Shown piece by piece: positions 1 through 64,000 of a stretch of DNA of 64,000 nucleotides. The notes beneath the pieces were generated by a model. That model did not search any database and was not told where the DNA came from. It was given only the letters and a program-made list of their open reading frames with translations. The stretch comes from Alphaproteobacteria bacterium (GTDB taxonomy: Bacteria; Pseudomonadota; Alphaproteobacteria; Bin95). Where the stretch lies: contig CBDBGH010000003.1 of assembly GCA_965205265.1 (NCBI GenBank), forward strand, positions 4,704,001-4,768,000, read 5' to 3'. Each line of letters begins with the position of its first letter. The first letter of the stretch is position 1. A program made the position numbers and the translations under genes.

Positions 1-1
1 C

Positions 2-223
2 GACGCCCGCCTCGACACGCTGTTCCTGGCGATGCCGATCTCCTGGAAGGGTACGCTTGCGCAGTATGCCGGGCGGCTGCACCGCCGGCATCCGGCCAAG
101 CGCGAGGTGGTCGTCCACGATTATGTCGACCGCGCGGTGCCGGCGCTCCGGCGGATGGGCGAGAAGCGTATCCGGGGATACCGCAGCCTCGGCTACACGG
201 TCGAGGACGGCGAGTTGCCTTGA
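2..223 (+). CDS. C-terminus of a DEAD/DEAH-box (type III Res-like) SF2 helicase, 5'-truncated by the window edge
   Basis: Frame from nt 2 reads DARLDTLFLAMPISWKGTLAQYAGRLHR...VHDYVD, matching helicase motifs V-VI (QxxGRxxR). Confidence 0.75.
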   Translation, partial: DARLDTLFLAMPISWKGTLAQYAGRLHRRHPAKREVVVHDYVDRAVPALRRMGEKRIRGYRSLGYTVEDGELP

Positions 224-292
224 ACAAGAGCTGACCTTCGACGGCGTGTCCGAACAGGATTGCCAAGGCTGCCAGCGGTTCTCCCGCCGGCC

Positions 293-790
293 TCAGGCCT
301 TGACGCCGCAGCGCTCCCGGATCGCCCCGGCCAGCGCCGCCACCCCGCGCCGCGGCGCCTTGAGGACCTTCGGCCCGCGCAGCACGGCCGTCGCCTTGTG
401 CGGGATTTCCGTAGAGGTCCAGATCGCGGCGAGATCGCACCAGTCGAGCAGCGGCCCGACCGTCCGCCGGTTGGGCGTGGTATCCTCGGTCACGAAACGC
501 AGGGCGAGCCGGCCGGCGCAGAGCCGTTCGAGTTCGCCGCGCGTCCCCGGCGAGCCGCCCGCCACCAGCAGTTTCGTCCAGCCCGCACGCGCCATCGCCG
601 CCAGCATGCGCTCCACCGCGCGACGGCCGGCAGGCCGGGTTCCGGCAGTGCCGCACGAAGGCCCGGCCGAGCGCCCGATCCACCGCATCGACCTTGCCGG
701 CGGCGATGCGGCGCTTGCCGGGCCGGGTCAGCCCCTCCCGGCAAAGCAGCGCCCAGCGCCCGGTCGCCCTTGCCCTTGCCCTTGAAGCCG
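293..790 (-). pseudogene. Frameshifted/truncated hypothetical gene
   Basis: Protein-like segments lie in two frames (LCREGLTRPGKRRIAAGKVDAVDRALGRAFVRHCRNPAC, then RRAVERMLAAMARAGWTKLLVAGGSPG...WCDLAAIWTSTEIPHK). No clear start; coding-like sequence stops at the AT-rich patch near 790. Confidence 0.4.
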
Positions 791-795
791 TCAAT

Positions 796-833
796 ATATT
801 AACATTGAAACTAGATATTAACATTGAAACTAG
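796..833. repeat. Perfect 19-bp tandem duplication ATATTAACATTGAAACTAG x2
   Basis: 796-814 is identical to 815-833; an AT-rich island 40 bp upstream of the lipoprotein start. Confidence 0.95.
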
Positions 834-873
834 CGCCTGTCTAACGGGGGGCAGGTCAGGAGACCCTAGCGAC

Positions 874-2373
874 ATGCACACATGCAGAAACCTGATGGTT
901 GCTTGGATGGCGGTTCTGATCCTGGGATTGGCGGCCTGCGGCGGCTCGTCATTGCGGGTGGAAACGCCGGCCGAAAAGCAGAAGGCAAGGGTCGAGACAG
1001 CTATCGGGAACGCAAATACGAAGGTTCTGGAGTTGAACAACAACTCTTCCGACGAGGACTTCAAGGCCGCCGAAATGGCCGTATCGGCCGCCAAGCAGGC
1101 CCTGGCGGACGCCAGCAAGCTGTCCGCTTCCGAAAGGACGGAGCGGGAAAACAGGATCAAGAGGCTCGACGCGAGAATCGCGGATGCAAGGAAGAATACC
1201 GCCGATGCCCGCGAGACGCGGAGGCTACAGATGGCGGAAGAAGCCAGAAGACTGACAGCAGCGATGTCTGGAGACCCGATAACCGGCATCAGGGCCGTGT
1301 TGACGCACGGAGCGGCCCCGAACATGTCGGGGACGGTGCCGGGCAGTCCGGCGACAGAGGTCAGCGGGTTGGAGACAGCCGCTGCCGTCGGCGCATCGAC
1401 AGTGGCCGGTTGGCAACGGGGCCTCTACACGGCACGTGAGGGGGAGACCGCGGACACGGTGACGCTCTATACCAACATTGACCCTCCCGGCAGCCGCCCG
1501 TTCAGCGGCGAGAACGGCAAATACAGCGCCGCCAACGGGCTGGACGACGATGGCAACCTGCCGATTGCCGATACCACCGACACGACGCTGATCGTCTCTT
1601 CCGGATTCCCCGGGGGACCGGGGCTGCGGCGGCATGAGCCCGGCGCGGGCGGCACGGTGCTGGTGCCGGGCAGCTTCGACAGCGCTCCGGGCACGTTCAC
1701 CTGTACACCGACAGAGGAGAGCCCTTGCCTGTCCTCGATAAAGGCTGGCGGTGGCTACGCGCTGACTGGCGGCATTGGCTGGAAGTTCGTGCCGGAAAAG
1801 GCCGCCTTGGTACAGAAGCCGGACAGTGAATACCAGTATTTCGGATTGTGGCTGAGAGAGACCGGCGGCGTTTATGCGATAGGCGCGTTCCATGGCGGGG
1901 CAGGCGCTGCAGCGGACGAGTTTGCTCATCTTGCGGCACTCCAGGGACGGGCGGCCTATCGCGGCCCTGCGGCTGGCAAGTTCGCCATCCAGCGCCCGCC
2001 CGGCGAGACCGAGGCCGGCGACTTCACCGCCACGGTAGAGTTGCGGGTGGACTTCAAGGACGACACCGCACCCGGCACCGTGGAGGGCACGGTGAACAGC
2101 TTCATGGTGGAAGGCCAGGCGAAGGACTGGTCGGTTGCGCTCGGATCCGCCGCGATCGGCACTCACGGCACGATTGCTTCGGGCGGCACCGATACGGCGC
2201 GCACCCGCTGGACCATCGCAGGCATCAAAGCCGAGACGACAGCCACCTGGAGCGGTCAGTTCCACGAGGCAGACTTGGACCGCACCCCGACCGTGGCGAT
2301 CGGCAAGTTCACTGCCATCCACGGCACCACCGGGCGCATGACCGGCGCGTTCGGGACCACGAGGCAGCGATAG
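874..2373 (+). CDS. Surface lipoprotein with a TbpB/transferrin-binding-like C-terminal beta-barrel
   Basis: Lipobox LAAC-GG after a hydrophobic signal, an Ala/Glu/Lys coiled-coil, then A.Y.G.AAGKF...GDFTATVELRVDF...VEGTVNSF...W.GQF...G.F....M.GAFG, typical of TbpB-type barrels. Confidence 0.7.
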   Translation: MHTCRNLMVAWMAVLILGLAACGGSSLRVETPAEKQKARVETAIGNANTKVLELNNNSSDEDFKAAEMAVSAAKQALADASKLSASERTERENRIKRLDARIADARKNTADARETRRLQMAEEARRLTAAMSGDPITGIRAVLTHGAAPNMSGTVPGSPATEVSGLETAAAVGASTVAGWQRGLYTAREGETADTVTLYTNIDPPGSRPFSGENGKYSAANGLDDDGNLPIADTTDTTLIVSSGFPGGPGLRRHEPGAGGTVLVPGSFDSAPGTFTCTPTEESPCLSSIKAGGGYALTGGIGWKFVPEKAALVQKPDSEYQYFGLWLRETGGVYAIGAFHGGAGAAADEFAHLAALQGRAAYRGPAAGKFAIQRPPGETEAGDFTATVELRVDFKDDTAPGTVEGTVNSFMVEGQAKDWSVALGSAAIGTHGTIASGGTDTARTRWTIAGIKAETTATWSGQFHEADLDRTPTVAIGKFTAIHGTTGRMTGAFGTTRQR

Positions 2374-2419
2374 ATGACCGCAACCGAGCAGAGCCGGGTT
2401 TCGTGCGCCGGTTCAGAGA

Positions 2420-2505
2420 CACTGGCTCCCTTCAAACGGGTCAACACAACCCTCGGCAACATCAAGAGTGCCATCGCCGGAACCTACCGAAAGCTCGGTC
2501 CCGAT
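2420..2505 (+). mobile_element. IS1595-family transposase remnant
   Basis: FKRVNTTLGNIKSAIAGTYRKL resembles the conserved IS1595 C-terminal WVNTxLGNxKxAxxGTY motif. Confidence 0.6.
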
Positions 2506-2528
2506 GATGGGGTAGTCCAGCTCACAGT

Positions 2529-2585
2529 CCGGACGCCGCCCTGTTCCGCATGCTGGCCGGGCGGCTCGCCGCCTCCGGACCCTGA
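2529..2585 (+). mobile_element. Possible IS1380-family transposase C-terminal remnant
   Basis: PDAALFRMLAGRLAASGP-stop resembles IS1380 transposase ends as I recall them; very short. Confidence 0.35.
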
Positions 2586-2799
2586 TCCCCAAGGCGTCGT
2601 GCCCCGCCAACCCGAGACCCTTCAAACCCCAACCCCGACACCGACGAACTCAAACCACGGCGCTACGAAGGCGCCGAACACTTCCCCCTGCGCGCGCAAA
2701 ATTAGGAGATAATCTCTGCCTCCCAAGAATAAATCGGGCTAGAAGCCCTTCAGGACGGTCGTTCAGGTGAGCATGCCAGCAAGTGGCCCGGCCCTCCCG

Positions 2800-3393
2800 A
2801 TGACCGCCTTCACCGAGTCAGAGGTCGAGGCGGCGGCGCTTGAGTGGCTTGAGGGCCTGGGCTGGCATGTTGCCTACGGCCCGGACATCGGCCCCGACGG
2901 GCCGGCGGCCGAGCGGGCGGACCATGGCGCGGCGGTACTGGAGCGGCGTCTGCGCGATGCGCTGGCCCGGCTCAATCCCGACCTTCCGGCCGCAACGCTG
3001 GACGACGCCTTCCGCAGGCTGACGCGCCCGGAAGGAACGACGCTCGAAACCCGCAACCGCGCCTTCCACCGGATGACGGTCGAGGGCGTCAATGTCGAAT
3101 ACCGGAACGCGGAGGGCGCGCTCCGAGGCGCCCAAGTGAAGGTCATCGACTTCGACGATCCCGGCAACGATGACTGGCTGGCGGTGAACCAGTTCACCAT
3201 GGTGGAGAACGGGCGCGAGCGCCGGCCCGACATCGTGCTGTTCGTCAACGGCCTACCGCTCGGCATCATCGAACTCAAGAACCCGGCGGACGAGGACGCG
3301 ACCGTCTGGACGGCATGGCGGCAGTTGGAGACCTACAGGGCGGAGATCCCGTCCCTGTTTGCGATGAACGCGGCGCTGGTCGTCTCGGACGGC
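2800..3393 (+). pseudogene. hsdR: Type I restriction enzyme R subunit, N-terminal ~198 aa only
   Basis: [14 protein letters not shown]...NQFT...[23 protein letters not shown]...QLETY...LVVSDG. Homology ends abruptly after VSDG and there are no helicase motifs. Confidence 0.9.
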
Positions 3394-3530
3394 CGATCGG
3401 GAGCAGGCCCCGGTGTCTCCTCGCCAATCCCGTCATCGGCAGCGTCAGCAGCATCTGCCGCCTCAGCACCGTCCTCGTCGCGATCATCCCGCCCGAGGAC
3501 ATCGCAGACATCGCCTTCGAACGCATCCAT
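3394..3530 (-). pseudogene. N-terminal stub of an acidic protein, fused head-on to the hsdR fragment
   Basis: GGAGGA RBS before ATG at 3530; [33 protein letters not shown] then runs into the antisense of hsdR. Confidence 0.35.
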
Positions 3531-4182
3531 GGTGCAGTCCTCCCGTGCTGGCGAAAGGGCTATCGAACGCCATCACCTCACATATAGGAAGGTGGGCCGC
3601 CCGCACCGCTTACGAAACATGCGAACCCGCACGGTCGCCGGCAGCGCGGGCCGCACCGATAATCCCCCCGGTGCGCGAGCCGTTTCGCAATTGCCATGCC
3701 GCCATGTGCTTCCTGTACTGCCGCTCGGAAGCCGCGCGGCGGTCCGGGGACTATCCCCGCAAGTGCGCGGCGGGCGCTGCCGCTTAAGCGCCGCTCGGGC
3801 TGAAGGCTTGTCGCACAACGGCTTTCATCGCCCGGCGGATGGAGCGGCCAGGAAGCGGGGTCGGGACGCCCTTCGGCGCGTGGTTCGTCACACCCGACGC
3901 ATCTGTGATGCCTTTTCGCTTTATAGCGCGACAATCTGGGTGAGAGCCGCGCGTCAATCAGGATGAGATTCCCCGGCGGCATCGGCGAGTTGATGATTGT
4001 CGCGCGGGGCGCGGATTGCAAGCGGTTTCGGATTTTGATTGTCGCGGCGCGACAAACAAGGTTTTCGGAGAGCGTTTTGATTGTCGCGGGGGGGCCGTCG
4101 GGTCGGAGAAGAGACGGCCCGCGGAGGCGATTCCCGCGGGCCGTGAGTGTTGTGGCCGCTGGGCCGATCTGGCGGCAGCGGT

Positions 4183-6530
<2,348 letters not shown>

Positions 6531-6712
6531 CTACTCGGAAAAACGTCACCGTTCGCCCAGCCGACCGACCCCGCCAGAAGGTCCAGGAAAAATTTTTTGA
6601 GGCGGCGGCCCGGAACTCCGGTCGGGCTACGCCCTCCCTCCGTTCCGGGCCGCCGCCTTCCCCCGTCTCATCCTGATTGTCGCCAGCGTCTCAAGCTGAT
6701 TGTCGCGCCGCA

Positions 6713-6899
6713 CACGGTGAAGGGGATGGTCGAGGGCACGGGCGGACAGCTGGCGGCGGCGCTTGCGGTCGGCGCGGCGCTGGTGGGTTCGGTGCTGCGC
6801 TTCAACGCGATGCAGCTTCTGGGCGCGGTCGGCGTCGGGGTGGCGGCGGGCGCCGGCACCGGCATCGTGACCGGCCTGGTCGGCACGGCGATCGTCTGA
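6713..6899 (+). pseudogene. traA: Conjugative pilin, 5' part removed at the IS21 boundary
   Basis: Two hydrophobic Gly/Ala helices directly upstream of traL (TGATG overlap); no leader or native start after the IS end. Confidence 0.7.
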
Positions 6900-7192
6900 T
6901 GAACGACGCTGAGCGCCACGGGATCCCGCGCCGTCTCGACGATCCGGAGCGCTGGCTGTTCTGGACCCTCGACGAGGCCGGCGTGCTGCTCGGCCCGGCG
7001 GTGCTGGGCCTGGCCGCGAACGCCTTCGTGGCGGGTCTGACGGCCGGCCTCGGCGCCTGGTGGCTGCTGCGGCGCGTCAAGCGCGGCGGCGGGGCCAACA
7101 TCGCGCTCCATGCGCTCTACTGGTTCCTGCCCGACTTCGTGCTGCGTCTGAAGGCGGCGCCGCCGAGCCATGTGCGGCGGTACGCGGGATGA
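6899..7192 (+). CDS. traL: F-type T4SS TraL
   Basis: IPRRLDDPERWLFWTLDE...LYWFLP...PPSHVR, plus position in the operon. Confidence 0.92.
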   Translation: MNDAERHGIPRRLDDPERWLFWTLDEAGVLLGPAVLGLAANAFVAGLTAGLGAWWLLRRVKRGGGANIALHALYWFLPDFVLRLKAAPPSHVRRYAG

Positions 7193-7740
7193 GGCGGGCG
7201 GCGATGGAGGCGGGGCGGCGCCGGGCGCGGGATGCGCGTCTGGCGCTGGCCGGGCTGCTGGCGCTCTCGGTGCTGGCCAACCTGGTGCTGGGCCACGGCC
7301 TGGCGACCCGCGACCGGGTGACGGTGCTGCTGCCGGCGGTGTCGGGCCCGGCCTGGGAGGTCGGCGGCAGCTGGGCCGGGCGGCGCTATCTGGAGGATGC
7401 GGCGCGCACCGCGGCGGTGACGCTGCTGACGCTGACGCCGGAGAACGCGGGGCATGTGCGCACGGCGGTCGCGCGGCTTGCCGCGCCCGAGGCCCGCGGC
7501 GCGCTCGGCGCCTGGGTGGCGGCGGAGGCGGAGCGGATGGCCCGGCGCGATCTTGCGACCGCCTTCTACCCGCGCCGCATCGAGAGCGCGCCGGACGCGC
7601 TCACGGTCGAGATCGCGGGCGAGCTGGCGACCTGGGTCGGGCGCGAGGAGGTCTCGCGGGCTGCCAAGGCCTACCGGCTCGCCTTCCGCCTCGACGGCGG
7701 CCGGCTCGGCCTGCTGCGTTTCGAGCAACTGGAGGATTGA
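7189..7740 (+). CDS. traE: F-type T4SS TraE
   Basis: N-terminal TM, YLEDAAR...LLTLTPEN, G.L.TWVG; synteny L-E-K-B. Confidence 0.88.
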   Translation: MRRAAMEAGRRRARDARLALAGLLALSVLANLVLGHGLATRDRVTVLLPAVSGPAWEVGGSWAGRRYLEDAARTAAVTLLTLTPENAGHVRTAVARLAAPEARGALGAWVAAEAERMARRDLATAFYPRRIESAPDALTVEIAGELATWVGREEVSRAAKAYRLAFRLDGGRLGLLRFEQLED

Positions 7741-7742
7741 CC

Positions 7743-8510
7743 ATGACACCCACGAACAGGCGGCGGCGGTTCGCGTTGCTGCTTGCCTTGCACCTCGCCG
7801 GCGTCGGCGCGCTGGCGGCGCCCGCGGCGGCGATGCAGATTCTCGAGGCGGTGGACCACGCCGAACTGAGTGCGTGGATCTCCGCCGACGCGGTCAGCCG
7901 GATCGCGCTTGCGGGCGACCGGATCGCGAAGGTGGTGCGGGCGCCCGGCGGCTACGCGGTCGAGCACGACCCGGCCTCGGGCGACCTCTATCTCCGGCCT
8001 GCCGGACCGGGGTCGGCGGCCGGTGCGCCGGTGACGCTGTTCATCGGCACCGAGAAAGGCTTCACCTACCGGCTGACGCTCGATCCGGGGCCGGGGGACT
8101 CGGCGCAGATCCTGATCCGCAATCCGGAGGCGCTGGCGCCGGAGGACGCGGCCCCGGCGGCGGCGGCGGGACGCATCGGCGCGCTGACGGCGCTGATCCG
8201 GGCGGTGGCGACCCGCATGCCGCTTGCCGGCCATGTCATCGAGCCGGGCGGCGGGGCGGAGGCCGGCGCACCCGGCCTCTCGCTGATCGAGACCTGGCGG
8301 GGTCCGCGCTTTGCGGCGCATGCGATCGAGGCCGGCCCGGATGCGACGGACGCCGCGGGCCTCGCCGGGACCATGGCCGGACTGGCGGGGATCGGCACGA
8401 TCGCGGCGGTGTGGCTGGGCGGCCCGGGGACCGGGCCCACCGGCGGCAGGCTGGCCGTCGCGGTCACCGAAGCGCGGGCCGGCGCGGCCGGCGGGGGAGT
8501 CCCGCGATGA
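7743..8510 (+). CDS. traK: F-type T4SS TraK
   Basis: Signal peptide, SRIALAGDRI, GDLYLRP, LFIGTEKGFTYRL. Confidence 0.88.
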   Translation: MTPTNRRRRFALLLALHLAGVGALAAPAAAMQILEAVDHAELSAWISADAVSRIALAGDRIAKVVRAPGGYAVEHDPASGDLYLRPAGPGSAAGAPVTLFIGTEKGFTYRLTLDPGPGDSAQILIRNPEALAPEDAAPAAAAGRIGALTALIRAVATRMPLAGHVIEPGGGAEAGAPGLSLIETWRGPRFAAHAIEAGPDATDAAGLAGTMAGLAGIGTIAAVWLGGPGTGPTGGRLAVAVTEARAGAAGGGVPR

Positions 8511-9730
8511 GCGCGCCGGCGGCAAGGGACGGCGAGTCGCGCCGGGCCCGGCGCAGCCAGCTGGTGCTGTTCTCGGCCCTGGCGGCGGCGGGGCTGGCGC
8601 TGTTCGCGGCCTGGATCGCCGGGGGAAGCGGCGGGGCGCCGCGTCCCGAGGCGCGGATCGATGCGGAACTCGCCGGTCCGGGCACGGCGGAGGACAGCTG
8701 GATCCGGCGCTCGGAGCAACGGCTCGGCGGGATCGACATGCGCCTGCGCGAACTGGAGACCGAGGCCGCCGATCTCGCCCGCGAGAACGAGCGGCTGCGC
8801 CGGCAGCTCGCCACCGATGCGGGCGACGCGCGCCGGACGATCGACAGCCAGGCGGCGGTGATCGAGCAGCTGCGCCGCGACCGGGTGGCCGGTCCGGCCG
8901 AGCCGGGCGGGGCCATGTTCCCGCCGGCAGGCGCGGCGCGGCAAGTGGACGGGCCGGAGACCGGGCCGGAGCCGGGCGAAGTGCCGCCGCTGATCGAGAC
9001 CTTCCGGCTCGACGATGCCGCGGCGCCGTTCGGCGCCTCCGGAATCCGCGCTCTCGACGTCTGGCTGCCGGCGGGGAGCCACGCCGAGGCGGTGGTGGTG
9101 GCGGGCGTCGACGCCTCGGCGTCGGTCGCCTCCCAGGGCGATCCGCGGCCGGTGCTGCTGCGGATCACCGGCCCCGCCTGGACCGCCGCGCCGCCGGGTT
9201 CGCCGACCGCGATGCGGGTCGATCTCGCGGGCTGCACGGTGACCGGGGCGGCGCATGGCGATCTCTCCTCGGAGAAGGTCTATGCGCGGCTGCAGACCCT
9301 GACCTGCGCCGGGCCGGAGCCCGGCACGGCGGTCGAGACCCGGGTGGCGGGCTTCGTGGCCGGGGCCGGCAAGACCGGGGTGCGCGGGCCGGTGGTGAGC
9401 CGCGAGGGGGCGCTGGTCGAGAAGGCGTTCCTGGCCGGGCTGGTCTCCGGTGTCGGCGAGGGGGTTTCGGGGGCGTTCGCGCCGCAGGCGGTGGCGACCG
9501 GCGGCGGCGCGGCGGTCGCCAACACCGGGCTTGCCGACATCGGCCGCGCCGGCCTCGGCGCCGGCGCCTCGTCGGCCGGGCAGAAGGTGGCCGACTACAT
9601 GATCCGGCGGGCCGAGCAGTATCAGCCGGTGATCCAGCTCCAGGCGGGGACGCCGGTGACGGTGGTGTTCATCGAGGGCGCCTGGCTCGACGGGCGCGAC
9701 GCGAAGCAGGGAGGAAACGATGGTCGATGA
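8507..9730 (+). CDS. traB: F-type T4SS TraB (VirB10-like)
   Basis: TM plus coiled coil; LPAGS.AEAVVVAGVDA, GDLSSEKVYARL, YMIRRAEQYQPVI. Confidence 0.93.
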   Translation: MSAPAARDGESRRARRSQLVLFSALAAAGLALFAAWIAGGSGGAPRPEARIDAELAGPGTAEDSWIRRSEQRLGGIDMRLRELETEAADLARENERLRRQLATDAGDARRTIDSQAAVIEQLRRDRVAGPAEPGGAMFPPAGAARQVDGPETGPEPGEVPPLIETFRLDDAAAPFGASGIRALDVWLPAGSHAEAVVVAGVDASASVASQGDPRPVLLRITGPAWTAAPPGSPTAMRVDLAGCTVTGAAHGDLSSEKVYARLQTLTCAGPEPGTAVETRVAGFVAGAGKTGVRGPVVSREGALVEKAFLAGLVSGVGEGVSGAFAPQAVATGGGAAVANTGLADIGRAGLGAGASSAGQKVADYMIRRAEQYQPVIQLQAGTPVTVVFIEGAWLDGRDAKQGGNDGR

Positions 9731-10256
9731 AACCGGAACGACGGGCCGGCCGCGGACTGCGGCGATGGCCGTTCTGGCGGCGCTGGCGCTGGCGGGCTGC
9801 GCCTCGGGCCATGTGGGCGAGGACTGGCAGTGTCCGCTGGCCCAGGGCGCGGTGTGCGCCAGCGTCGCTGCCGCCGATCCGGCCGTGCCCGAGGCGGGGA
9901 CGGCGCTCCCGCCCGACGCCATGGGGGCCGAAGACCGCGCCGATGGATCCGCCGATGCGTCCGCTGCGGCGGTGCCGGACTGCGATTCCGGCTGCAGCCC
10001 GTTCGGCTGGCTGGCGCGGCTGTTCGCCCCGGCGGATGAAGATGCTGCGGCGCGGCCCGACGGCGCCGGCCCGGCATCGGAGGTGCCGGCCGCCGCTCCG
10101 CTTCCGGACGAGGACAGCCCGTCCGGCGAGGCCTTGCGCGCGCCGGATCGGATCGCCCGGGTCTGGATCGCGCCCTGGGTCGATGCGGACGGGGTCTGGC
10201 GCGAGGCGTCCTGGGTGCGGGTCGTGATCGCGCCGGCGCGCTGGAGGCTGCCGTGA
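9720..10256 (+). CDS. traV: Lipoprotein TraV
   Basis: Lipobox LAGC, W.CP...G..C.SV, R.P.RIARVWIAPWVDADG. Confidence 0.9.
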   Translation: MVDETGTTGRPRTAAMAVLAALALAGCASGHVGEDWQCPLAQGAVCASVAAADPAVPEAGTALPPDAMGAEDRADGSADASAAAVPDCDSGCSPFGWLARLFAPADEDAAARPDGAGPASEVPAAAPLPDEDSPSGEALRAPDRIARVWIAPWVDADGVWREASWVRVVIAPARWRLP

Positions 10257-12799
10257 GCGGGATCATGGCCCGGCTCGCGGACCTGTTCGAGACCCCGGCG
10301 GCGCTGGTCGATCTCCTGCCCTGGCGCGCCTTCGACGAGCGCAGCGAACTCCATGTCAATGCGGCCTCGGTGGGCTTCGTGCTGGAGGTCCCGCCCTTCG
10401 CCGGCATCGACGCCGAGACCCTGGGGGCGCTCGCCGGCACGCTGGCCGACGCCGCCCCGGAGCGCTGCACGGTCCAGGCGATCCACTGGGCGAGCCCGCG
10501 CTTCGGCGCGGCGCTCGACGACTGGGCCGGGCCGCGCCGAAGCGCCGGTCCGGTGCAGGCCGGCATGGCGCGCCGCAGGCGCCGCCTCTTCGACGGCGCC
10601 GGCTGGCGTCCGCTGCATCCGGGCGGCGCGCCCTTCACCCTGTCGGACTACCGGGTCTTCGTGACCGCCTGCCTGGCGGGACCGCCCGGCCCGGCGTCCG
10701 AGACCGCGCTTTCGGCCTTCCGCCGGGCGCTCGAAGGCACGCTGGCCTCGGCCGGGGCGAGCGCACGCCGGCTCGGCCCCGACGGCCTGCTCTCGCTCGC
10801 CGCCGAACTGGCCGCGCCGCAGACCGCGCCCCGGCCCGAGGCCGGAACCCCCACCCCGCTGCACCGCCCGCAGCGGCGCTGGTCGCCGCGGGACCCGCTC
10901 CACCTGCAATGCGCCGCGCCCGGCCGCGCACTCTCCGTCCATCCCACCGGGCTGGTCTTCCACGACCCGGACGGGAGCGACGTGGCGGTGCGGGCGCTCA
11001 CGGCGCTGGCCTTCCCGGAGGCCTGGCCGGGCTGGCGCGGCAATGCGCTGATCGGCGACTTCCACCGCGACTTCCTCCAGCCCGGCTGTCCGGTGCTGAC
11101 CTGTCTCACGATCATGACCGGCGAGGCCGCCGACGGCGAGCGGGCGTTCCTGAAGAGCGCCCGCGCCACCCAACAGGCCGGCACCGGCCTTGCCCGGTAT
11201 CTTCCGGGCCTGCCGGAGAAGGCGCGCGACTGGCAGTTCGTCACCGAACGCCTCAAGGACGGCGAGCGGCTGATCCGGGCCTGCTACACGGCCTGCGTCT
11301 ACGTGCCGCTGGAGGCCATCGATGCGGCAGAACAGGCGGTGCGCGCGATCTATCACGGCCAGGGCTGGCGCATGGCGGCGGAACGCTACATGCAGCTGCC
11401 CTCCTGGCTCGCCTGTCTGCCGATGGTTCCGGCCGGAGGCCTCGACGCCGACCTCGTCCGCATGGGGCGGATGAAGACCCTGCTGACATCCTCGGCGATC
11501 AACCTTGCGCCCATCCATGGCGAGTGGCGGGGCCAGGCGCCGGACCCGGACAGCCCGCCGGTCCTGTTCCTGATCGGGCGCCGCGGCCAGCCGGCCGGCT
11601 GGTCGCCCTTCGCCAACGAGGCCGGCAACTACAACGTCGCCGTCACCGGCAAGTCCGGGTCGGGCAAGTCGGTGCTGATGCAGGAGCTGGTGACCGGGCT
11701 GATCGGCGCCGGCGGCGAGGCGGTGGTGATCGACGACGGGCGCTCGTTCCAGCACACGGCGGAAGCGATGGACGGCGCCTTCATCGCCTTCGGCAAGGAC
11801 CCGGCCTGCCTCAACCCCTTCGCCATGATCGATGCCGCCACGGCGTCCCATGACGGCGACTACCGCGAGGAGTGCTTCGCCATGCTGGCCGGGGTCATCG
11901 GTCGCATGTGTCGGCGGCGCGGCGGCATCGACGACATCGAGGCGGCGCTGATCGCCGAAGCCGTCGCGGCGGCTTGGGACGAGGCCGGCAACGCCGCCGA
12001 TCTCGGCGCGGTCAGGAAGAACCTCGAGGCCCGCGGCGTCCGCCGGGCGAAGGACATGGCGACCGCGCTCGGCCCCTGGTGCCCGGGCGGGCCGATGGGA
12101 AGGCTGTTCGCGGGAAGCGACGTCCCCGATCTGGAGAACGCGCTCACGGTGTTCGAACTCGCCGAACTCAAGGGGCGCGGCGACGTCCAGGCCGTCGTGC
12201 TGATGCTGGTGGTCTTCCTCGCGACGCAACGCATGTATCACGGCCCCCGCACGCGGGCGAAGGCCATCGTCATCGACGAGGCCTGGGACCTGCTCTCCGG
12301 CGAGGACTCCAGGGCGTTCCTCGAAGGCGCGGCCAGACGCGCCAGAAAATACCGGGGTTCGCTGATTACCGGCACCCAGTCGGTCAACGACTACTACGCC
12401 AACCCGGCGGCCCGCGCCGCCTGGGAGAACTCGGACTGGGTGATCTTCCTCGCCCAGAAGGACGAATCGGTCGAACTGCTGAAGTCCGAGAAGCGCATCC
12501 ACTGCGATCCCGGCATGGAGAGGGCGCTCAAGAGCCTGACCACGGCCGACGGGAGATACGCCGAACTGGTGCTGCACGGCCCGGACGGCTGGCGGGTGGC
12601 GCGCCTGGTGCTCGATCCGTGGTCGGTGGCGCTGTTCTCCTCGCGCGGCCCCGCCTTCGCGGCGGTCGAGCGGCTCAAGGCCGAGGGGCTGACGACGATC
12701 GAGGCCATCGACCGGCTGGCTGGCGGTGACGGAACCGCGGGCGCCGGAACCGGGCAATCCGGACCATCGCAAACGACAGCAACGGGAGAGACTGCATGA
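10253..12799 (+). CDS. traC: VirB4-like ATPase TraC
   Basis: NYNVAVTGKSGSGKS (Walker A), IVIDEAWDLL (Walker B), RRARKY.GS.ITGTQS. Confidence 0.96.
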   Translation: MSGIMARLADLFETPAALVDLLPWRAFDERSELHVNAASVGFVLEVPPFAGIDAETLGALAGTLADAAPERCTVQAIHWASPRFGAALDDWAGPRRSAGPVQAGMARRRRRLFDGAGWRPLHPGGAPFTLSDYRVFVTACLAGPPGPASETALSAFRRALEGTLASAGASARRLGPDGLLSLAAELAAPQTAPRPEAGTPTPLHRPQRRWSPRDPLHLQCAAPGRALSVHPTGLVFHDPDGSDVAVRALTALAFPEAWPGWRGNALIGDFHRDFLQPGCPVLTCLTIMTGEAADGERAFLKSARATQQAGTGLARYLPGLPEKARDWQFVTERLKDGERLIRACYTACVYVPLEAIDAAEQAVRAIYHGQGWRMAAERYMQLPSWLACLPMVPAGGLDADLVRMGRMKTLLTSSAINLAPIHGEWRGQAPDPDSPPVLFLIGRRGQPAGWSPFANEAGNYNVAVTGKSGSGKSVLMQELVTGLIGAGGEAVVIDDGRSFQHTAEAMDGAFIAFGKDPACLNPFAMIDAATASHDGDYREECFAMLAGVIGRMCRRRGGIDDIEAALIAEAVAAAWDEAGNAADLGAVRKNLEARGVRRAKDMATALGPWCPGGPMGRLFAGSDVPDLENALTVFELAELKGRGDVQAVVLMLVVFLATQRMYHGPRTRAKAIVIDEAWDLLSGEDSRAFLEGAARRARKYRGSLITGTQSVNDYYANPAARAAWENSDWVIFLAQKDESVELLKSEKRIHCDPGMERALKSLTTADGRYAELVLHGPDGWRVARLVLDPWSVALFSSRGPAFAAVERLKAEGLTTIEAIDRLAGGDGTAGAGTGQSGPSQTTATGETA

Positions 12800-13470
12800 C
12801 GCAACGGACCGGCGGCGCACGGGCGCCGCTCTCATGGCCGGACGATCCGGAAACGGTGACGGCGGCCGACATCGACTTCGAGGCGCTTTCCCATGTGCTG
12901 GCCAATGCCTGCCGGCGGGGCGGCTGTCTGCGCGTCTACCACTCGGTCGCGGCCCATGCGGTGATCGTGTCGGAGGAGATCGAGGCGCTCGACGGGCTGG
13001 AAGACGCGGACCGCCGGCGGCTGGCGCTGCATGCGCTGCTGGCGGACGCGCCCTCGGCCTGGCTGCCGGGCGGGCCTGCGGAGTCGCAGCGCGCGGCCGA
13101 ACGCAGGTCGAGGCTCGCCGCCGGGGTCGAGGCCGCGGTGCGCGAGGCGGCGGGCCTTGATCCCGTGCTGGCCGATGAGCATGCCGAACTGCTGCGCCTG
13201 GTCTCGCGGATGACCGCGGCGGCCGAGCGGCGGGACCTCGGCGGCGCCGCGGACGGGGGCGCCGCCTTCCCGCCCCTGAAACGGCGCATCCGCGGCATCG
13301 GCCCGGGCCGCGCCGCGAAGCTCTGGCTCGAACGCTTCCAGGCGCTCGCCGGACCGCCCGGAAGTGCCCCGCCGGCCCAGGCGCCGGCAAACGGAACCGA
13401 AGGAGAGGCCGCCGATGGCATCCGCTCGAAGGAGGACACGGACGATGAAACGCAACGGAACGCAGCGTAA
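12796..13470 (+). CDS. YfbR/YfdR-like HD-domain protein with a degenerate active site
   Basis: DIDFEALSHVLANACR.GG...YHSVAAHAV...ALLADAPSAW...AERRDL aligns by eye to DI..IAH.LS..CRF.G...YSVAQHS...ALLHDA.EAY...TERRDL. Confidence 0.7.
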   Translation: MTQRTGGARAPLSWPDDPETVTAADIDFEALSHVLANACRRGGCLRVYHSVAAHAVIVSEEIEALDGLEDADRRRLALHALLADAPSAWLPGGPAESQRAAERRSRLAAGVEAAVREAAGLDPVLADEHAELLRLVSRMTAAAERRDLGGAADGGAAFPPLKRRIRGIGPGRAAKLWLERFQALAGPPGSAPPAQAPANGTEGEAADGIRSKEDTDDETQRNAA

Positions 13471-13702
13471 GCGGCGGGGTGCGCCGCCCGGTCTCAGGGT
13501 CGTGCGCGACGCCGAGACGGTGTTCCGCGCCGCCATCCTGGCCGGGGTGCTCTCGGCCGAGCCGGGGGACCGCAACTGGGCCGGCCACTACTTCTACATG
13601 TTCCATGACGAGGACGGCACGGCGTGGTTCAAGCACCGCGATACTCGCGCCCATGTCACGATGCCGGCGCGGCGGGCGGCGGCGGCCTGGAGCGGGGCGT
13701 GA
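13445..13702 (+). CDS. Small hypothetical protein in the tra operon
   Basis: Overlaps both neighbours; GGAGGA RBS; globular-looking core FRAAILAGVLS...YFYM...WFKHRDTR. Confidence 0.65.
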   Translation: MKRNGTQRKRRGAPPGLRVVRDAETVFRAAILAGVLSAEPGDRNWAGHYFYMFHDEDGTAWFKHRDTRAHVTMPARRAAAAWSGA

Positions 13703-14085
13703 ACGAGCTGCGCCTCCTCGTCGCGGCCGTCCTGCTGTCGGCGGGCGTGGCGGCGGCGGTCGCTGCCGCGACGGTGCGTCTCGCCGACAATGGCGGGCCG
13801 CGCCTTGCGACCGTGCGGCTGGCGGAGATCGTGGCGGAGCGGGCGGGCGACGCGGCCCGCGCCGGCCTGCCGGCGGCGGCGACGGCGGCCGAAGCCCGCA
13901 TCTGGGCGGCGGCGCTGGAGGATGCGCTCGCTCATGTCGCGCGCCGCGGCCGGGTCGTCCTGCTGCCGGCCCGCGCCGTGGCGGCCGGCGCGCCCGACCT
14001 CACGGCCGAGGTCGAGGCGGCGCTGGCTGCCGTCCTCGCCCATGCCGCTGCCGGTAGCGCACTGCCGCGGGGAGACGGGCGGTGA
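13699..14085 (+). CDS. trbI: TrbI (F-type)
   Basis: N-terminal TM, ATVRLAEIV, VLLPARAVAAGAPDLT; position upstream of the peptidase gene and traW. Confidence 0.8.
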   Translation: MNELRLLVAAVLLSAGVAAAVAAATVRLADNGGPRLATVRLAEIVAERAGDAARAGLPAAATAAEARIWAAALEDALAHVARRGRVVLLPARAVAAGAPDLTAEVEAALAAVLAHAAAGSALPRGDGR

Positions 14086-14666
14086 CGATCCGGCGCCCGG
14101 GATTCTCGCGGTGCGCGGCCAATTCGCGGCGCGGCCGGAGGATCGGACTTGCCGTCATGGCCGCGCTGGCGGCGCTGTGGCTCGCCGCCGCCTCGCGGGT
14201 GCATGTCAACGCCAGCTGGTCGGACGGCGCCTGGGGCTATCTCCTGCTGCCGCTGTTCGGCGCGGCCCCGGAGATCGGCGACCGGGTGCTGTTCGCGCCC
14301 CCGGAGACGCTGGCGTCTCCGGCGCCGTATCTCAAGACCGTGCGTGGCTTGCCGGGCATGACCGTCGCGGTCGGAACGCAGAGGACGGTCCTTCTCGACG
14401 GCGTTCCGGCCGGCCGGGCCAAGACCCACGCCCTCGACGGGCGGCCGCTCGCCGCGGTCGTCCCGGGCGTCATCCCTCCGGGGCATTACTACCTGCACGC
14501 GGATCACGCCGACAGCCATGACAGCCGCTATGCCGAGATCGGCCTCGTGCCGCGCGCCCGCATCCTCGGGCGCGCCGTCGCCCTGCCGGATCTGCCCTGG
14601 CTCGGACTCGAGGGGCCTCTCGCCGGGCCGGAGGATGCGGAGACGCCGGCGGAGGCGCAGCGATGA
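14082..14666 (+). CDS. trhF: Conjugative S26 signal peptidase (TrhF-like pilin processing)
   Basis: VNASWS, YLKTVRGLPG, IPPGHYYL...SHDSRYAEIGLV. Confidence 0.82.
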   Translation: MTIRRPGFSRCAANSRRGRRIGLAVMAALAALWLAAASRVHVNASWSDGAWGYLLLPLFGAAPEIGDRVLFAPPETLASPAPYLKTVRGLPGMTVAVGTQRTVLLDGVPAGRAKTHALDGRPLAAVVPGVIPPGHYYLHADHADSHDSRYAEIGLVPRARILGRAVALPDLPWLGLEGPLAGPEDAETPAEAQR

Positions 14667-15310
14667 GACGCCCGACCCCGCCTTCCCTCCCGGCGCTCTG
14701 CGCCGCGCTGATGCTGGCTGCGCCCGGTTCGGCGATGGCGAAGGATCTCGGCGTGCGCGGCGCGACCTGGCCGGTGGCGGAACCGGACCTGCTGATGCAG
14801 ATCGAGGCGCGGCTCGTGGAGATGCAGCGTTCCGGCGAGATGGCGCGCTTCGAGGCGCAAGCCCGCGCGCGGGCGCGGCAGTCCCTGGAACAGCCGGATC
14901 CCGTGCCGGGCATCGCGCCGGCGCGCGAGGAGAGGAGCCGCCTGTTCGATCCCGCCGTCACGGTCGCGCAGGACATCCGCGGCCCGGACGGCGCGCTGAT
15001 CGCGGCCGCCGGAACCCGGATCGACCCGCTGGAGCGGGTGGCGCTGACGCGGGCGCTGCTGTTCGTCGACGGCCGCCGCGAAGCGGAAATCGCCTGGGCG
15101 CTGGCACATGCCCGCCCCGCGAAGATCGTGCTGCTCGCCGGACGGCCGCTCGATCTGATGCGCCGCCACGGCCGGCCTTTCTTCTTCGATGCGGGCGGAC
15201 GCCTGGCGGCGCGCTTCGACATCGCGGTGACGCCGACGCTGGTCGAGCAGGAGGGCGGGCTCCTGCGCCTCACGGAAATCCCGATCGAAGAGACGAAACA
15301 GGAGGAGTGA
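14663..15310 (+). CDS. traW: TraW
   Basis: DLGVRGATWPVAEPDLL..I, FDP.V....DI, FFDAGG.L..RF.I...PT.V. Confidence 0.93.
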   Translation: MRRPTPPSLPALCAALMLAAPGSAMAKDLGVRGATWPVAEPDLLMQIEARLVEMQRSGEMARFEAQARARARQSLEQPDPVPGIAPAREERSRLFDPAVTVAQDIRGPDGALIAAAGTRIDPLERVALTRALLFVDGRREAEIAWALAHARPAKIVLLAGRPLDLMRRHGRPFFFDAGGRLAARFDIAVTPTLVEQEGGLLRLTEIPIEETKQEE

Positions 15311-15314
15311 ACCG

Positions 15315-15704
15315 ATGCTGAACATGAACCGGGCGACGCTGGTCGGCCATGCCGGGCGCGCCCCCGAACTTCACGGTCTGAGGAACGGCGGCAAGGCAGC
15401 GACATTCAGCCTCGCCACTGCCGAACGGTGGAAGGACCGGGACGGCAAGGCCGTCGAGGCCACGCAATGGCATCGCGTCGTCGTGTACGGCCCTGGCGCC
15501 GAGACGGTCGGCAGGATGCTGAAGAAGGGCGATGCGGTGATGGTCGAGAGCCTGCCCCGGACCCGATCCGGGGGCCGCATCGCCACCCGGACGTACCAGG
15601 CCCGCGACGGCGTCGAGCGCAGCGTCACCGAGATCGTCGTCTCGGGGCCGCAGGCCATGGTGAACGTGCTGGCGAGGCGGCGGACGGAGGATGGCGGCCG
15701 ATGA
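15315..15704 (+). CDS. ssb: Single-stranded DNA-binding protein with an 8-aa insertion
   Basis: MNRATLVGHAGRAPE, FSLAT.E.WKD, TQWHRVV, KKGD.V.VE[SLPRTRSG]GRI.TR.Y; no acidic DDDIPF tail. Confidence 0.92.
   Translation: MLNMNRATLVGHAGRAPELHGLRNGGKAATFSLATAERWKDRDGKAVEATQWHRVVVYGPGAETVGRMLKKGDAVMVESLPRTRSGGRIATRTYQARDGVERSVTEIVVSGPQAMVNVLARRRTEDGGR
15549..15572 (+). repeat. 24-bp palindromic element, copy 1 (in frame in ssb)
   Basis: AGCCTGCCCCGGACCCGATCCGGG interrupts the conserved VEGR motif. Confidence 0.85.
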
Positions 15705-16696
15705 CCCAGCGCGTCCTTCCCCTGGCGGCTCTTCTTCTGGCGATGCTGTGGTCGGCGCCGTCGGCGGCGCAGACCTGCACCGGGCGGTTCGTCAACCCGA
15801 TCTCGGACGTGTGCTGGGAGTGCCTGTTCCCGATCTCGATCGGGCCGGTGACCGTCGGCAGCGCCTCGGGCGCGCCGGACACGCCCAACCCGTCCTCGCC
15901 GGTCTGCGTCTGCGGCTCGCCCATCCCCCGCATCGGGCTGGCGCTCGGGGTGTGGGAGCCGGCAAGGCTGGTGGACGCGACCCGCGCGCCGTGGTGCTTC
16001 CCCAATCTCGGCGGCCTCGCCATCGACCCCGGCCTGCCCGCCGGGCGCGGCCGCACCGGCGCCTCGGGCGGCGACGGCGCGGCCGGCTCGGTCTGGCACG
16101 CGCACTGGTACAGGTATCCGCTGCTGTCGTGGATCGGCGCCCTGCTCGACCTCGGCTGCCTGGAGGGCGGCTCGCTCGACATCGCCTGGGTCTCCGAACT
16201 CGATCCGGCCTGGCTCGACGACGAGTTGTCGTTCCTCTTGAACCCCGAGGCGGCGCTGTTCGCCGGCCTGCCGGCCCAGGCCGCCTGCGCCGCCGACTGC
16301 GCGGCCGCGACCGCGGCCCTGCCGCTCGATGCCCTGTTCTGGTGCGCCGGCTGCCAGGGCGGGATGTACCCCCTGACCGGCAATGTCGCCGCCCATGTCG
16401 GCGGTGTGCAGGCCTCGCTGCTGGCGGCCCAGCGGCTGGTCTACCGGCTGCACCGCACGGGGATCGCCTGGGGCACGTCCGGATCCGCCGCGCTCTGCGG
16501 GCGCTACCCGATGCCGGTGATGAAGAAGTCGCAGTACCGCTGGCAGATGACCCAGCCGGTGCCGGCCACGACGCCGATGACCGGCTGCAACCCGACGGGG
16601 CGCTCCTCGGTGCTCTGGGAGACGCTGCGCGAACTGCCGGTGGCGGGCGAGAACTTCGGCTACCTGCTGTGGAGGAAACGCAATTGCTGCACCTGA
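15701..16696 (+). CDS. traU: TraU
   Basis: CTGRFVNPISDVCWECLFPISIG, WEPARLVD, SELDPAW.DD, WRKRNCC. Confidence 0.96.
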   Translation: MTQRVLPLAALLLAMLWSAPSAAQTCTGRFVNPISDVCWECLFPISIGPVTVGSASGAPDTPNPSSPVCVCGSPIPRIGLALGVWEPARLVDATRAPWCFPNLGGLAIDPGLPAGRGRTGASGGDGAAGSVWHAHWYRYPLLSWIGALLDLGCLEGGSLDIAWVSELDPAWLDDELSFLLNPEAALFAGLPAQAACAADCAAATAALPLDALFWCAGCQGGMYPLTGNVAAHVGGVQASLLAAQRLVYRLHRTGIAWGTSGSAALCGRYPMPVMKKSQYRWQMTQPVPATTPMTGCNPTGRSSVLWETLRELPVAGENFGYLLWRKRNCCT

Positions 16697-16749
16697 CCGA
16701 AAGCCTCGGACAGCGCACGCAAGCCCTCGTCCGGGACGGGCTCGCCGCG

Positions 16750-17475
16750 ATGCTCGTTCTCGCGCTCTGCTGCGGGCCGGCGCTGGCCGGGGATCCTGCG
16801 CCCTCTCCGGAAGACCGGGCGCGCAGCCTGGCCGACGAGGCGCTGCGCCGGGCGGGCGAAGATGGCAATGACGCGCTGGGCGCCTGGACGCGCGGCGTCA
16901 TCGGCCGGGCGCTGGAACGCGCGGGAGAGACCGCGCGACGGACAGTTCCCGGAACGTCCGGGCCTTCCGCCGCGCCGCTGGCGGCCGAACGGCATGCGGT
17001 GGCGACCGGCACGGGCCTCTCGGTCCGGCCGAACTCCGGCGAGGTGATCGTCTTCCTCAGCCTGTCGGTTCCGCCCGCGAGCTGGCGGCAATGGGCGGAC
17101 GACGCGGCACGGGCGGATGTTCCTCTGGTGCTGCGCGGCGTGGGCGAAGGCGGCTTGCCCGAGACCGCCAAACTGATCGCCGCACGCCTCGACGGGGCGG
17201 AGGCCGGGAGCCTGCCCCGGGCTCGATCCGGGGTCGCCATCGATCCCCGGCTGTTCCGCCTGTTCGGGGTGACACGGGTCCCGGCGGTGGTCGTCGCGCC
17301 CGGCGGCGTGCCGCCGTGCGCGAGCCGTGGCTGCGCCGGGGACCCGCCGCCGGACCATGACCTGATCGCGGGGAACATCGGCCTGATGGCGGCGCTGGAA
17401 GCGGTCGTCGCCCAGGGCGAAGCCGGGCGCCACACCGCGCGCCGGCATCTCGAACGGCTGCGCAGGGAGGATTGA
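16750..17475 (+). CDS. trbC: TrbC (F-type) with an 8-aa insertion
   Basis: IVFLSLSVP, LVLRG, G[SLPRARSG]VAIDPRLFRLFGVTRVPAVV, GNI.L..ALE. Confidence 0.88.
   Translation: MLVLALCCGPALAGDPAPSPEDRARSLADEALRRAGEDGNDALGAWTRGVIGRALERAGETARRTVPGTSGPSAAPLAAERHAVATGTGLSVRPNSGEVIVFLSLSVPPASWRQWADDAARADVPLVLRGVGEGGLPETAKLIAARLDGAEAGSLPRARSGVAIDPRLFRLFGVTRVPAVVVAPGGVPPCASRGCAGDPPPDHDLIAGNIGLMAALEAVVAQGEAGRHTARRHLERLRRED
17209..17232 (+). repeat. 24-bp palindromic element, copy 2 (in frame in trbC)
   Basis: AGCCTGCCCCGGGCTCGATCCGGG; 22/24 identical to copy 1. Confidence 0.85.
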
Positions 17476-17477
17476 CG

Positions 17478-18620
17478 ATGATGACGGAACGGTCTGAATC
17501 CTATGCGGACCGCGTCCCGGCCGCCGTGGATCTCGCCGCGCGCATTGCAAGGCTGCTGGCCTGGACGGCGATGTTCGCGCTGGTCTGCCTGATGCTGTGG
17601 ATCGTGTCGGCGCAGGCGGAGGAAGACCCCCGGGCCGCGGCGCGGGCCATCGGCACGGCCGGCATGGCGGCGGCCGGCGCCATCGCCCGCGACGCCGCGA
17701 AGGCTGCGGATGTGCCGGGCCATGCCGGCACGAACCTGCCGGAGCGCGGCCTCGCGGACCCGATGATGGCAGGCGCGGCGCAGCGGCGCCTGGCCGACCC
17801 GGACGATCCCGGCGGCCTTGCCGGGCGGACGGTGAGCGAGGGCGCGGCGGTCCGCCCGGACGTTGCCGTGACCGTCGCCGATCCCGGCGTGGCGCGCGGC
17901 AAGGCCGTCGCCGCCGCTCCCGAAGCCCCTGCCCACGGCGCGGCGGGCCTCGCCTCGGGCGGTGTTGCCGCCTGTCGGGCCGGGGTCGCCGATGCCGACC
18001 GCGGCGGGGCCTGCGGCAGCGTCTCCTGGTGCGTCGGCGCGGACTGCGGGACGGTCGCGAGCCAGGCCAACACCGGCTTCGCCGAGGCGGCGACCCGGCT
18101 CAACCTGGCGGTCGGCATGGGCGGCGAGGGGTTCGACCCCGTGAGCCTGAGCATCTTCACGGGCGAGCGCCGGACCTGCCGCATCCATTTCGGCGGGCTG
18201 GCCAACTGCTGCACGAACTCCGGCCTGCTGTCCGGGCTTGCCAACTGCTCGGCCTCGGAGGTGGAACTCGCCCAGGAGCGCGGCGCCGGCACGACCCGCT
18301 ATCTCGGATCGTACTGCTCGAAGCGCGTCTTCGGCGTCTGCCTGCGGCGCTCGCGGGCCTGGTGCGTGTTCGGCTCGAAGCTCGGGCGCATCCTGCACGA
18401 GCAGGCGCGCCCGCAGCTCGGCATCGGCTGGGGGAGCTGCCGGGGGTTCACGGTGCCGGAGGTCGAGCGCATCGACTTCGCCGTGCTCGATCTGTCGGAG
18501 TTCACGGACGACCTGCTGGACGGCGCGAAGCAACCCGCCGTCGCCCTGCCCGAGGCCGGAGGCGCCCGGACATTCATGCAGGACCGGGTGCGCGACTTTT
18601 ACCGGAGGAACCCGCGATGA
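17478..18620 (+). CDS. traN: Mating-pair stabilisation protein TraN (short form)
   Basis: Cys-rich; IFTGE...C....NCC, YLGSYCS, C.FGSKLGRILHEQAR.QL, CRGFT..E..RIDF..LDLSEF. Confidence 0.92.
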   Translation: MMTERSESYADRVPAAVDLAARIARLLAWTAMFALVCLMLWIVSAQAEEDPRAAARAIGTAGMAAAGAIARDAAKAADVPGHAGTNLPERGLADPMMAGAAQRRLADPDDPGGLAGRTVSEGAAVRPDVAVTVADPGVARGKAVAAAPEAPAHGAAGLASGGVAACRAGVADADRGGACGSVSWCVGADCGTVASQANTGFAEAATRLNLAVGMGGEGFDPVSLSIFTGERRTCRIHFGGLANCCTNSGLLSGLANCSASEVELAQERGAGTTRYLGSYCSKRVFGVCLRRSRAWCVFGSKLGRILHEQARPQLGIGWGSCRGFTVPEVERIDFAVLDLSEFTDDLLDGAKQPAVALPEAGGARTFMQDRVRDFYRRNPR

Positions 18621-19447
18621 CGGCGGCACGGCCTCCCGTCCGGCGGGTGCTGGCCCGCGCTCTTGCCGTGCTCGGCGTCTGGGCGGTGCTCGGGGCGCCG
18701 GCAGCGGGCGGGGAATGGCGGTTCTGGTGCAGCGATGGCGGGGCTTCGCTCGGCTGGCACTTCTACTGCGACCGGGAGGAGGAACGGCAGGACGCCGGGC
18801 CGGCCGTGACGCAGCCCGTCCCTCCCGCTGCCGGCGAACGCCCCGCCACCGAGCGTATCGAGGCCATGCGCAAGGCGCTGGAGGAGGCCCGGGCCGAGGC
18901 GATCCTCGATCCGACGCCGGAGAAGGTCACGGCCTATCTGCGCCTCCAGCAGGAGACATTGCAGAAGGCCGCCGCCTTCTCCGACGCCTTCCGCCGCACG
19001 GTGTGGGCGACGCCGGAACTGGACTACACGCTGAAACGCCCGGTGGGGGCGCTTGCCCGCCAGGTCTGGTCGGACGAACGCCGGGCGGCGCGGGACCGGG
19101 CGCTGGCCGGCCTGAAGGACCGCTACGGGCTGATCTATCTCGGCCGTGCCGGCTGCGCGGGGTGCAAGGTGTTCGGCCCGCTGCTGCGCGCCTTCGCGCT
19201 GCGCCACGGCCTCGAGGTGCTGGCGGTCTCGCTCACCGGCGCGGCGCTGGAGGGCTGGCCCGAGGCGGTGGCCGACAACGGCCGCGCCGCCCGGCTCGGG
19301 CTCGGCGACGCCCCGGTCCCTGCCTTGGCGCTGTTCGACACGAAGACGCAACGCGTGCTGCCGGTCGGCTTCGGCGTGATGGCCGAGGACGTCATGGCGC
19401 AACGCATCTTCGCGCTCACCCAACTGGAGCCCGGACATGATTACTGA
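18617..19447 (+). CDS. traF: TraF (thioredoxin-like)
   Basis: GWHFYC, AILDPTPE.V.AY, PELDY, CAGC, PVGFGVM. Confidence 0.9.
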   Translation: MTAARPPVRRVLARALAVLGVWAVLGAPAAGGEWRFWCSDGGASLGWHFYCDREEERQDAGPAVTQPVPPAAGERPATERIEAMRKALEEARAEAILDPTPEKVTAYLRLQQETLQKAAAFSDAFRRTVWATPELDYTLKRPVGALARQVWSDERRAARDRALAGLKDRYGLIYLGRAGCAGCKVFGPLLRAFALRHGLEVLAVSLTGAALEGWPEAVADNGRAARLGLGDAPVPALALFDTKTQRVLPVGFGVMAEDVMAQRIFALTQLEPGHDY

Positions 19448-20909
19448 GAACGCCCGCGTCCATATCGACCGTATCCGGCTTCGGCTGCGCCGGATGGCGT
19501 TCGGCGCTCTTCCATGCGCCGTCATCGCCGGGCTTCTGTCCGCCGCAACACCCGCCGATGCCGACGTGCTGTCGGAGATGGAGTCCTTCTGGCGCGGCGC
19601 GGCGGTGAACGTCACCGGTCCGACCGCCTTCGACGGCCAGGCCTCGGGCCACTGGACGCTCGGCAACCTCTATCTCAGGGCGCCGGTGCGCGCGGAGCAG
19701 ATCGCCACCGCGAGCCTGCCGTCGTTCCGCGCCGGCTGCGGCGGCATCGACGCCTTTGCCGGCGCGTTTTCCTTCATCGACTCCGACCAGCTGATCGCCT
19801 TCGGCCGCGCGGTGGCCCAGAACGCCGCCGGCTTCGCCTTCGAGCTGGCGCTGGAGACCATCAGCCCGGTGATCGCCGAGACCATGTCGAAGCTGCGCGC
19901 ACTCGCCCAGTGGGTGAACGCCCAGAACCTCAACTCCTGCGAGACCGCCCAGGCGCTGGTCGGCGCCGCCTGGGCGAAGAACGACCGGGCCAGCGCCGCC
20001 ATCTGCGCCGCCATCGGTATGTCGCAGGGCCTGTTCTCCGACTACGCCGCCGCCCGCCACGGTTGCGGCGCCGAGGGCAAGCGGAACTCGACGCTGGCGT
20101 CCGCTTCCGGGGCGATGGCCGACCAGGTGCCGGTCAACGTCAACTACGCCTGGAAGGCGGTGCGGGCGTCGGCCTTCCTCGCGGGCGATGCGCAGCTGGC
20201 GGAGTTCGCCATGGCGGTGACCGGCACGGTGATCGTCACCGCGCCGACATCCGACGGCGACGCCTCCGGCCCCCGGGTGCGCATCCTGGAGCCGCTGGCG
20301 CTGGACCGGCGCGTCACCGAGACGCTGATGGAGGGCGGCGGCAACCTGCCGGTCTACAGTTGTGACGAGACGTCGCGCTGCCTGAACCCGACATTGGCGA
20401 GCGTCACCATTCCCGCCGACCGGGGCTTCCGGGCGCGGGTCGCCGGCCTGCTGCGCGACCTGGTGGACGCGGTGCGCACCGACACGGCCCCGCCGCCGGC
20501 GGCGCTGGGGCTGGTCAACCTCACCACGCTGCCGGTCTACCGGGTGGCCAATGCGGCGGCCGCCTACCGGGGCGCGGTGGTCGAGCAGGAGATGGATGTC
20601 CTCGCCGAAGCGGTGGCGCTCGATGTCATGCAGGTCTGGCTCTCGGACCTGCACCGCATGGTCGAGGAGCGGGCCGGAACGCTGGACATCGCCGACGGGG
20701 ACCAGCTGCGGCGCTGGCGCGAGGGGCTGCGGCACAACCGCATCGCCATGGCGCGTCATCGCAATGAGGGCCTCGCCCGCTTCAACACGGCGCTTGCCGT
20801 GGTCGAGAAGCTGCGCCTGATCGAGACCGAACTCGCCGGCGCGCTCTCGGCCGACCTGCGCGCCGCGCTCGCCTTCGCCAGAGGCGGCGCCGGGGCCGGG
20901 GCGCGGTAG
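19437..20909 (+). CDS. traH: TraH
   Basis: NVTGP.AF.GQ.SG.WT.G, PSFRAGCGGIDAFAGAFSFI, AFELALETISP, NSCETAQ. Confidence 0.95.
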   Translation: MITENARVHIDRIRLRLRRMAFGALPCAVIAGLLSAATPADADVLSEMESFWRGAAVNVTGPTAFDGQASGHWTLGNLYLRAPVRAEQIATASLPSFRAGCGGIDAFAGAFSFIDSDQLIAFGRAVAQNAAGFAFELALETISPVIAETMSKLRALAQWVNAQNLNSCETAQALVGAAWAKNDRASAAICAAIGMSQGLFSDYAAARHGCGAEGKRNSTLASASGAMADQVPVNVNYAWKAVRASAFLAGDAQLAEFAMAVTGTVIVTAPTSDGDASGPRVRILEPLALDRRVTETLMEGGGNLPVYSCDETSRCLNPTLASVTIPADRGFRARVAGLLRDLVDAVRTDTAPPPAALGLVNLTTLPVYRVANAAAAYRGAVVEQEMDVLAEAVALDVMQVWLSDLHRMVEERAGTLDIADGDQLRRWREGLRHNRIAMARHRNEGLARFNTALAVVEKLRLIETELAGALSADLRAALAFARGGAGAGAR

Positions 20910-20924
20910 GGGCGGGGACGGCAG

Positions 20925-23849
20925 ATGTACGAGCTCTTCACCCTCGGCGGCGGGACCTACCTGGTCGACCTGCTGAACGCGGTGGCCGCGATCACCTCGG
21001 GCGGCGCCTATGTGACGCTGGCCCAGCTCGCCGGCATCGCCGGCCTCGGATGGATCCTGTTCCGCACCGCCTTCGGCGGCTCGTGGAAGGACAACGCGAA
21101 GTGGATCCTGCTGTTCGCCGCCGTGTGGGGGGCGATGATCGTGCCGAAGGCGACCGTGCGGGTGGTCGACCGGCTCGATCCGGCGCTGGCGCCCGCCGTG
21201 GTGGCCAACGTACCGATCGGCCTGGCGTTCTTCGCCTCGCTCACGTCGCAGGTCGGCGACGGCCTCACCCGCCTCACGGAACAGGCCTTCGCGCTGCCGA
21301 ACGACCTCGCCTACCGCCGCCACGGGCTGATCTTCGGGGCGCGGCTGGCGGCGAAGGCGACGCGGCTGGAGATCACCGACGCGGTGTTCGCAAGGAACGT
21401 CCGCAACTACGCCCGCCAGTGCGTCTTCCCGGCCCTGCTGCTGGGCCATGTCTCGGCCGACGATCTGCGGGAGAGCACCGACATCTGGTCGCTGGTCACC
21501 GCCACCGGCTCGCCCTCGGCCGGGGCCTCGCCGGCGCGCATGGTCGAATTCGCGACAAGGCAGCCCGCCTCCGGCGCCGGGGCGACGCCGGTCGACCGGC
21601 AGGTCGTCACCTGCCGGGATGCGGCGGGACGGCTGAACGGCCAGTGGAACGCCGAGATCGCGCGCGCCGGCGCGGTGTTCGGCCGGCGCATCTTCCCGGA
21701 CGCCGGGACCGGGGCCCTGGCGCGCGCCGAGCTGCTGGCGGCGCTGCCGGCCGCCCACGGCTTCCTGATCGGCGCGTCGCGAAGCGCGGCCGAGATCATG
21801 CGCCAGCAGATGGTGCTCAATGCCGTCCACGACGCCGGCGAGCAGTGGGCGGCGGAAGCCGGCAACGCGGCGGCGCTCAGGGCCTATACCGAGGCCAGGG
21901 CGGAGGCCCAGACCGTCTCGGCCTACCGCGCCATCGGGCGCCAGGCCGAGACCTGGGTGCCGCTGCTCCGCATCGTCTTCGAGTGCCTCTATGTCGGGGC
22001 CTTCCCGATGGCGGTGCTGCTGATGCTGACCCCGGCGGGGACGGCGATCTTCCGCTCGTATGTGACCGGGCTGGTCTGGCTCCAGTCTTGGGGGCCGCTC
22101 TATGCGGTGCTGCACCGCATCGCCATGGGCGAGGCGGCCGAGCGCATGGGCGCGGCGGCTGCGATGCCGGGGGGCGACGTCGGCATCTCGCTGGTCGCCC
22201 AGGCCGGCATCCGGGCGGTCGCCGCCGATGTGGCGGTGATGTCGGGCTACCTCTCCATGTCGGTGCCGTTCCTGGCCGCCGCCCTCGCCTACGGCCTCTC
22301 CAAGGCCACCGTGCTCGCGACCTCGGTGCTGGCGGTCGGCCAGGACGCCGCAAGCTCGGCGGCGCATGAGGGAACCACCGGCAATCTCAGCCTCGCCAAT
22401 ACCGGCTACGACACCCACCGCTTCGCCACCCTGGAGGGGCGCCAGATCCGCACCTCCCCCCATGTCGATACCGGCCGCTACACCGGCTATGCCCCCGCCG
22501 GGGCGGCGATGACCGTGACCGGCGACGGATCGGTGGTGGCGGACGCGGGCGCCGCCACCAGCCGCATCCCGGCCGCCGGGGTCAGGCTCTCGGAGTCGCT
22601 CGCCACCAGCCACGAGACCCGCGCCGCGCAGGCCCGCGGCCTGTCGCGCCACTGGTCGGCCGAGGCGGGCCAGGCGCGCAACGCCGCCGTCACCGACGCC
22701 ACCGCCATGATCGAGCGCTACAGCCATGACGTCAGCACCGGCGAGGCCTTCGCCCGCGGCGTCAGCGAGAGCGAATCGAGCCAGGCGCAGGCGCTGGAGT
22801 CGCATGTCGAGAAGCTGGCGGAGACCGCCGGCATCACGCGCGACCAGGCGGCGGTGCTGGCCGGCCAGGCGAGCGTCGGCGGCGGCTGGGACTTCATCGT
22901 CAGGGCGCGGGCGGACGGCTCGGTGATGTGGCGCGGCCAGACCATCGAGGCCGAAGCCTGGAACCGCATGAAGGAGTACGACCGCCAGCACGGCGTGAGC
23001 GAAACCTGGGGCCGCGTGGCGGACGCATCCAGGCGGTATACGACCCAGACTGGGGATTCCGGGCATTCGAGTCTCGATGAGAGCCTGTCGGCCAACCTGA
23101 CCCGCATGCAGAGCTTCCAGGAGCGGGCGTCGCTGGCGCGCCAGGAATCCGAAAGCTGGTCGGAACAGGCGGCGCAGGTGCGCAGCGATGCCCAGGCGAT
23201 CGAACGCGAACTCGGCCAGCCATTCTTCGCCTGGCTCACCGAACGCCCGGGCCTCGACGGAAGGCCGATCGGCGCCGCCGGCGCCATGCGCCTCGCCTCG
23301 CCCCAGACCCCGGAGGATGCCGAGGCGCTCCGCGAGCACGCCGCCGCCTTCATCGCCGACCATTATCCCGCGCCCGCCGGGCCGGATCCCGCCACGGTCG
23401 GCGGGGCGGCCGACTACGAGGGCGCGGCGGGCGTGTTGCGGGAGGCCCATGCCGGCGAGACCGCGGCCGCCCATGGCGGCTGGGCGCAAGGCGTGCGCGA
23501 CCGGGCGCAGGACGCCGGCGCACCGATCCCCGGCGAAGTCGAGGCGCAGACGCTCGAGGCGCGCGCGGCGACCAGGGCCGACATGTCCGTGAAGGAGGCC
23601 GGGCGCGAGGCGCGGGCCGGGATCGCGCGGGAGGACGCACGGGAAGGCCGCGCACGCGTGGCGGTCGAGACAGAGAAGCCCTTTGATCGCCATGCCACGG
23701 AAAGCCTGCCGGTGGTCGGCGACTGGCTCGCCGGCCAGCTGTTCGGCAGCGCGCAGAATGCGGCGCCCGACGGCGCTGCGGGTGGTTCGCGGGAGGACGC
23801 GGATCGCCCGGCCCGGCCCGAGCCCGGCTGGCGGGACCCATCGCCATGA
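20925..23849 (+). CDS. traG: TraG (F-type, 974 aa)
   Basis: YELFT.GGG...LNAVA, VANVPIGLA, WLQSWGPLYAVL, multi-TM N-terminus and long hydrophilic C-terminus. Confidence 0.94.
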   Translation: MYELFTLGGGTYLVDLLNAVAAITSGGAYVTLAQLAGIAGLGWILFRTAFGGSWKDNAKWILLFAAVWGAMIVPKATVRVVDRLDPALAPAVVANVPIGLAFFASLTSQVGDGLTRLTEQAFALPNDLAYRRHGLIFGARLAAKATRLEITDAVFARNVRNYARQCVFPALLLGHVSADDLRESTDIWSLVTATGSPSAGASPARMVEFATRQPASGAGATPVDRQVVTCRDAAGRLNGQWNAEIARAGAVFGRRIFPDAGTGALARAELLAALPAAHGFLIGASRSAAEIMRQQMVLNAVHDAGEQWAAEAGNAAALRAYTEARAEAQTVSAYRAIGRQAETWVPLLRIVFECLYVGAFPMAVLLMLTPAGTAIFRSYVTGLVWLQSWGPLYAVLHRIAMGEAAERMGAAAAMPGGDVGISLVAQAGIRAVAADVAVMSGYLSMSVPFLAAALAYGLSKATVLATSVLAVGQDAASSAAHEGTTGNLSLANTGYDTHRFATLEGRQIRTSPHVDTGRYTGYAPAGAAMTVTGDGSVVADAGAATSRIPAAGVRLSESLATSHETRAAQARGLSRHWSAEAGQARNAAVTDATAMIERYSHDVSTGEAFARGVSESESSQAQALESHVEKLAETAGITRDQAAVLAGQASVGGGWDFIVRARADGSVMWRGQTIEAEAWNRMKEYDRQHGVSETWGRVADASRRYTTQTGDSGHSSLDESLSANLTRMQSFQERASLARQESESWSEQAAQVRSDAQAIERELGQPFFAWLTERPGLDGRPIGAAGAMRLASPQTPEDAEALREHAAAFIADHYPAPAGPDPATVGGAADYEGAAGVLREAHAGETAAAHGGWAQGVRDRAQDAGAPIPGEVEAQTLEARAATRADMSVKEAGREARAGIAREDAREGRARVAVETEKPFDRHATESLPVVGDWLAGQLFGSAQNAAPDGAAGGSREDADRPARPEPGWRDPSP

Positions 23850-23854
23850 ATCGC

Positions 23855-24229
23855 TCAGCGCAGCCAGTCGTTGTTGCGCAGCAGTCGGTCCTCCTGGTCG
23901 CCGAGCCACTGGTAGCGGCCGGTGCGGGACGCGAACTCGTCAGTCTCCCCGTCGTCCTCCGTAAACCGGAAGCAACGGAAGACGCTCCAGTCGCGGTCGC
24001 GGATGCCGCGCCGGAGCGCACAGGCGAGGCTCGCCAGCGCCGTCCAGGCGAGGGCCGCCAGCCACAGCGGCCCGATCGCCTCTGCGCCGGCGCCGGTCGC
24101 CAGCGCCGCGGCGGTCCAGATCGCGGCAAGCGCGAAGCCGCCGGGCACGATAAGGCGCTCGGCGCGGGTCGGCCGGGAGGGATCTCCCGGCCGGTGCGGG
24201 CTGTCACCGGATGTTCGCGTCATGTTCAT
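23855..24229 (-). CDS. Small two-TM membrane protein, candidate entry-exclusion factor
   Basis: GGAGG-like RBS region, two hydrophobic helices, charged C-tail; convergent on traG. Confidence 0.55.
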   Translation of the reverse strand: MNMTRTSGDSPHRPGDPSRPTRAERLIVPGGFALAAIWTAAALATGAGAEAIGPLWLAALAWTALASLACALRRGIRDRDWSVFRCFRFTEDDGETDEFASRTGRYQWLGDQEDRLLRNNDWLR

Positions 24230-24396
24230 GTCCTCCGAGCATACCGGAAACTCCGGAAAACGGAATCCCCCGGGGTAGTCCTCGGGGAAGTCCCTGCGGG
24301 ATCCTCCGGCGCCCGCCCCCGTCCGGGGCGCCTTCGCCCCGCCTCCGTCCGGCTCCGCCTCCGGCCGGCGCTTCCTGCGGGGACCGGGCGGGCGTG

Positions 24397-26532
24397 ATGC
24401 GGGGCCTCGGCGGCAGCACGCTGCGGGGCGGGCAGACGGTCTTCCATGCGATCCGCATGTGGGGGCAGATGTTCCGCGCCGCGATGCTGTTCGCGGCCTT
24501 CACCACCGTGGTCGTGCCGGCCTGGACGCTGTGGCGCCAGACCACCGGGGCGGAATGGTACGCCTCCGGCATGGTGACGTTGGCCGAGGTCAAGCTGGTC
24601 CTCGGCTACCGGCCGGACGCGGGCCAGGAGATCCGCTTCGCCGACGGCACGCGGCGCGTGATGCGCATCCGCGACATCGCCGCCTCGGCCCCGGCCCGGG
24701 AGGCGCGTGAACGCGTCCGGGACGAGATGTTCGCGAGCGCCGGTCTGGGCCTGGCGGCGGGCGGCGGGCTGATCGGGCTGTTCCTGATCGTATTCTGGAT
24801 CCGCGGCGCGCAGCTCGGCCGCCAGCGCCGCATCCGGGGCGCCGAGATGGTGACGGCGAGGGAGCTGAGGCGCCGGCTGCAACCGCCCCATGAACGCCTG
24901 CTGGGTCTCCTCCCGGGCACCGCCCGGTTGCGCCCCTGGAGCATTGCCGGCATCCCGTATCCGGAGCGCGCCGAGACCCAGCACACCATCGTCTCCGGCA
25001 CCACCGGGTCGGGCAAGACGGTGCTGATCGCCGACCTGGTGGCGCAGGTGCGCGCGCGGGGCGAGCGCTGCGTGATCTACGACAAGATGGGGAGCTACAC
25101 CCGGTCCTTCTTCGATCCCGCCCGCGACGTGCTGATGAACCCGCTGGATGCAAGGGCGCCGCGCTGGTCGCCGTTCCTGGAGGCCCGCAACCCGCGCGAC
25201 TTCGACATGATGGCCGCCGCGCTCATCCCGCAGCAGAAGGATACCGTCGATCCGTTCTGGGTGACGGCGGCGCGCCAGTTGTTCGCCAACGGCGCCGGCG
25301 TGCTCCGCGAGAAGGGCGTCACCGAGAACCGGGTGCTGGTCGACCACCTGCTCAAGACCGATCTCACGGCGCTCGCCCAGGCGATGGAGGGGACGGTGGC
25401 GCAGTCCATCGTCGATCCCGACAATCCGAAGACCGCGCTCAGCGTGCGCGCCATGCTGACCGCCAACCTCTCGGCGCTGGAGTTCCTGCCGGACGAGGGC
25501 AGGCCATTCTCGATCCGCGAGTGGATCTCGGACGAGAACCGGGGCGGGTTCCTGTTCCTCACGTCGAGGGGCGACCAGCACGCCTCCCTGCGCGGCCTCA
25601 TCTCGACCTGGCTGGAGATCGCGGTCAACGCCATGCTGTCGCTGGACCAGCGGGACGACCGGCGCATCTGGGTGGTGCTCGACGAGCTTCCCACCCTGCA
25701 CCAGGTGCCGAGCCTCCAGCCGGGGCTGGCCGAGAGCCGCCAGTTCGGCGGCTGCTTCGTGCTCGGGGTCCAGGTCGCCTCGGCGCTGCGCGACCTCTAC
25801 GGGCGGAACGGGGCGGAGACCATCTCCGGCCTCTGCGGCACCCGCGTGGTGCTGGCGGCGCCGGACCGCGACACCGCGCAATGGTCGGCCGACAGCCTCG
25901 GGCGCAGCGAGATCGAGGAGGTGACCGAGGGGTTCAGCTACGGCGCCAACACCATCCGCGACGGCGTGAGCCTGACGCCGCGCCGGGAACTGCGGGCGCT
26001 GGCGCTGCCCTCCGAGATCATGCGCCTCGCCAATCTGGAGGGGTATCTCAAGTTCCCCGGCCCCTTCCCGGTCGCCTCGATCCGCCTCGAATACATCGCA
26101 CGGCCGAAGGCGGCGGAGCGCTTCGTGCCGCGTGCGGACCGGGGAGCGGAGGCCGCCGGTGACTCCGGGAAGGCCGGAACGGCGCCATCGGCTTCCGGTG
26201 TTGCGCCCGGCGGCGGCATGGCGGTTCCCGACCTGCCGGACGAGATCGGGGAAGGCTCCGAGGCAGGGACGCCATCGGCGTCGGGAGATGCGCCGGAGGC
26301 CGCCCCGCGCCAGGGCGAGCTGGAGCTTGTTACGCTGGCGGGCGAAGCCGCTGCGGCGCCGGAAGGCGATGGCGCAGCAGTCGCTCCGGCAGGGGAACCG
26401 GGCGATCCGGTAACGGATGACGGGCCGTCCGCAACCGGCGCGAAGGCGCAGGCTGCGTCCGCCGGCAACCCGGCATCGCATGACCGGGCCGGGTCGCATC
26501 GGGACGGCGGCCGGCCCTCCGAGTGGCTGTGA
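24397..26532 (+). CDS. traD: Type IV coupling protein TraD
   Basis: RGGQ...H..RM, GTTGSGKT, IYDKMG, WVVLDELPTL, ESRQFGGC; acidic disordered C-tail. Confidence 0.96.
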   Translation: MRGLGGSTLRGGQTVFHAIRMWGQMFRAAMLFAAFTTVVVPAWTLWRQTTGAEWYASGMVTLAEVKLVLGYRPDAGQEIRFADGTRRVMRIRDIAASAPAREARERVRDEMFASAGLGLAAGGGLIGLFLIVFWIRGAQLGRQRRIRGAEMVTARELRRRLQPPHERLLGLLPGTARLRPWSIAGIPYPERAETQHTIVSGTTGSGKTVLIADLVAQVRARGERCVIYDKMGSYTRSFFDPARDVLMNPLDARAPRWSPFLEARNPRDFDMMAAALIPQQKDTVDPFWVTAARQLFANGAGVLREKGVTENRVLVDHLLKTDLTALAQAMEGTVAQSIVDPDNPKTALSVRAMLTANLSALEFLPDEGRPFSIREWISDENRGGFLFLTSRGDQHASLRGLISTWLEIAVNAMLSLDQRDDRRIWVVLDELPTLHQVPSLQPGLAESRQFGGCFVLGVQVASALRDLYGRNGAETISGLCGTRVVLAAPDRDTAQWSADSLGRSEIEEVTEGFSYGANTIRDGVSLTPRRELRALALPSEIMRLANLEGYLKFPGPFPVASIRLEYIARPKAAERFVPRADRGAEAAGDSGKAGTAPSASGVAPGGGMAVPDLPDEIGEGSEAGTPSASGDAPEAAPRQGELELVTLAGEAAAAPEGDGAAVAPAGEPGDPVTDDGPSATGAKAQAASAGNPASHDRAGSHRDGGRPSEWL

Positions 26533-26533
26533 C

Positions 26534-29518
26534 ATGCTCTCGATCGGGGCGCTCGGGTCGGCCGCCCAGGGCTCGCACTACTACGAGCGCGACGGATATT
26601 ATTCGAAGGACGACCCCGCGCACCGCGAGGCCAGCGCCTGGGCCGGCCGGGGGGCCGAAGAACTCGGCCTGAAAGGCCCGGTCGATCCGGAGACCTTCCG
26701 TGCGGTCCTCGAAGGCAAGGTGCCCGACGGATCGGGCACGGAACTCGGCCGGCGCGGCCGGAACGGGGAGATCCTCCACCGCCCGGGCCGCGACCTGACC
26801 TTCAGCGCCCCGAAGTCGGTCTCCCTGGCCGCGCTGGTCGGCGGCGACCGGCGCATCGTGGCGGCCCACGACCGCGCGGTCGCGGCGGCCCTCGGCTGGA
26901 TCGAGCGCCACGCCGCCGAGACCCGCATGAAGGACCCGGCGACCGGGCGCATGATCCGCGCCGGCAACCAGAAGATCGTCGCCGCCACCTTCCGGCACGA
27001 CACCTCCCGCAATCTCGATCCGCAGCTTCATACCCACGCCGTGCTCGCCAACATGGTGCAGGGCGGAGACGGCAAATGGCGCACCATGGCCAACGAGAAG
27101 CTCTACGGCGCCAAGATGCTGCTGGGCGCGCTCTACCGCAGCGAGCTTGCCGCCGGGCTCTCCCGGCTGGGCTACGGGATCGAGAAGACCGATGCCGACG
27201 GGCGCTTCGAGATCGCGGGCGTGCCGCGCGCGGTGGTGCAGGCGTTCTCCACCCGCCGGGCGGAGATCGAGGCGGCGATGGAAGCGCGCGGCCTCGGCGC
27301 ATCCGCCGACAATCCGCGGCTGGCGGAGCGGGCGGCGCTGATGACGCGGGCCGCCAAGCGCGACATCGACCGCGAGGAACTGGCGGGCGTGTGGGAGCGT
27401 CAGGCCGCCGATCTCGGCTTCGATGCGAAGGGATTGGCCGCGGCGGCGCTCGAACGGTCGGCCGCGCAGGATCGGGAAGGGGGCCGGGCGCATGACGACA
27501 TCGGCGGTGGACTGCCGCAGGCCCAGCGGCCGCTCGCCGCGCCGGAGCGGGCGGCTGGAAGCGAGCCCGGAGCAGGGATCCCGCCGGCCGCGGCGGAGGC
27601 GGTGGCGTGGGCGATGGCGCATCTCTCGGAACGCGAGGCGGTGTTCGCCCGCACCGATCTCCTGGCCGCCGCGCTTGCCCACAGCCCCGGCGCCGTGGTG
27701 ATCGAAGAGGTCGAGCGGCAGGTCGCGGGGCTGGAGAAGGCCGGGGCGCTGCACGCGGTGGACATGCCGGGCGCGGCGGACTCGCTGGCGACGGACCGGA
27801 CCGTCGGCGAGGAGCGCGAGACGGTGGCGCTGTGGCGCGGCGGCCGCGGTCGCGGCCGGGCGCCGATGCGGAGATGGCAGGTGCAGGGACATCTCCACAG
27901 GGGCCCGCTCACCGCCGGGCAGAAGGAGGCGGTGAAGCTGATCCTGTCGGCGAAGGACCGCACGGTCGGCGTCCAGGGCTACGCCGGGACCGGCAAGACG
28001 ACGATGCTGAACCGCGCCCGGGCGCTGGCGGAGAAGAAGGGATACCGGATGGCCGGGCTCGCGCCCTCGGCCTCGGCCGCGCAGACGCTGGCCTCCGAGG
28101 CCGGGATCGGGAGCGAGACCCTGCAGCGCTTCCTCGCCCGCCATGCCGGCGTGGCCGAGGGCAGGCTGACCGGCAAGGGCGCGCGCGAGATGCGCGCGGC
28201 CTTCGCGAAGACCATTCTGGTGGTCGACGAGGGTTCGCTCGCCTCGACCGTGCAGACGCGCGACCTGCTGCGCATCGCCAACGCGTTGCGCGTCCCCCGC
28301 GTGGTGCTGGTGGGCGATGCGAAGCAGCTCGACGCGGTGGACGCCGGCAAGCCCTTCGCGCAGCTCCAGGCCGCCGGGATGGAGACCGCGGTGATGGACG
28401 AGATCCTGCGCCAGCGCGATCCGGCGCTGAAGGACGCGGTCGAGGCGAGCCTCAGGGGCGACATCGGCCGCGCCTTCGCGAAGCTCGGAGGCAACGTCGC
28501 CGAGGTGAAGCCCGACAACATCGCCGGCGCGGTCGCCGCCCGCTGGCTTGCGCTCGACGACGAGGCGCGCGCCAACACCGGGGTGATGGCCCCCTCGCAC
28601 GCACTCCGGCAGCAGGTCAACGGCCATATCCGCGACCGCCTCGCCCGCGATGGCCGCATCCACGGCCCGGCGGTGGCGAGCGAGCGGCTGATCTCGCGCG
28701 GCTGGACCAATGCCGAGAAGGCGCTTGCCGCCAACTACGTCGCGGGCGACGTGGTGGCGTTTCACCGGCCCTACAAACGGATCGGCGTCGAGAAGGGCGA
28801 CGAGCGCACCGTTGCGGGCGTCGATCGGCCGGCTGGCGCGGTGCTGCTCGACGATGGCCAGGGCGGGCGGGTCGCGTGGAAGCCGGAGGAGATCGGCGGC
28901 CGCCGGGGCGGCAGCGAGGTCTACCGGCGCGAGGAGATCGAGCTTCGGGCCGGCGACCGCATCCGCTGGACCCGCAACGATGCCGGCCTCGGACTGGTCA
29001 ACAGCCGCACGGCCGAGGTGCTGAAGGTCGCGAACGGCCGGGTGGCGTTCCGCCTGGAGGACGGCAGGACGCTCGAACTCGGCCGGGGCGACCCGCAGCT
29101 GCGCCATCTCGACCATGCCTGGGCGGCCACCGTACACGCCTTCCAGGGCCGCACGGTGGACAACGTCATCGCCGCCATGGAGGCCAGGCACAAGCATCTG
29201 ACGACCCGGAAGAGCTTCTATGTCGAGATCAGCCGGGCGCGCGACCGGGCCGAGCTGGTGACAGACGACGCGGCCGACCTTCGGGCGCAGCTCGAAGCGG
29301 TCACCGGCGAGCGCATCGCGGCGCTCGATGCCGTCGGCGGGATGACGCGCGAGGCGCCGGAGAAGGCGCCCGAGGCCGCGCGGGCGCCTGAGGCCGGCCG
29401 CGAAGGCGACGCGCGGGACGGCGGCGGCAAGGATCGTGAAGCCGCGACGACGCCGGCGAAGGAGCCGGAGCCGCTCGCGCCGGAGCGCGGCAGGGGAGGC
29501 ATGGACCTTGGACTGTGA
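26534..29518 (+). CDS. traI: MOBF relaxase-helicase (TrwC/TraI)
   Basis: YYERDGYY, DLTFSAPKSVS, HDTSRNLDPQLHTH, GYAGTGKT, VVDEGSL, FYVEISRAR. Confidence 0.97.
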   Translation: MLSIGALGSAAQGSHYYERDGYYSKDDPAHREASAWAGRGAEELGLKGPVDPETFRAVLEGKVPDGSGTELGRRGRNGEILHRPGRDLTFSAPKSVSLAALVGGDRRIVAAHDRAVAAALGWIERHAAETRMKDPATGRMIRAGNQKIVAATFRHDTSRNLDPQLHTHAVLANMVQGGDGKWRTMANEKLYGAKMLLGALYRSELAAGLSRLGYGIEKTDADGRFEIAGVPRAVVQAFSTRRAEIEAAMEARGLGASADNPRLAERAALMTRAAKRDIDREELAGVWERQAADLGFDAKGLAAAALERSAAQDREGGRAHDDIGGGLPQAQRPLAAPERAAGSEPGAGIPPAAAEAVAWAMAHLSEREAVFARTDLLAAALAHSPGAVVIEEVERQVAGLEKAGALHAVDMPGAADSLATDRTVGEERETVALWRGGRGRGRAPMRRWQVQGHLHRGPLTAGQKEAVKLILSAKDRTVGVQGYAGTGKTTMLNRARALAEKKGYRMAGLAPSASAAQTLASEAGIGSETLQRFLARHAGVAEGRLTGKGAREMRAAFAKTILVVDEGSLASTVQTRDLLRIANALRVPRVVLVGDAKQLDAVDAGKPFAQLQAAGMETAVMDEILRQRDPALKDAVEASLRGDIGRAFAKLGGNVAEVKPDNIAGAVAARWLALDDEARANTGVMAPSHALRQQVNGHIRDRLARDGRIHGPAVASERLISRGWTNAEKALAANYVAGDVVAFHRPYKRIGVEKGDERTVAGVDRPAGAVLLDDGQGGRVAWKPEEIGGRRGGSEVYRREEIELRAGDRIRWTRNDAGLGLVNSRTAEVLKVANGRVAFRLEDGRTLELGRGDPQLRHLDHAWAATVHAFQGRTVDNVIAAMEARHKHLTTRKSFYVEISRARDRAELVTDDAADLRAQLEAVTGERIAALDAVGGMTREAPEKAPEAARAPEAGREGDARDGGGKDREAATTPAKEPEPLAPERGRGGMDLGL

Positions 29519-29662
29519 CGCCGTCGGCACGGAGAAATTGGCGGGGCGGGGCCGCCTGGCGGCCGCGCACTCCTGGCGCGCCGGGACGACGTGCGGGTTG
29601 TCGATGGCGCCTTGCGGTGACCCGGTCCCGGGACCGAACGGACCGCAACCGGACCCGGCGCG

Positions 29663-30037
29663 ATGAGCCGGGAGGAACGAAACGATGCCGCGAACGGCGG
29701 GGAAAGGGCCGGCGAGGTCCGCAAGACCCGGGGCATCCGGTTCTCGGAATCGGAGTGGGAGACGGTCAGGAACGCGGCGGCGGCCCACGACATGCCGGCG
29801 GCCGAGTTCGTCCGCGAGAAGATCCTGGCGCTCGCGCGCGGCGCGGAAGGTGCGGGCCCGACCCGGGTTCCGGCGTCGATGGCGCCGCTGATCGAGCGGA
29901 TGTTCCGCTACACCTGGTTCCTGGCGACGGAAAGGCGCAGCGCGATGCTCCGCGAGGGGCGCGGGGACGAGCTCGACCGGCTGGTCGCGGAGGCCAGGGC
30001 CTTCCAGGAATCGCTGGGCCGGAACCCGTCGGAGTGA
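29663..30037 (+). CDS. Ribbon-helix-helix DNA-binding protein (relaxosome accessory-like)
   Basis: TRGIRFSESEWETVRNAAAAHDMPAAEFVRE fits the beta-alpha-alpha RHH pattern; directly after the relaxase. Confidence 0.7.
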   Translation: MSREERNDAANGGERAGEVRKTRGIRFSESEWETVRNAAAAHDMPAAEFVREKILALARGAEGAGPTRVPASMAPLIERMFRYTWFLATERRSAMLREGRGDELDRLVAEARAFQESLGRNPSE

Positions 30038-30087
30038 GCGCAGCCGGCGGCGCACGGGACGCCGCTGGCGCGGTCTGCACCGCAAAT

Positions 30088-30220
30088 CGCGTGTATCGGT
30101 CGTGTATCGGCGGTGGTTTTGTCGTGTCCGGGCGTATGCCGGTCGTGTATCGGTTGCGGCATGCGGCGCCTGACGCCGCCTGAGCGATGACACGCCGTGT
30201 GTATCGGTGCGATACACGCT
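30088..30220. promoter_or_regulatory. GTGTATCGG repeat cluster, candidate oriT or RHH binding sites
   Basis: Four GTGTATCGG copies (about 30091, 30103, 30144, 30199); the last forms the inverted repeat GTGTATCG-GTG-CGATACAC. Confidence 0.45.
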
Positions 30221-30546
30221 CGATCCAACAACAGTCAGGCGTCCACAGGCGCCTTCAGATCACGTCGGCGCATGTGAGGCGATGCCAGCGCACGTATGCG
30301 GCGTCCCGCAGCCTGCTGCGTCGGGTGTGAGAACCACGCGCCGAAGGGCGTAGAAATCATCACTCCGCCCCCGCATCCGCGAAGCGCCGCAAGGCCAGTT
30401 CTGACAATGGCTTGCAGCCCGCGCGGCGTTTGAGTGCGGCACTTCCGGCCCTTCCGATCTTCGAACCCGACGCCGTTCCCCGGCGTGTCCTGGGTGTTCC
30501 CCAACGGGGGCTCCTGCGACCGGCAGACAAGGGAAGGGGTCGGAAG

Positions 30547-31698
30547 ATGCCGAACGGAACGAAGAGGACGAAGATCACCGAGGCGCGGGCGCGCGCCTTC
30601 GCTGCTGCGGACGGGCGCGAGGCCGTGCTGTGGGACAGCGCCGCGCCGGGCCTCGGCCTGCGGGTGCGGGCGAAAGGGCGCAAGACATGGATCGTGCACC
30701 GGCGCGCGGGCGGCTCCGTCGTCAGGCGGACGCTCGGCGCGCTCGACGAACTGACGGTCGAGGATGCGCGGCACGCGGCGCGAGCGCTGCTCGCCGATGC
30801 GGAGACGGGCGGCGCACCGGCGACGGTGCCGACGGTGCGGACGTTCGCGCCGGCGTTCCTCGCCGACTGCGCCGAACGCTGGAAGCCGGCGACGCGGCGC
30901 GCGCACGCGGACGGCATGAACCGCTTCATCCTGCCCGTGTTTGGCGGTCGGCGCGTCGATTCGATCGGCGCGAAAGATGTGCACAACTGGTTCGACGATC
31001 TGTCGGCCAGGCGGGCGGGATCGGCGAACCGGGCGCTGGCGGTGCTGTCGTCGATGATGAAGCACGCGGAGGCGCTCGGCCTGCGGCGCGAGGACTCCAA
31101 CCCGTGCAAGGGGCTGCGGCGGCGCAGGACCGGCTTCGAGGCGCACTACCTGACGGACGACGAGTTCGCCGCGCTTGGGCGGGCGCTCGACGGCGCGGAA
31201 GCGGAATGGCCGGTCGCCGTCGCCGCGCTGCGCTTCCTGCTCCATACCGGCGCGCGCAAGTCCGAGGCTCTGCGGCTCAGGTGGGAGCATGTCCACGGCG
31301 ACCGTGTTGTGTTGCCCGACAGCAAGACCGGTCCGCGCACGATCCGGCTCGCATCGCCCGCCCGCGCCGTGCTCGCGGCGCAACCCCGGCGCGACGACTG
31401 CCCGTGGGTGTTCGCGTCTCCCTGCGGCGGCCCTGCGACGGTGGACAGGGCATGGAACGCGGTCCGCGCGGCGGCGGGTCTGCCGACGCTGCGCATTCAC
31501 GATCTCCGCCACAGCTATGCGGCGGTCGCGGTCGGCGGCGGCGAGGGCCTGCGCATCGTCGCCGGGCTGCTCGGCCATGCCGACATCCAGACCACCTTCG
31601 GCTATGCGCACCTTGCCGAGGGCTCCGTGTTCGAGGCCGCGAACCGGGTCTCGCGCGGCCTTGCCGCCATGCTCGACGGCGGGGAGGCGGACCGATGA
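30547..31698 (+). CDS. Tyrosine integrase 1 with an arm-binding N-terminal domain
   Basis: LWD...PGLGLRV...GRKTW, TGARKSE, DSKTG, IHDLRHSYA, LLGH.D..TT.GYAH. Confidence 0.93.
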   Translation: MPNGTKRTKITEARARAFAAADGREAVLWDSAAPGLGLRVRAKGRKTWIVHRRAGGSVVRRTLGALDELTVEDARHAARALLADAETGGAPATVPTVRTFAPAFLADCAERWKPATRRAHADGMNRFILPVFGGRRVDSIGAKDVHNWFDDLSARRAGSANRALAVLSSMMKHAEALGLRREDSNPCKGLRRRRTGFEAHYLTDDEFAALGRALDGAEAEWPVAVAALRFLLHTGARKSEALRLRWEHVHGDRVVLPDSKTGPRTIRLASPARAVLAAQPRRDDCPWVFASPCGGPATVDRAWNAVRAAAGLPTLRIHDLRHSYAAVAVGGGEGLRIVAGLLGHADIQTTFGYAHLAEGSVFEAANRVSRGLAAMLDGGEADR

Positions 31699-33038
31699 CC
31701 GAACGCGCCCGGCTGACCGATGCGCTCGCGCTCGCGGCCCGTCCGCGCGAACGCGAATACGCCGTCCACGATACCGCCCTTCAGGGCTTCATGCTGCGCG
31801 TCCAGCCCAACGGCGCGCGATCCTGGGTGTTCCGCTTCCGGCGCGACGGCAAGCCGTGCCGGGTCACGCTCGGCAGGCCGGAGGCGGTAAAGGCCGACCG
31901 GGCGCGCGCTGCGGCGCTCGCCTTCCTCGCCCGCGAGAAGGGCGTCGGCGATTCTCTGCCCCTTCCCGCTTCCGGCCCGACGCTGGCGAAGTTCGCCGTG
32001 GAATATGTCGAGCGGCGCGCCCCGTCCTGGAAGCCGTCCACGGTGCAGGCGACCCTGAGCTACCTCGACAGCGCCATCCTGCCCGCGCTCGGCCATCTGC
32101 GCGTCGGCGCGGTCGTGCGGGCCGACATTGCCCGCTTCTTCCACGACTACGGGCGGCGGAGGCCGGGCGGGGCGAACCGCGCCCATGACATCCTTCGCAA
32201 CATGTTCGACTGCGCCGTCGCGTGGGGTCATCGGCCCGAGGCCGCCGGGAACCCGTGCACGGGCATCGTCCGCTACCGGCGTCCGCCGCGCGGGCGGCTG
32301 CTGGGTGCGGACGATCTGGCGAAGCTGGGCGCGGTGCTGCGCGAGCGCGAGGCCGAACACCCGGTCTGCGCCGCGGCGGTGCGCCTGCTCCTGCTGACCG
32401 GGTGCCGGCCGGGGGAGATTCGCCGCCTGCGCTGGTGCGAGGTCAAGCCGGACCGGCTCGCGCTGCCCGACACCAAGACCGGGCCACGCACCCTCTGGCT
32501 CGGGCCGGAAGCGGCGCGGGTGCTCGCCGCGCTGCCGCGCATCGACGGCCGCGGCCGCGTGTTCCCGGGGGATCTGACATCGAGCCGGCTCTACACGTTC
32601 TGGGTCGGTGTCCGCGACGAGGCGGGACTGCCGGGTGTCCGCATCCACGACTGCCGGCATACCTGGGCCTCACAGGGCGTGATGAACGGTGTGGGGCTGA
32701 CCACCGTCGGCGCGCTGCTCGGACACCGCCGGCGCGAGACCACCGCGATCTACGCCCATCTCGACGACGGCGCGCTGCAGGACGCCGCCGCGCAGGCTGC
32801 CGCCGTCATCGCTCGCGCCATGGGATACAGGGCCCAGCCACCGCCGCTGCCGGACGAGGCGGAACGCCGCGACACGGCGGCCGACATGCCCGCTTCCAAA
32901 GCTGAGGGGCCGGCCGCGCCGGAGGGAGCGCGGACGCCCCTTCGGGTCAAAGCCAGGGACACCGGGCAATCGAAGGGAACGGAGGCGGAAGCCGGCGCGG
33001 GGGCGGTTCCCGGGAAACCAAAGCTGGAATGGTTGTGA
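31695..33038 (+). CDS. Tyrosine integrase 2 with an arm-binding N-terminal domain
   Basis: VHD..LQGFMLRVQPNG.RSW, TGCRPGE, DTKTG, IHDCRHTWAS, LLGH...TT.IYAH; ATGA overlap with integrase 1. Confidence 0.93.
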   Translation: MTERARLTDALALAARPREREYAVHDTALQGFMLRVQPNGARSWVFRFRRDGKPCRVTLGRPEAVKADRARAAALAFLAREKGVGDSLPLPASGPTLAKFAVEYVERRAPSWKPSTVQATLSYLDSAILPALGHLRVGAVVRADIARFFHDYGRRRPGGANRAHDILRNMFDCAVAWGHRPEAAGNPCTGIVRYRRPPRGRLLGADDLAKLGAVLREREAEHPVCAAAVRLLLLTGCRPGEIRRLRWCEVKPDRLALPDTKTGPRTLWLGPEAARVLAALPRIDGRGRVFPGDLTSSRLYTFWVGVRDEAGLPGVRIHDCRHTWASQGVMNGVGLTTVGALLGHRRRETTAIYAHLDDGALQDAAAQAAAVIARAMGYRAQPPPLPDEAERRDTAADMPASKAEGPAAPEGARTPLRVKARDTGQSKGTEAEAGAGAVPGKPKLEWL

Positions 33039-33302
33039 GCACATTTCCAAGAGTAGGCTTCGAAAGTGGAGCCCCTTCGCGCCCACCCTCGTCCAAGACA
33101 TCAGCACGCAACGACGGCCACCCGCACGTTATCGTACGATTCGTCCGGACGGCCTCTCTCGACAATCTCCGCCTAAACGAAGATAGTCCCAGAATGCGTT
33201 CGTGCGCGAAAGCGTACCAAATGCGCCATACACCGGGCTGAAGGCCGGATGAAGGAACTTCTTATGGCCTCGGATTCGGTCAAAGTATTGGGCGGATGAA
33301 CC

Positions 33303-36300
33303 ATGGTACCAGAACAACTCGAACCACGCCTCGATCTGCTCCGCGAGGAGTATGTGCTCGTCCAAGCCTGGAAGAAGGCTGCGACATACATACGCTACCA
33401 CAATTGGTTCTCTGACACGCTCGAACTCGATCACGCGACTGTCAACCTGCCCTTGTTCATTGGCACAATTCGCGAACGTCTGCAATCTTCAGACGCTTGG
33501 CAGAATGACCCCTTGCGCCTCGTCCCTGCGCCCAAAAGCCAGCGCTGGCATGTACAGAAGGGAAGTTGGAAGCCAACTCCGAAGCCTGGACCATTGGCAC
33601 CGCTCCGACCGCTCGCCCACGTCAGTCTGGCTGATCAAGTAATCGCGACGGCTTTCATGCTCTGTCTGGCTAATCGGGTTGAAACGCAGCAGGGCGATCC
33701 GCGGTTGGCGGTGGACGATCAGGAATCCAGAAAACGGGTTATCTCATACGGAAACCGTCTCTTTTGCGATAAAGTTGGCAAACAGCTTCAGCACCGGTGG
33801 GGATCTGCCAAGCTTTACCGCGCCTATCATCAAGACTACCGTAAGTTTCTGTCTCGTCCGCGAGTCGCAGCCGAAGAGATGCCGGCTACTGTAGGAGGGT
33901 GTCTCTATGTCATTCATGCGGACCTCGCCCAATTCTACGACCGCATACGTCCGAGTTTTCTTGCCAAGGCGCTCGATCGCATTCGGCAAGACGGAGACGA
34001 TACTGCGTTCTACTCTCTGGCCGCATCCGTGCTCAACTGGAGTTGGCATGTCCACGACAAAACAGATGTTGGACGCTACGCTAAACAGGTGGATATCCCC
34101 GATTTCACGCAGATAGCGTTGCCGCAGGGTCTTGTTGCCTCGGGGTTCTTCGCGAATGTCGTGCTTCTGCCGCTGGATGATGTGCTGCGCGCGGCGGTCG
34201 GAACGGAAATTTCCCCTGGGATTCTTCTGGCAGACGCCTGTCGGTATGTGGACGATTTGCGGATACTGGTCTCAGTCGACCGCAATCCAGATATCTCGTT
34301 GACCGAACTCAAGGGCGAATTGACCCGCTGGCTTGATGCAACTTTGGGAGAGAAGACCTGCGGTCTCAAGTTATCCCGTGACAAGACCGAGATTGCCACG
34401 CTCGGAGGAGACGAGCGCCCCATAGTACGGCAGAGCGCGAAAATGGACCGCATTCAGTCTGCCGTGTCTGGGGGATTCGATGCATTTGGCGGTCTGGAAA
34501 TCCTTGATGCCATTCAAGGTCTGATGCGCACGCAAGAAGTCTTGAGCGGTCAGAATGATGATGGCTGGTCGTTTTCTCCGCTTCCGGATGTGCGCGACGA
34601 GACGGTCGACAGATTCAGCGCAGACCGATATCGGAGAACGTTCCGTTCCATCAGGCCGCTACTGGATGACGATCCACCGGATGAAGTTAAACAGCATATA
34701 GACGATACCAGTCCAGATAAGCGTATGCGCTTGGCCCGGACCCGTCGAGAGTGGGACGAGAATGCCCAAGTATTTGCGCTGAGTCTGGTGAAGCGGTGGG
34801 CTGACGACCCATCGAACGTCCGACTTCTCCGAATCGGGCTCGACATTTGGCCCGACGTAAAGCTGCTGCATGAGGTGCTATCGCGGCTCCGTCCATTCAC
34901 TGAAAAGGGAGGACAGCGAGGAGCGCCGCGACGAGTGGCTTGGTATTGCCTTGCTGAAGTTCTCCGTGCGGGGGCGACCGAGACGGGGCTTGTCGAAGAT
35001 GCTGAAACGCTTCCGTCAAAGGTCGACCTTGACGCCTACCGGATGGAACTACACGACGAAGCTGTGCGGCTGCTGAATCTGCCGGGGCAAACAATTCCTT
35101 GGTATCTCCGACAGCAAGCGCTTTTGTTTCTCGCCGCCTGCGACCCGCGGCAAGCACCTGTCAAGTGGACAAGAGCAGGGCCAGAGACTCGGCACTACGA
35201 GGACATGATCCAATTCCTGCGTGGTGAAGGTTCTCGTCTCACCAGGAGTTCAGACTTTTCAACCCTTGCGGTTCTCGCCAGACGGACATTCGTAGGACGA
35301 GAACAGGCCGTTGCTCTGACGAGACCTGGCCTCGATCTGTCAAAGATGCGCCAACTTGCTCGGCACGATCCGTCGTTTCTTCTTGAACTCCTGGAGGATA
35401 AGGTGAGCCTCTCACTCCTCGCCGAAGACCTTCCGCCATGGCTTCGCGAGGATCTTTGCCTGACTGCCGAACTCCCTCATGGAGATTATGACGTGCTGGA
35501 CAAGGCGGTCCTGCGGACGTCCCCAGATAATCCACTCCGCAACGAGCTTTCACTCTTGCGTTTCGCGAAAGTTTTCCTCGAACAGTGGGAGAAACTGGGG
35601 CATCCAGTCCCTGTGATCACACCAGGACAGGTCGCTCTGAAACTCAGCGAGGACCACGGTGTCGCCGAGGTGGCAGGCGTGGAAATTTCCGAGAACCAGG
35701 CTGACATGTCGACCTCCATGTACGAAGTGCCTACGTGGTGCAGCGACAGCGAACGGTGGCGTTTTCAACTCGGTTTTCTGCTGCGGTTCGTCCTGTCTCG
35801 GCACCCTGACTTCACACGTCCAGTGCGCAGGAGCAATTGGAAGGAAGCCAGATCGGCGTATCGACCGGCCGAAAGCCACTGGTACCAGCGGTTGTACGGT
35901 CTCTACAGCGGGCAGCAGGCATTCGGGGACGACTGGTTGCCCATCACCGACTGGTTCGAAGGATTCCTGCTGGCGCTCCTGCGCTGGCCCGGATGCCGTG
36001 TTCCAAGTGAGTTCGACTGGATCAAGCAAGGCATCAAGCAGGCAAAGTTACAGATCGACGAAAGGATTGCCCATCTTGAGGATCGCCGAGGTGCCGCCAC
36101 GTGCGCGCTCATCCTGCCGTTGCGGAGCAGAGGACCGACTGATGAGAACGTGAAGAGACCGCTGCGGGCCTGTGTGGTCCAGACGGTGGTTCCGAACGAT
36201 CAACACTTCAAAAAATGCGATCTGGCGCTTGATGGTTCAGCAATACGAAGAAAGCATCGCAATCACCTATCGGCTGCGCTGGCAGCGGTGGAACGCATGC

Positions 36301-37058
36301 TGCGCCTGAGAGAAACCCATAAAGGTCGTGATGAACGGCTCGACTGGCTGATTCTGCCTGAACTCGCTGTTCATCCGAGTGATGTTCGGACCCATCTGGT
36401 TCCGTTCGCCCGGTCTCACAAGGCGATAATCCTTGCCGGGTTGACCTATGAAGAAGTGCTGCGGGGACAACCGCTGGTCAACTCTGCGCTTTGGGTCATT
36501 CCGGAATGGTCGGACGACCGCGGGTTGCAGATCAAGACTCGACGCCAAGGAAAAATGCATCTTGCCCAGGATGAAAAGGAACTCAATGCATGCGGCACCG
36601 AGCTCTTGCGAGGCTTCCGGCCCTGCCAGTGGTTGATCGGATATCAGTGGTCCAACAAGGATGAGCCGATTTGGCTGACCGGAGTCGTCTGTTATGACGC
36701 TACGGATATCGGCCTTGCTGCGGATCTCAGGAACGAATCCGACATTCTGGCAATCCCTGCGCTCAACAAGGACATCAAGACGTTCGACCAGATGGCCCTA
36801 GCCCTGCATTATCACATGTTTCAACTCGTGATCGTCGCCAACAATGGAAAGTACGGCGGCAGCAACGCCTACTGGCCAAAAACGGGTCATGCCAAACAGG
36901 TTTTCCACACTCACGGCCAGCCGCAGGCTGCGGTCTCGTTTCTCGAAATCGATGATATTGGCGCGTTCCTGGCGCGCCATGACGGGTCGGGCGCGAATGC
37001 AACCGACTGGAAGCACCTTCCTGCCGGTGGACCGAAATCGACGAGAGGCTCACCGTGA
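33303..37058 (+). CDS. Reverse transcriptase-nitrilase (C-N hydrolase) fusion, UG/Abi class, DRT1-like antiphage protein
   Basis: RT motifs HADLAQFYD, LPQGLVASGFFAN and RYVDD (34245-34256); helical middle region; C-terminal nitrilase triad ILPEL / QGKMHL / VCYDATD. Confidence 0.9.
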   Translation: MVPEQLEPRLDLLREEYVLVQAWKKAATYIRYHNWFSDTLELDHATVNLPLFIGTIRERLQSSDAWQNDPLRLVPAPKSQRWHVQKGSWKPTPKPGPLAPLRPLAHVSLADQVIATAFMLCLANRVETQQGDPRLAVDDQESRKRVISYGNRLFCDKVGKQLQHRWGSAKLYRAYHQDYRKFLSRPRVAAEEMPATVGGCLYVIHADLAQFYDRIRPSFLAKALDRIRQDGDDTAFYSLAASVLNWSWHVHDKTDVGRYAKQVDIPDFTQIALPQGLVASGFFANVVLLPLDDVLRAAVGTEISPGILLADACRYVDDLRILVSVDRNPDISLTELKGELTRWLDATLGEKTCGLKLSRDKTEIATLGGDERPIVRQSAKMDRIQSAVSGGFDAFGGLEILDAIQGLMRTQEVLSGQNDDGWSFSPLPDVRDETVDRFSADRYRRTFRSIRPLLDDDPPDEVKQHIDDTSPDKRMRLARTRREWDENAQVFALSLVKRWADDPSNVRLLRIGLDIWPDVKLLHEVLSRLRPFTEKGGQRGAPRRVAWYCLAEVLRAGATETGLVEDAETLPSKVDLDAYRMELHDEAVRLLNLPGQTIPWYLRQQALLFLAACDPRQAPVKWTRAGPETRHYEDMIQFLRGEGSRLTRSSDFSTLAVLARRTFVGREQAVALTRPGLDLSKMRQLARHDPSFLLELLEDKVSLSLLAEDLPPWLREDLCLTAELPHGDYDVLDKAVLRTSPDNPLRNELSLLRFAKVFLEQWEKLGHPVPVITPGQVALKLSEDHGVAEVAGVEISENQADMSTSMYEVPTWCSDSERWRFQLGFLLRFVLSRHPDFTRPVRRSNWKEARSAYRPAESHWYQRLYGLYSGQQAFGDDWLPITDWFEGFLLALLRWPGCRVPSEFDWIKQGIKQAKLQIDERIAHLEDRRGAATCALILPLRSRGPTDENVKRPLRACVVQTVVPNDQHFKKCDLALDGSAIRRKHRNHLSAALAAVERMLRLRETHKGRDERLDWLILPELAVHPSDVRTHLVPFARSHKAIILAGLTYEEVLRGQPLVNSALWVIPEWSDDRGLQIKTRRQGKMHLAQDEKELNACGTELLRGFRPCQWLIGYQWSNKDEPIWLTGVVCYDATDIGLAADLRNESDILAIPALNKDIKTFDQMALALHYHMFQLVIVANNGKYGGSNAYWPKTGHAKQVFHTHGQPQAAVSFLEIDDIGAFLARHDGSGANATDWKHLPAGGPKSTRGSP

Positions 37059-37106
37059 AGTTCTTGCAACCGTGCCTAACCGCCCGCCGCTGTACTATGC
37101 TTACTC

Positions 37107-37574
37107 TCAGAGTCCTGAATGACCGGACCCATAAATTGCCGGATGCATGGCGACGATACACTCGGCAATCAGATCGCCCACCAACGCGGCCTGATCTGAG
37201 TCGCCCGGCGGCAGACCAGTGATTTCGGCATGCGAGGGGTCCGCTTCGAAACCGTCTTCGGCCTCAAGCGGGTCATGGACAATACGCAGCGTATCGAGTT
37301 CTTCTGATACTGCCTGCAGGATTGTATCGACATTGAGTTCCGCGAACCGCCCGTTTGGCCTTACGCGAAGGCGGAACAGGCGTCGCACTTCGTTCAACCG
37401 ATGCTCTTTCTTTCCTGGAAAAGCCTCAAGCCAGTTGACCGACAAGCCGGTCTCGTCCGGCCTGACCGCACGCACACGGAAATCCGAACCGTCCACGACC
37501 CCATCCTCCAGGATCATGCTAGGTTTGACGTAACGGACGACATGGTCGTCCGCAGGCAGATCATTGCCCTTCAT
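37107..37574 (-). CDS. Hypothetical protein with an ADP-ribosyltransferase-like motif pattern
   Basis: HVVRYVKP...F...ETGLSVNW...HDP...PSHAEI; ATGA-coupled to the upstream gene. The fold call is inference. Confidence 0.5.
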   Translation of the reverse strand: MKGNDLPADDHVVRYVKPSMILEDGVVDGSDFRVRAVRPDETGLSVNWLEAFPGKKEHRLNEVRRLFRLRVRPNGRFAELNVDTILQAVSEELDTLRIVHDPLEAEDGFEADPSHAEITGLPPGDSDQAALVGDLIAECIVAMHPAIYGSGHSGL

Positions 37575-38176
37575 TTGTAGAACAGTTCGCCCAGATCGAA
37601 GGCCTCGATCTGCCGCAATACAGTCCCAAGGGAAGCGCGCCCGGCAACGCGCGGCCTCTGCCGTTCGGATCCGTTTCGCCCGAAAATCACATATTGTGCC
37701 ATTCCGTCGCCTAGAAACTGCAATCCGATGCGGGAGCCTAGGCTGTCCTTCCAGACCGCGCGGAGGTTGCCGTTGTCCATCAGCACCAAGCCTCCCCTTC
37801 GGATGCCCGAAACGAAACGAACGAATTGCCAAAAATCCGCTTCGGAGTCCTTGTTCAATGGATAGCCATCATGGGCAGCCTCGTTTCGCAAGTATTCTAT
37901 GCGCGATCTGTAGGAGGACTCAAAATTCTTCTGCGCCTTGCATGCCCTCCCCGCGAAATCGACGATGCCAGGACTTGCCTGTGACTCGTCACACACAGAC
38001 GCATTGGACGATTCCTTGACAGATCGTATTGGGCGCCATTTAACTCTCGGAGGGTAATCGCCATCGTCGATTTCAATAGCTCCACCTCCATGGATGCCAA
38101 GGGTCTCCAAGGGTACGGCGCTTGCCAAGCTGTCCAGCCTCCCAGCCTGTCCGGCCCTTGCATGTTCGGTCGCCAT
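37571..38176 (-). CDS. Hypothetical protein (possible antitoxin partner)
   Basis: Low-complexity N-half, globular C-half (RIEYL...DG...FWQFV...LMDNGNLRAVW...LQFLGDG); overlaps both neighbours. Confidence 0.6.
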   Translation of the reverse strand: MATEHARAGQAGRLDSLASAVPLETLGIHGGGAIEIDDGDYPPRVKWRPIRSVKESSNASVCDESQASPGIVDFAGRACKAQKNFESSYRSRIEYLRNEAAHDGYPLNKDSEADFWQFVRFVSGIRRGGLVLMDNGNLRAVWKDSLGSRIGLQFLGDGMAQYVIFGRNGSERQRPRVAGRASLGTVLRQIEAFDLGELFYK

Positions 38177-38772
38177 TATTCCTCTCCCAGTGCGGCTTCC
38201 AGCAAGGGGACAAAAAGCACGGACCCACGCGCCCCCTTTCCGCCTGCGACGCCTGTCTCGTAGCCTTGGCCGCCATCGCCACCATCACCGCCACTACCTA
38301 TAGTTACTTCGAACCGGTCGCCGATAGACAGGTCGTCAAACTCGACAATGAGCGTTTCCCCGGGATAACCCTTTCCGCCATCGCCCCCGTTGGACCGAAG
38401 GCGGCTATCGGCAGCAAGCGCTTTCCCGCCCTGTCCTCCATCGCCACCGTCGCTGTGGAGACATCCTACTCCTTGTGCGCCTGTGACAGGTTTGCCTTCA
38501 TCCAGACTCCCGCCCCCGCCGCCAGCGCCCCCATTGCCGCCGCCCGCCTGCCAGATTTCCTGCTTGCGCTTGACGCTGGTCGCGTCGCCGCCGCCGCCGC
38601 CGCCGCCGCCGCCCGCACCATAAATCGTCAGGCCATCAATGCAGAACGATCCGCCGCCACCACCACCGCCGCCAGCGGCTCCGCGAATAACGAGCAACCC
38701 CTGCTTAGAAGCCCATGGCCATTCGAAGGCACCCGATTCCACAATACGTTCAAGTCTGACTGTTGGCATCAC
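38176..38772 (-). CDS. Stand-alone glycine-rich (polyglycine-II-like) protein
   Basis: SG.F.WP...IRGAAGGGGGGGG...EVTIGSGG.GG.GG...G.RGSVLF pattern of tail-fibre-type Gly-rich domains; (GCC)9 tract. Confidence 0.7.
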   Translation of the reverse strand: MMPTVRLERIVESGAFEWPWASKQGLLVIRGAAGGGGGGGGSFCIDGLTIYGAGGGGGGGGGDATSVKRKQEIWQAGGGNGGAGGGGGSLDEGKPVTGAQGVGCLHSDGGDGGQGGKALAADSRLRSNGGDGGKGYPGETLIVEFDDLSIGDRFEVTIGSGGDGGDGGQGYETGVAGGKGARGSVLFVPLLEAALGEE

Positions 38773-38814
38773 ATGGCTCCTGGACGGATGATGACCAGAT
38801 CAACCCGATGTCGG

Positions 38815-39921
38815 TCAAGCCCTCTCTCTCAGCAGACGAGATATGAGCGAGCCGGACAGCGCCGTTGCGATCTTCGTTGCGAGTCCGTCTTTGCCCGTCA
38901 TCCCGTAAGCCTGACTAACGAGAGCGGCAAACGCGCGCTGTTTATCGAGCGGTGGAAGAACTAGCTGCGTCATCTTCAGAAAACGGTAGTGTCGGCTGTA
39001 ACCCGCGTCCTTGATGTCGAGGGTTTGGCACTGACCGAATAGGAATACCGGATCGAGCAGACTGGTCTTGGGTTCAAGCAACTTCACCCCATCCGCACCC
39101 AAAAAGAAAGGCTCTTCGATCAGCTTGAACCGCCTCGTGTGGTCGCCGAATACTACAGAGGGAAACGGGCCATCGAATGCGCCCTCGGCCCGATCAGTAT
39201 ACCCTCCGACCTGCGACCGGCCTTGGTCGATTATCTGCACCAGACCATGAAACCGATAGTCTCGCTTCTGGATTTTTATGCATTTCTTCGTACCATCGGA
39301 TACGAGGTCCAAAAACGGATATAGGTTCCACTCCATCGGGTTGGTAGCGGGATCGCCGAACATCTTGACGAACAGCGCGGGGATGAACTCCCGCATCAAC
39401 TCCTGCGCCTGGTTCCGCAACCGCTCGATCCTGGCCGCCCGGTTCAGGATGCCGACGATCCGCCGCTGCTCGGCAAGCGGCGGGAGGGGGATTTGTAAGC
39501 TCAATAATGATCTTGGTTTGATGCGTTCTCTACTCTTCGTTGCTGCCGCCGTAGCAACGGGAAGTTCCTGGAGAATGGTTGGAACCCGTAATCTCCACCC
39601 GAGGTATTCCAGATCCAAGTGACTTTCGTTAGGGATAAGACAAACGAACTCAGTTGATGCAATTCGCTGGGCCGACTTGGTTTTCCTGAATATCCATACC
39701 CGATTGATGCGTGGGTTTAACTTCGAGAATAAAACTCCTTGATCAGGAAGCACTGTTTTGTTGCTTTTTATATCCGTTCCCATCAATGACTCCGGTGTTT
39801 GATCGTTATCAAATCCGGGAATACTATATAATTCAAAGAGAGTATTAGGATGCTTTCTCGGGTCCACTGAACCACGCACCATACGGGTTACGTCACCAAT
39901 CGGAACTTTAGACCAGGTCAT
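38815..39921 (-). CDS. hsdS: Type I R-M specificity subunit
   Basis: Two TRDs separated by IPLPPLAEQRRIVGIL...FVKMFGDP..NPMEW, and a second LPPLDKQRAF. Confidence 0.93.
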   Translation of the reverse strand: MTWSKVPIGDVTRMVRGSVDPRKHPNTLFELYSIPGFDNDQTPESLMGTDIKSNKTVLPDQGVLFSKLNPRINRVWIFRKTKSAQRIASTEFVCLIPNESHLDLEYLGWRLRVPTILQELPVATAAATKSRERIKPRSLLSLQIPLPPLAEQRRIVGILNRAARIERLRNQAQELMREFIPALFVKMFGDPATNPMEWNLYPFLDLVSDGTKKCIKIQKRDYRFHGLVQIIDQGRSQVGGYTDRAEGAFDGPFPSVVFGDHTRRFKLIEEPFFLGADGVKLLEPKTSLLDPVFLFGQCQTLDIKDAGYSRHYRFLKMTQLVLPPLDKQRAFAALVSQAYGMTGKDGLATKIATALSGSLISRLLRERA

Positions 39922-40405
39922 TCGCCCACCTCTCGCACCGCCTTGGCCAGTTCGTCGATCTCGCCCAGGATCTGCGTCTCGATTCCCCGCAACTCGTCCA
40001 GGATCTCCAACGGATTCCGGTGCTCGACCTTTGCCCGGCTCAACGGCCGGTGCCGGTTGGCGCTCAGGTTGAAGTCGGCGGCGCGGATGGCGTCGGCCTC
40101 GGCGAACCACCAGTTCCCGGTCCAGTCGGCTTCCGGGTCGCTGTCCCGCCATTGCTTCCAGCATGCATCCCGGTCCCGGAAGGCCGTGATCAGGCCGGGC
40201 AGGTCGTCCGCGTCGACAGGCGTGTCGTGGTTGGCGTCGAGCTTGTAGCCGTCGTTCTCGGTGTGCAGGAACATCACCCGTTCGGTCGTTCCACCCCTGG
40301 CGAAGACCAGAAGCGAGGTCTTGACGCCGGAATAGGGGTTGAACACGCCGCCCGGCAGCGACAGCACCGCCTCCACCCGGTTGTTCTCGACCAGCCGGCG
40401 GCGCA
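39918..40405 (-). pseudogene. hsdM: Type I R-M methyltransferase, C-terminal fragment cut by IS21
   Basis: RRRLVE...EAVLSLPGGVFNPYSGVKTSLLVF...NDGYKLD...FNLSANR; begins exactly at the IS end and lacks the NPPF and SAM-binding motifs. Confidence 0.9.
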
Positions 40406-40587
40406 TGCGGCGCGACAATCAGCTTGAGACGCTGGCGACAATCAGGATGAGACGGGGGAAGGCGGCGGCCCGGAACGGAGGGAGGGCGTAGCCCGACCGG
40501 AGTTCCGGGCCGCCGCCTCAAAAAATTTTTCCTGGACCTTCTGGCGGGGTCGGTCGGCTGGGCGAACGGTGACGTTTTTCCGAGTAG

Positions 40588-42935
<2,348 letters not shown>

Positions 42936-43196
42936 ACCGCTGCCGCCAGATCGGCCCAGCGGCCACAACACTCACGGCCCGCGGGAATCGCCTCCGCGGG
43001 CCGTCTCTTCTCCGACCCGACGGCCCCCCCGCGACAATCAAAACGCTCTCCGAAAACCCTGTTTGTCGCGCCGCGACAATCAAAATCCGAAACCGCTTGC
43101 AATCCGCGCCCCGCGCGACAATCATCAACTCGCCGATGCCGCCGGGGAATCTCATCCTGATTGACGCGCGGCTCTCACCCAGATTGTCGCGCTATA

Positions 43197-43362
43197 CCTG
43201 GGGCGCCTTCATGGCGTGGGCTATGTGCCAGAGCACACTCAGGGCGGCCGGGGGGATGGGTACCGACTGCCGGGCGGCGATGAGGGCGGAGGGCACGTTA
43301 AGGACGACGACGTTGTGGTCGTTGTCGCTGCGCGCTGCTGCCCCGGAGGCCGTCATCACCAT
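43197..43362 (-). pseudogene. Probable replication initiator (Rep) N-terminal stub truncated by IS21
   Basis: MVMTASG...VLNVPSALIAARQSVPIPPAALSVLWHIAHAMKAPQ, then a stop supplied by the IS end; adjacent to a DnaA-like box and iterons. Identity inferred from context. Confidence 0.45.
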
Positions 43363-43380
43363 GCCGCCTGCATCTGCAAA

Positions 43381-43389
43381 TTATCCACG
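43381..43389 (+). promoter_or_regulatory. DnaA-box-like site
   Basis: TTATCCACG, one mismatch to TTATCCACA, followed by an AT-rich stretch (43400-43455). Confidence 0.5.
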
Positions 43390-43662
43390 GGCGGCGTGAA
43401 AGAGTCAATAAACACATAACGCGCTGCATATCTATTGATGCGGGGGGTTCATATATGCCGGGCGGGAGGGGGTGGTTTCTACAGTGGATCATTCGTCGTG
43501 GCCATTGGGGTTAAATGCGGGCAACGCTCCGGCCGATTCAGGCCAGCGAGGGTCCAATAGCATGCTGTGTGAGAGCGGTCAAGTCATGGGGTGGTTAAGT
43601 TGTCCATTCAGGGTTAATTGGGCTGATAGCGATGGATCATGGTTGCTGTATGGGGTTATTAT

Positions 43663-43901
43663 GTCGTTCATCCGGGGTGGAATAGTCCAAACAGATGGGT
43701 GATGGATGTCTGACGGGGTGTTTATGTCGTGCAGGCGGGGTGGAATGAAAAGGTCGCACAGATAGGGTGGTATGGTAATGCAGACAGGGTGGCATAGTCG
43801 CTTACTTGGGGTGGATCGGTCGTGCAGACAGGGTGGAAAAGTCATACAGACGGGGTGTTTATGTCGTGCGGACAGGGCGGCGAGGTCGTTCAGACGGGGT
43901 G
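43663..43901. repeat. Iteron array (plasmid oriV): 11 copies of a 17-bp unit, consensus GTCGTGCAGACRGGGTG
   Basis: Units start at 43663, 43685, 43704, 43726, 43753, 43775, 43797, 43819, 43841, 43863 and 43885; the last seven have an exact 22-bp period. Confidence 0.85.
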
Positions 43902-43922
43902 AAATGGCACCAATTGTCTATA

Positions 43923-43988
43923 TGTCGGGGCTCTCGGCACTGTCGTGGCCCGACAAAGGAGAAAACGACAGTGCCGAGAGCCCCGACA
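43923..43988. repeat. Perfect 24-bp inverted repeat with an 18-bp loop
   Basis: TGTCGGGGCTCTCGGCACTGTCGT (43923-43946) / ACGACAGTGCCGAGAGCCCCGACA (43965-43988). Confidence 0.95.
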
Positions 43989-45013
43989 ATGTCTGCGACA
44001 GACGGGAGACAGGCGGCAGCCGAAGGTTCAGGCGTTCGATTTCATATGTCGGTGGAGACCGGAAATTCAGGAGATTTCGATATTGGATGTTTCATGGATG
44101 ATGGGTGAATGCAGGCGCCGCAGGGTGCAGGTCCGATGTCGAGTCGGTCGAGTCGGGGCCAGTGTACACCGGGGATTCGGCTGGTGCTGGATTCGCTGCA
44201 ATGGGAGCTACGAACAGGAGATCAGTCATCCGGTTGCACTGGCCAGGAACAGGGACACACGTCAAGAACCGCAATACTGCAATGGTTCGGTTCCGTTGTC
44301 CGTTCCGCATTCGGCAATTATCCCGTCGGGTGTGATGCCTCTCCAGTCCCGCAGTCTGGACAAGGAAGAGGGACTATCTCTCTCGTCCGGACGGCCGCCA
44401 AGACAATCCTTGCCGTCCGGCCTCATGCTCAGGCGACAGTGCTAAGCGGCTCGCGCGCCCGGGGCGACCATCGTCCCGACAGCGACTGGAACAATCGCCT
44501 CCATTGTGAAGGGCGGTAGGGGGTGCCCCGAGTCCTCCAGGCCTGCCGATCAGCAGACATCCCCTGCCGGAGCCGGTCGAGCGGCGCAAGGGCCGCGCCA
44601 TCGGCCATGCCGCGCCCGGGGGATCGTGTGCGACGGACGCCTGCTGGCCGGTATGAAGATTCCCGCCGTTGCAACTTCTTCACAGCCATAATCCGCGGAT
44701 GCCGCCGAATGGTCGCGGAGCCTTCGCCTTTTGATCGAGCGCCTCGGCTACTTCCGGGCCATGGGGGATCCTTGGCAGCTGCATTTATCCAGAATTTCCA
44801 AACAGCTGATCCGAATTTCATATATCGAGGTTGAATACTCGGCCGCTCGGGCCATCCGCTTTTCGCTTTCCGGTAAGGCATGTGGAAAAGCGGCGCGACG
44901 GCATGAACCGCGCCGTCAGGTCGTCTTTGCAAGTCCCTGTGCATTCGCGTGAAAATGCCTCCTGTGTGTCCGGAAGAACGGTGGACGGGCACCGGGGGCT
45001 ATGACACCGGGGG

Positions 45014-46156
45014 CTATGGCGGGGTGAGCGAGGGAATGCTGTCGATGTCGTCGTCCAGGTCGGGCCGGGAGCCGGGGTTGTCTTGTGTCGGATCGGGGCG
45101 GTCCGGCCCGCAGTCCCCGCGATAGGCTTCCCCCGTTACCGGGTCCTCCGGCTGCGGGGGCTCGCCGGTGTCCCGGAAGACGCGCGGGAAACGGCTTTCG
45201 GGCGACCTCGCGGCATTCGCAATGGAGTCGGTCGGGAGGTCCGCGCCCGCGTCCGCCGCGTCCGTTTCGGCCGTCGGCCCCTGTCCGCCGGGCCCGGGGA
45301 GCGGTGTGTAGCGGAAGGGTGGCTGCATTACTCTTCCCGGGAAGTTGGGGTAGGCCGTGACTTTCATGTTGTACTTCTGCGCCATGGCGCAGAGGTTCCG
45401 GCAGAATTCCTTGGTGCCGCTCGCCTCGATGGAATTCCAGCCCCGCGCCTGGGCTTCGGCGAAGATCAGTTCGAGGGCCTGCTCGGACCCTTTCCGGATG
45501 GTCAGCTTGGAAGGGCTGGCCTCGAGCCGGCCGCCGTCCGCGGTCTCGGCGTGGTCGCGCCCGTAGTGCGAGATCAGGGTCTGGGCCCGTATGCTTGCGG
45601 GCATGTCGGCAAGGGACCGCTTCCTGTCGTTGTCGTCGACAAGGGGAGGGGGCTCGGAGATGAGCAGGCAGGCCAGGGTGATCCCGTACCATGGAGGAGC
45701 GGGGTCGGCGCGGAGTTGCTGGCCGAGCGCGTCGGAGATGTCGACGATATTGGTGAGCCGCTTCTCCTTGTCCTGTTGCTCGAGGTCCTCGTGAAGGCGC
45801 CGGGCGCGTCGCTGCATGTCGATGACGGCCTGTCTCCGTTCCGCCTGGTATGTGGCCACGAGCTTCTCGATATCGACCTGGTGGGTCATGGCCTGAAGTT
45901 CCAAGTCCCGCATCGCCGTTTCGGGAATCTCGCTGGACATGAAGAACGGGAACTCGATATCCGTTCCGGTGCCGGGGTCCGGTGCCGGTGATGCGGGGGC
46001 AGCCGCAGCGGCGGCGTCCGCATCCGGTTCCTTGTGTTGTTCCATGTCGGGTGGGCCCGCCATGACCGTGCCGCCGGCGAGGGGATCGGCTGTGCTGAAA
46101 TTCCTCGCGTCGGCGACGGTGAGTTCGTCATTGAAGGGGGATTCGGGATCGGTCAT
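45014..46156 (-). CDS. LPD7-like domain protein
   Basis: ALELIFAEAQARGWNSIEASGTKEFCR.L..MA matches the LPD7 A..(K/R)GW..I...GT.EF pattern; coiled coil and acidic termini. Confidence 0.6.
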   Translation of the reverse strand: MTDPESPFNDELTVADARNFSTADPLAGGTVMAGPPDMEQHKEPDADAAAAAAPASPAPDPGTGTDIEFPFFMSSEIPETAMRDLELQAMTHQVDIEKLVATYQAERRQAVIDMQRRARRLHEDLEQQDKEKRLTNIVDISDALGQQLRADPAPPWYGITLACLLISEPPPLVDDNDRKRSLADMPASIRAQTLISHYGRDHAETADGGRLEASPSKLTIRKGSEQALELIFAEAQARGWNSIEASGTKEFCRNLCAMAQKYNMKVTAYPNFPGRVMQPPFRYTPLPGPGGQGPTAETDAADAGADLPTDSIANAARSPESRFPRVFRDTGEPPQPEDPVTGEAYRGDCGPDRPDPTQDNPGSRPDLDDDIDSIPSLTPP

Positions 46157-46195
46157 TTGCGGTCTCCGGACGGGACAGGGGTCCATGGAATTATG

Positions 46196-46207
46196 CGGTT
46201 TTCCCCA
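46196..46207 (-). promoter_or_regulatory. Shared upstream motif TGGGGAAAACCG, copy 1
   Basis: Exact 12-mer also at 49775 and 60143; followed directly by CATAAT (-10-like) on the minus strand. Confidence 0.6.
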
Positions 46208-46325
46208 GAAAACCGGAAATTGCCCTGAAATTAGGCGTTTTTTGGGTTCCGGGCGGGTTATGCGAGGGCCGAACGGGATGTAAGGGATAGTCGTCGTTAT
46301 GGCTCAGGACAAAGGAGCGAAGACC

Positions 46326-46625
46326 ATGGCCGACTCAAAGACGCGCCTGCCGCGCGGCGAGCTTGTCGACAAGCTGGCGGAGCGCACGGGCCTCCCCAAG
46401 GCGGGAGTGGATTCCGTCCTGAAGGAATTCGCCGCCGTCGTGACCGAGCAGTGCTTCGAGCACGACGCACGGGTGTACCTGCAGGGCCTGGGCGCTTTTT
46501 CGGTCAAGGACCGGCCCGCCCGGACGGGCACGAATCCTTTCACGAAGAAGGAGTACGCCACGCCGGCGAAGCGCGTGCTGGTCTTCAAGAACGCGAAGGA
46601 AAACAGCCGGGTGGCGGCGGAGTAG
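46326..46625 (+). CDS. HU-family DNA-binding protein
   Basis: ELVDKLAERTGL.K, V.LQGLGAF.VKDRPARTGTNPFT...PAKRV..FK; AAAGGAG RBS. Confidence 0.92.
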   Translation: MADSKTRLPRGELVDKLAERTGLPKAGVDSVLKEFAAVVTEQCFEHDARVYLQGLGAFSVKDRPARTGTNPFTKKEYATPAKRVLVFKNAKENSRVAAE

Positions 46626-46648
46626 CCGCGGCTGTCCGTTTGCTCTCG

Positions 46649-46686
46649 AGCCGGGCGGGGCGGCGTTGCTGCCGCCCCGCCCGGCT
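46649..46686 (+). terminator. GC-rich 16-bp hairpin after the HU gene
   Basis: AGCCGGGCGGGGCGGC-GTTGCT-GCCGCCCCGCCCGGCT; no U-tract, so it may be an attenuator or stability stem. Confidence 0.45.
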
Positions 46687-46729
46687 TGCGGCAGGCCGGG
46701 GCGGTGGTTTCCGAGGAGGAAAGCGGCGC

Positions 46730-48088
46730 ATGAGGAGGATGTGGGCCGGGGTCTGGCTGGCAGGCTTCCTGCTCGTGGCTGCAGGCGGCGCCTCCGGCCA
46801 GGACAACAGGAAGGATTTTCCGGCGCGTCTCGCGGAGTCCCTTCCGGAGGGATTCGAGATCGATATCGAGATCCCGGTGATGCATGGCGGCCACACGGAA
46901 TTCGAGGATGTGGCGGTGAGGGGGCCGGGGGGTCTTCGGGCGACTGTCGGGAACCTGAGGCCGCGCGACGGCGGCCGGATGGTCGGCAGCCGCATTTCGA
47001 TTTCGGGCGATGCGGCGCCTCCGGTGTCGGTGGGCCGGGGAGAAACGGACCTGGACGGCCTGGATGCCATTCTGGCGGCGGTGGAGAGCGACGGCGATAC
47101 GCTCGGGAATCTGTGTTCCCGCAAGGGGGGCGGCGAGGTTGCGGTGAGGCTCCAGGATATGGCTGTCGGTCCTGCCGGCGCCGGCCTGACGGCCGGCGAG
47201 ATGGATTGGCGGATCGGGATTTCCCGCGCTGCGGTTTGCGAGGTCAGGGTAGATATCGAGGTGCACAATCTGGCGCGCAGCGACGACGAGCATTTGCGTC
47301 TGGATGTGAGAGGGGGATCGTTGACGGGCCACTTCCGGAGCGACGCGCGCACGGGAGTGGTGGAATGGAAGCTCGAGGATGTGATCCTGTCGCGCGAGGG
47401 CAGGCGGGCCATATCTGTTACGAGGTTCAGTGGACGGCTTGCCGTGGACCGGCTGTGGATGGAGCGCATGACGGGCGTGGCGGTCCTTGCAGGATTGCCG
47501 GAGGCGCCGGAGGTTCTGGACCCGCAGGCCGGCGACGAGTTCATGGACCTGCGCGGCATCTCGATCGATGCAGACCGTGTCCTCGGCGGGGCGATGGGGG
47601 GGATGTACAGGCTGGCCACCGGGCGGGAGACAGTGGACTTCAGTGCCCGGATCGGAAGGAGCCGGGACAGGGGAGGGGCGCATATGTTCCGGGCGCAGCT
47701 GTTTTCGCCCGCCCTGGGAGACGTGACAGCGGTCATGAGGGTCGGTGTGGTGCCGGAGGTCGGGATAGAGACATTCGACCTGTTGTACAGGGATCTGGGT
47801 CTATGGGATGTCGCGGCCCGGATGGAGTCGAGCACGGGAGATATATTGCGTGTCCGGGCGCGTGCTCTCGGAGAGGCCGGGGGCGGCCCGGAGCTTGCCG
47901 AGGGGACCGGCCGGGTTCTCGCGGCGATAGACGGCTTTCTCGAGAAGGCGCGCGAGCACAGGATGCAGGTGTCGTTCCGTCCGGCCCGAAGCCTGTCGTT
48001 GGATGTCCTGAAAGAGCTCGTGAGACGGGACCCCGGGCGATTCGGGTCCGTGACCGGCCTGATCTACGGTCGTCATGACGGACGATGA
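46730..48088 (+). CDS. Hypothetical exported protein
   Basis: GAGGAGG RBS, Sec-type signal MRRMWAGVWLAGFLLVAAGGASG, beta-rich body. Confidence 0.65.
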   Translation: MRRMWAGVWLAGFLLVAAGGASGQDNRKDFPARLAESLPEGFEIDIEIPVMHGGHTEFEDVAVRGPGGLRATVGNLRPRDGGRMVGSRISISGDAAPPVSVGRGETDLDGLDAILAAVESDGDTLGNLCSRKGGGEVAVRLQDMAVGPAGAGLTAGEMDWRIGISRAAVCEVRVDIEVHNLARSDDEHLRLDVRGGSLTGHFRSDARTGVVEWKLEDVILSREGRRAISVTRFSGRLAVDRLWMERMTGVAVLAGLPEAPEVLDPQAGDEFMDLRGISIDADRVLGGAMGGMYRLATGRETVDFSARIGRSRDRGGAHMFRAQLFSPALGDVTAVMRVGVVPEVGIETFDLLYRDLGLWDVAARMESSTGDILRVRARALGEAGGGPELAEGTGRVLAAIDGFLEKAREHRMQVSFRPARSLSLDVLKELVRRDPGRFGSVTGLIYGRHDGR

Positions 48089-48659
48089 GACCGGGGGCGC
48101 CGCAGGGGACGGCGCGAGGGGAAAGACGAAACGCCCGGGGTGGCGGGATGCGCCGCCGGAGAAGCGGGCGGAGGCCTATGAGGAGGACGTGGCCCGCAGG
48201 TTCTGGCGGCCGCGGCTTCCGATGCCGTGGCGGGTGCGGGGGTCGAAGGCCCGCCAGCGCGACTGGCGGAAGCTGAGGTCCTGGGCCGAGAATTCCTGGG
48301 AGACGGTGCGTCCGCATGTGATTGACGCGGATGTGGTTTCCGGGGCGCTGCGGGGGTCGGAGCGGCGGGAACGCCGACTCCTGGGGGATGAAGCGTCCAG
48401 GGCGGAGGAGAGATTCGAGCAGCTGAGGATGGTGTCGGGCATACTGTGGCTGTGCGCCGTGATCGTGCTCGGGGCGATGTTCATTGCGGCCGAGGGTTTT
48501 TTCGGGAAAGCCGGGGCTCTGGGCGGCCTGGTCATGTCGATGGCGCTTCCGGTTCTCTGCCTGCGGGCGGACTGGGCTCTTGTGCGGCTGCGCAGCGGCC
48601 GTCCGGTAGGTTTGCTGGAATATGTGAAGATCCGGCTGGCCGGGAGACAGGGGGGATAG
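48075..48659 (+). CDS. Two-TM membrane protein, possibly IcmV/TraX-like
   Basis: Basic N-terminus, two C-terminal TMs, R.DW.L..LR tail; Dot/Icm context. Confidence 0.4.
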   Translation: MTDDETGGAAGDGARGKTKRPGWRDAPPEKRAEAYEEDVARRFWRPRLPMPWRVRGSKARQRDWRKLRSWAENSWETVRPHVIDADVVSGALRGSERRERRLLGDEASRAEERFEQLRMVSGILWLCAVIVLGAMFIAAEGFFGKAGALGGLVMSMALPVLCLRADWALVRLRSGRPVGLLEYVKIRLAGRQGG

Positions 48660-48663
48660 GCGC

Positions 48664-49596
48664 GTGGTCCGGTCCGTCCTCTGTCTCCCGGCTTTCCTGT
48701 TGCTGGTGTCCTGCGTGTCCGCGCCGGGCCTCATGATGGAGCGGGGGGGCCGGGGGTCGGAGATGGAGGCGGCCGTGCAGCGGCACATGTCGCTGGAGAT
48801 GTATCTCGACCGTCAGGCGCGGCTCCACACGGTGGCCTGGAACATACGGTCCTCGAACGCCGATCTGTGCGGGCGGTGGGACCGCGGACTGGGAATCATG
48901 ACGGTGGAGCCCGCGACCCTGCCGCCGGGCCTGAGGCTGGCGGCAGGGTCGCGTTTCGGCAGTGGCTTGCTGGTGGGCGCCGTCGCGCCGTTCTCGCCGG
49001 CGACGGGGATGCTGCACCCGGGTGACGGGATTGTTGCGGTCAACGGGGTCCGGACGCGTTCGGACGGGGAGTTCCGTTCCAGGCTGGCGTCGGCGCGCAG
49101 CGATGCCGTCCGGGTGGACGTGATGCGCAACGGGCTGCTGGAAAAGGTCCTGATGATCCCGGTTCCGGTCTGCCGCTGGCCGGCCCGGGTGGTGGAGGCC
49201 CCGGGCGTGACGGCGTGGGTTGACGGGTCGGAGATCGCGGTGACCGCGGGGATGATGCGGTTCGCGGCCGATGACGACGACCTGGCGCAGGTCGTGGCCC
49301 ACGAGCTGGCCCATGCGGTCCTGGGACACAATGAACGGAAGCTCTTTGCCGACAGGACGGACGAGGAATTGGAGGCGGACAGGCTGGGCGTGTTCCTGGC
49401 GGGGCGCGCCGGTTACAGGGTGGAGCGGGCGGCGGAGTTCTGGCGCTTGGTGGCCCGGGAGAACGTCTATCACGGCGTGGAGTCCTGGCGGCGTTTCAGG
49501 GCGCTTCGGGAAGCAGTCAAGGAGTTCGTGAACTCCTCCCGGAGCGGCATGGGGGGGGCCTCGAAGGCTGTCTCGAGGGGAAGAACGGACGGCTGA
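48664..49596 (+). CDS. M48-family zinc metallopeptidase lipoprotein with a PDZ-like domain
   Basis: LVSC lipobox, SPA...L.PGD.IVAVNG (PDZ), AHELAH, ELEADRLG..L..RAGY. Confidence 0.85.
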   Translation: MVRSVLCLPAFLLLVSCVSAPGLMMERGGRGSEMEAAVQRHMSLEMYLDRQARLHTVAWNIRSSNADLCGRWDRGLGIMTVEPATLPPGLRLAAGSRFGSGLLVGAVAPFSPATGMLHPGDGIVAVNGVRTRSDGEFRSRLASARSDAVRVDVMRNGLLEKVLMIPVPVCRWPARVVEAPGVTAWVDGSEIAVTAGMMRFAADDDDLAQVVAHELAHAVLGHNERKLFADRTDEELEADRLGVFLAGRAGYRVERAAEFWRLVARENVYHGVESWRRFRALREAVKEFVNSSRSGMGGASKAVSRGRTDG

Positions 49597-49774
49597 GGAT
49601 CGGATTGCCGGGTTTCCCCGGCGCCCGTTGCACGGGGGATGTCGCCTTAACCGAATTATCGAACGAACGGGATTCCCGAAAGTGCGGTGGGGTTTGCCCG
49701 GATTGCCGCGCAATTGCATTTGTCCCTCCCGAAGGGAGGGGAAACATGGCGGCCTATAAGCAGAACGTGAAAAT

Positions 49775-49786
49775 TGGGGAAAACCG
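49775..49786 (+). promoter_or_regulatory. Shared upstream motif TGGGGAAAACCG, copy 2
   Basis: Exact 12-mer 160 bp upstream of pilin 1, on its coding strand. Confidence 0.6.
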
Positions 49787-49946
49787 ATTTTTTTCAGGCC
49801 ACTGCCCTTGGCAGTTGCCCGCCCGTCATGTCCAAGGTGGGGATCGAGCGCCATGGAGGAGCCCTTCCTGCTTGCCGTGCGGTCCAGCAGTGACCGGCTC
49901 GGCAGCGGCGCTCCCGAAGAGTGAAACCAAGAGCGGGGAAACTGGC

Positions 49947-50642
49947 ATGCACACACAGGCACGGGCGGCAAAACCGTCCCTTGTATCGAGATTTCGGAAC
50001 CGGAAGCGCCGCGGCCTCGCGCTTTTCGATGTGATCTTGGCTGTAGGGATCATCGGCGTGCTGATCGCAGGTGGCGTCCTGCTTCTTCAGAATGTCCAGG
50101 AGCGCCTCAAGAGAAACGGCACTCTCGCGGCCATCAACCAGATCCGCGCGGAGACGCAGCGGATCTATGCCGGCCAGTCCACAATGACCGGTCTGAACAT
50201 GAAGTTGCTGTACGACCGCGGGTCGCTGCCGGATACCGTGCCGCGCGACGTGGACAATGCGCCCGCGATCATCGAGGGCTACGAGCATTCGTACGACCAG
50301 TCGATCCGGATTTGGCCCGTGGCCGGGAAGAAGCAGTACATCATCGGCCTGGGTTTCATGGACAACGGCCCCTGCGCGGATATCCTGGGCTCCTTCGCCG
50401 ACAAGACCCGGGTCGGGTCGGGCGTTCGCAGCCTGGGCACGAGCGATGCCGGCACGGACGACCTGCCGGCCACGCAGGCTGGCGGCACCGCCGCTACCGA
50501 CGGGACATCTCCGGGACTCGATACGGCGGAAATCGTGGATACGGGCAACAAGCTGGTTTCGCCGGTTCCGGCCGCCACCGTAAATGGCTGGTGCGACGCC
50601 GGCGACGGCGACAACAACGTCTTTCTCCATTTCCAGGGCTGA
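49947..50642 (+). CDS. Type IVb (PilS-like) prepilin 1
   Basis: Long basic leader ending KRRG|LALFDVILAVGIIGVLIAGG, amphipathic helix, Y.GQ...GL, two Cys. Confidence 0.8.
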   Translation: MHTQARAAKPSLVSRFRNRKRRGLALFDVILAVGIIGVLIAGGVLLLQNVQERLKRNGTLAAINQIRAETQRIYAGQSTMTGLNMKLLYDRGSLPDTVPRDVDNAPAIIEGYEHSYDQSIRIWPVAGKKQYIIGLGFMDNGPCADILGSFADKTRVGSGVRSLGTSDAGTDDLPATQAGGTAATDGTSPGLDTAEIVDTGNKLVSPVPAATVNGWCDAGDGDNNVFLHFQG

Positions 50643-50712
50643 GGGGAGAGGCAGAGAAGGCGACGTGGGAGACTGGATCGCGTTCACGCCGCAGGGCGGG
50701 ACTCCGGGGGCC

Positions 50713-50973
50713 ATGATGCCCAACCTTCTTTTTCTGGGAGCGCTGGCGGTGGCTGTCTGGCTGCGATGGGTAGCGGTCCGCACAGGATTCCCGGTCTATT
50801 GTTTCCTGGTCTCGCTCGGGACCGGGGTGGCCTGCGGGTTTGCCGGGGGCATGCCTGCCGGCCCGGCCGTGCTGGTGGCGTCCCTTGCCGTCTGTGGCGG
50901 GATTCTGTGGCGCTACGGCCTCCCCTGGCGGCCAAGGGCCGATGGCGTGGCGAGGGGGCGAGGGCCGGCATGA
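50713..50973 (+). CDS. Small membrane protein
   Basis: Three hydrophobic segments; ATGA overlap with pilin 2. Confidence 0.55.
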   Translation: MMPNLLFLGALAVAVWLRWVAVRTGFPVYCFLVSLGTGVACGFAGGMPAGPAVLVASLAVCGGILWRYGLPWRPRADGVARGRGPA

Positions 50974-51599
50974 AATTCGGCCGGCGGTTCCTCTGGAGGT
51001 CCCGACGCGGAATGGCCCTGTTCGACCTGCTCATGGCGATGGGTGTGATCGGCGTCCTCATCGTGGGGGCCATCCTGCTGTTCCATTCCGTGTCGCGTTC
51101 GAACGAACAGGCTGGGCTGGTGCAGCTGGCGCGCGCGCTGCGTGGCGGGGCCGAGCGCCTGTTTACCGGGCATGGAAGCTATACGGGGCTGGGCATGGCG
51201 GCGCTCTGCAATGCAGGCGTGGTCCCGGAAGGAAACATGGTCGGGACGAGTTGCGCGAGCACGAGTTTCGTGACAGCGCTCAGCTACCGCGACAGCGGCG
51301 ATTCGGTGGGCGCCTGGCCTCTCATCCTGTCCGGGACGGATCCGAAAGGATTCTCGCTCGGCTTCGCGGCGCTCGACAACGCGACCTGCGCCGTGCTTCT
51401 CGGTGGCTATGTCGGGCGAAACCGGGATCGCTCCGGGTTCGCCGGCGCCGCTGTCCGCAACGCGGGGCCCAACGGGAACCTCAACTGGGGGGCGCAGCTC
51501 TGGACGGTCTTTACCGCGTCTCCCCTCTCGCAGGCGAACATCGGGACCCTGTGCGCAAGGGGAGACGGGAGGAATACGGTCTATCTGGGATTCCGGTAG
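50970..51599 (+). CDS. Type IVb (PilS-like) prepilin 2
   Basis: SRRG|MALFDLLMAMGVIGVLIVGA, F.G.GSYTGL, LDNATC...C....N.V...F; paralogue of pilin 1. Confidence 0.8.
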   Translation: MKFGRRFLWRSRRGMALFDLLMAMGVIGVLIVGAILLFHSVSRSNEQAGLVQLARALRGGAERLFTGHGSYTGLGMAALCNAGVVPEGNMVGTSCASTSFVTALSYRDSGDSVGAWPLILSGTDPKGFSLGFAALDNATCAVLLGGYVGRNRDRSGFAGAAVRNAGPNGNLNWGAQLWTVFTASPLSQANIGTLCARGDGRNTVYLGFR

Positions 51600-51732
51600 C
51601 AACCGTGTCCCGGGTGAGCCGGGCGGGCTTGTGCGAAAGCGGCGGTGGCTGGTAGTAATGCGGTGCGTACCGGGTGCACTCGGAGGCGCCCGGATTCGTT
51701 CAGTCTCATTAAAGAGAGAGGAATTCTCGCTC

Positions 51733-52323
51733 ATGAACTCGTTGTCTCTCCGTGTCGTCGCCGGCCTGGTGTTGGCCGGCCTTCTCGGCGCCTGCCAATC
51801 GGCCACCACGGCCAAGACGGTCGCCGAGGCACGCCCACAGCTCGCGGAGGCGGAGCTGTCGGCCGCCCATTACGGTTCCGAGGAGGTCGACAAGGGCGTC
51901 CGCCCGACGGGATCGATGCGGACCTCGCAGTTCCACGCGCCGACGCCGGTCAGCCATGCCAGCGCCAGGACGGTCACGACCGTCGACCTGGTCGGGATGC
52001 TGAAGGCGGACCCGGAGCCGGTGCTGATCGATGTGCTCGGCGGGTCCGGCGGCCACCGGTCGCTTCCGGGCGCCCACTGGCTGCCAGGGGCGGGCAAGGA
52101 AGGCCAGAAGCAGAAGCTGGGCGCGCGTCTTGCGGAACTGACCGGCGGTGACAAGGACAGGGCCCTGGTCTTCTTCTGCCAGGGCTGGGAATGCTGGCTG
52201 TCCTACAACGCGGCGCTCTCGGCGTCGGCGCTCGGCTACACCAGGGTGAACTGGTATCGCGGCGGGGCGAAGAGCTGGAAAGCCGCCGGCCTGCCGACGG
52301 GCTGGGCCAGCAGAAGCTGGTAG
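51733..52323 (+). CDS. Rhodanese-domain lipoprotein
   Basis: LGAC lipobox, HAPTP, VLIDV, LPGA.WL, FFCQGWECWLSYNAA, WYRGG..SW..AGLP. Confidence 0.88.
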   Translation: MNSLSLRVVAGLVLAGLLGACQSATTAKTVAEARPQLAEAELSAAHYGSEEVDKGVRPTGSMRTSQFHAPTPVSHASARTVTTVDLVGMLKADPEPVLIDVLGGSGGHRSLPGAHWLPGAGKEGQKQKLGARLAELTGGDKDRALVFFCQGWECWLSYNAALSASALGYTRVNWYRGGAKSWKAAGLPTGWASRSW

Positions 52324-52796
52324 GTCCGGGGCGCCGCCACGCGGCGTTTACGGGAAAATCCCCGTAGAACCGGAACCGGTCCCTGGCGCTGCACGGCAGC
52401 GCCAGGGCCGTCCGGGCAGAGTGTCATTCCTAAGTCGATGACACCGTTGGATTGCGGGATATGCCGGCCGCCTTTGCGGGCGGCGCAAGGTTCCTCACCG
52501 GCGCGTCCGGGTCCAGTCCGCGGCGAGCGCCCGGGCTTGCGAACAGAACCACCACTCCCCCGCGGCCCCGTTCATTCCCAACCGGTCATACCGGGCCCCG
52601 CCCGGCAGATGGTGCACGCGCGAGCCGTTGCGGCTCGCATTGCCCTTGATCCGGCAGGAGCCGGACTGCGTTCCGGACCTCGATTGCCGCTTACAAAACG
52701 CAACCCGACCGTCAGGGCCGAATATGTGGGCTGCATGCAAGCGCCAGCGCATGCCCAGCGTCGGCGGGTCCGGTGACCGCTGTCTGAGGGGGACGG

Positions 52797-53321
52797 TCAG
52801 GCGAGTCCCTCGATAAGGCCCACGAATTCCGGAAAATTGACGGCCAGGGCTCCGGATATGATGAATGTGAGCCCGGCCCCGAGCCTGCTCTGGCCCATTT
52901 GTCCCTGGACATGGTCGTTGAGGAGCAGGATACCGCGGAAGATGGCGATAACCCCGAGCAATTGGATGATCTTGACGATGGCCACGATGAGAAGCCGGGA
53001 GGCCGAATCCTGATCCTCGAAGAGGGTGGGGGCGTAGGCGAATATGCTGTCGGCGGAGGCGATGTCCGACGTTCCCCAGAGCGAGGCGTTCAGCGCGCCG
53101 ATGGTGCTTGGCAGCGCGATCAGGAAACAGCCGGCGAGAAGGTTGGCGAGCGCTCCGACATAGGTTCTCTGCGACGATGCGGAGTTGGAGCGCTGGGCCA
53201 TGCGGTATATGGCGAGGATCACCAGCGTGCAGCCGCACAGGAAGGCGAGGCCGCCGACGATATCCAGGAAGGACGGCACATAGTCGGCAAGGTTCTGGAG
53301 TATGGTGGCGAGATCGTTCAT
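52797..53321 (-). CDS. icmC: Dot/Icm inner-membrane protein IcmC/DotE-like
   Basis: L.NL......L....A.L.G, IIQLLGVIAIFRG.LLL, G.GLT.II.GALAVN; last gene of the icmLKEG operon. Confidence 0.8.
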   Translation of the reverse strand: MNDLATILQNLADYVPSFLDIVGGLAFLCGCTLVILAIYRMAQRSNSASSQRTYVGALANLLAGCFLIALPSTIGALNASLWGTSDIASADSIFAYAPTLFEDQDSASRLLIVAIVKIIQLLGVIAIFRGILLLNDHVQGQMGQSRLGAGLTFIISGALAVNFPEFVGLIEGLA

Positions 53322-53353
53322 CGGCCGCGTCTATCAGGCGCCCCGGGCGGGGT

Positions 53354-56300
53354 TTACCGGGGTGCGGGGGCCGGGTTGGTGATGACCTCGGCCGGAGCGC
53401 GCGGCTGCGCGGCGGGGGGAGGCCGGGAGACGATGGGCTCCGGGTCGAAGAGGCTGCCGTTTTCGGTGACAGCGGTGCGCCCGTTGGGGCCGTCGAGGAT
53501 CCGGAGGACACGTCCGTATCCGGGAAGCCAGTCGCCGACTTTGACGGGGCCGAGGTCCTTCGGGAGGCGGGAGGTGATGGAATAGCGCGCCCGGGGCGCC
53601 TGATAGACGCGGCCGGGATAGGCCTTGAGGGGTTCGCCGACCGGTGCAGGACGGACGACGAGCGCCTGCATTTCGGTCGCCGGGGCCGACGGGAACGAGG
53701 CCGACGCCGTTGTGGCTCCCGTGATGGTCGTGACCTCGTCGGATTCCGGGCCCTCGGTCCCGCCGTTGGCGGCGCGGACCTTGAAGGAGTATTTCCGTCC
53801 GGCAAGCAGACCGGTGAAGGTGTGGCTGTTGGTGAGCCCGTTGCTGCCCGGGACGGTCATCCATTCGGACCAGCGGCTGCCGGAGCGCATGGCGTAGAAC
53901 CACAGCGTAACCGGTCCCTGCGGCGGTTCCCATGTAAGGGTTACGCGGTCCGGGCCCGGCAGGGCGGTCAGCCCGTCGGGCTTGGCCGGCGGCGCGGTGT
54001 CGGCGGTGCCGGTCTCGGCCGGCATGCTTGGAGGCGGCGCCGTTTGGGACGCGATCAGATCGATGCCGTTCTGAAGCGCCGTGAGGCGGAATTCGAGGTC
54101 CTGCAGCTTGGCGGCCTCGACGGTCTCCGCGGGCGGCAGGGCGGACAGGACGATGCGCATGTCCTCGGAGAGGTCGCCGAGTCCGGTTTCGAGGCGGGCA
54201 ACGGTGCGGCGAAGCTGCTGCACCGTGTCCTTCACGTCTTCCAGGGCGGCGGTCGGCGCAGTGGGGGGCGCGGCCGTTGCCGGACCGGTGCCGGGGTTGC
54301 CGCTACCGGCTGGAGGAAAGCCTGTGTCTGCGGTGACGGCGGGCAGCAGGGTGTCAGCGGGCTGCCGGCTGTCCGGCGGGCCGGCGGGGGCGCGCCCGAG
54401 CGGGGCAATCCCGCCCGCCGACGGTCCCGCCGCGTCGAATGGTACATGTGCCACGGCGGGCAGCGGGTCCTGGCCTGCGCCGTCCCGATCCGGAAGTGCA
54501 GGCCCGCCGGTCGCCGGGAGAAGGGGGGCCGCGCTTCCCTCGGGCGTTGCGGCCGGGGATTCGCCACCGGCGCCGGGCTGTTCGGCTCCAGGCAACCCGG
54601 GGCCGTTCTTGGGCGGCGTAATGGCTGCGGCGGTTGTCATCTCGACGGGAATCGGGCGGTGGCCGAGGGTAACGGCGAGGGTTTCGAGATAGGGTTTCGG
54701 GATGTAGGCCCGAAGGATGTCGTTGCCGCGCGGATCTTCCAGAAACAGCCAAATGACAGTGAGCGAGGGCATGAGGAGAAGGAAGAAGACAAGAAAAAGC
54801 GTGCGGGTCGGGCGCCGTCTTCGGCCCTCCTTTTCCTGTTGCGGCGGAGGCGGCTGACTGGCCGCCGGCTGGGCGGCGTCGTCAGGCGAAGCGGAACGGC
54901 GGCGCCAGGGCAGTTTCATTCCTCGTCTTTCCTGTCGTGTGTGGGGTGCTGCTGCGGCCGAAGGCTCTGCGGCGGGCGGGGGAGCGTCGTCCTTGTGGAC
55001 GCCGTCGCCCGCCGCAGAGCCTTCGGACGGGATGGCTTCGGGGGCGGCGGTTTCAGCGGGGAGTTCCGCCGGGGGCTCGTCGACGATATCGCCTGGCGCG
55101 CCCGCCGCCTCGGAAACCGGTTCGGCTCGATGCCCCGGCGGAGGAGCGGCTCCAGCCATCAGGATGTCCAGTTCGCTGGTGTCGTTGTCCTGGGTATCCC
55201 CGGCATCGTCCTGCGCCTCGGGGTAGCGGTGCTCGAAAGGACTGCCGCCGGCGAGCGCCTGTCCCCGCTCCCCGGCCTCGTCCGGGACGGTCCCGGGATC
55301 GAATTGGCGGGTAAGGTCCTCCAAGGGGTCGTCGGCGGTTTCCGGCATGCCCGACGGCGCGGGCTCTTCGTGGACTGCGGCAGCCGCGTCGTCCTCTCCG
55401 TCGTCCGCGGGCGCAGGAATGGAGGCGGGGGCCTCGGCAGGAGCCTGCGCAGGGGTGCCGGGCTCGGTTTCGGGTCGGCCTTCCATGTCCCGGAGGAGGC
55501 TGGCGAGTTCGTCGTCGGCGCTGCCGCCGTCCGGCGCCGCCGGAGAGCCCGCGCCGGGAGCCTCTGCTGTCGGTTGATCCGGGTGCCGGCCGTGGAGGAG
55601 GGACTCAAGATCGGCTTCGGCTGGATCGCCGCCGGCGCGGCCCTCGGCGCCGCCGGTTTCGGTTTCGGGTCGGCCTTCCATATCGTGGAGGAGGCTGGCG
55701 AGTTCGTCGTCGGCGCTGCCGCCGTCCGGCGCCGCCGGAGAGCCCGCGCCGTCGGACGTGTCGGCCGTTCCGTCGGGAGTATGGGGAAGCGGGGCCCCCT
55801 CGTCGCGGGCCGTGTCGCCGAGGGCGATGGCGGCAGGATCGAGCTCGTGGCGATCGGGGTCTTCGGGCCGGAATTCGCGACGCAATGCGTCTTCGTCCGC
55901 CGAAGGGCCGGGAGCGGGGGTCGAACGAAGCCCGTCCTCCTCGCCGAAACCCGGAGCGGCATTGTCGCCGCTTCCGTCGGCATCGGCGATGTCTTCGGTT
56001 TCCGGGCGATAGGAAAGGTCGTCGTGATCGGCCTGGTCGCGGTCGATGGCCTCCAGGTCGGGGCCGGCAAGGGGCGCGGGCGTCTCGTCTTCCAGTGCGC
56101 CTTCCTGTTCCCAGGCGGCATCGGCCTCGTCTTCGGGAACGTCGTCGAGATGGCGGCCTTCGTCCGCCGCGGACGGGTCGTCAAGGAGAACCTGGCGGAC
56201 CGGCTGTGGCGGTTTCTCCTCCGTCTGCTGCCGGGTCCGGTCCTCGCCGCCGGGGTCTGCGCCGGGCTCGCTTCCCGAACGCTCCCGGGTTGCGTCGTCC

Positions 56301-56752
56301 TCGGGTGGAGCGTCGGGGTCGGGTGGAGCGTCGGGGTCGGGCGCTTCGGCCTCCGGCTGGGCCGCGGTGTCCGCCCGGCTGTCGGACGGTTCCGGCGCCG
56401 GGCCGCCCTCGGCGTGCGCTTCATGTCCGTCTTCGTCCCCGGCGCCCTGACGGTCGCCATCGTCGCGGTGGGCCGCTGGCAGGGAGGCCTGGCCCGCATC
56501 CCCGGCAGGCGTTTCCCCCGCGGGGGCGTCGGCCCCGTCGGGGTCGTCGCCATTGAGGTCAGGGAAGAGCTGGCGGGCCGTCTCGTCGTCGACAATGTCG
56601 CTGTCGAGGAGATCGGAACCGAACTCTTCCAGGCGGGAGGCGGCGGCGAAGACCCTGTCCGGCCGGGCCTGGCGCATGGCGCGGAACTGGTCGTCGTCAC
56701 TGGCCGCCTCGTGGGCGAGAAAGACATTCCCGGGGGCGTCGCTGGATGTCAT
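53354..56752 (-). CDS. icmG: Giant IcmG/DotF-like protein with an acidic N-terminus and an FN3 domain
   Basis: About 640 aa D/E/P/A-rich region, one TM, coiled coil, FN3, C-terminal VKVGD.LPGYGRV..I...G....TENG; sits between icmE and icmC. Confidence 0.7.
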   Translation of the reverse strand: MTSSDAPGNVFLAHEAASDDDQFRAMRQARPDRVFAAASRLEEFGSDLLDSDIVDDETARQLFPDLNGDDPDGADAPAGETPAGDAGQASLPAAHRDDGDRQGAGDEDGHEAHAEGGPAPEPSDSRADTAAQPEAEAPDPDAPPDPDAPPEDDATRERSGSEPGADPGGEDRTRQQTEEKPPQPVRQVLLDDPSAADEGRHLDDVPEDEADAAWEQEGALEDETPAPLAGPDLEAIDRDQADHDDLSYRPETEDIADADGSGDNAAPGFGEEDGLRSTPAPGPSADEDALRREFRPEDPDRHELDPAAIALGDTARDEGAPLPHTPDGTADTSDGAGSPAAPDGGSADDELASLLHDMEGRPETETGGAEGRAGGDPAEADLESLLHGRHPDQPTAEAPGAGSPAAPDGGSADDELASLLRDMEGRPETEPGTPAQAPAEAPASIPAPADDGEDDAAAAVHEEPAPSGMPETADDPLEDLTRQFDPGTVPDEAGERGQALAGGSPFEHRYPEAQDDAGDTQDNDTSELDILMAGAAPPPGHRAEPVSEAAGAPGDIVDEPPAELPAETAAPEAIPSEGSAAGDGVHKDDAPPPAAEPSAAAAPHTRQERRGMKLPWRRRSASPDDAAQPAASQPPPPQQEKEGRRRRPTRTLFLVFFLLLMPSLTVIWLFLEDPRGNDILRAYIPKPYLETLAVTLGHRPIPVEMTTAAAITPPKNGPGLPGAEQPGAGGESPAATPEGSAAPLLPATGGPALPDRDGAGQDPLPAVAHVPFDAAGPSAGGIAPLGRAPAGPPDSRQPADTLLPAVTADTGFPPAGSGNPGTGPATAAPPTAPTAALEDVKDTVQQLRRTVARLETGLGDLSEDMRIVLSALPPAETVEAAKLQDLEFRLTALQNGIDLIASQTAPPPSMPAETGTADTAPPAKPDGLTALPGPDRVTLTWEPPQGPVTLWFYAMRSGSRWSEWMTVPGSNGLTNSHTFTGLLAGRKYSFKVRAANGGTEGPESDEVTTITGATTASASFPSAPATEMQALVVRPAPVGEPLKAYPGRVYQAPRARYSITSRLPKDLGPVKVGDWLPGYGRVLRILDGPNGRTAVTENGSLFDPEPIVSRPPPAAQPRAPAEVITNPAPAPR
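55464..55751. repeat. ~93-bp direct repeat inside the dotF-like gene
   Basis: 55464-55556 and 55659-55751 encode GAGSPAAPDGGSADDELASLL(H/R)DMEGRPETE twice. Confidence 0.9.
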
Positions 56753-58080
56753 GACGGATCATCCTCCGCCTGTTGTTTCGGCAGGGAAACGGGGTTCACG
56801 AAAAGGACGGCAACCCCGGTGCCGGATGCGAGCAGGATTTCCGGTCCGACGGGGGCGCTGTCCCGGATGACCTGGGAAATGCCCTGTCCGGCCTCCGCGA
56901 GGCCGGCGGCCACATTCTGGCGGGTGGTCCGTTCCGTCTCGCTTATGGTGCGGGTCGTGCCGTCGCTGCTTTCGGTGACCGTCCCGGTCGATATCGCGGC
57001 GCTTTCGGCAAACCCGGCCACGAAGCCGGCGGCCACGATGGGGCCGAAGCGGTCGAGCCAACGCCGGTCGATATCGGAGGAAACGGCGCTGGAGGCGGTG
57101 GTCGGGTCGATGGCATAGGCGTTGACGGGGGCGGTGCGTCCGTCGGGGAAGGTAATGGTGGAGAACTGGACGACCATGCCGTCTGCGTTCCGCGGAACGG
57201 TAAAGGCCCCGACGAGGCGGCTGTCGCGGAATTGGCCGGTCACGACGGTGGCGAGGACCGGTGTCGGGAGATCGCTCGTGCTGGCATTGATCGTTTCGGC
57301 GTAGAGGATGTCGCCGGCCTGGATCAGGGTTTCGAGCTCCTGGGGAGGAGGCTGTTGCACGGGCGCGGTCCCGGGCGCTGCGGTTCCCGCCGTGCCGGGG
57401 GCCGGGCGAGCGCCGACGGGGACCGTCGGCGGCTGCTGGCCGGGCTGTTGCTGCGGGGGGTCGGCCGTCGGACCCGCCGTTCCGGACGCACGGGGTTCAA
57501 TACGCTTCACGATGGTGGCGAGGTATTCGACGTAGAGCGTGGGGTCGGGCGCGGGTGCTTCGGCGGGCTGTGGAGAGGCCGGCGCCGCCGGGGCGGCCTG
57601 CGGGGGCGCCGGGGCTTCGGGCGGCGGCAGGACGATCGGCGCCGGGAGGGCGGCGCCTGTCTGGGGCGGCGCCTCGGGTTCCGGTGGACGCTCGAACGGC
57701 CGTGGCGTCGTGGGGTCGGAAAGCGCCACATCGGAAGGAATGGCTTCGGGGGTCGGGATAAAGCTGGCGCCGCGCTCGACGGCGCTTTCGAATCCCTCGC
57801 GATTGGCCTGGGCGAGATTCTCGCGGTACTCCGGGCTGGAGGCCTGCCGCGGGCCTCCGGGGGTGGTGCGGATGTCGCCGCGCCCGGAGGGCAGGCGGGA
57901 TGTCTCGGGCTCGTTGCCTCCGGTGAGAAGGAAGAAGGCGATCGTCAGGGCGCCGAGGACGAAGACGGACATGAAGAGCGTCAGGCGGCGTGTGGAGCCG
58001 CGCCGGCGTGGCGCGCCGGCGGCGGGGGCCGCCTCTTCGATCGGGGTGGCGTCGGTGGTCAGGTCGTCTTCGTCGGCCAT
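56749..58080 (-). CDS. icmE: IcmE/DotG (VirB10-like)
   Basis: TM, TPGG...SPEY, LI.AGDILYA.......SD.P.PVLA..V.G.F..SRL.G.F, AYAIDP.T, GTGVAVLFV. Confidence 0.9.
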   Translation of the reverse strand: MADEDDLTTDATPIEEAAPAAGAPRRRGSTRRLTLFMSVFVLGALTIAFFLLTGGNEPETSRLPSGRGDIRTTPGGPRQASSPEYRENLAQANREGFESAVERGASFIPTPEAIPSDVALSDPTTPRPFERPPEPEAPPQTGAALPAPIVLPPPEAPAPPQAAPAAPASPQPAEAPAPDPTLYVEYLATIVKRIEPRASGTAGPTADPPQQQPGQQPPTVPVGARPAPGTAGTAAPGTAPVQQPPPQELETLIQAGDILYAETINASTSDLPTPVLATVVTGQFRDSRLVGAFTVPRNADGMVVQFSTITFPDGRTAPVNAYAIDPTTASSAVSSDIDRRWLDRFGPIVAAGFVAGFAESAAISTGTVTESSDGTTRTISETERTTRQNVAAGLAEAGQGISQVIRDSAPVGPEILLASGTGVAVLFVNPVSLPKQQAEDDPS

Positions 58081-59039
58081 CAGAGATTCACCCTGGCGCG
58101 ATGGATTTGTCCGGCGACCGAGAACAGCAACTGGGATGTAGGCTCCTCGATCAGCCAGATGCGCAGCCTGTTGGGGCCGGTCATCGTGCCGCTGTAGGCC
58201 GGGCTCAACAGGTGGTGGGCGGACCGCACATACATGTTCTTGCGGTAGATCCAGGCGTCGGCGTCGACGCCCGATACGGGGACCTTGCGGGCGTCGTCCG
58301 GCAGGTCCGCGCCCGAGAGGAAGGTAAGGAGCATGCGTCCGCCGGCCTGGTCGGGGGCGGCCGGGATGACGATGTCCGAGCTGGATTCGGGGCCCAGGGT
58401 GGAGAGCAGGAAATCGTGCCGGAAATGTGCGCTGTCCGGATGGATGCGCACGAGGATGACAAGGGCCAGGGGAGCGCCCTTGAGGGCGATGACGAGGTTG
58501 GAGGCCCCGGCGGGCATGAGGGGCGTGATGGTCAGCGCATGGCCGGGCTCGTCATCGCCGTCGTTCATGCGGATGATCTGGTAGCCGGCAGCGTCGCCGA
58601 TGACGTGGCGCACGATGGGCCAGGGATTGCCGGCCCCGTCCAGGAACGTGACGGCGGTGGCGATCCCGGGGGATACGACGATCTCGGGAGGCAGGGCACC
58701 CGGCTTGAAGTCGATGCGTGTGGACATCAGGGAGGGCTTGAGGTCCCGGGAAAGAATGGCCTCGCGATTCTGCTGGACCTGTTCCCGGAATTTCCGGATC
58801 TGCTCCGGGGTGAGTGGAATGAGCTGCTGGAGGGCCTCGCGGTAGAGTTCCTCGGGGCTGGCCGCCGGAGGCATGGCGGCCGGGTCGCCCGGCCTGGGCG
58901 CGGCGGGGGTTGCGCCCGGGCCGGTGACCTGTGATGAGGGCGGCAGCGTGACGGGCTGTTGTGTCATGGCGGGCCAGACAACGAACGCCGCCACGATGAG
59001 GCCGAGCGATACGCGAATGGAAGGCAGGGACGCGCTCAT
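58080..59039 (-). CDS. icmK: IcmK/DotH
   Basis: PLTPEQI, PGA.PP.I....G..TAV.FLD..G.PWPI, NL.I.L.....P, GP, AW......YVR....LLSP. Confidence 0.9.
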   Translation of the reverse strand: MSASLPSIRVSLGLIVAAFVVWPAMTQQPVTLPPSSQVTGPGATPAAPRPGDPAAMPPAASPEELYREALQQLIPLTPEQIRKFREQVQQNREAILSRDLKPSLMSTRIDFKPGALPPEIVVSPGIATAVTFLDGAGNPWPIVRHVIGDAAGYQIIRMNDGDDEPGHALTITPLMPAGASNLVIALKGAPLALVILVRIHPDSAHFRHDFLLSTLGPESSSDIVIPAAPDQAGGRMLLTFLSGADLPDDARKVPVSGVDADAWIYRKNMYVRSAHHLLSPAYSGTMTGPNRLRIWLIEEPTSQLLFSVAGQIHRARVNL

Positions 59040-59692
59040 GAGGTCGGGGCGCCTCCGCGGCGCACGGAGATGCGGGCGACGCCGATGCCTGCGGGGACTT
59101 CCCAGTTGGGGAGGCGCACGAGGCGCATTTCGACCATGTAGTTGTCGCGGGCCGTCTGCTGGGCGCTCTCGTAGGTCACGGACATCTGGAGCTGGAGAAT
59201 CCAGGAGTGACGCCCGCGGGCGTCCGAGCCCCTGTTCGTGATGACCGCACCCTGGACGATGGCGGAGGAGTTCAGCCGCCGTTCGCGGATGTACTGGAGG
59301 TAATTGGAGGATTCCAGGGCATTGACGAAGCTGTTCCATCCATCCGGCAATTCGAAGTAGTGGCGGGCCTGGGTGAGATCCTGACGCCAGCCGGAAAAGG
59401 AGATCGTCATGCTCCGCGTGATGGCCTCGGCCGCGAAGGAGATCACCTGGGCGTCGGTGAGATAGGGTTCGGAGACGGGGGTAAGCGGGGTGATGCGCCC
59501 TTTCGGATCGGTCGCGAAATAGGTCGGGCTCGGCCGGTCGATCACAGCAATCCAGATCACGCAGAGGATGCTGACCGCGGTTATGACGCACATGGAAAAG
59601 AGCAGGATGTGCGCGCGGCGCAGCGCCTGGGCGAGCGTCTGGTAGCGGGCCCTGGCGGTCTGGGCCTCTCCGGTCCGGGCCGGGCGGGTCAT
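59036..59692 (-). CDS. icmL: IcmL/DotI (VirB8-like)
   Basis: TM, P.YFAT...GRI.PL.P..EP, F..WR..L.....YF...GW..F..AL..S, W..Q....V.Y, GIGV. Confidence 0.92.
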   Translation of the reverse strand: MTRPARTGEAQTARARYQTLAQALRRAHILLFSMCVITAVSILCVIWIAVIDRPSPTYFATDPKGRITPLTPVSEPYLTDAQVISFAAEAITRSMTISFSGWRQDLTQARHYFELPDGWNSFVNALESSNYLQYIRERRLNSSAIVQGAVITNRGSDARGRHSWILQLQMSVTYESAQQTARDNYMVEMRLVRLPNWEVPAGIGVARISVRRGGAPTS

Positions 59693-59723
59693 CCTGCGGT
59701 CCTCCGGGGTCTCGGCCGAACGG

Positions 59724-60068
59724 CTATCGTTTCGTGGTCGGATGGACGCCGAAGGAATAGGTGTCGCCGTAGGAGGAATTCCACTCTTCCGACTCCTTGC
59801 AACGGGAGCAGATCTGGTTTTCGGGTCCGGTTGAATGAAATATCGAGTTGCACATGAGGCAGCGCCGCTGGCGGGCCTGGCCGGGCCTGGTCGTGCGGTT
59901 GCGGTCGGGCAGGCCGATGCGGGAGGCCTTGACCACGACAGCCGCTTCCGACCGGCCCAGGGCCATGCCTATATCCGCGGGCGAATTCACGGACCACAGG
60001 CGCATGAGGGTCGCGGTGTCCTCATCTGTCCAGGGTCGGCGCGGTTCGCGCGGGGTTCTTTCCTGCAT
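59724..60068 (-). CDS. GcrA-like HTH plus C4 zinc-finger regulator
   Basis: WTDEDTATLMRLW...ADIG..LGRS..AVVVKASRIGL, then R.CLMC...F.S.G..N.IC..CK. Confidence 0.7.
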   Translation of the reverse strand: MQERTPREPRRPWTDEDTATLMRLWSVNSPADIGMALGRSEAAVVVKASRIGLPDRNRTTRPGQARQRRCLMCNSIFHSTGPENQICSRCKESEEWNSSYGDTYSFGVHPTTKR

Positions 60069-60142
60069 GGCCAATCCCGCCAATTCGGGCTGCAATCGGC
60101 TGACTATAGTCACGGGATGGTTGCGGTTTCCCCGTCTAATGT

Positions 60143-60154
60143 CGGTTTTCCCCA
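60143..60154 (-). promoter_or_regulatory. Shared upstream motif TGGGGAAAACCG, copy 3
   Basis: Exact 12-mer 75 bp upstream of the regulator-icmL operon; a shorter GGGGAAACCG lies at 60124-60133. Confidence 0.6.
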
Positions 60155-60429
60155 TAAAACAGCATAGGGGGGCGTATCCGGGTATTCCCCCGACGCCCGG
60201 TCGGGGCGACGATTGGGACACGGAGCGGGGAGACGCAGGAAAGATGGCTGTTCGCGCAGGGAGCGAACCGGAGCGCGCCGGCGATGCGGTCCAGCGGATC
60301 CAGGGGCCCGCCCGGTCCGCCGGAAGGCGTCGTTTCCCGGGACGGAGGGTCTGAAAGCTGATCCGCACCATTCTTGACCGGGCGGCGTCCTCGCCGAAGC
60401 ACCTGACTTTCGGAGCCCGCGGCCATGCC

Positions 60430-61122
60430 GTGATGGCCGGGCGCCTGCATGCACAGATCGCCGCGGCGATGCGCGAGGCGGACTGGACATGTCATTTGTG
60501 CGGGATATGCCTGCCGGAGATGATGGAATTCGACGGCGGCCACGGTGGAGAGGCCGTCAGGCCGGTCTGCCAGTTCTGTCACAATATAGACCATCCGGTC
60601 TGGGCGGCCGGACGGGGCCGGATGGCGCCGGTCTGGGCTCCCGATATGGATTGCGCCGAGATATCGAGGCTGAGCTGGGTGCTGCTTGCCCTGGGCCAGA
60701 TTTTCCCGGAACGGTTCGGGGGAGAACTCGATCCCGGGGAGGATGTTCGCGCGCCGGTGGAATTGACGGATGGACGGAGGGAAACGCTTGAGCGGGCCGC
60801 TCGGTCCGCTTCCCGGCTCCGGGAAGCGCTGGAAAACCGCAGGCAGTTGTTCGAACACCGCTTCGGCGCGACGACGGCCGAAGCGTTTCTGGAGACGGTG
60901 ATCGTGCATCGCCGGCGTGTCGGCGAGGACCGGCAGGAGAGCCTGCTCGCGATGCTGGACGGCGTTCGTTTCGTGCCGGCCCCGGTCACCTCGGGTTATG
61001 ATGAACTGCCGGTCCCGGCGCGGGTTTCGGCCTGGAGCGCGTCGGGGTTCGAGGACCTGTCGGGGCGCATCGGGGTGGCGTTTGCGGCCGGATTGGACCG
61101 CCGGGAAGGACAGGAAGCATGA
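60430..61122 (+). CDS. icmJ: IcmJ/DotN
   Basis: TCHLCG...VCQFCH zinc motif, G......PD...AEISRL; Dot/Icm context. Confidence 0.75.
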   Translation: MMAGRLHAQIAAAMREADWTCHLCGICLPEMMEFDGGHGGEAVRPVCQFCHNIDHPVWAAGRGRMAPVWAPDMDCAEISRLSWVLLALGQIFPERFGGELDPGEDVRAPVELTDGRRETLERAARSASRLREALENRRQLFEHRFGATTAEAFLETVIVHRRRVGEDRQESLLAMLDGVRFVPAPVTSGYDELPVPARVSAWSASGFEDLSGRIGVAFAAGLDRREGQEA

Positions 61123-62720
61123 GATACGAGAGAATTGAGCCGGGGAAAGCGCCCCGGCCGGCATTGGCCATGCCGCCGGAGGAAAAGAGGTCCGTCGATG
61201 TGAGGGGGCTGCATGCCGGCGTGCTTCTGGTGCATGGGGCGGGCTGGACGGCCTCGATGCCGGCGGCGCGCTGTTATGTCGAGGGAAAGGACCTTGAGTC
61301 GGCGGCGGCCGAGTTGCGCGACCTGCCGCCGGGTGTGTGGGTGACCAATGCGAAGGCCCGGGAATTGGGGGGCGGGAGCAGGGATGGCGGCCGGAAACCG
61401 CGCTCGCGATTCCGCGATCATGGCTTTTACCGGGCCGCCATCGAGGACCTGTGCGCCGAGTGGGGCGTTGCGATCGACAGCAGGCCGCCGGCCGAGGCGT
61501 TGGAGAGGCTCGCCTGGGCGCTTCAGCGCGTGATGCTGGTCGTGAACGAGGCCGGACAGATGCTTCTGGATGCGCCCCCGGATGCGTGGCAGCCGGCCGG
61601 CGAGGAGTGGATGCATGACAGGATCACGGAGAAGCCGTCCCTGTCGACCGCGATCCTCGGCCTGGTGTGTCCGGGCCTTCCGGAGGATCCGGAGGAGCAG
61701 AAACTGGGCCATGTCATGGAAACCGCCTATGTGCGGGGGCTGACCGGCCGCCGCACGGACCCGGGCGAGCCGGTGTTCCGGGCCCGGATTCCCGGACTGC
61801 GCCATGCGGGCAGGGTGTTGCAGGCCGCCGTTCCCGCCGAGGGTGAATGGGTGTCCCTCACGCGGGAAGAGGGGGATACGGACGAGGCGGTCGAGGCCGA
61901 AGTCAGGAGCGTTATGGAAGCGGGGGACAAGCCGGTGATCGTGGTGCGCGGGGATGGCGGTGCCGGCGGCGCGCCCGGTGCGAGCGGCCTGGTCAGGCTT
62001 CTGGCGGAAAAGGGCAGCCCGCGCGGCTACCTGGTCGCCGAGGATTTCGAGCTGGCGAAGGAGTATTTCCGCCCGGGAGGGATGATGGTCGGCCCGGGCT
62101 GGCGTCCGTCGCCGTTCATGCCGTTGCTGGAATGCCTGCGGAGCACATCGTGCTCGCAGGCCCACGAGATGAAGCTCGTCTCGGGATACTGGTGCGTGAA
62201 CATGGCGGCGGAGAACATGCTTTGCGCGGCGACGCGGCGCACCAAGATGCTGCGGCAGGACAGCGGCCCGTCTCTCGCGGCCTGCTGGTACGGGGCGCGG
62301 GACCGCATCGAGATGATGCCCTATTGGCGGGGTTTGGGCGATGCCGGGGCGGAGCCGCTCAACGGATATGCCGGACGGTTCCGTTTCACGGCCCCGGAGG
62401 ACCCGGAGGTCATGGCGCGGATTGCCGATGCGGCCTGGGAGATGGGCCTGCTTCTCGATGCCGAGACGCTGGCGGCGTTCCAGGCGGCGGGAGCGAAGAT
62501 GCCCGAACGGACCCAGAGATCGTGGAGGGGCGAAATAGGCGAGGGCATCCTGGCCTCGACGCTGGCCCGCGGGAATATCCCCGCAATGGCCGACATCGAC
62601 TCCATCCGCGGCTGGAGTCTGGCGGACCGCGGGAAGGCATGGAGAGACATCATCGTGAAAAACCGGGGCGTTCAGGCCATGAAGGAAAGGCAGGCGGCCA
62701 ATGATGGAAAAGCTGCGTGA
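61119..62720 (+). CDS. Hypothetical protein between icmJ and icmB
   Basis: 533-aa ORF overlapping both neighbours; no motif I can name. Confidence 0.7.
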   Translation: MRYERIEPGKAPRPALAMPPEEKRSVDVRGLHAGVLLVHGAGWTASMPAARCYVEGKDLESAAAELRDLPPGVWVTNAKARELGGGSRDGGRKPRSRFRDHGFYRAAIEDLCAEWGVAIDSRPPAEALERLAWALQRVMLVVNEAGQMLLDAPPDAWQPAGEEWMHDRITEKPSLSTAILGLVCPGLPEDPEEQKLGHVMETAYVRGLTGRRTDPGEPVFRARIPGLRHAGRVLQAAVPAEGEWVSLTREEGDTDEAVEAEVRSVMEAGDKPVIVVRGDGGAGGAPGASGLVRLLAEKGSPRGYLVAEDFELAKEYFRPGGMMVGPGWRPSPFMPLLECLRSTSCSQAHEMKLVSGYWCVNMAAENMLCAATRRTKMLRQDSGPSLAACWYGARDRIEMMPYWRGLGDAGAEPLNGYAGRFRFTAPEDPEVMARIADAAWEMGLLLDAETLAAFQAAGAKMPERTQRSWRGEIGEGILASTLARGNIPAMADIDSIRGWSLADRGKAWRDIIVKNRGVQAMKERQAANDGKAA

Positions 62721-64000
62721 GATTCTCGCCAGCGCCTTCAAGGGGTCGCTGGTCGATTTCGTGGATCTGGAGTCGCTGGAGGACCGCGAGACGCTGACGA
62801 CGAACGCCGGCGGGCTCGTGAGCATCATCGCGCTTTCGGGAACGCTCGGCGTGCTGTCGAGGGATGACCTGGCAACCAAGGCCGACCATTTGCGCGTTGT
62901 CCTTTCGTCGTTTCTGGAAGCGCCGGGGCACGCGATCGAGTTCTTCTTCTCGCACGACCCGGCGGCCGGGCAGGCGGGGATCGACGGGGTTGTCGAGCGC
63001 ACGGGGCGGATCGCGTCGCGGCTCGGCGTCGATGTGGGCGACCTGCTGGAGGCCCGGCGCCGCCACCTGGGGAGCTTCATTGTCGAGGAACGGTGCCTGG
63101 TGGCGGTCCACACGGCCTCCGGTGTGATCGACCGCGAGTCCATGCGCCAGGGGCTGGAGGAGCGGTCGGCGAAACTCAGGGCGGCTCCTCTGGTAAGCAT
63201 GGGCCAGATGCCGGACAGGGTGGTGGAGGCCGTGTGGAAAAAACACCGCGCCCTCGCCGAAAGCCTTGTGGGCGAGCTTCAGAAGCTGAACTACCTGGCG
63301 CAATTGATGGACGTGAAGGCGGGCCTTCAGGAGATAAGGGCCGTTCTGAGACCCGAGACCTCGCCTGACCGGCACAGCTGGCATCCCCGCCTGCCGAGAT
63401 GGTGGGCGGAGGAGGAGAGCGGGAAACGGTGCCCGGTCGCGATGATGCCGGACACGCCCGAGGAAATGGCGGGCCGGGATGTCTCGTACCTGTTTGCTCC
63501 GGACTTCGCCTGGCAGCTCTGCGATGTGGATGCGGAGGAGGTCGAGTCGAGCATTGTCAGGATGGGCGATGTCCTTGTTTCGGGGTTCGATGTAACGCTG
63601 TTCCAGGAGCGCCTGACCCCCTTCGACGTCCTGGTCGACCGTCTGGCGCAATCGTCGCGCCGGTTCCCCTGGCGCATGACGCTGCTGCTGGAGCCGGGCG
63701 GGCTGCAGGCCGTCCGGATGAAAGACCAGTTCTCGAAGGTCTTCTCCTGGGCGTCTGGCGCGAACAAGCGAATCATGGCGGCGGTGAAGGAGCTGAAGGA
63801 CATAGACGGCCAGGCCGACACGGTGGTCCGGCTGCGGATTTCCTTTGCGGTGTGGGGGTCCGTCGCGGCGCTGTCGGAGTTCCGCGACACGGTCGCGAGT
63901 CTGCGCTCGGTGGTCCAGCAATGGGGGAATTGCCATGTGGACGGCCTCTCGGGCGACCCGCTTGCGACGGCGATGTCCTCGGTCCCGGCCGTGAGCACGC
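62701..64000 (+). CDS. icmB: IcmB/DotO (VirB4-like ATPase), N-terminal part; runs off the window
   Basis: Open frame absent from the ORF track: MMEKLREILASAFKGSLVDFVDLESLEDRETLTTNAGGLVSIIALSG...GHAIEFFFSHDP...W.P.LP...PF..L..RL...PWR...QWGNC.V....GDPL...MSSVP. Confidence 0.82.
   Translation, partial: MMEKLREILASAFKGSLVDFVDLESLEDRETLTTNAGGLVSIIALSGTLGVLSRDDLATKADHLRVVLSSFLEAPGHAIEFFFSHDPAAGQAGIDGVVERTGRIASRLGVDVGDLLEARRRHLGSFIVEERCLVAVHTASGVIDRESMRQGLEERSAKLRAAPLVSMGQMPDRVVEAVWKKHRALAESLVGELQKLNYLAQLMDVKAGLQEIRAVLRPETSPDRHSWHPRLPRWWAEEESGKRCPVAMMPDTPEEMAGRDVSYLFAPDFAWQLCDVDAEEVESSIVRMGDVLVSGFDVTLFQERLTPFDVLVDRLAQSSRRFPWRMTLLLEPGGLQAVRMKDQFSKVFSWASGANKRIMAAVKELKDIDGQADTVVRLRISFAVWGSVAALSEFRDTVASLRSVVQQWGNCHVDGLSGDPLATAMSSVPAVST

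Follow-up and report, generated by a model that had tools for sequence, protein, structure and literature searches.

The window analyzed here, a 64,000-nt stretch of an alphaproteobacterial genome, contains an F-type conjugative element in which Pfam matches give the operon order TrbI, S26 peptidase, TraW, SSB, TraU, TrbC, TraN, TraF, and TraH. Two of these genes carry almost the same 24-mer on the plus strand. Copy 1 (15549 to 15572) lies in ssb (15315 to 15704, plus strand), an open reading frame of 129 amino acids that matches Pfam SSB (PF00436, E = 7.5e-26). Copy 2 (17209 to 17232) lies in trbC (16750 to 17475, plus strand), which encodes an F-type pilin-assembly protein (TrbC_Ftype, PF09673, E = 1.1e-21), and it falls inside the TrbC_Ftype domain. 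The start of trbC is uncertain and could be the ATG at 16750 or an in-frame TTG at 16684.

The two 24-mers agree at 22 of 24 positions and fit the pattern AGCCTGCCCCGG-N3-CGATCCGGG. Both begin at a codon boundary and are read in frame, as the peptides SLPRTRSG in SSB and SLPRARSG in TrbC. A sequence-only reading of the window had picked out this pair, with its common orientation and reading frame, and was correct on each of these points. When up to three mismatches were allowed, a scan of the window returned these two matches and no others, against an expectation of 0.04; none of 100 dinucleotide shuffles yielded two or more.

Copy 1 consists of the head AGCCTG followed by CCCCGG, the loop ACCCGAT, and CCGGG, with the flanking G15573 completing the stem; copy 2 is a loop variant (GCTCGAT), and in both hairpins the first flanking base supplies the last stem G. 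Folded as single-stranded DNA, copy 1 reaches -8.5 kcal/mol with a 7-bp stem and a 5-nt loop, and copy 2 reaches -6.7 kcal/mol. The hairpin of copy 1 is itself nested in the 10-pair stem of a host hairpin in ssb (15529 to 15583, plus strand; arms 15529 to 15538 and 15574 to 15583), whose loop received the copy and whose single-stranded DNA fold reaches -20 kcal/mol. This arrangement agrees with the preference for hairpin loops that we describe below across sites. In an AF2 model of the SSB, residues 79 to 86 form a low-confidence loop between strands 74 to 79 and 89 to 95.

Precise gaps at empty sites

Two paralogous ICEs in the same genome, with proteins 63 to 66% identical, show clean gaps of 8 amino acids (24 nt) where the window copies lie. 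The gap in trbC is evident against the paralogues at C3:2574 kb and 3268 kb, and the 24 nt of the ssb copy are likewise missing in two in-genome paralogues. Excision of the inserts rejoins VE/GRI in SSB and A/GVAIDP in TrbC, restoring the conserved motifs that the sequence-only reading had thought were interrupted. Among the best 120 SSB cluster representatives, 4 could not be parsed. Of the remaining 116, an identical SLPRTRSG is present in 15 (these proteins are 63 to 100% identical overall), and the other 101 lack the insert, with no residue at that position.

Gaps of exactly 24 nt relative to empty homologous sites were found at at least eight loci, including TrbC, SSB, an IS5 transposase, two helicase paralogues, a 5-copy repeat of this genome, and others. 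Only the register of 24 nt proposed by the earlier reading fits every alignment, and all of them show a gain of 24 nt with no duplicated flank bases. The insertions are distributed as a mosaic over three paralogous ICEs of one genome: the window ICE is filled in ssb and trbC and empty in traF and trwC, the ICE at 2565 to 2587 kb is empty in ssb and trbC and filled in traF and trwC, and the ICE at 3267 kb is empty in ssb and trbC and filled in traF. The proposal of a very short hairpin element that adds eight residues to proteins is thus upheld by clean gaps at many independent loci. We conclude that the window 24-mers are probably copies of a non-autonomous 24-nt insertion element, pasted in precisely and without target duplication. 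This 24-base hairpin appears to be among the smallest mobile DNA elements known.

Distribution, inheritance, and reading frame

A scan of the whole genome with up to three mismatches gave 16 matches, versus 1 for the reversed pattern, and we count about 12 copies in this genome. Matches were present in 15 of 16 genomes of the genus versus 0 of 20 genomes of two sister genera, and in 3 of 400 other genomes sampled from the phylum; in these scans of the genus, its sister genera, and the phylum sample, the reversed-pattern control gave 0 matches everywhere. The earlier reading had supposed that further copies would exist, and they do so both in the genome and in its relatives. Genus genomes have 0 to 14 matches each (0 or 1 copy in the small ones), except for 58 in G015. 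An apparent burst in G015 was ruled out: of 50 core matches, 28 belong to a single IS66-family element and 6 to a single IS5-type element, whose insert-bearing transposases occur in 28 and 6 copies, respectively.

The exact 24-mer occurs in at least 100 stretches of GTDB species genomes, mostly with unrelated flanks. Among the matches listed, the GC content of these stretches is 0.46 to 0.78, and exact copies with unrelated flanks come from Alpha-, Beta-, and Gammaproteobacteria, Desulfobacterota, Chloroflexi, and Rhodothermales. Stem bases are invariant across copies, variation being confined to loop positions. Copies are single or in direct tandem, with no inverted doublets, and many are intergenic and within other repeats. 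Chance or artefact is ruled out by the shuffles, the reversed-pattern controls, and the complete isolate genomes with unrelated flanks. Five exact matches were also seen in 2.9 million viral contigs.

No Rfam family overlapped the element in 20 intergenic carrier loci. At one of these loci (L159), the sole above-threshold match was an unrelated tRNA about 140 nt away; another match, antisense to that tRNA, was below threshold. The acceptor strand plus T-arm of a tRNA, taken in reverse, has the same layout of 7+5+7+5 nt, and the element is 4 mismatches away from a tRNA gene at C3:5099931. The T-loop of tRNAs has a conserved T54 and A58, both of which are missing from the would-be T-loop, and we therefore treat the likeness as a coincidence.

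Other genomes share the trbC, ssb, and relaxase insertions in their orthologous ICE genes, and the filled trbC site was found in another genome's ICE (L121, L029). The copies in the window's ssb and trbC are probably old insertions that came with the inherited ICE and did not arise in this host. Four public runs, available as contigs, contained the filled form with no omission of the 24 nt, as far as contigs, which are blind to rare variants, can tell; this genome gave no direct sign of current movement.

These observations bear on the hypothesis that the genus copies are merely passengers, that is, that the element was once active in other organisms, where it entered ICE and IS genes, and reached the genus by horizontal transfer, with nothing moving it here. 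The shared ICE insertions, whose flanks are 68 to 88% identical, fit such a history, as do the predominance of one IS66 and one IS5 element in G015, the near absence of copies from small genomes of the genus, and the lack of a candidate enzyme (see below). We nevertheless regard it as somewhat unlikely for the genus copies as a whole. One copy of a repeat present in at least five copies (92% identical) is filled in this genome, and two helicase paralogues are filled at different positions while a third is empty. The filling of the repeat and of the helicases could predate the arrival of the element in this genome. As to the two window copies, the passenger hypothesis and the reading that we prefer, a mobile 24-nt element, overlap.

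Orthologous copies are conserved at 22 or 23 of 24 positions, versus 68 to 88% for their flanks. This difference might reflect selection on a function of the DNA itself, or hot spots that were hit repeatedly, in place of neutral passengers. One could go further and postulate that the 24-mer is no transposon at all and is instead a module under selection as DNA or as peptide (for example, a hairpin bound by a protein or an 8-residue loop that is of use), spread by recombination and kept by selection. This conservation, the invariant stems with variable loop positions and the identical SLPRTRSG of the 15 SSBs agree with this idea. It is, however, quite improbable, given that the two orientations encode unrelated peptides, that two further frames are used, that many copies are intergenic inside other repeats, and that the host genes are functionally unrelated. 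Nor can homologous recombination place a 24-mer at sites whose flanks are unrelated.

Of about 19 coding events supported by Pfam, 17 are in phase 0 and 2 are in other frames. The element is found in both orientations and is read as SLPRTRSG (sense) or PGSGPGQA (inverted). In proxy genes of this genome, 69% of AG^G motifs and 83% of SAG^GKC motifs have their insertion point at a codon boundary, and the constant reading frame can be attributed to the target motif (below) together with GC-rich codon usage. A shared frame as a property of the element is thus not supported, and a frame set by selection on the peptide is an explanation that, with two events in other frames, is not needed. The length of 24 nt is divisible by 3, the element is free of stop codons in every frame, and AG^G mostly coincides with a codon boundary in GC-rich genes; insertions into genes therefore usually encode SLPRTRSG or PGSGPGQA as an extra surface loop and survive. 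The insert-bearing IS66-family and IS5-type transposases of G015 and the loop position in the SSB model point to tolerance of the added residues.

The hosts are mostly genes of mobile elements (relaxase, TrbC, TraF, SSB, and IS transposases). In the ICEs of this genome, copies are found in ssb, trbC, traF (twice), trwC, upstream of a coupling-protein gene, and in AAA_34 helicases. Functionally unrelated hosts include GltB, a tRNA synthetase, Ddl, IspD, and transposases, housekeeping genes among them. The earlier reading had suggested a host-specific tag or scar on incoming conjugative DNA. This idea is not supported: the same insertions occur in orthologous ICE genes elsewhere, the identical 24-mer is present in several phyla and in housekeeping genes, and its orientation relative to the tra genes is mixed.

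Target sites and the search for a mobilizing enzyme

We grouped insertion sites into 130 independent flank classes, comprising the listed GTDB exact matches, the genus loci, and this genome. Across these classes the target approximates (C/G)AG^G(G/T)C, with base frequencies of 0.62 for A at -2, 0.68 for G at -1, and 0.92 for G at +1. Perfect hairpins with stems of at least 7 bp have the junction in their loop at 21 of 130 sites, versus 31 of 1,228 control positions (p = 1e-9), so that landing in a hairpin loop is six-fold commoner than at control positions in this explicit inverted-repeat scan. We used the scan in place of a loop test based on MFE, in which flanks were more structured than controls (-22.7 versus -19.5 kcal/mol, p = 6e-6) and the junction was in a loop at 13% of sites versus 7.7% of controls (p = 0.059). 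About 78% of sites are without an obvious host hairpin (stem of at least 6 bp). The minimum and maximum of the cumulative GC skew of C3 are just 1.1 Mb apart and give no usable origin or terminus for replication-strand bias.

In another genus (g41), a single host repeat occurs in 8 filled and 31 empty copies in G383 and in 9 filled and 28 empty copies in G356, with the insertion invariably at GCGAA^GTGG. Filled and empty copies have equally diverse flanks, whereas the 24-mers differ by at most one base. The g41 insertions look the most recent and suggest recent, site-specific activity.

The sequence-only reading had proposed a RAYT or IS200-like mobilizer, which would make the element an ordinary REP/REPIN family, cut and pasted as single-stranded DNA by a RAYT (Y1 HUH). 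Several features are in keeping with this proposal: a conserved 5' head joined to a GC-rich palindrome, insertion 3' of a short specific sequence without target duplication, and a near-identical hairpin in a longer intergenic repeat of the genome, GTCA-CCCCGGACTTGATCCGGGG-TCCA, that is found as inverted pairs. Y1_Tnp (PF01797) is also present in 4 of 5 distant carrier genomes, and Methylotetracoccus oryzae has a RAYT-like gene with a copy about 540 nt away. That copy, however, sits in the loop of a local GTAG-type REP, which makes it a guest there and not a repeat belonging to the RAYT, and 12 of 13 Y1 loci had no copy of the element within about 2.5 kb. PF01797 had 0 matches in this 99%-complete genome (the control was positive in 6 of 14 genomes) and hit a single genome among the 16 of the genus, there only partially; it was absent from the complete carrier G383 and present in the noncarriers G116 and G232. 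Taken with the low copy number per genome, the many intragenic copies, and their occurrence singly or in direct tandem and not as inverted doublets, this makes mobilization by a RAYT improbable. IS110, the other enzyme that the earlier reading had named, fails to separate carriers from noncarriers.

We also considered TrwC, the relaxase of the ICEs. As an HUH enzyme acting on hairpins in single-stranded DNA, it could paste the element during conjugative processing of single-stranded DNA. Such an activity would account for the excess in ICE genes, where most copies of this genome are found, and TrwC matches occur in 15 of 16 genus genomes (3 to 25 each) versus 0 of 6 genomes of the sister genera. 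This correlation within the genus is confounded, since ICEs are also carriers. TrwC was absent from all 10 other genomes tested, 8 of which are carriers (the 5 distant carriers and G356, G383, and G276; the noncarriers were G116 and G232), although in g41 the insertions look most recent, and G001 has 5 TrwC matches and no element. With the mixed orientation relative to the tra operon added, a role for TrwC appears very improbable. No candidate mobilizing enzyme was found, and neither RAYT nor TrwC tracks the element.

The mobile element that we favor has a 5' head, AGCCTG(C), followed by a 5-bp stem and a 7-nt loop, with a sixth pair formed with the first flanking G. Insertion may take place into single-stranded or extruded DNA, with catalysis presumably provided in trans by an enzyme that the element does not encode. 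The head may help to pick the target because its CCT(G) is complementary to the target (C)AGG, a complementarity of just 3 to 4 nt that was spotted after the fact. ICEs and insertion sequences would be frequent targets and would then ferry copies between hosts.

Relation to known repeats and implications

The DNA string, its reverse complement, and the two peptides had no match in a text search of the literature, and a keyword search returned related kinds only. We tentatively propose that the 24-mer may represent a previously undescribed class of bacterial mobile DNA: a 24-nt single hairpin, with one sequence across phyla, that is put into hairpin loops and AG^G sites by a widespread function of hosts or mobile elements that is neither RAYT nor relaxase. 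Its 5' head may guide it, it would ride on ICEs and insertion sequences, and it would write a fixed 8-residue loop into relaxases, transposases, and housekeeping enzymes.

The SDR of Nostocaceae, described by Elhai et al. in 2008 (Genome Res 18:1484), are reportedly 21 to 27 nt in size, nested in other repeats, and polymorphic for presence or absence. The size and nesting of our element match this description. In papers citing that work, SDR are about 20 nt long, dispersed, possibly mobile, and in some cases tandem, and the SDR5 family reportedly uses the short palindrome HIP1 as its insertion site (PMC5861425, PMC2884548); according to one such passage, SDR-like repeats were not found outside Nostocaceae (PMC5861425). 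Unlike the SDR, our element has a GC-rich sequence, is found in Proteobacteria and other phyla, and often lies within genes of mobile elements.

The REP-like build suggested by the sequence-only reading, a conserved 5' AGCCTG head with a short GC-rich palindrome, holds, and the element further resembles REP/REPIN sequences in its single-strand hairpin logic and lack of target duplication. It differs in having no cognate RAYT, a low copy number, and no inverted doublets, in being often intragenic, and in being one sequence across phyla and not one per species. REPs are normally extragenic, number hundreds of copies, and mostly form inverted doublets, whereas we found 0 to 14 matches per genome, apart from the mostly IS-borne ones of G015, and about 19 intragenic events. 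REPs can also serve as targets of other elements, as the title of a reference in PMC3116915 indicates.

Repeats that insert in frame into open reading frames and add peptide segments include the Rickettsia RPE and the in-frame MITEs of Coxiella and enterobacteria (RU elements) (PMC5896051, PMC2759123). RPEs and in-frame MITEs are about 100 to 170 bp long with terminal inverted repeats; the present element is a single hairpin of 24 nt with no target duplication. Relative to MITEs in general, the duplication is absent, and the 3' end contains no inverted counterpart of the 5' head. Of the features of IS200/IS605-type (PATE-like) elements, the target motif, the hairpin, and the lack of duplication are present, but there is one hairpin in place of two ends, and Y1 is absent from most carriers.

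In its behavior, the element resembles the GC clusters of yeast mitochondria. Passages on these clusters in PMC8811140 describe short GC-rich palindromes that are regarded as mobile, occur in frame in var1 and are mostly intergenic, have AG or TAG termini, and change mainly in the loop; the title of a 1989 paper cited there names single elements and tandem arrays. Hairpin elements of sponge mitochondria enter coding regions too, according to a passage in PMC2800124. The AG before the insertion, the in-frame copies, the loop-only variation, and the tandem arrays of our element parallel the yeast clusters in behavior only. The yeast clusters, as portrayed in those passages, are organellar and have other sequences and terminal repeats read as target duplications, whereas the present element is bacterial, creates no duplication, has a fixed length of 24 nt, and keeps the same sequence across phyla. 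It would be a bacterial counterpart to the mitochondrial GC clusters.

If its mobility is confirmed, the element would show that 24 nt, less than previously known, is enough for bacterial transposition that is sequence-specific and creates no duplication, and it would point to an unidentified enzyme or to a self-guided mechanism acting on DNA hairpin loops. It may also bear on the recurrence of the same short GC-rich palindromes in unrelated bacteria, and it could be used as a lineage marker for the spread of ICEs and insertion sequences. The element amounts to a natural 8-codon insertion scan of proteins that marks permissive sites; relaxases, transposases, SSB, TrbC, and TraF appear to stay in use despite the extra loop. 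For annotation, the lesson is that an 8-residue motif repeated identically in unrelated proteins can be a DNA parasite instead of a true protein motif.

Two in-frame copies and their empty counterparts

The sequence-only reading described two 24-nt units on the + strand, at 15549-15572 and 17209-17232, as identical at 22 of 24 positions, and both the positions and the identity are correct. With up to 3 mismatches allowed, the window contains no other match (0.04 expected from shuffles). Both start at a codon boundary of a real gene: copy 1 in ssb (15315-15704, + strand; Pfam SSB) and copy 2 in trbC (16750 or 16684 to 17475, + strand; Pfam TrbC_Ftype). The F-type transfer operon runs in the order TrbI, S26 peptidase, TraW, SSB, TraU, TrbC, TraN, TraF, TraH. 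As single-stranded DNA, copy 1 folds into a hairpin (-8.5 kcal/mol) of 7 bp around a loop of 5 nt, and the last pair of its stem borrows the first flanking G. In an AlphaFold model of SSB (mean pLDDT 73), the insert falls within a low-confidence loop joining two strands of the OB fold.

The source genome (G000; 5.7 Mb, 68% GC, 3 contigs) carries two more ICEs of the window's type. Their SSB and TrbC proteins, 63 to 66% identical to those of the window, lack precisely the 8 inserted residues (24 nt), the clean indel that had been predicted. The TraF proteins of these two ICEs contain PG(S/P)GPGQA, the element's opposite-strand reading, which is missing from the window TraF, and the ICE at 2565 kb has a copy in its relaxase that is missing from the window relaxase. 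SLPRTRSG is present unchanged in 15 of the best 120 SSB cluster representatives; the position is vacant in 101, and 4 were unparsable. Alignment of filled and empty homologous sites (with and without the 24 nt) gave a gap of exactly 24 nt in trbC, ssb, an IS5 transposase, a prophage-region gene, two sites of one carrier locus (L065), a G000 repeat (~92% identical copies; 1 filled, 4 empty), and a helicase paralogue. The insertions duplicated none of the flanking bases, and the register first proposed is the only one that fits all cases.

Orthologues of trbC, ssb, and the relaxase in other genomes are filled at the same sites, with flanks 68 to 88% identical and elements 22 to 23/24 identical. 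Hence either the window copies predate their present host or their sites are hot spots. Selection, conversion between copies, or repeated hits could explain why the element is more conserved than its flanks. The public runs of the organism, available as contigs, contain the filled form.

Target site and reading frame

Context frequencies were computed over 130 independent flank classes. Upstream of the junction, position -3 was C (0.46) or G (0.29), position -2 was A (0.62) or G (0.27), and position -1 was G (0.68); downstream, position +1 was G (0.92), position +2 was G (0.48) or T (0.29), and position +3 was C (0.52). The G at +1 is part of the target and completes the element's stem. Perfect hairpins with stems of at least 7 bp enclosed the junction in their loop at 21 of 130 sites versus 31 of 1,228 same-locus control positions (p=1e-9), and those with stems of at least 6 bp did so at 28 of 130 versus 99 of 1,228. 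The ssb insertion site is such a loop.

Many intergenic copies are nested in other short palindromic repeats, and one in Methylotetracoccus oryzae is nested in a GTAG-type REP adjoining a RAYT-like gene. On that contig (L204, 2153-3448), the RAYT-like gene (236 aa) is followed by its own partial duplicate, and the 24-mer (1 mismatch) lies at 3406-3429 in the REP loop; an exact copy 5 kb away (L126) has the same GTAG-type REP loop context. Host palindromes of the forms GTCATTCCCGCGAAA-GCGGGAATCCAG, GGATTGCGG-GTCAAGCCCGCAATGAC, and ...ATGATCCGGAAAA-GTGG...CCGGTTTTCCGAAAAGATCAT recur across very different taxa (loci L099, L103, L139, L146, L160, L164, L170, L180, L189, and others). G000 also has a second, longer intergenic repeat, GTCA-CCCCGGACT(T/C)GATCCGGGG-TCCA..., whose hairpin is almost exactly the element's. 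It occurs as inverted pairs 60 to 100 nt apart (REPIN-like), though G000 lacks a RAYT, at C3:165280/165382, 1245920/1245983, 1345746/1345848, and 5432165/5432266.

Element copies are also nested within other copies and arranged in direct tandem, with four copies in G005, distinguished by the loop alone, and three copies in G383. The G005 array (L090, contig C3, 2423-2518) is head to tail with a period of 24, inside an AAA_34 (Strawberry-notch-like) helicase gene, and its differences are confined to loop positions 3-4. Each of the G000 homologues of this helicase has a single copy, inserted at a different position, and a third paralogue is empty.

Pfam was run on 421 site-spanning open frames, which yielded ~19 independent coding events in or between Pfam domains. 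Seventeen of these events are phase 0, the frame shared by the ssb and trbC copies. In the sense orientation this gives SLPRTRSG (GltB, IS630/IS5/IS66 transposases, TrbC, SSB, AAA_34 helicases, and a metallophosphatase) and in the antisense orientation PGSGPGQA (a class I tRNA synthetase, TrwC, YgjP, an FG-GAP protein, Ddl, IspD, and a relaxase helicase domain). Two events use other frames, TraC (PRIGSGAG) and an IS66 transposase of G015 (PDRVRGRL). In G000 proxy genes, the junction of AG^G coincides with a codon boundary in 69% of occurrences and that of SAG^GKC in 83%, so the frame bias is explained by target choice and codon usage. About half or more of the genes hit are mobile-element genes; among the matches listed from the unbiased exact-match scan, 6 of 12 coding events were in such genes.

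Dispersal and signs of recent, site-specific activity

Further copies had been expected in the genome and its relatives, and they are there. At up to 3 mismatches, G000 has 16 matches (~12 convincing) versus 1 for a reversed control. At up to 2 mismatches, 15 of the 16 genomes of its genus are positive (58 matches in G015, 1 to 14 in each of the others), as are 3 of 24 other families; two sister genera gave no positive among 20 genomes, and the controls were 0. An even phylum sample gave 3 positives in 400 further genomes, two of them in one genus, g41. The exact 24-mer occurs in at least 100 stretches when one genome per GTDB species is searched. Those listed include Rhodanobacter, Lysobacter, Sphingomonadales, Xanthobacteraceae, Ottowia, Ramlibacter, Syntrophobacteraceae, Desulfobacterales, Chloroflexi, Rhodothermales, Bacteroidetes, and others, although MAG labels may be imprecise; their local GC is 0.46 to 0.78, and their flanks differ in nearly all cases. 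Among 2.9 million viral contigs there were only 5 exact matches.

A burst of insertion is not what the 58 matches in G015 represent: an IS66-family transposase gene holds 28 of the 50 core matches and an IS5-type gene 6, and ~12 sites are distinct. The IS66-family gene (L032, which is the same as L046, and 27 other loci) has the 8-residue insert within its DDE domain in 28 copies, and the IS5-type gene has it in 6 (L051 and five others). Both transposases seem to have multiplied after insertion.

All copies examined in g41 share one junction, GCGAA^GTGG, within the loop of a single host repeat, and have the element loop ACNTGAT (ACTTGAT in 14 of 17 loci). In G383, 8 loci of this repeat are filled and 31 copies are empty; in G356 the numbers are 9 and 28 (control 0). 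The flanks of filled copies are as varied as those of empty ones, and the 24-mers are at most 1 base apart. The simplest reading is that a homogeneous element inserted repeatedly into an older, diverged repeat family.

Candidate mobilisers and related systems

The RAYT mobiliser that had been suggested does not fit the genus: PF01797 has no match in G000 and a partial match in 1 of 16 genus genomes (search control positive in 6 of 14 genomes). Of 5 distant carriers, 4 match the profile; within g41, the complete carrier G383 lacks it and two non-carriers have it. IS110, also suggested, does not separate carriers from non-carriers. TrwC relaxase is found in 15 of 16 genus genomes (3 to 25 matches each, 9 in G000) and in none of 6 sister-genus genomes. 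It is missing from all 5 distant carriers and from the 5 genomes tested around g41, three of which are carriers; the best interpretation of its correlation with the element in the genus is that ICEs act as carriers. From the absence of duplication, the short 5' target, the hairpin, and the loop preference, we infer that a trans-acting enzyme would insert the element into single-stranded or extruded DNA. IS200/IS605 elements use guide-target pairing, of which the complementarity of the element's CCT(G) head to the (C)AGG target, only 3 to 4 nt and spotted post hoc, is reminiscent.

The element fails the defining tests of the REP/RAYT and MITE classes. In behavior it is closest to yeast mitochondrial GC clusters, with their in-frame insertions in var1, AG/TAG at the termini, change concentrated in the loop, and tandem arrays (PMC8811140). 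The small dispersed repeats of Nostocaceae, as portrayed in papers that cite their description, are another close likeness. None of the papers searched for the element's sequence and peptides has either. We place it among the very small hairpin mobile repeats, which are a known kind, and rate it as unusual in its fixed 24-nt unit, its single sequence across phyla, its precise duplication-free insertion, its preference for mobile-element genes as hosts, and the finding of no mobiliser among the enzymes examined.

The ICE load of G000 and its genus is unusually heavy. Contig C3 holds at least 3 paralogous F-type/TrwC ICEs (the window at 4704-4768 kb, ~2565-2587 kb, and ~3258-3270 kb), with further TrwC matches at 370, 2383, 3423, 3792, 4355, and 5444 kb. 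In the second ICE, a copy at C3:2567739 (- strand) lies in a divergent intergenic region ~100 nt upstream of a coupling-protein (TrwB-type) gene, which might be where oriT would be expected; no oriT was identified around it. The cumulative GC skew of C3 has its minimum at 4.34 Mb and maximum at 5.45 Mb, only 1.1 Mb apart on a 5.46-Mb contig. Such a spacing would be strange if there were just one pair of replichores; rearrangement or weak skew may account for it. At C3:5099931-5099954, the acceptor and T-arm of a tRNA gene, read on the opposite strand, are 4 mismatches from the element, whose 7+5+7+5 layout matches that of this portion of a tRNA; the likeness is probably a coincidence.
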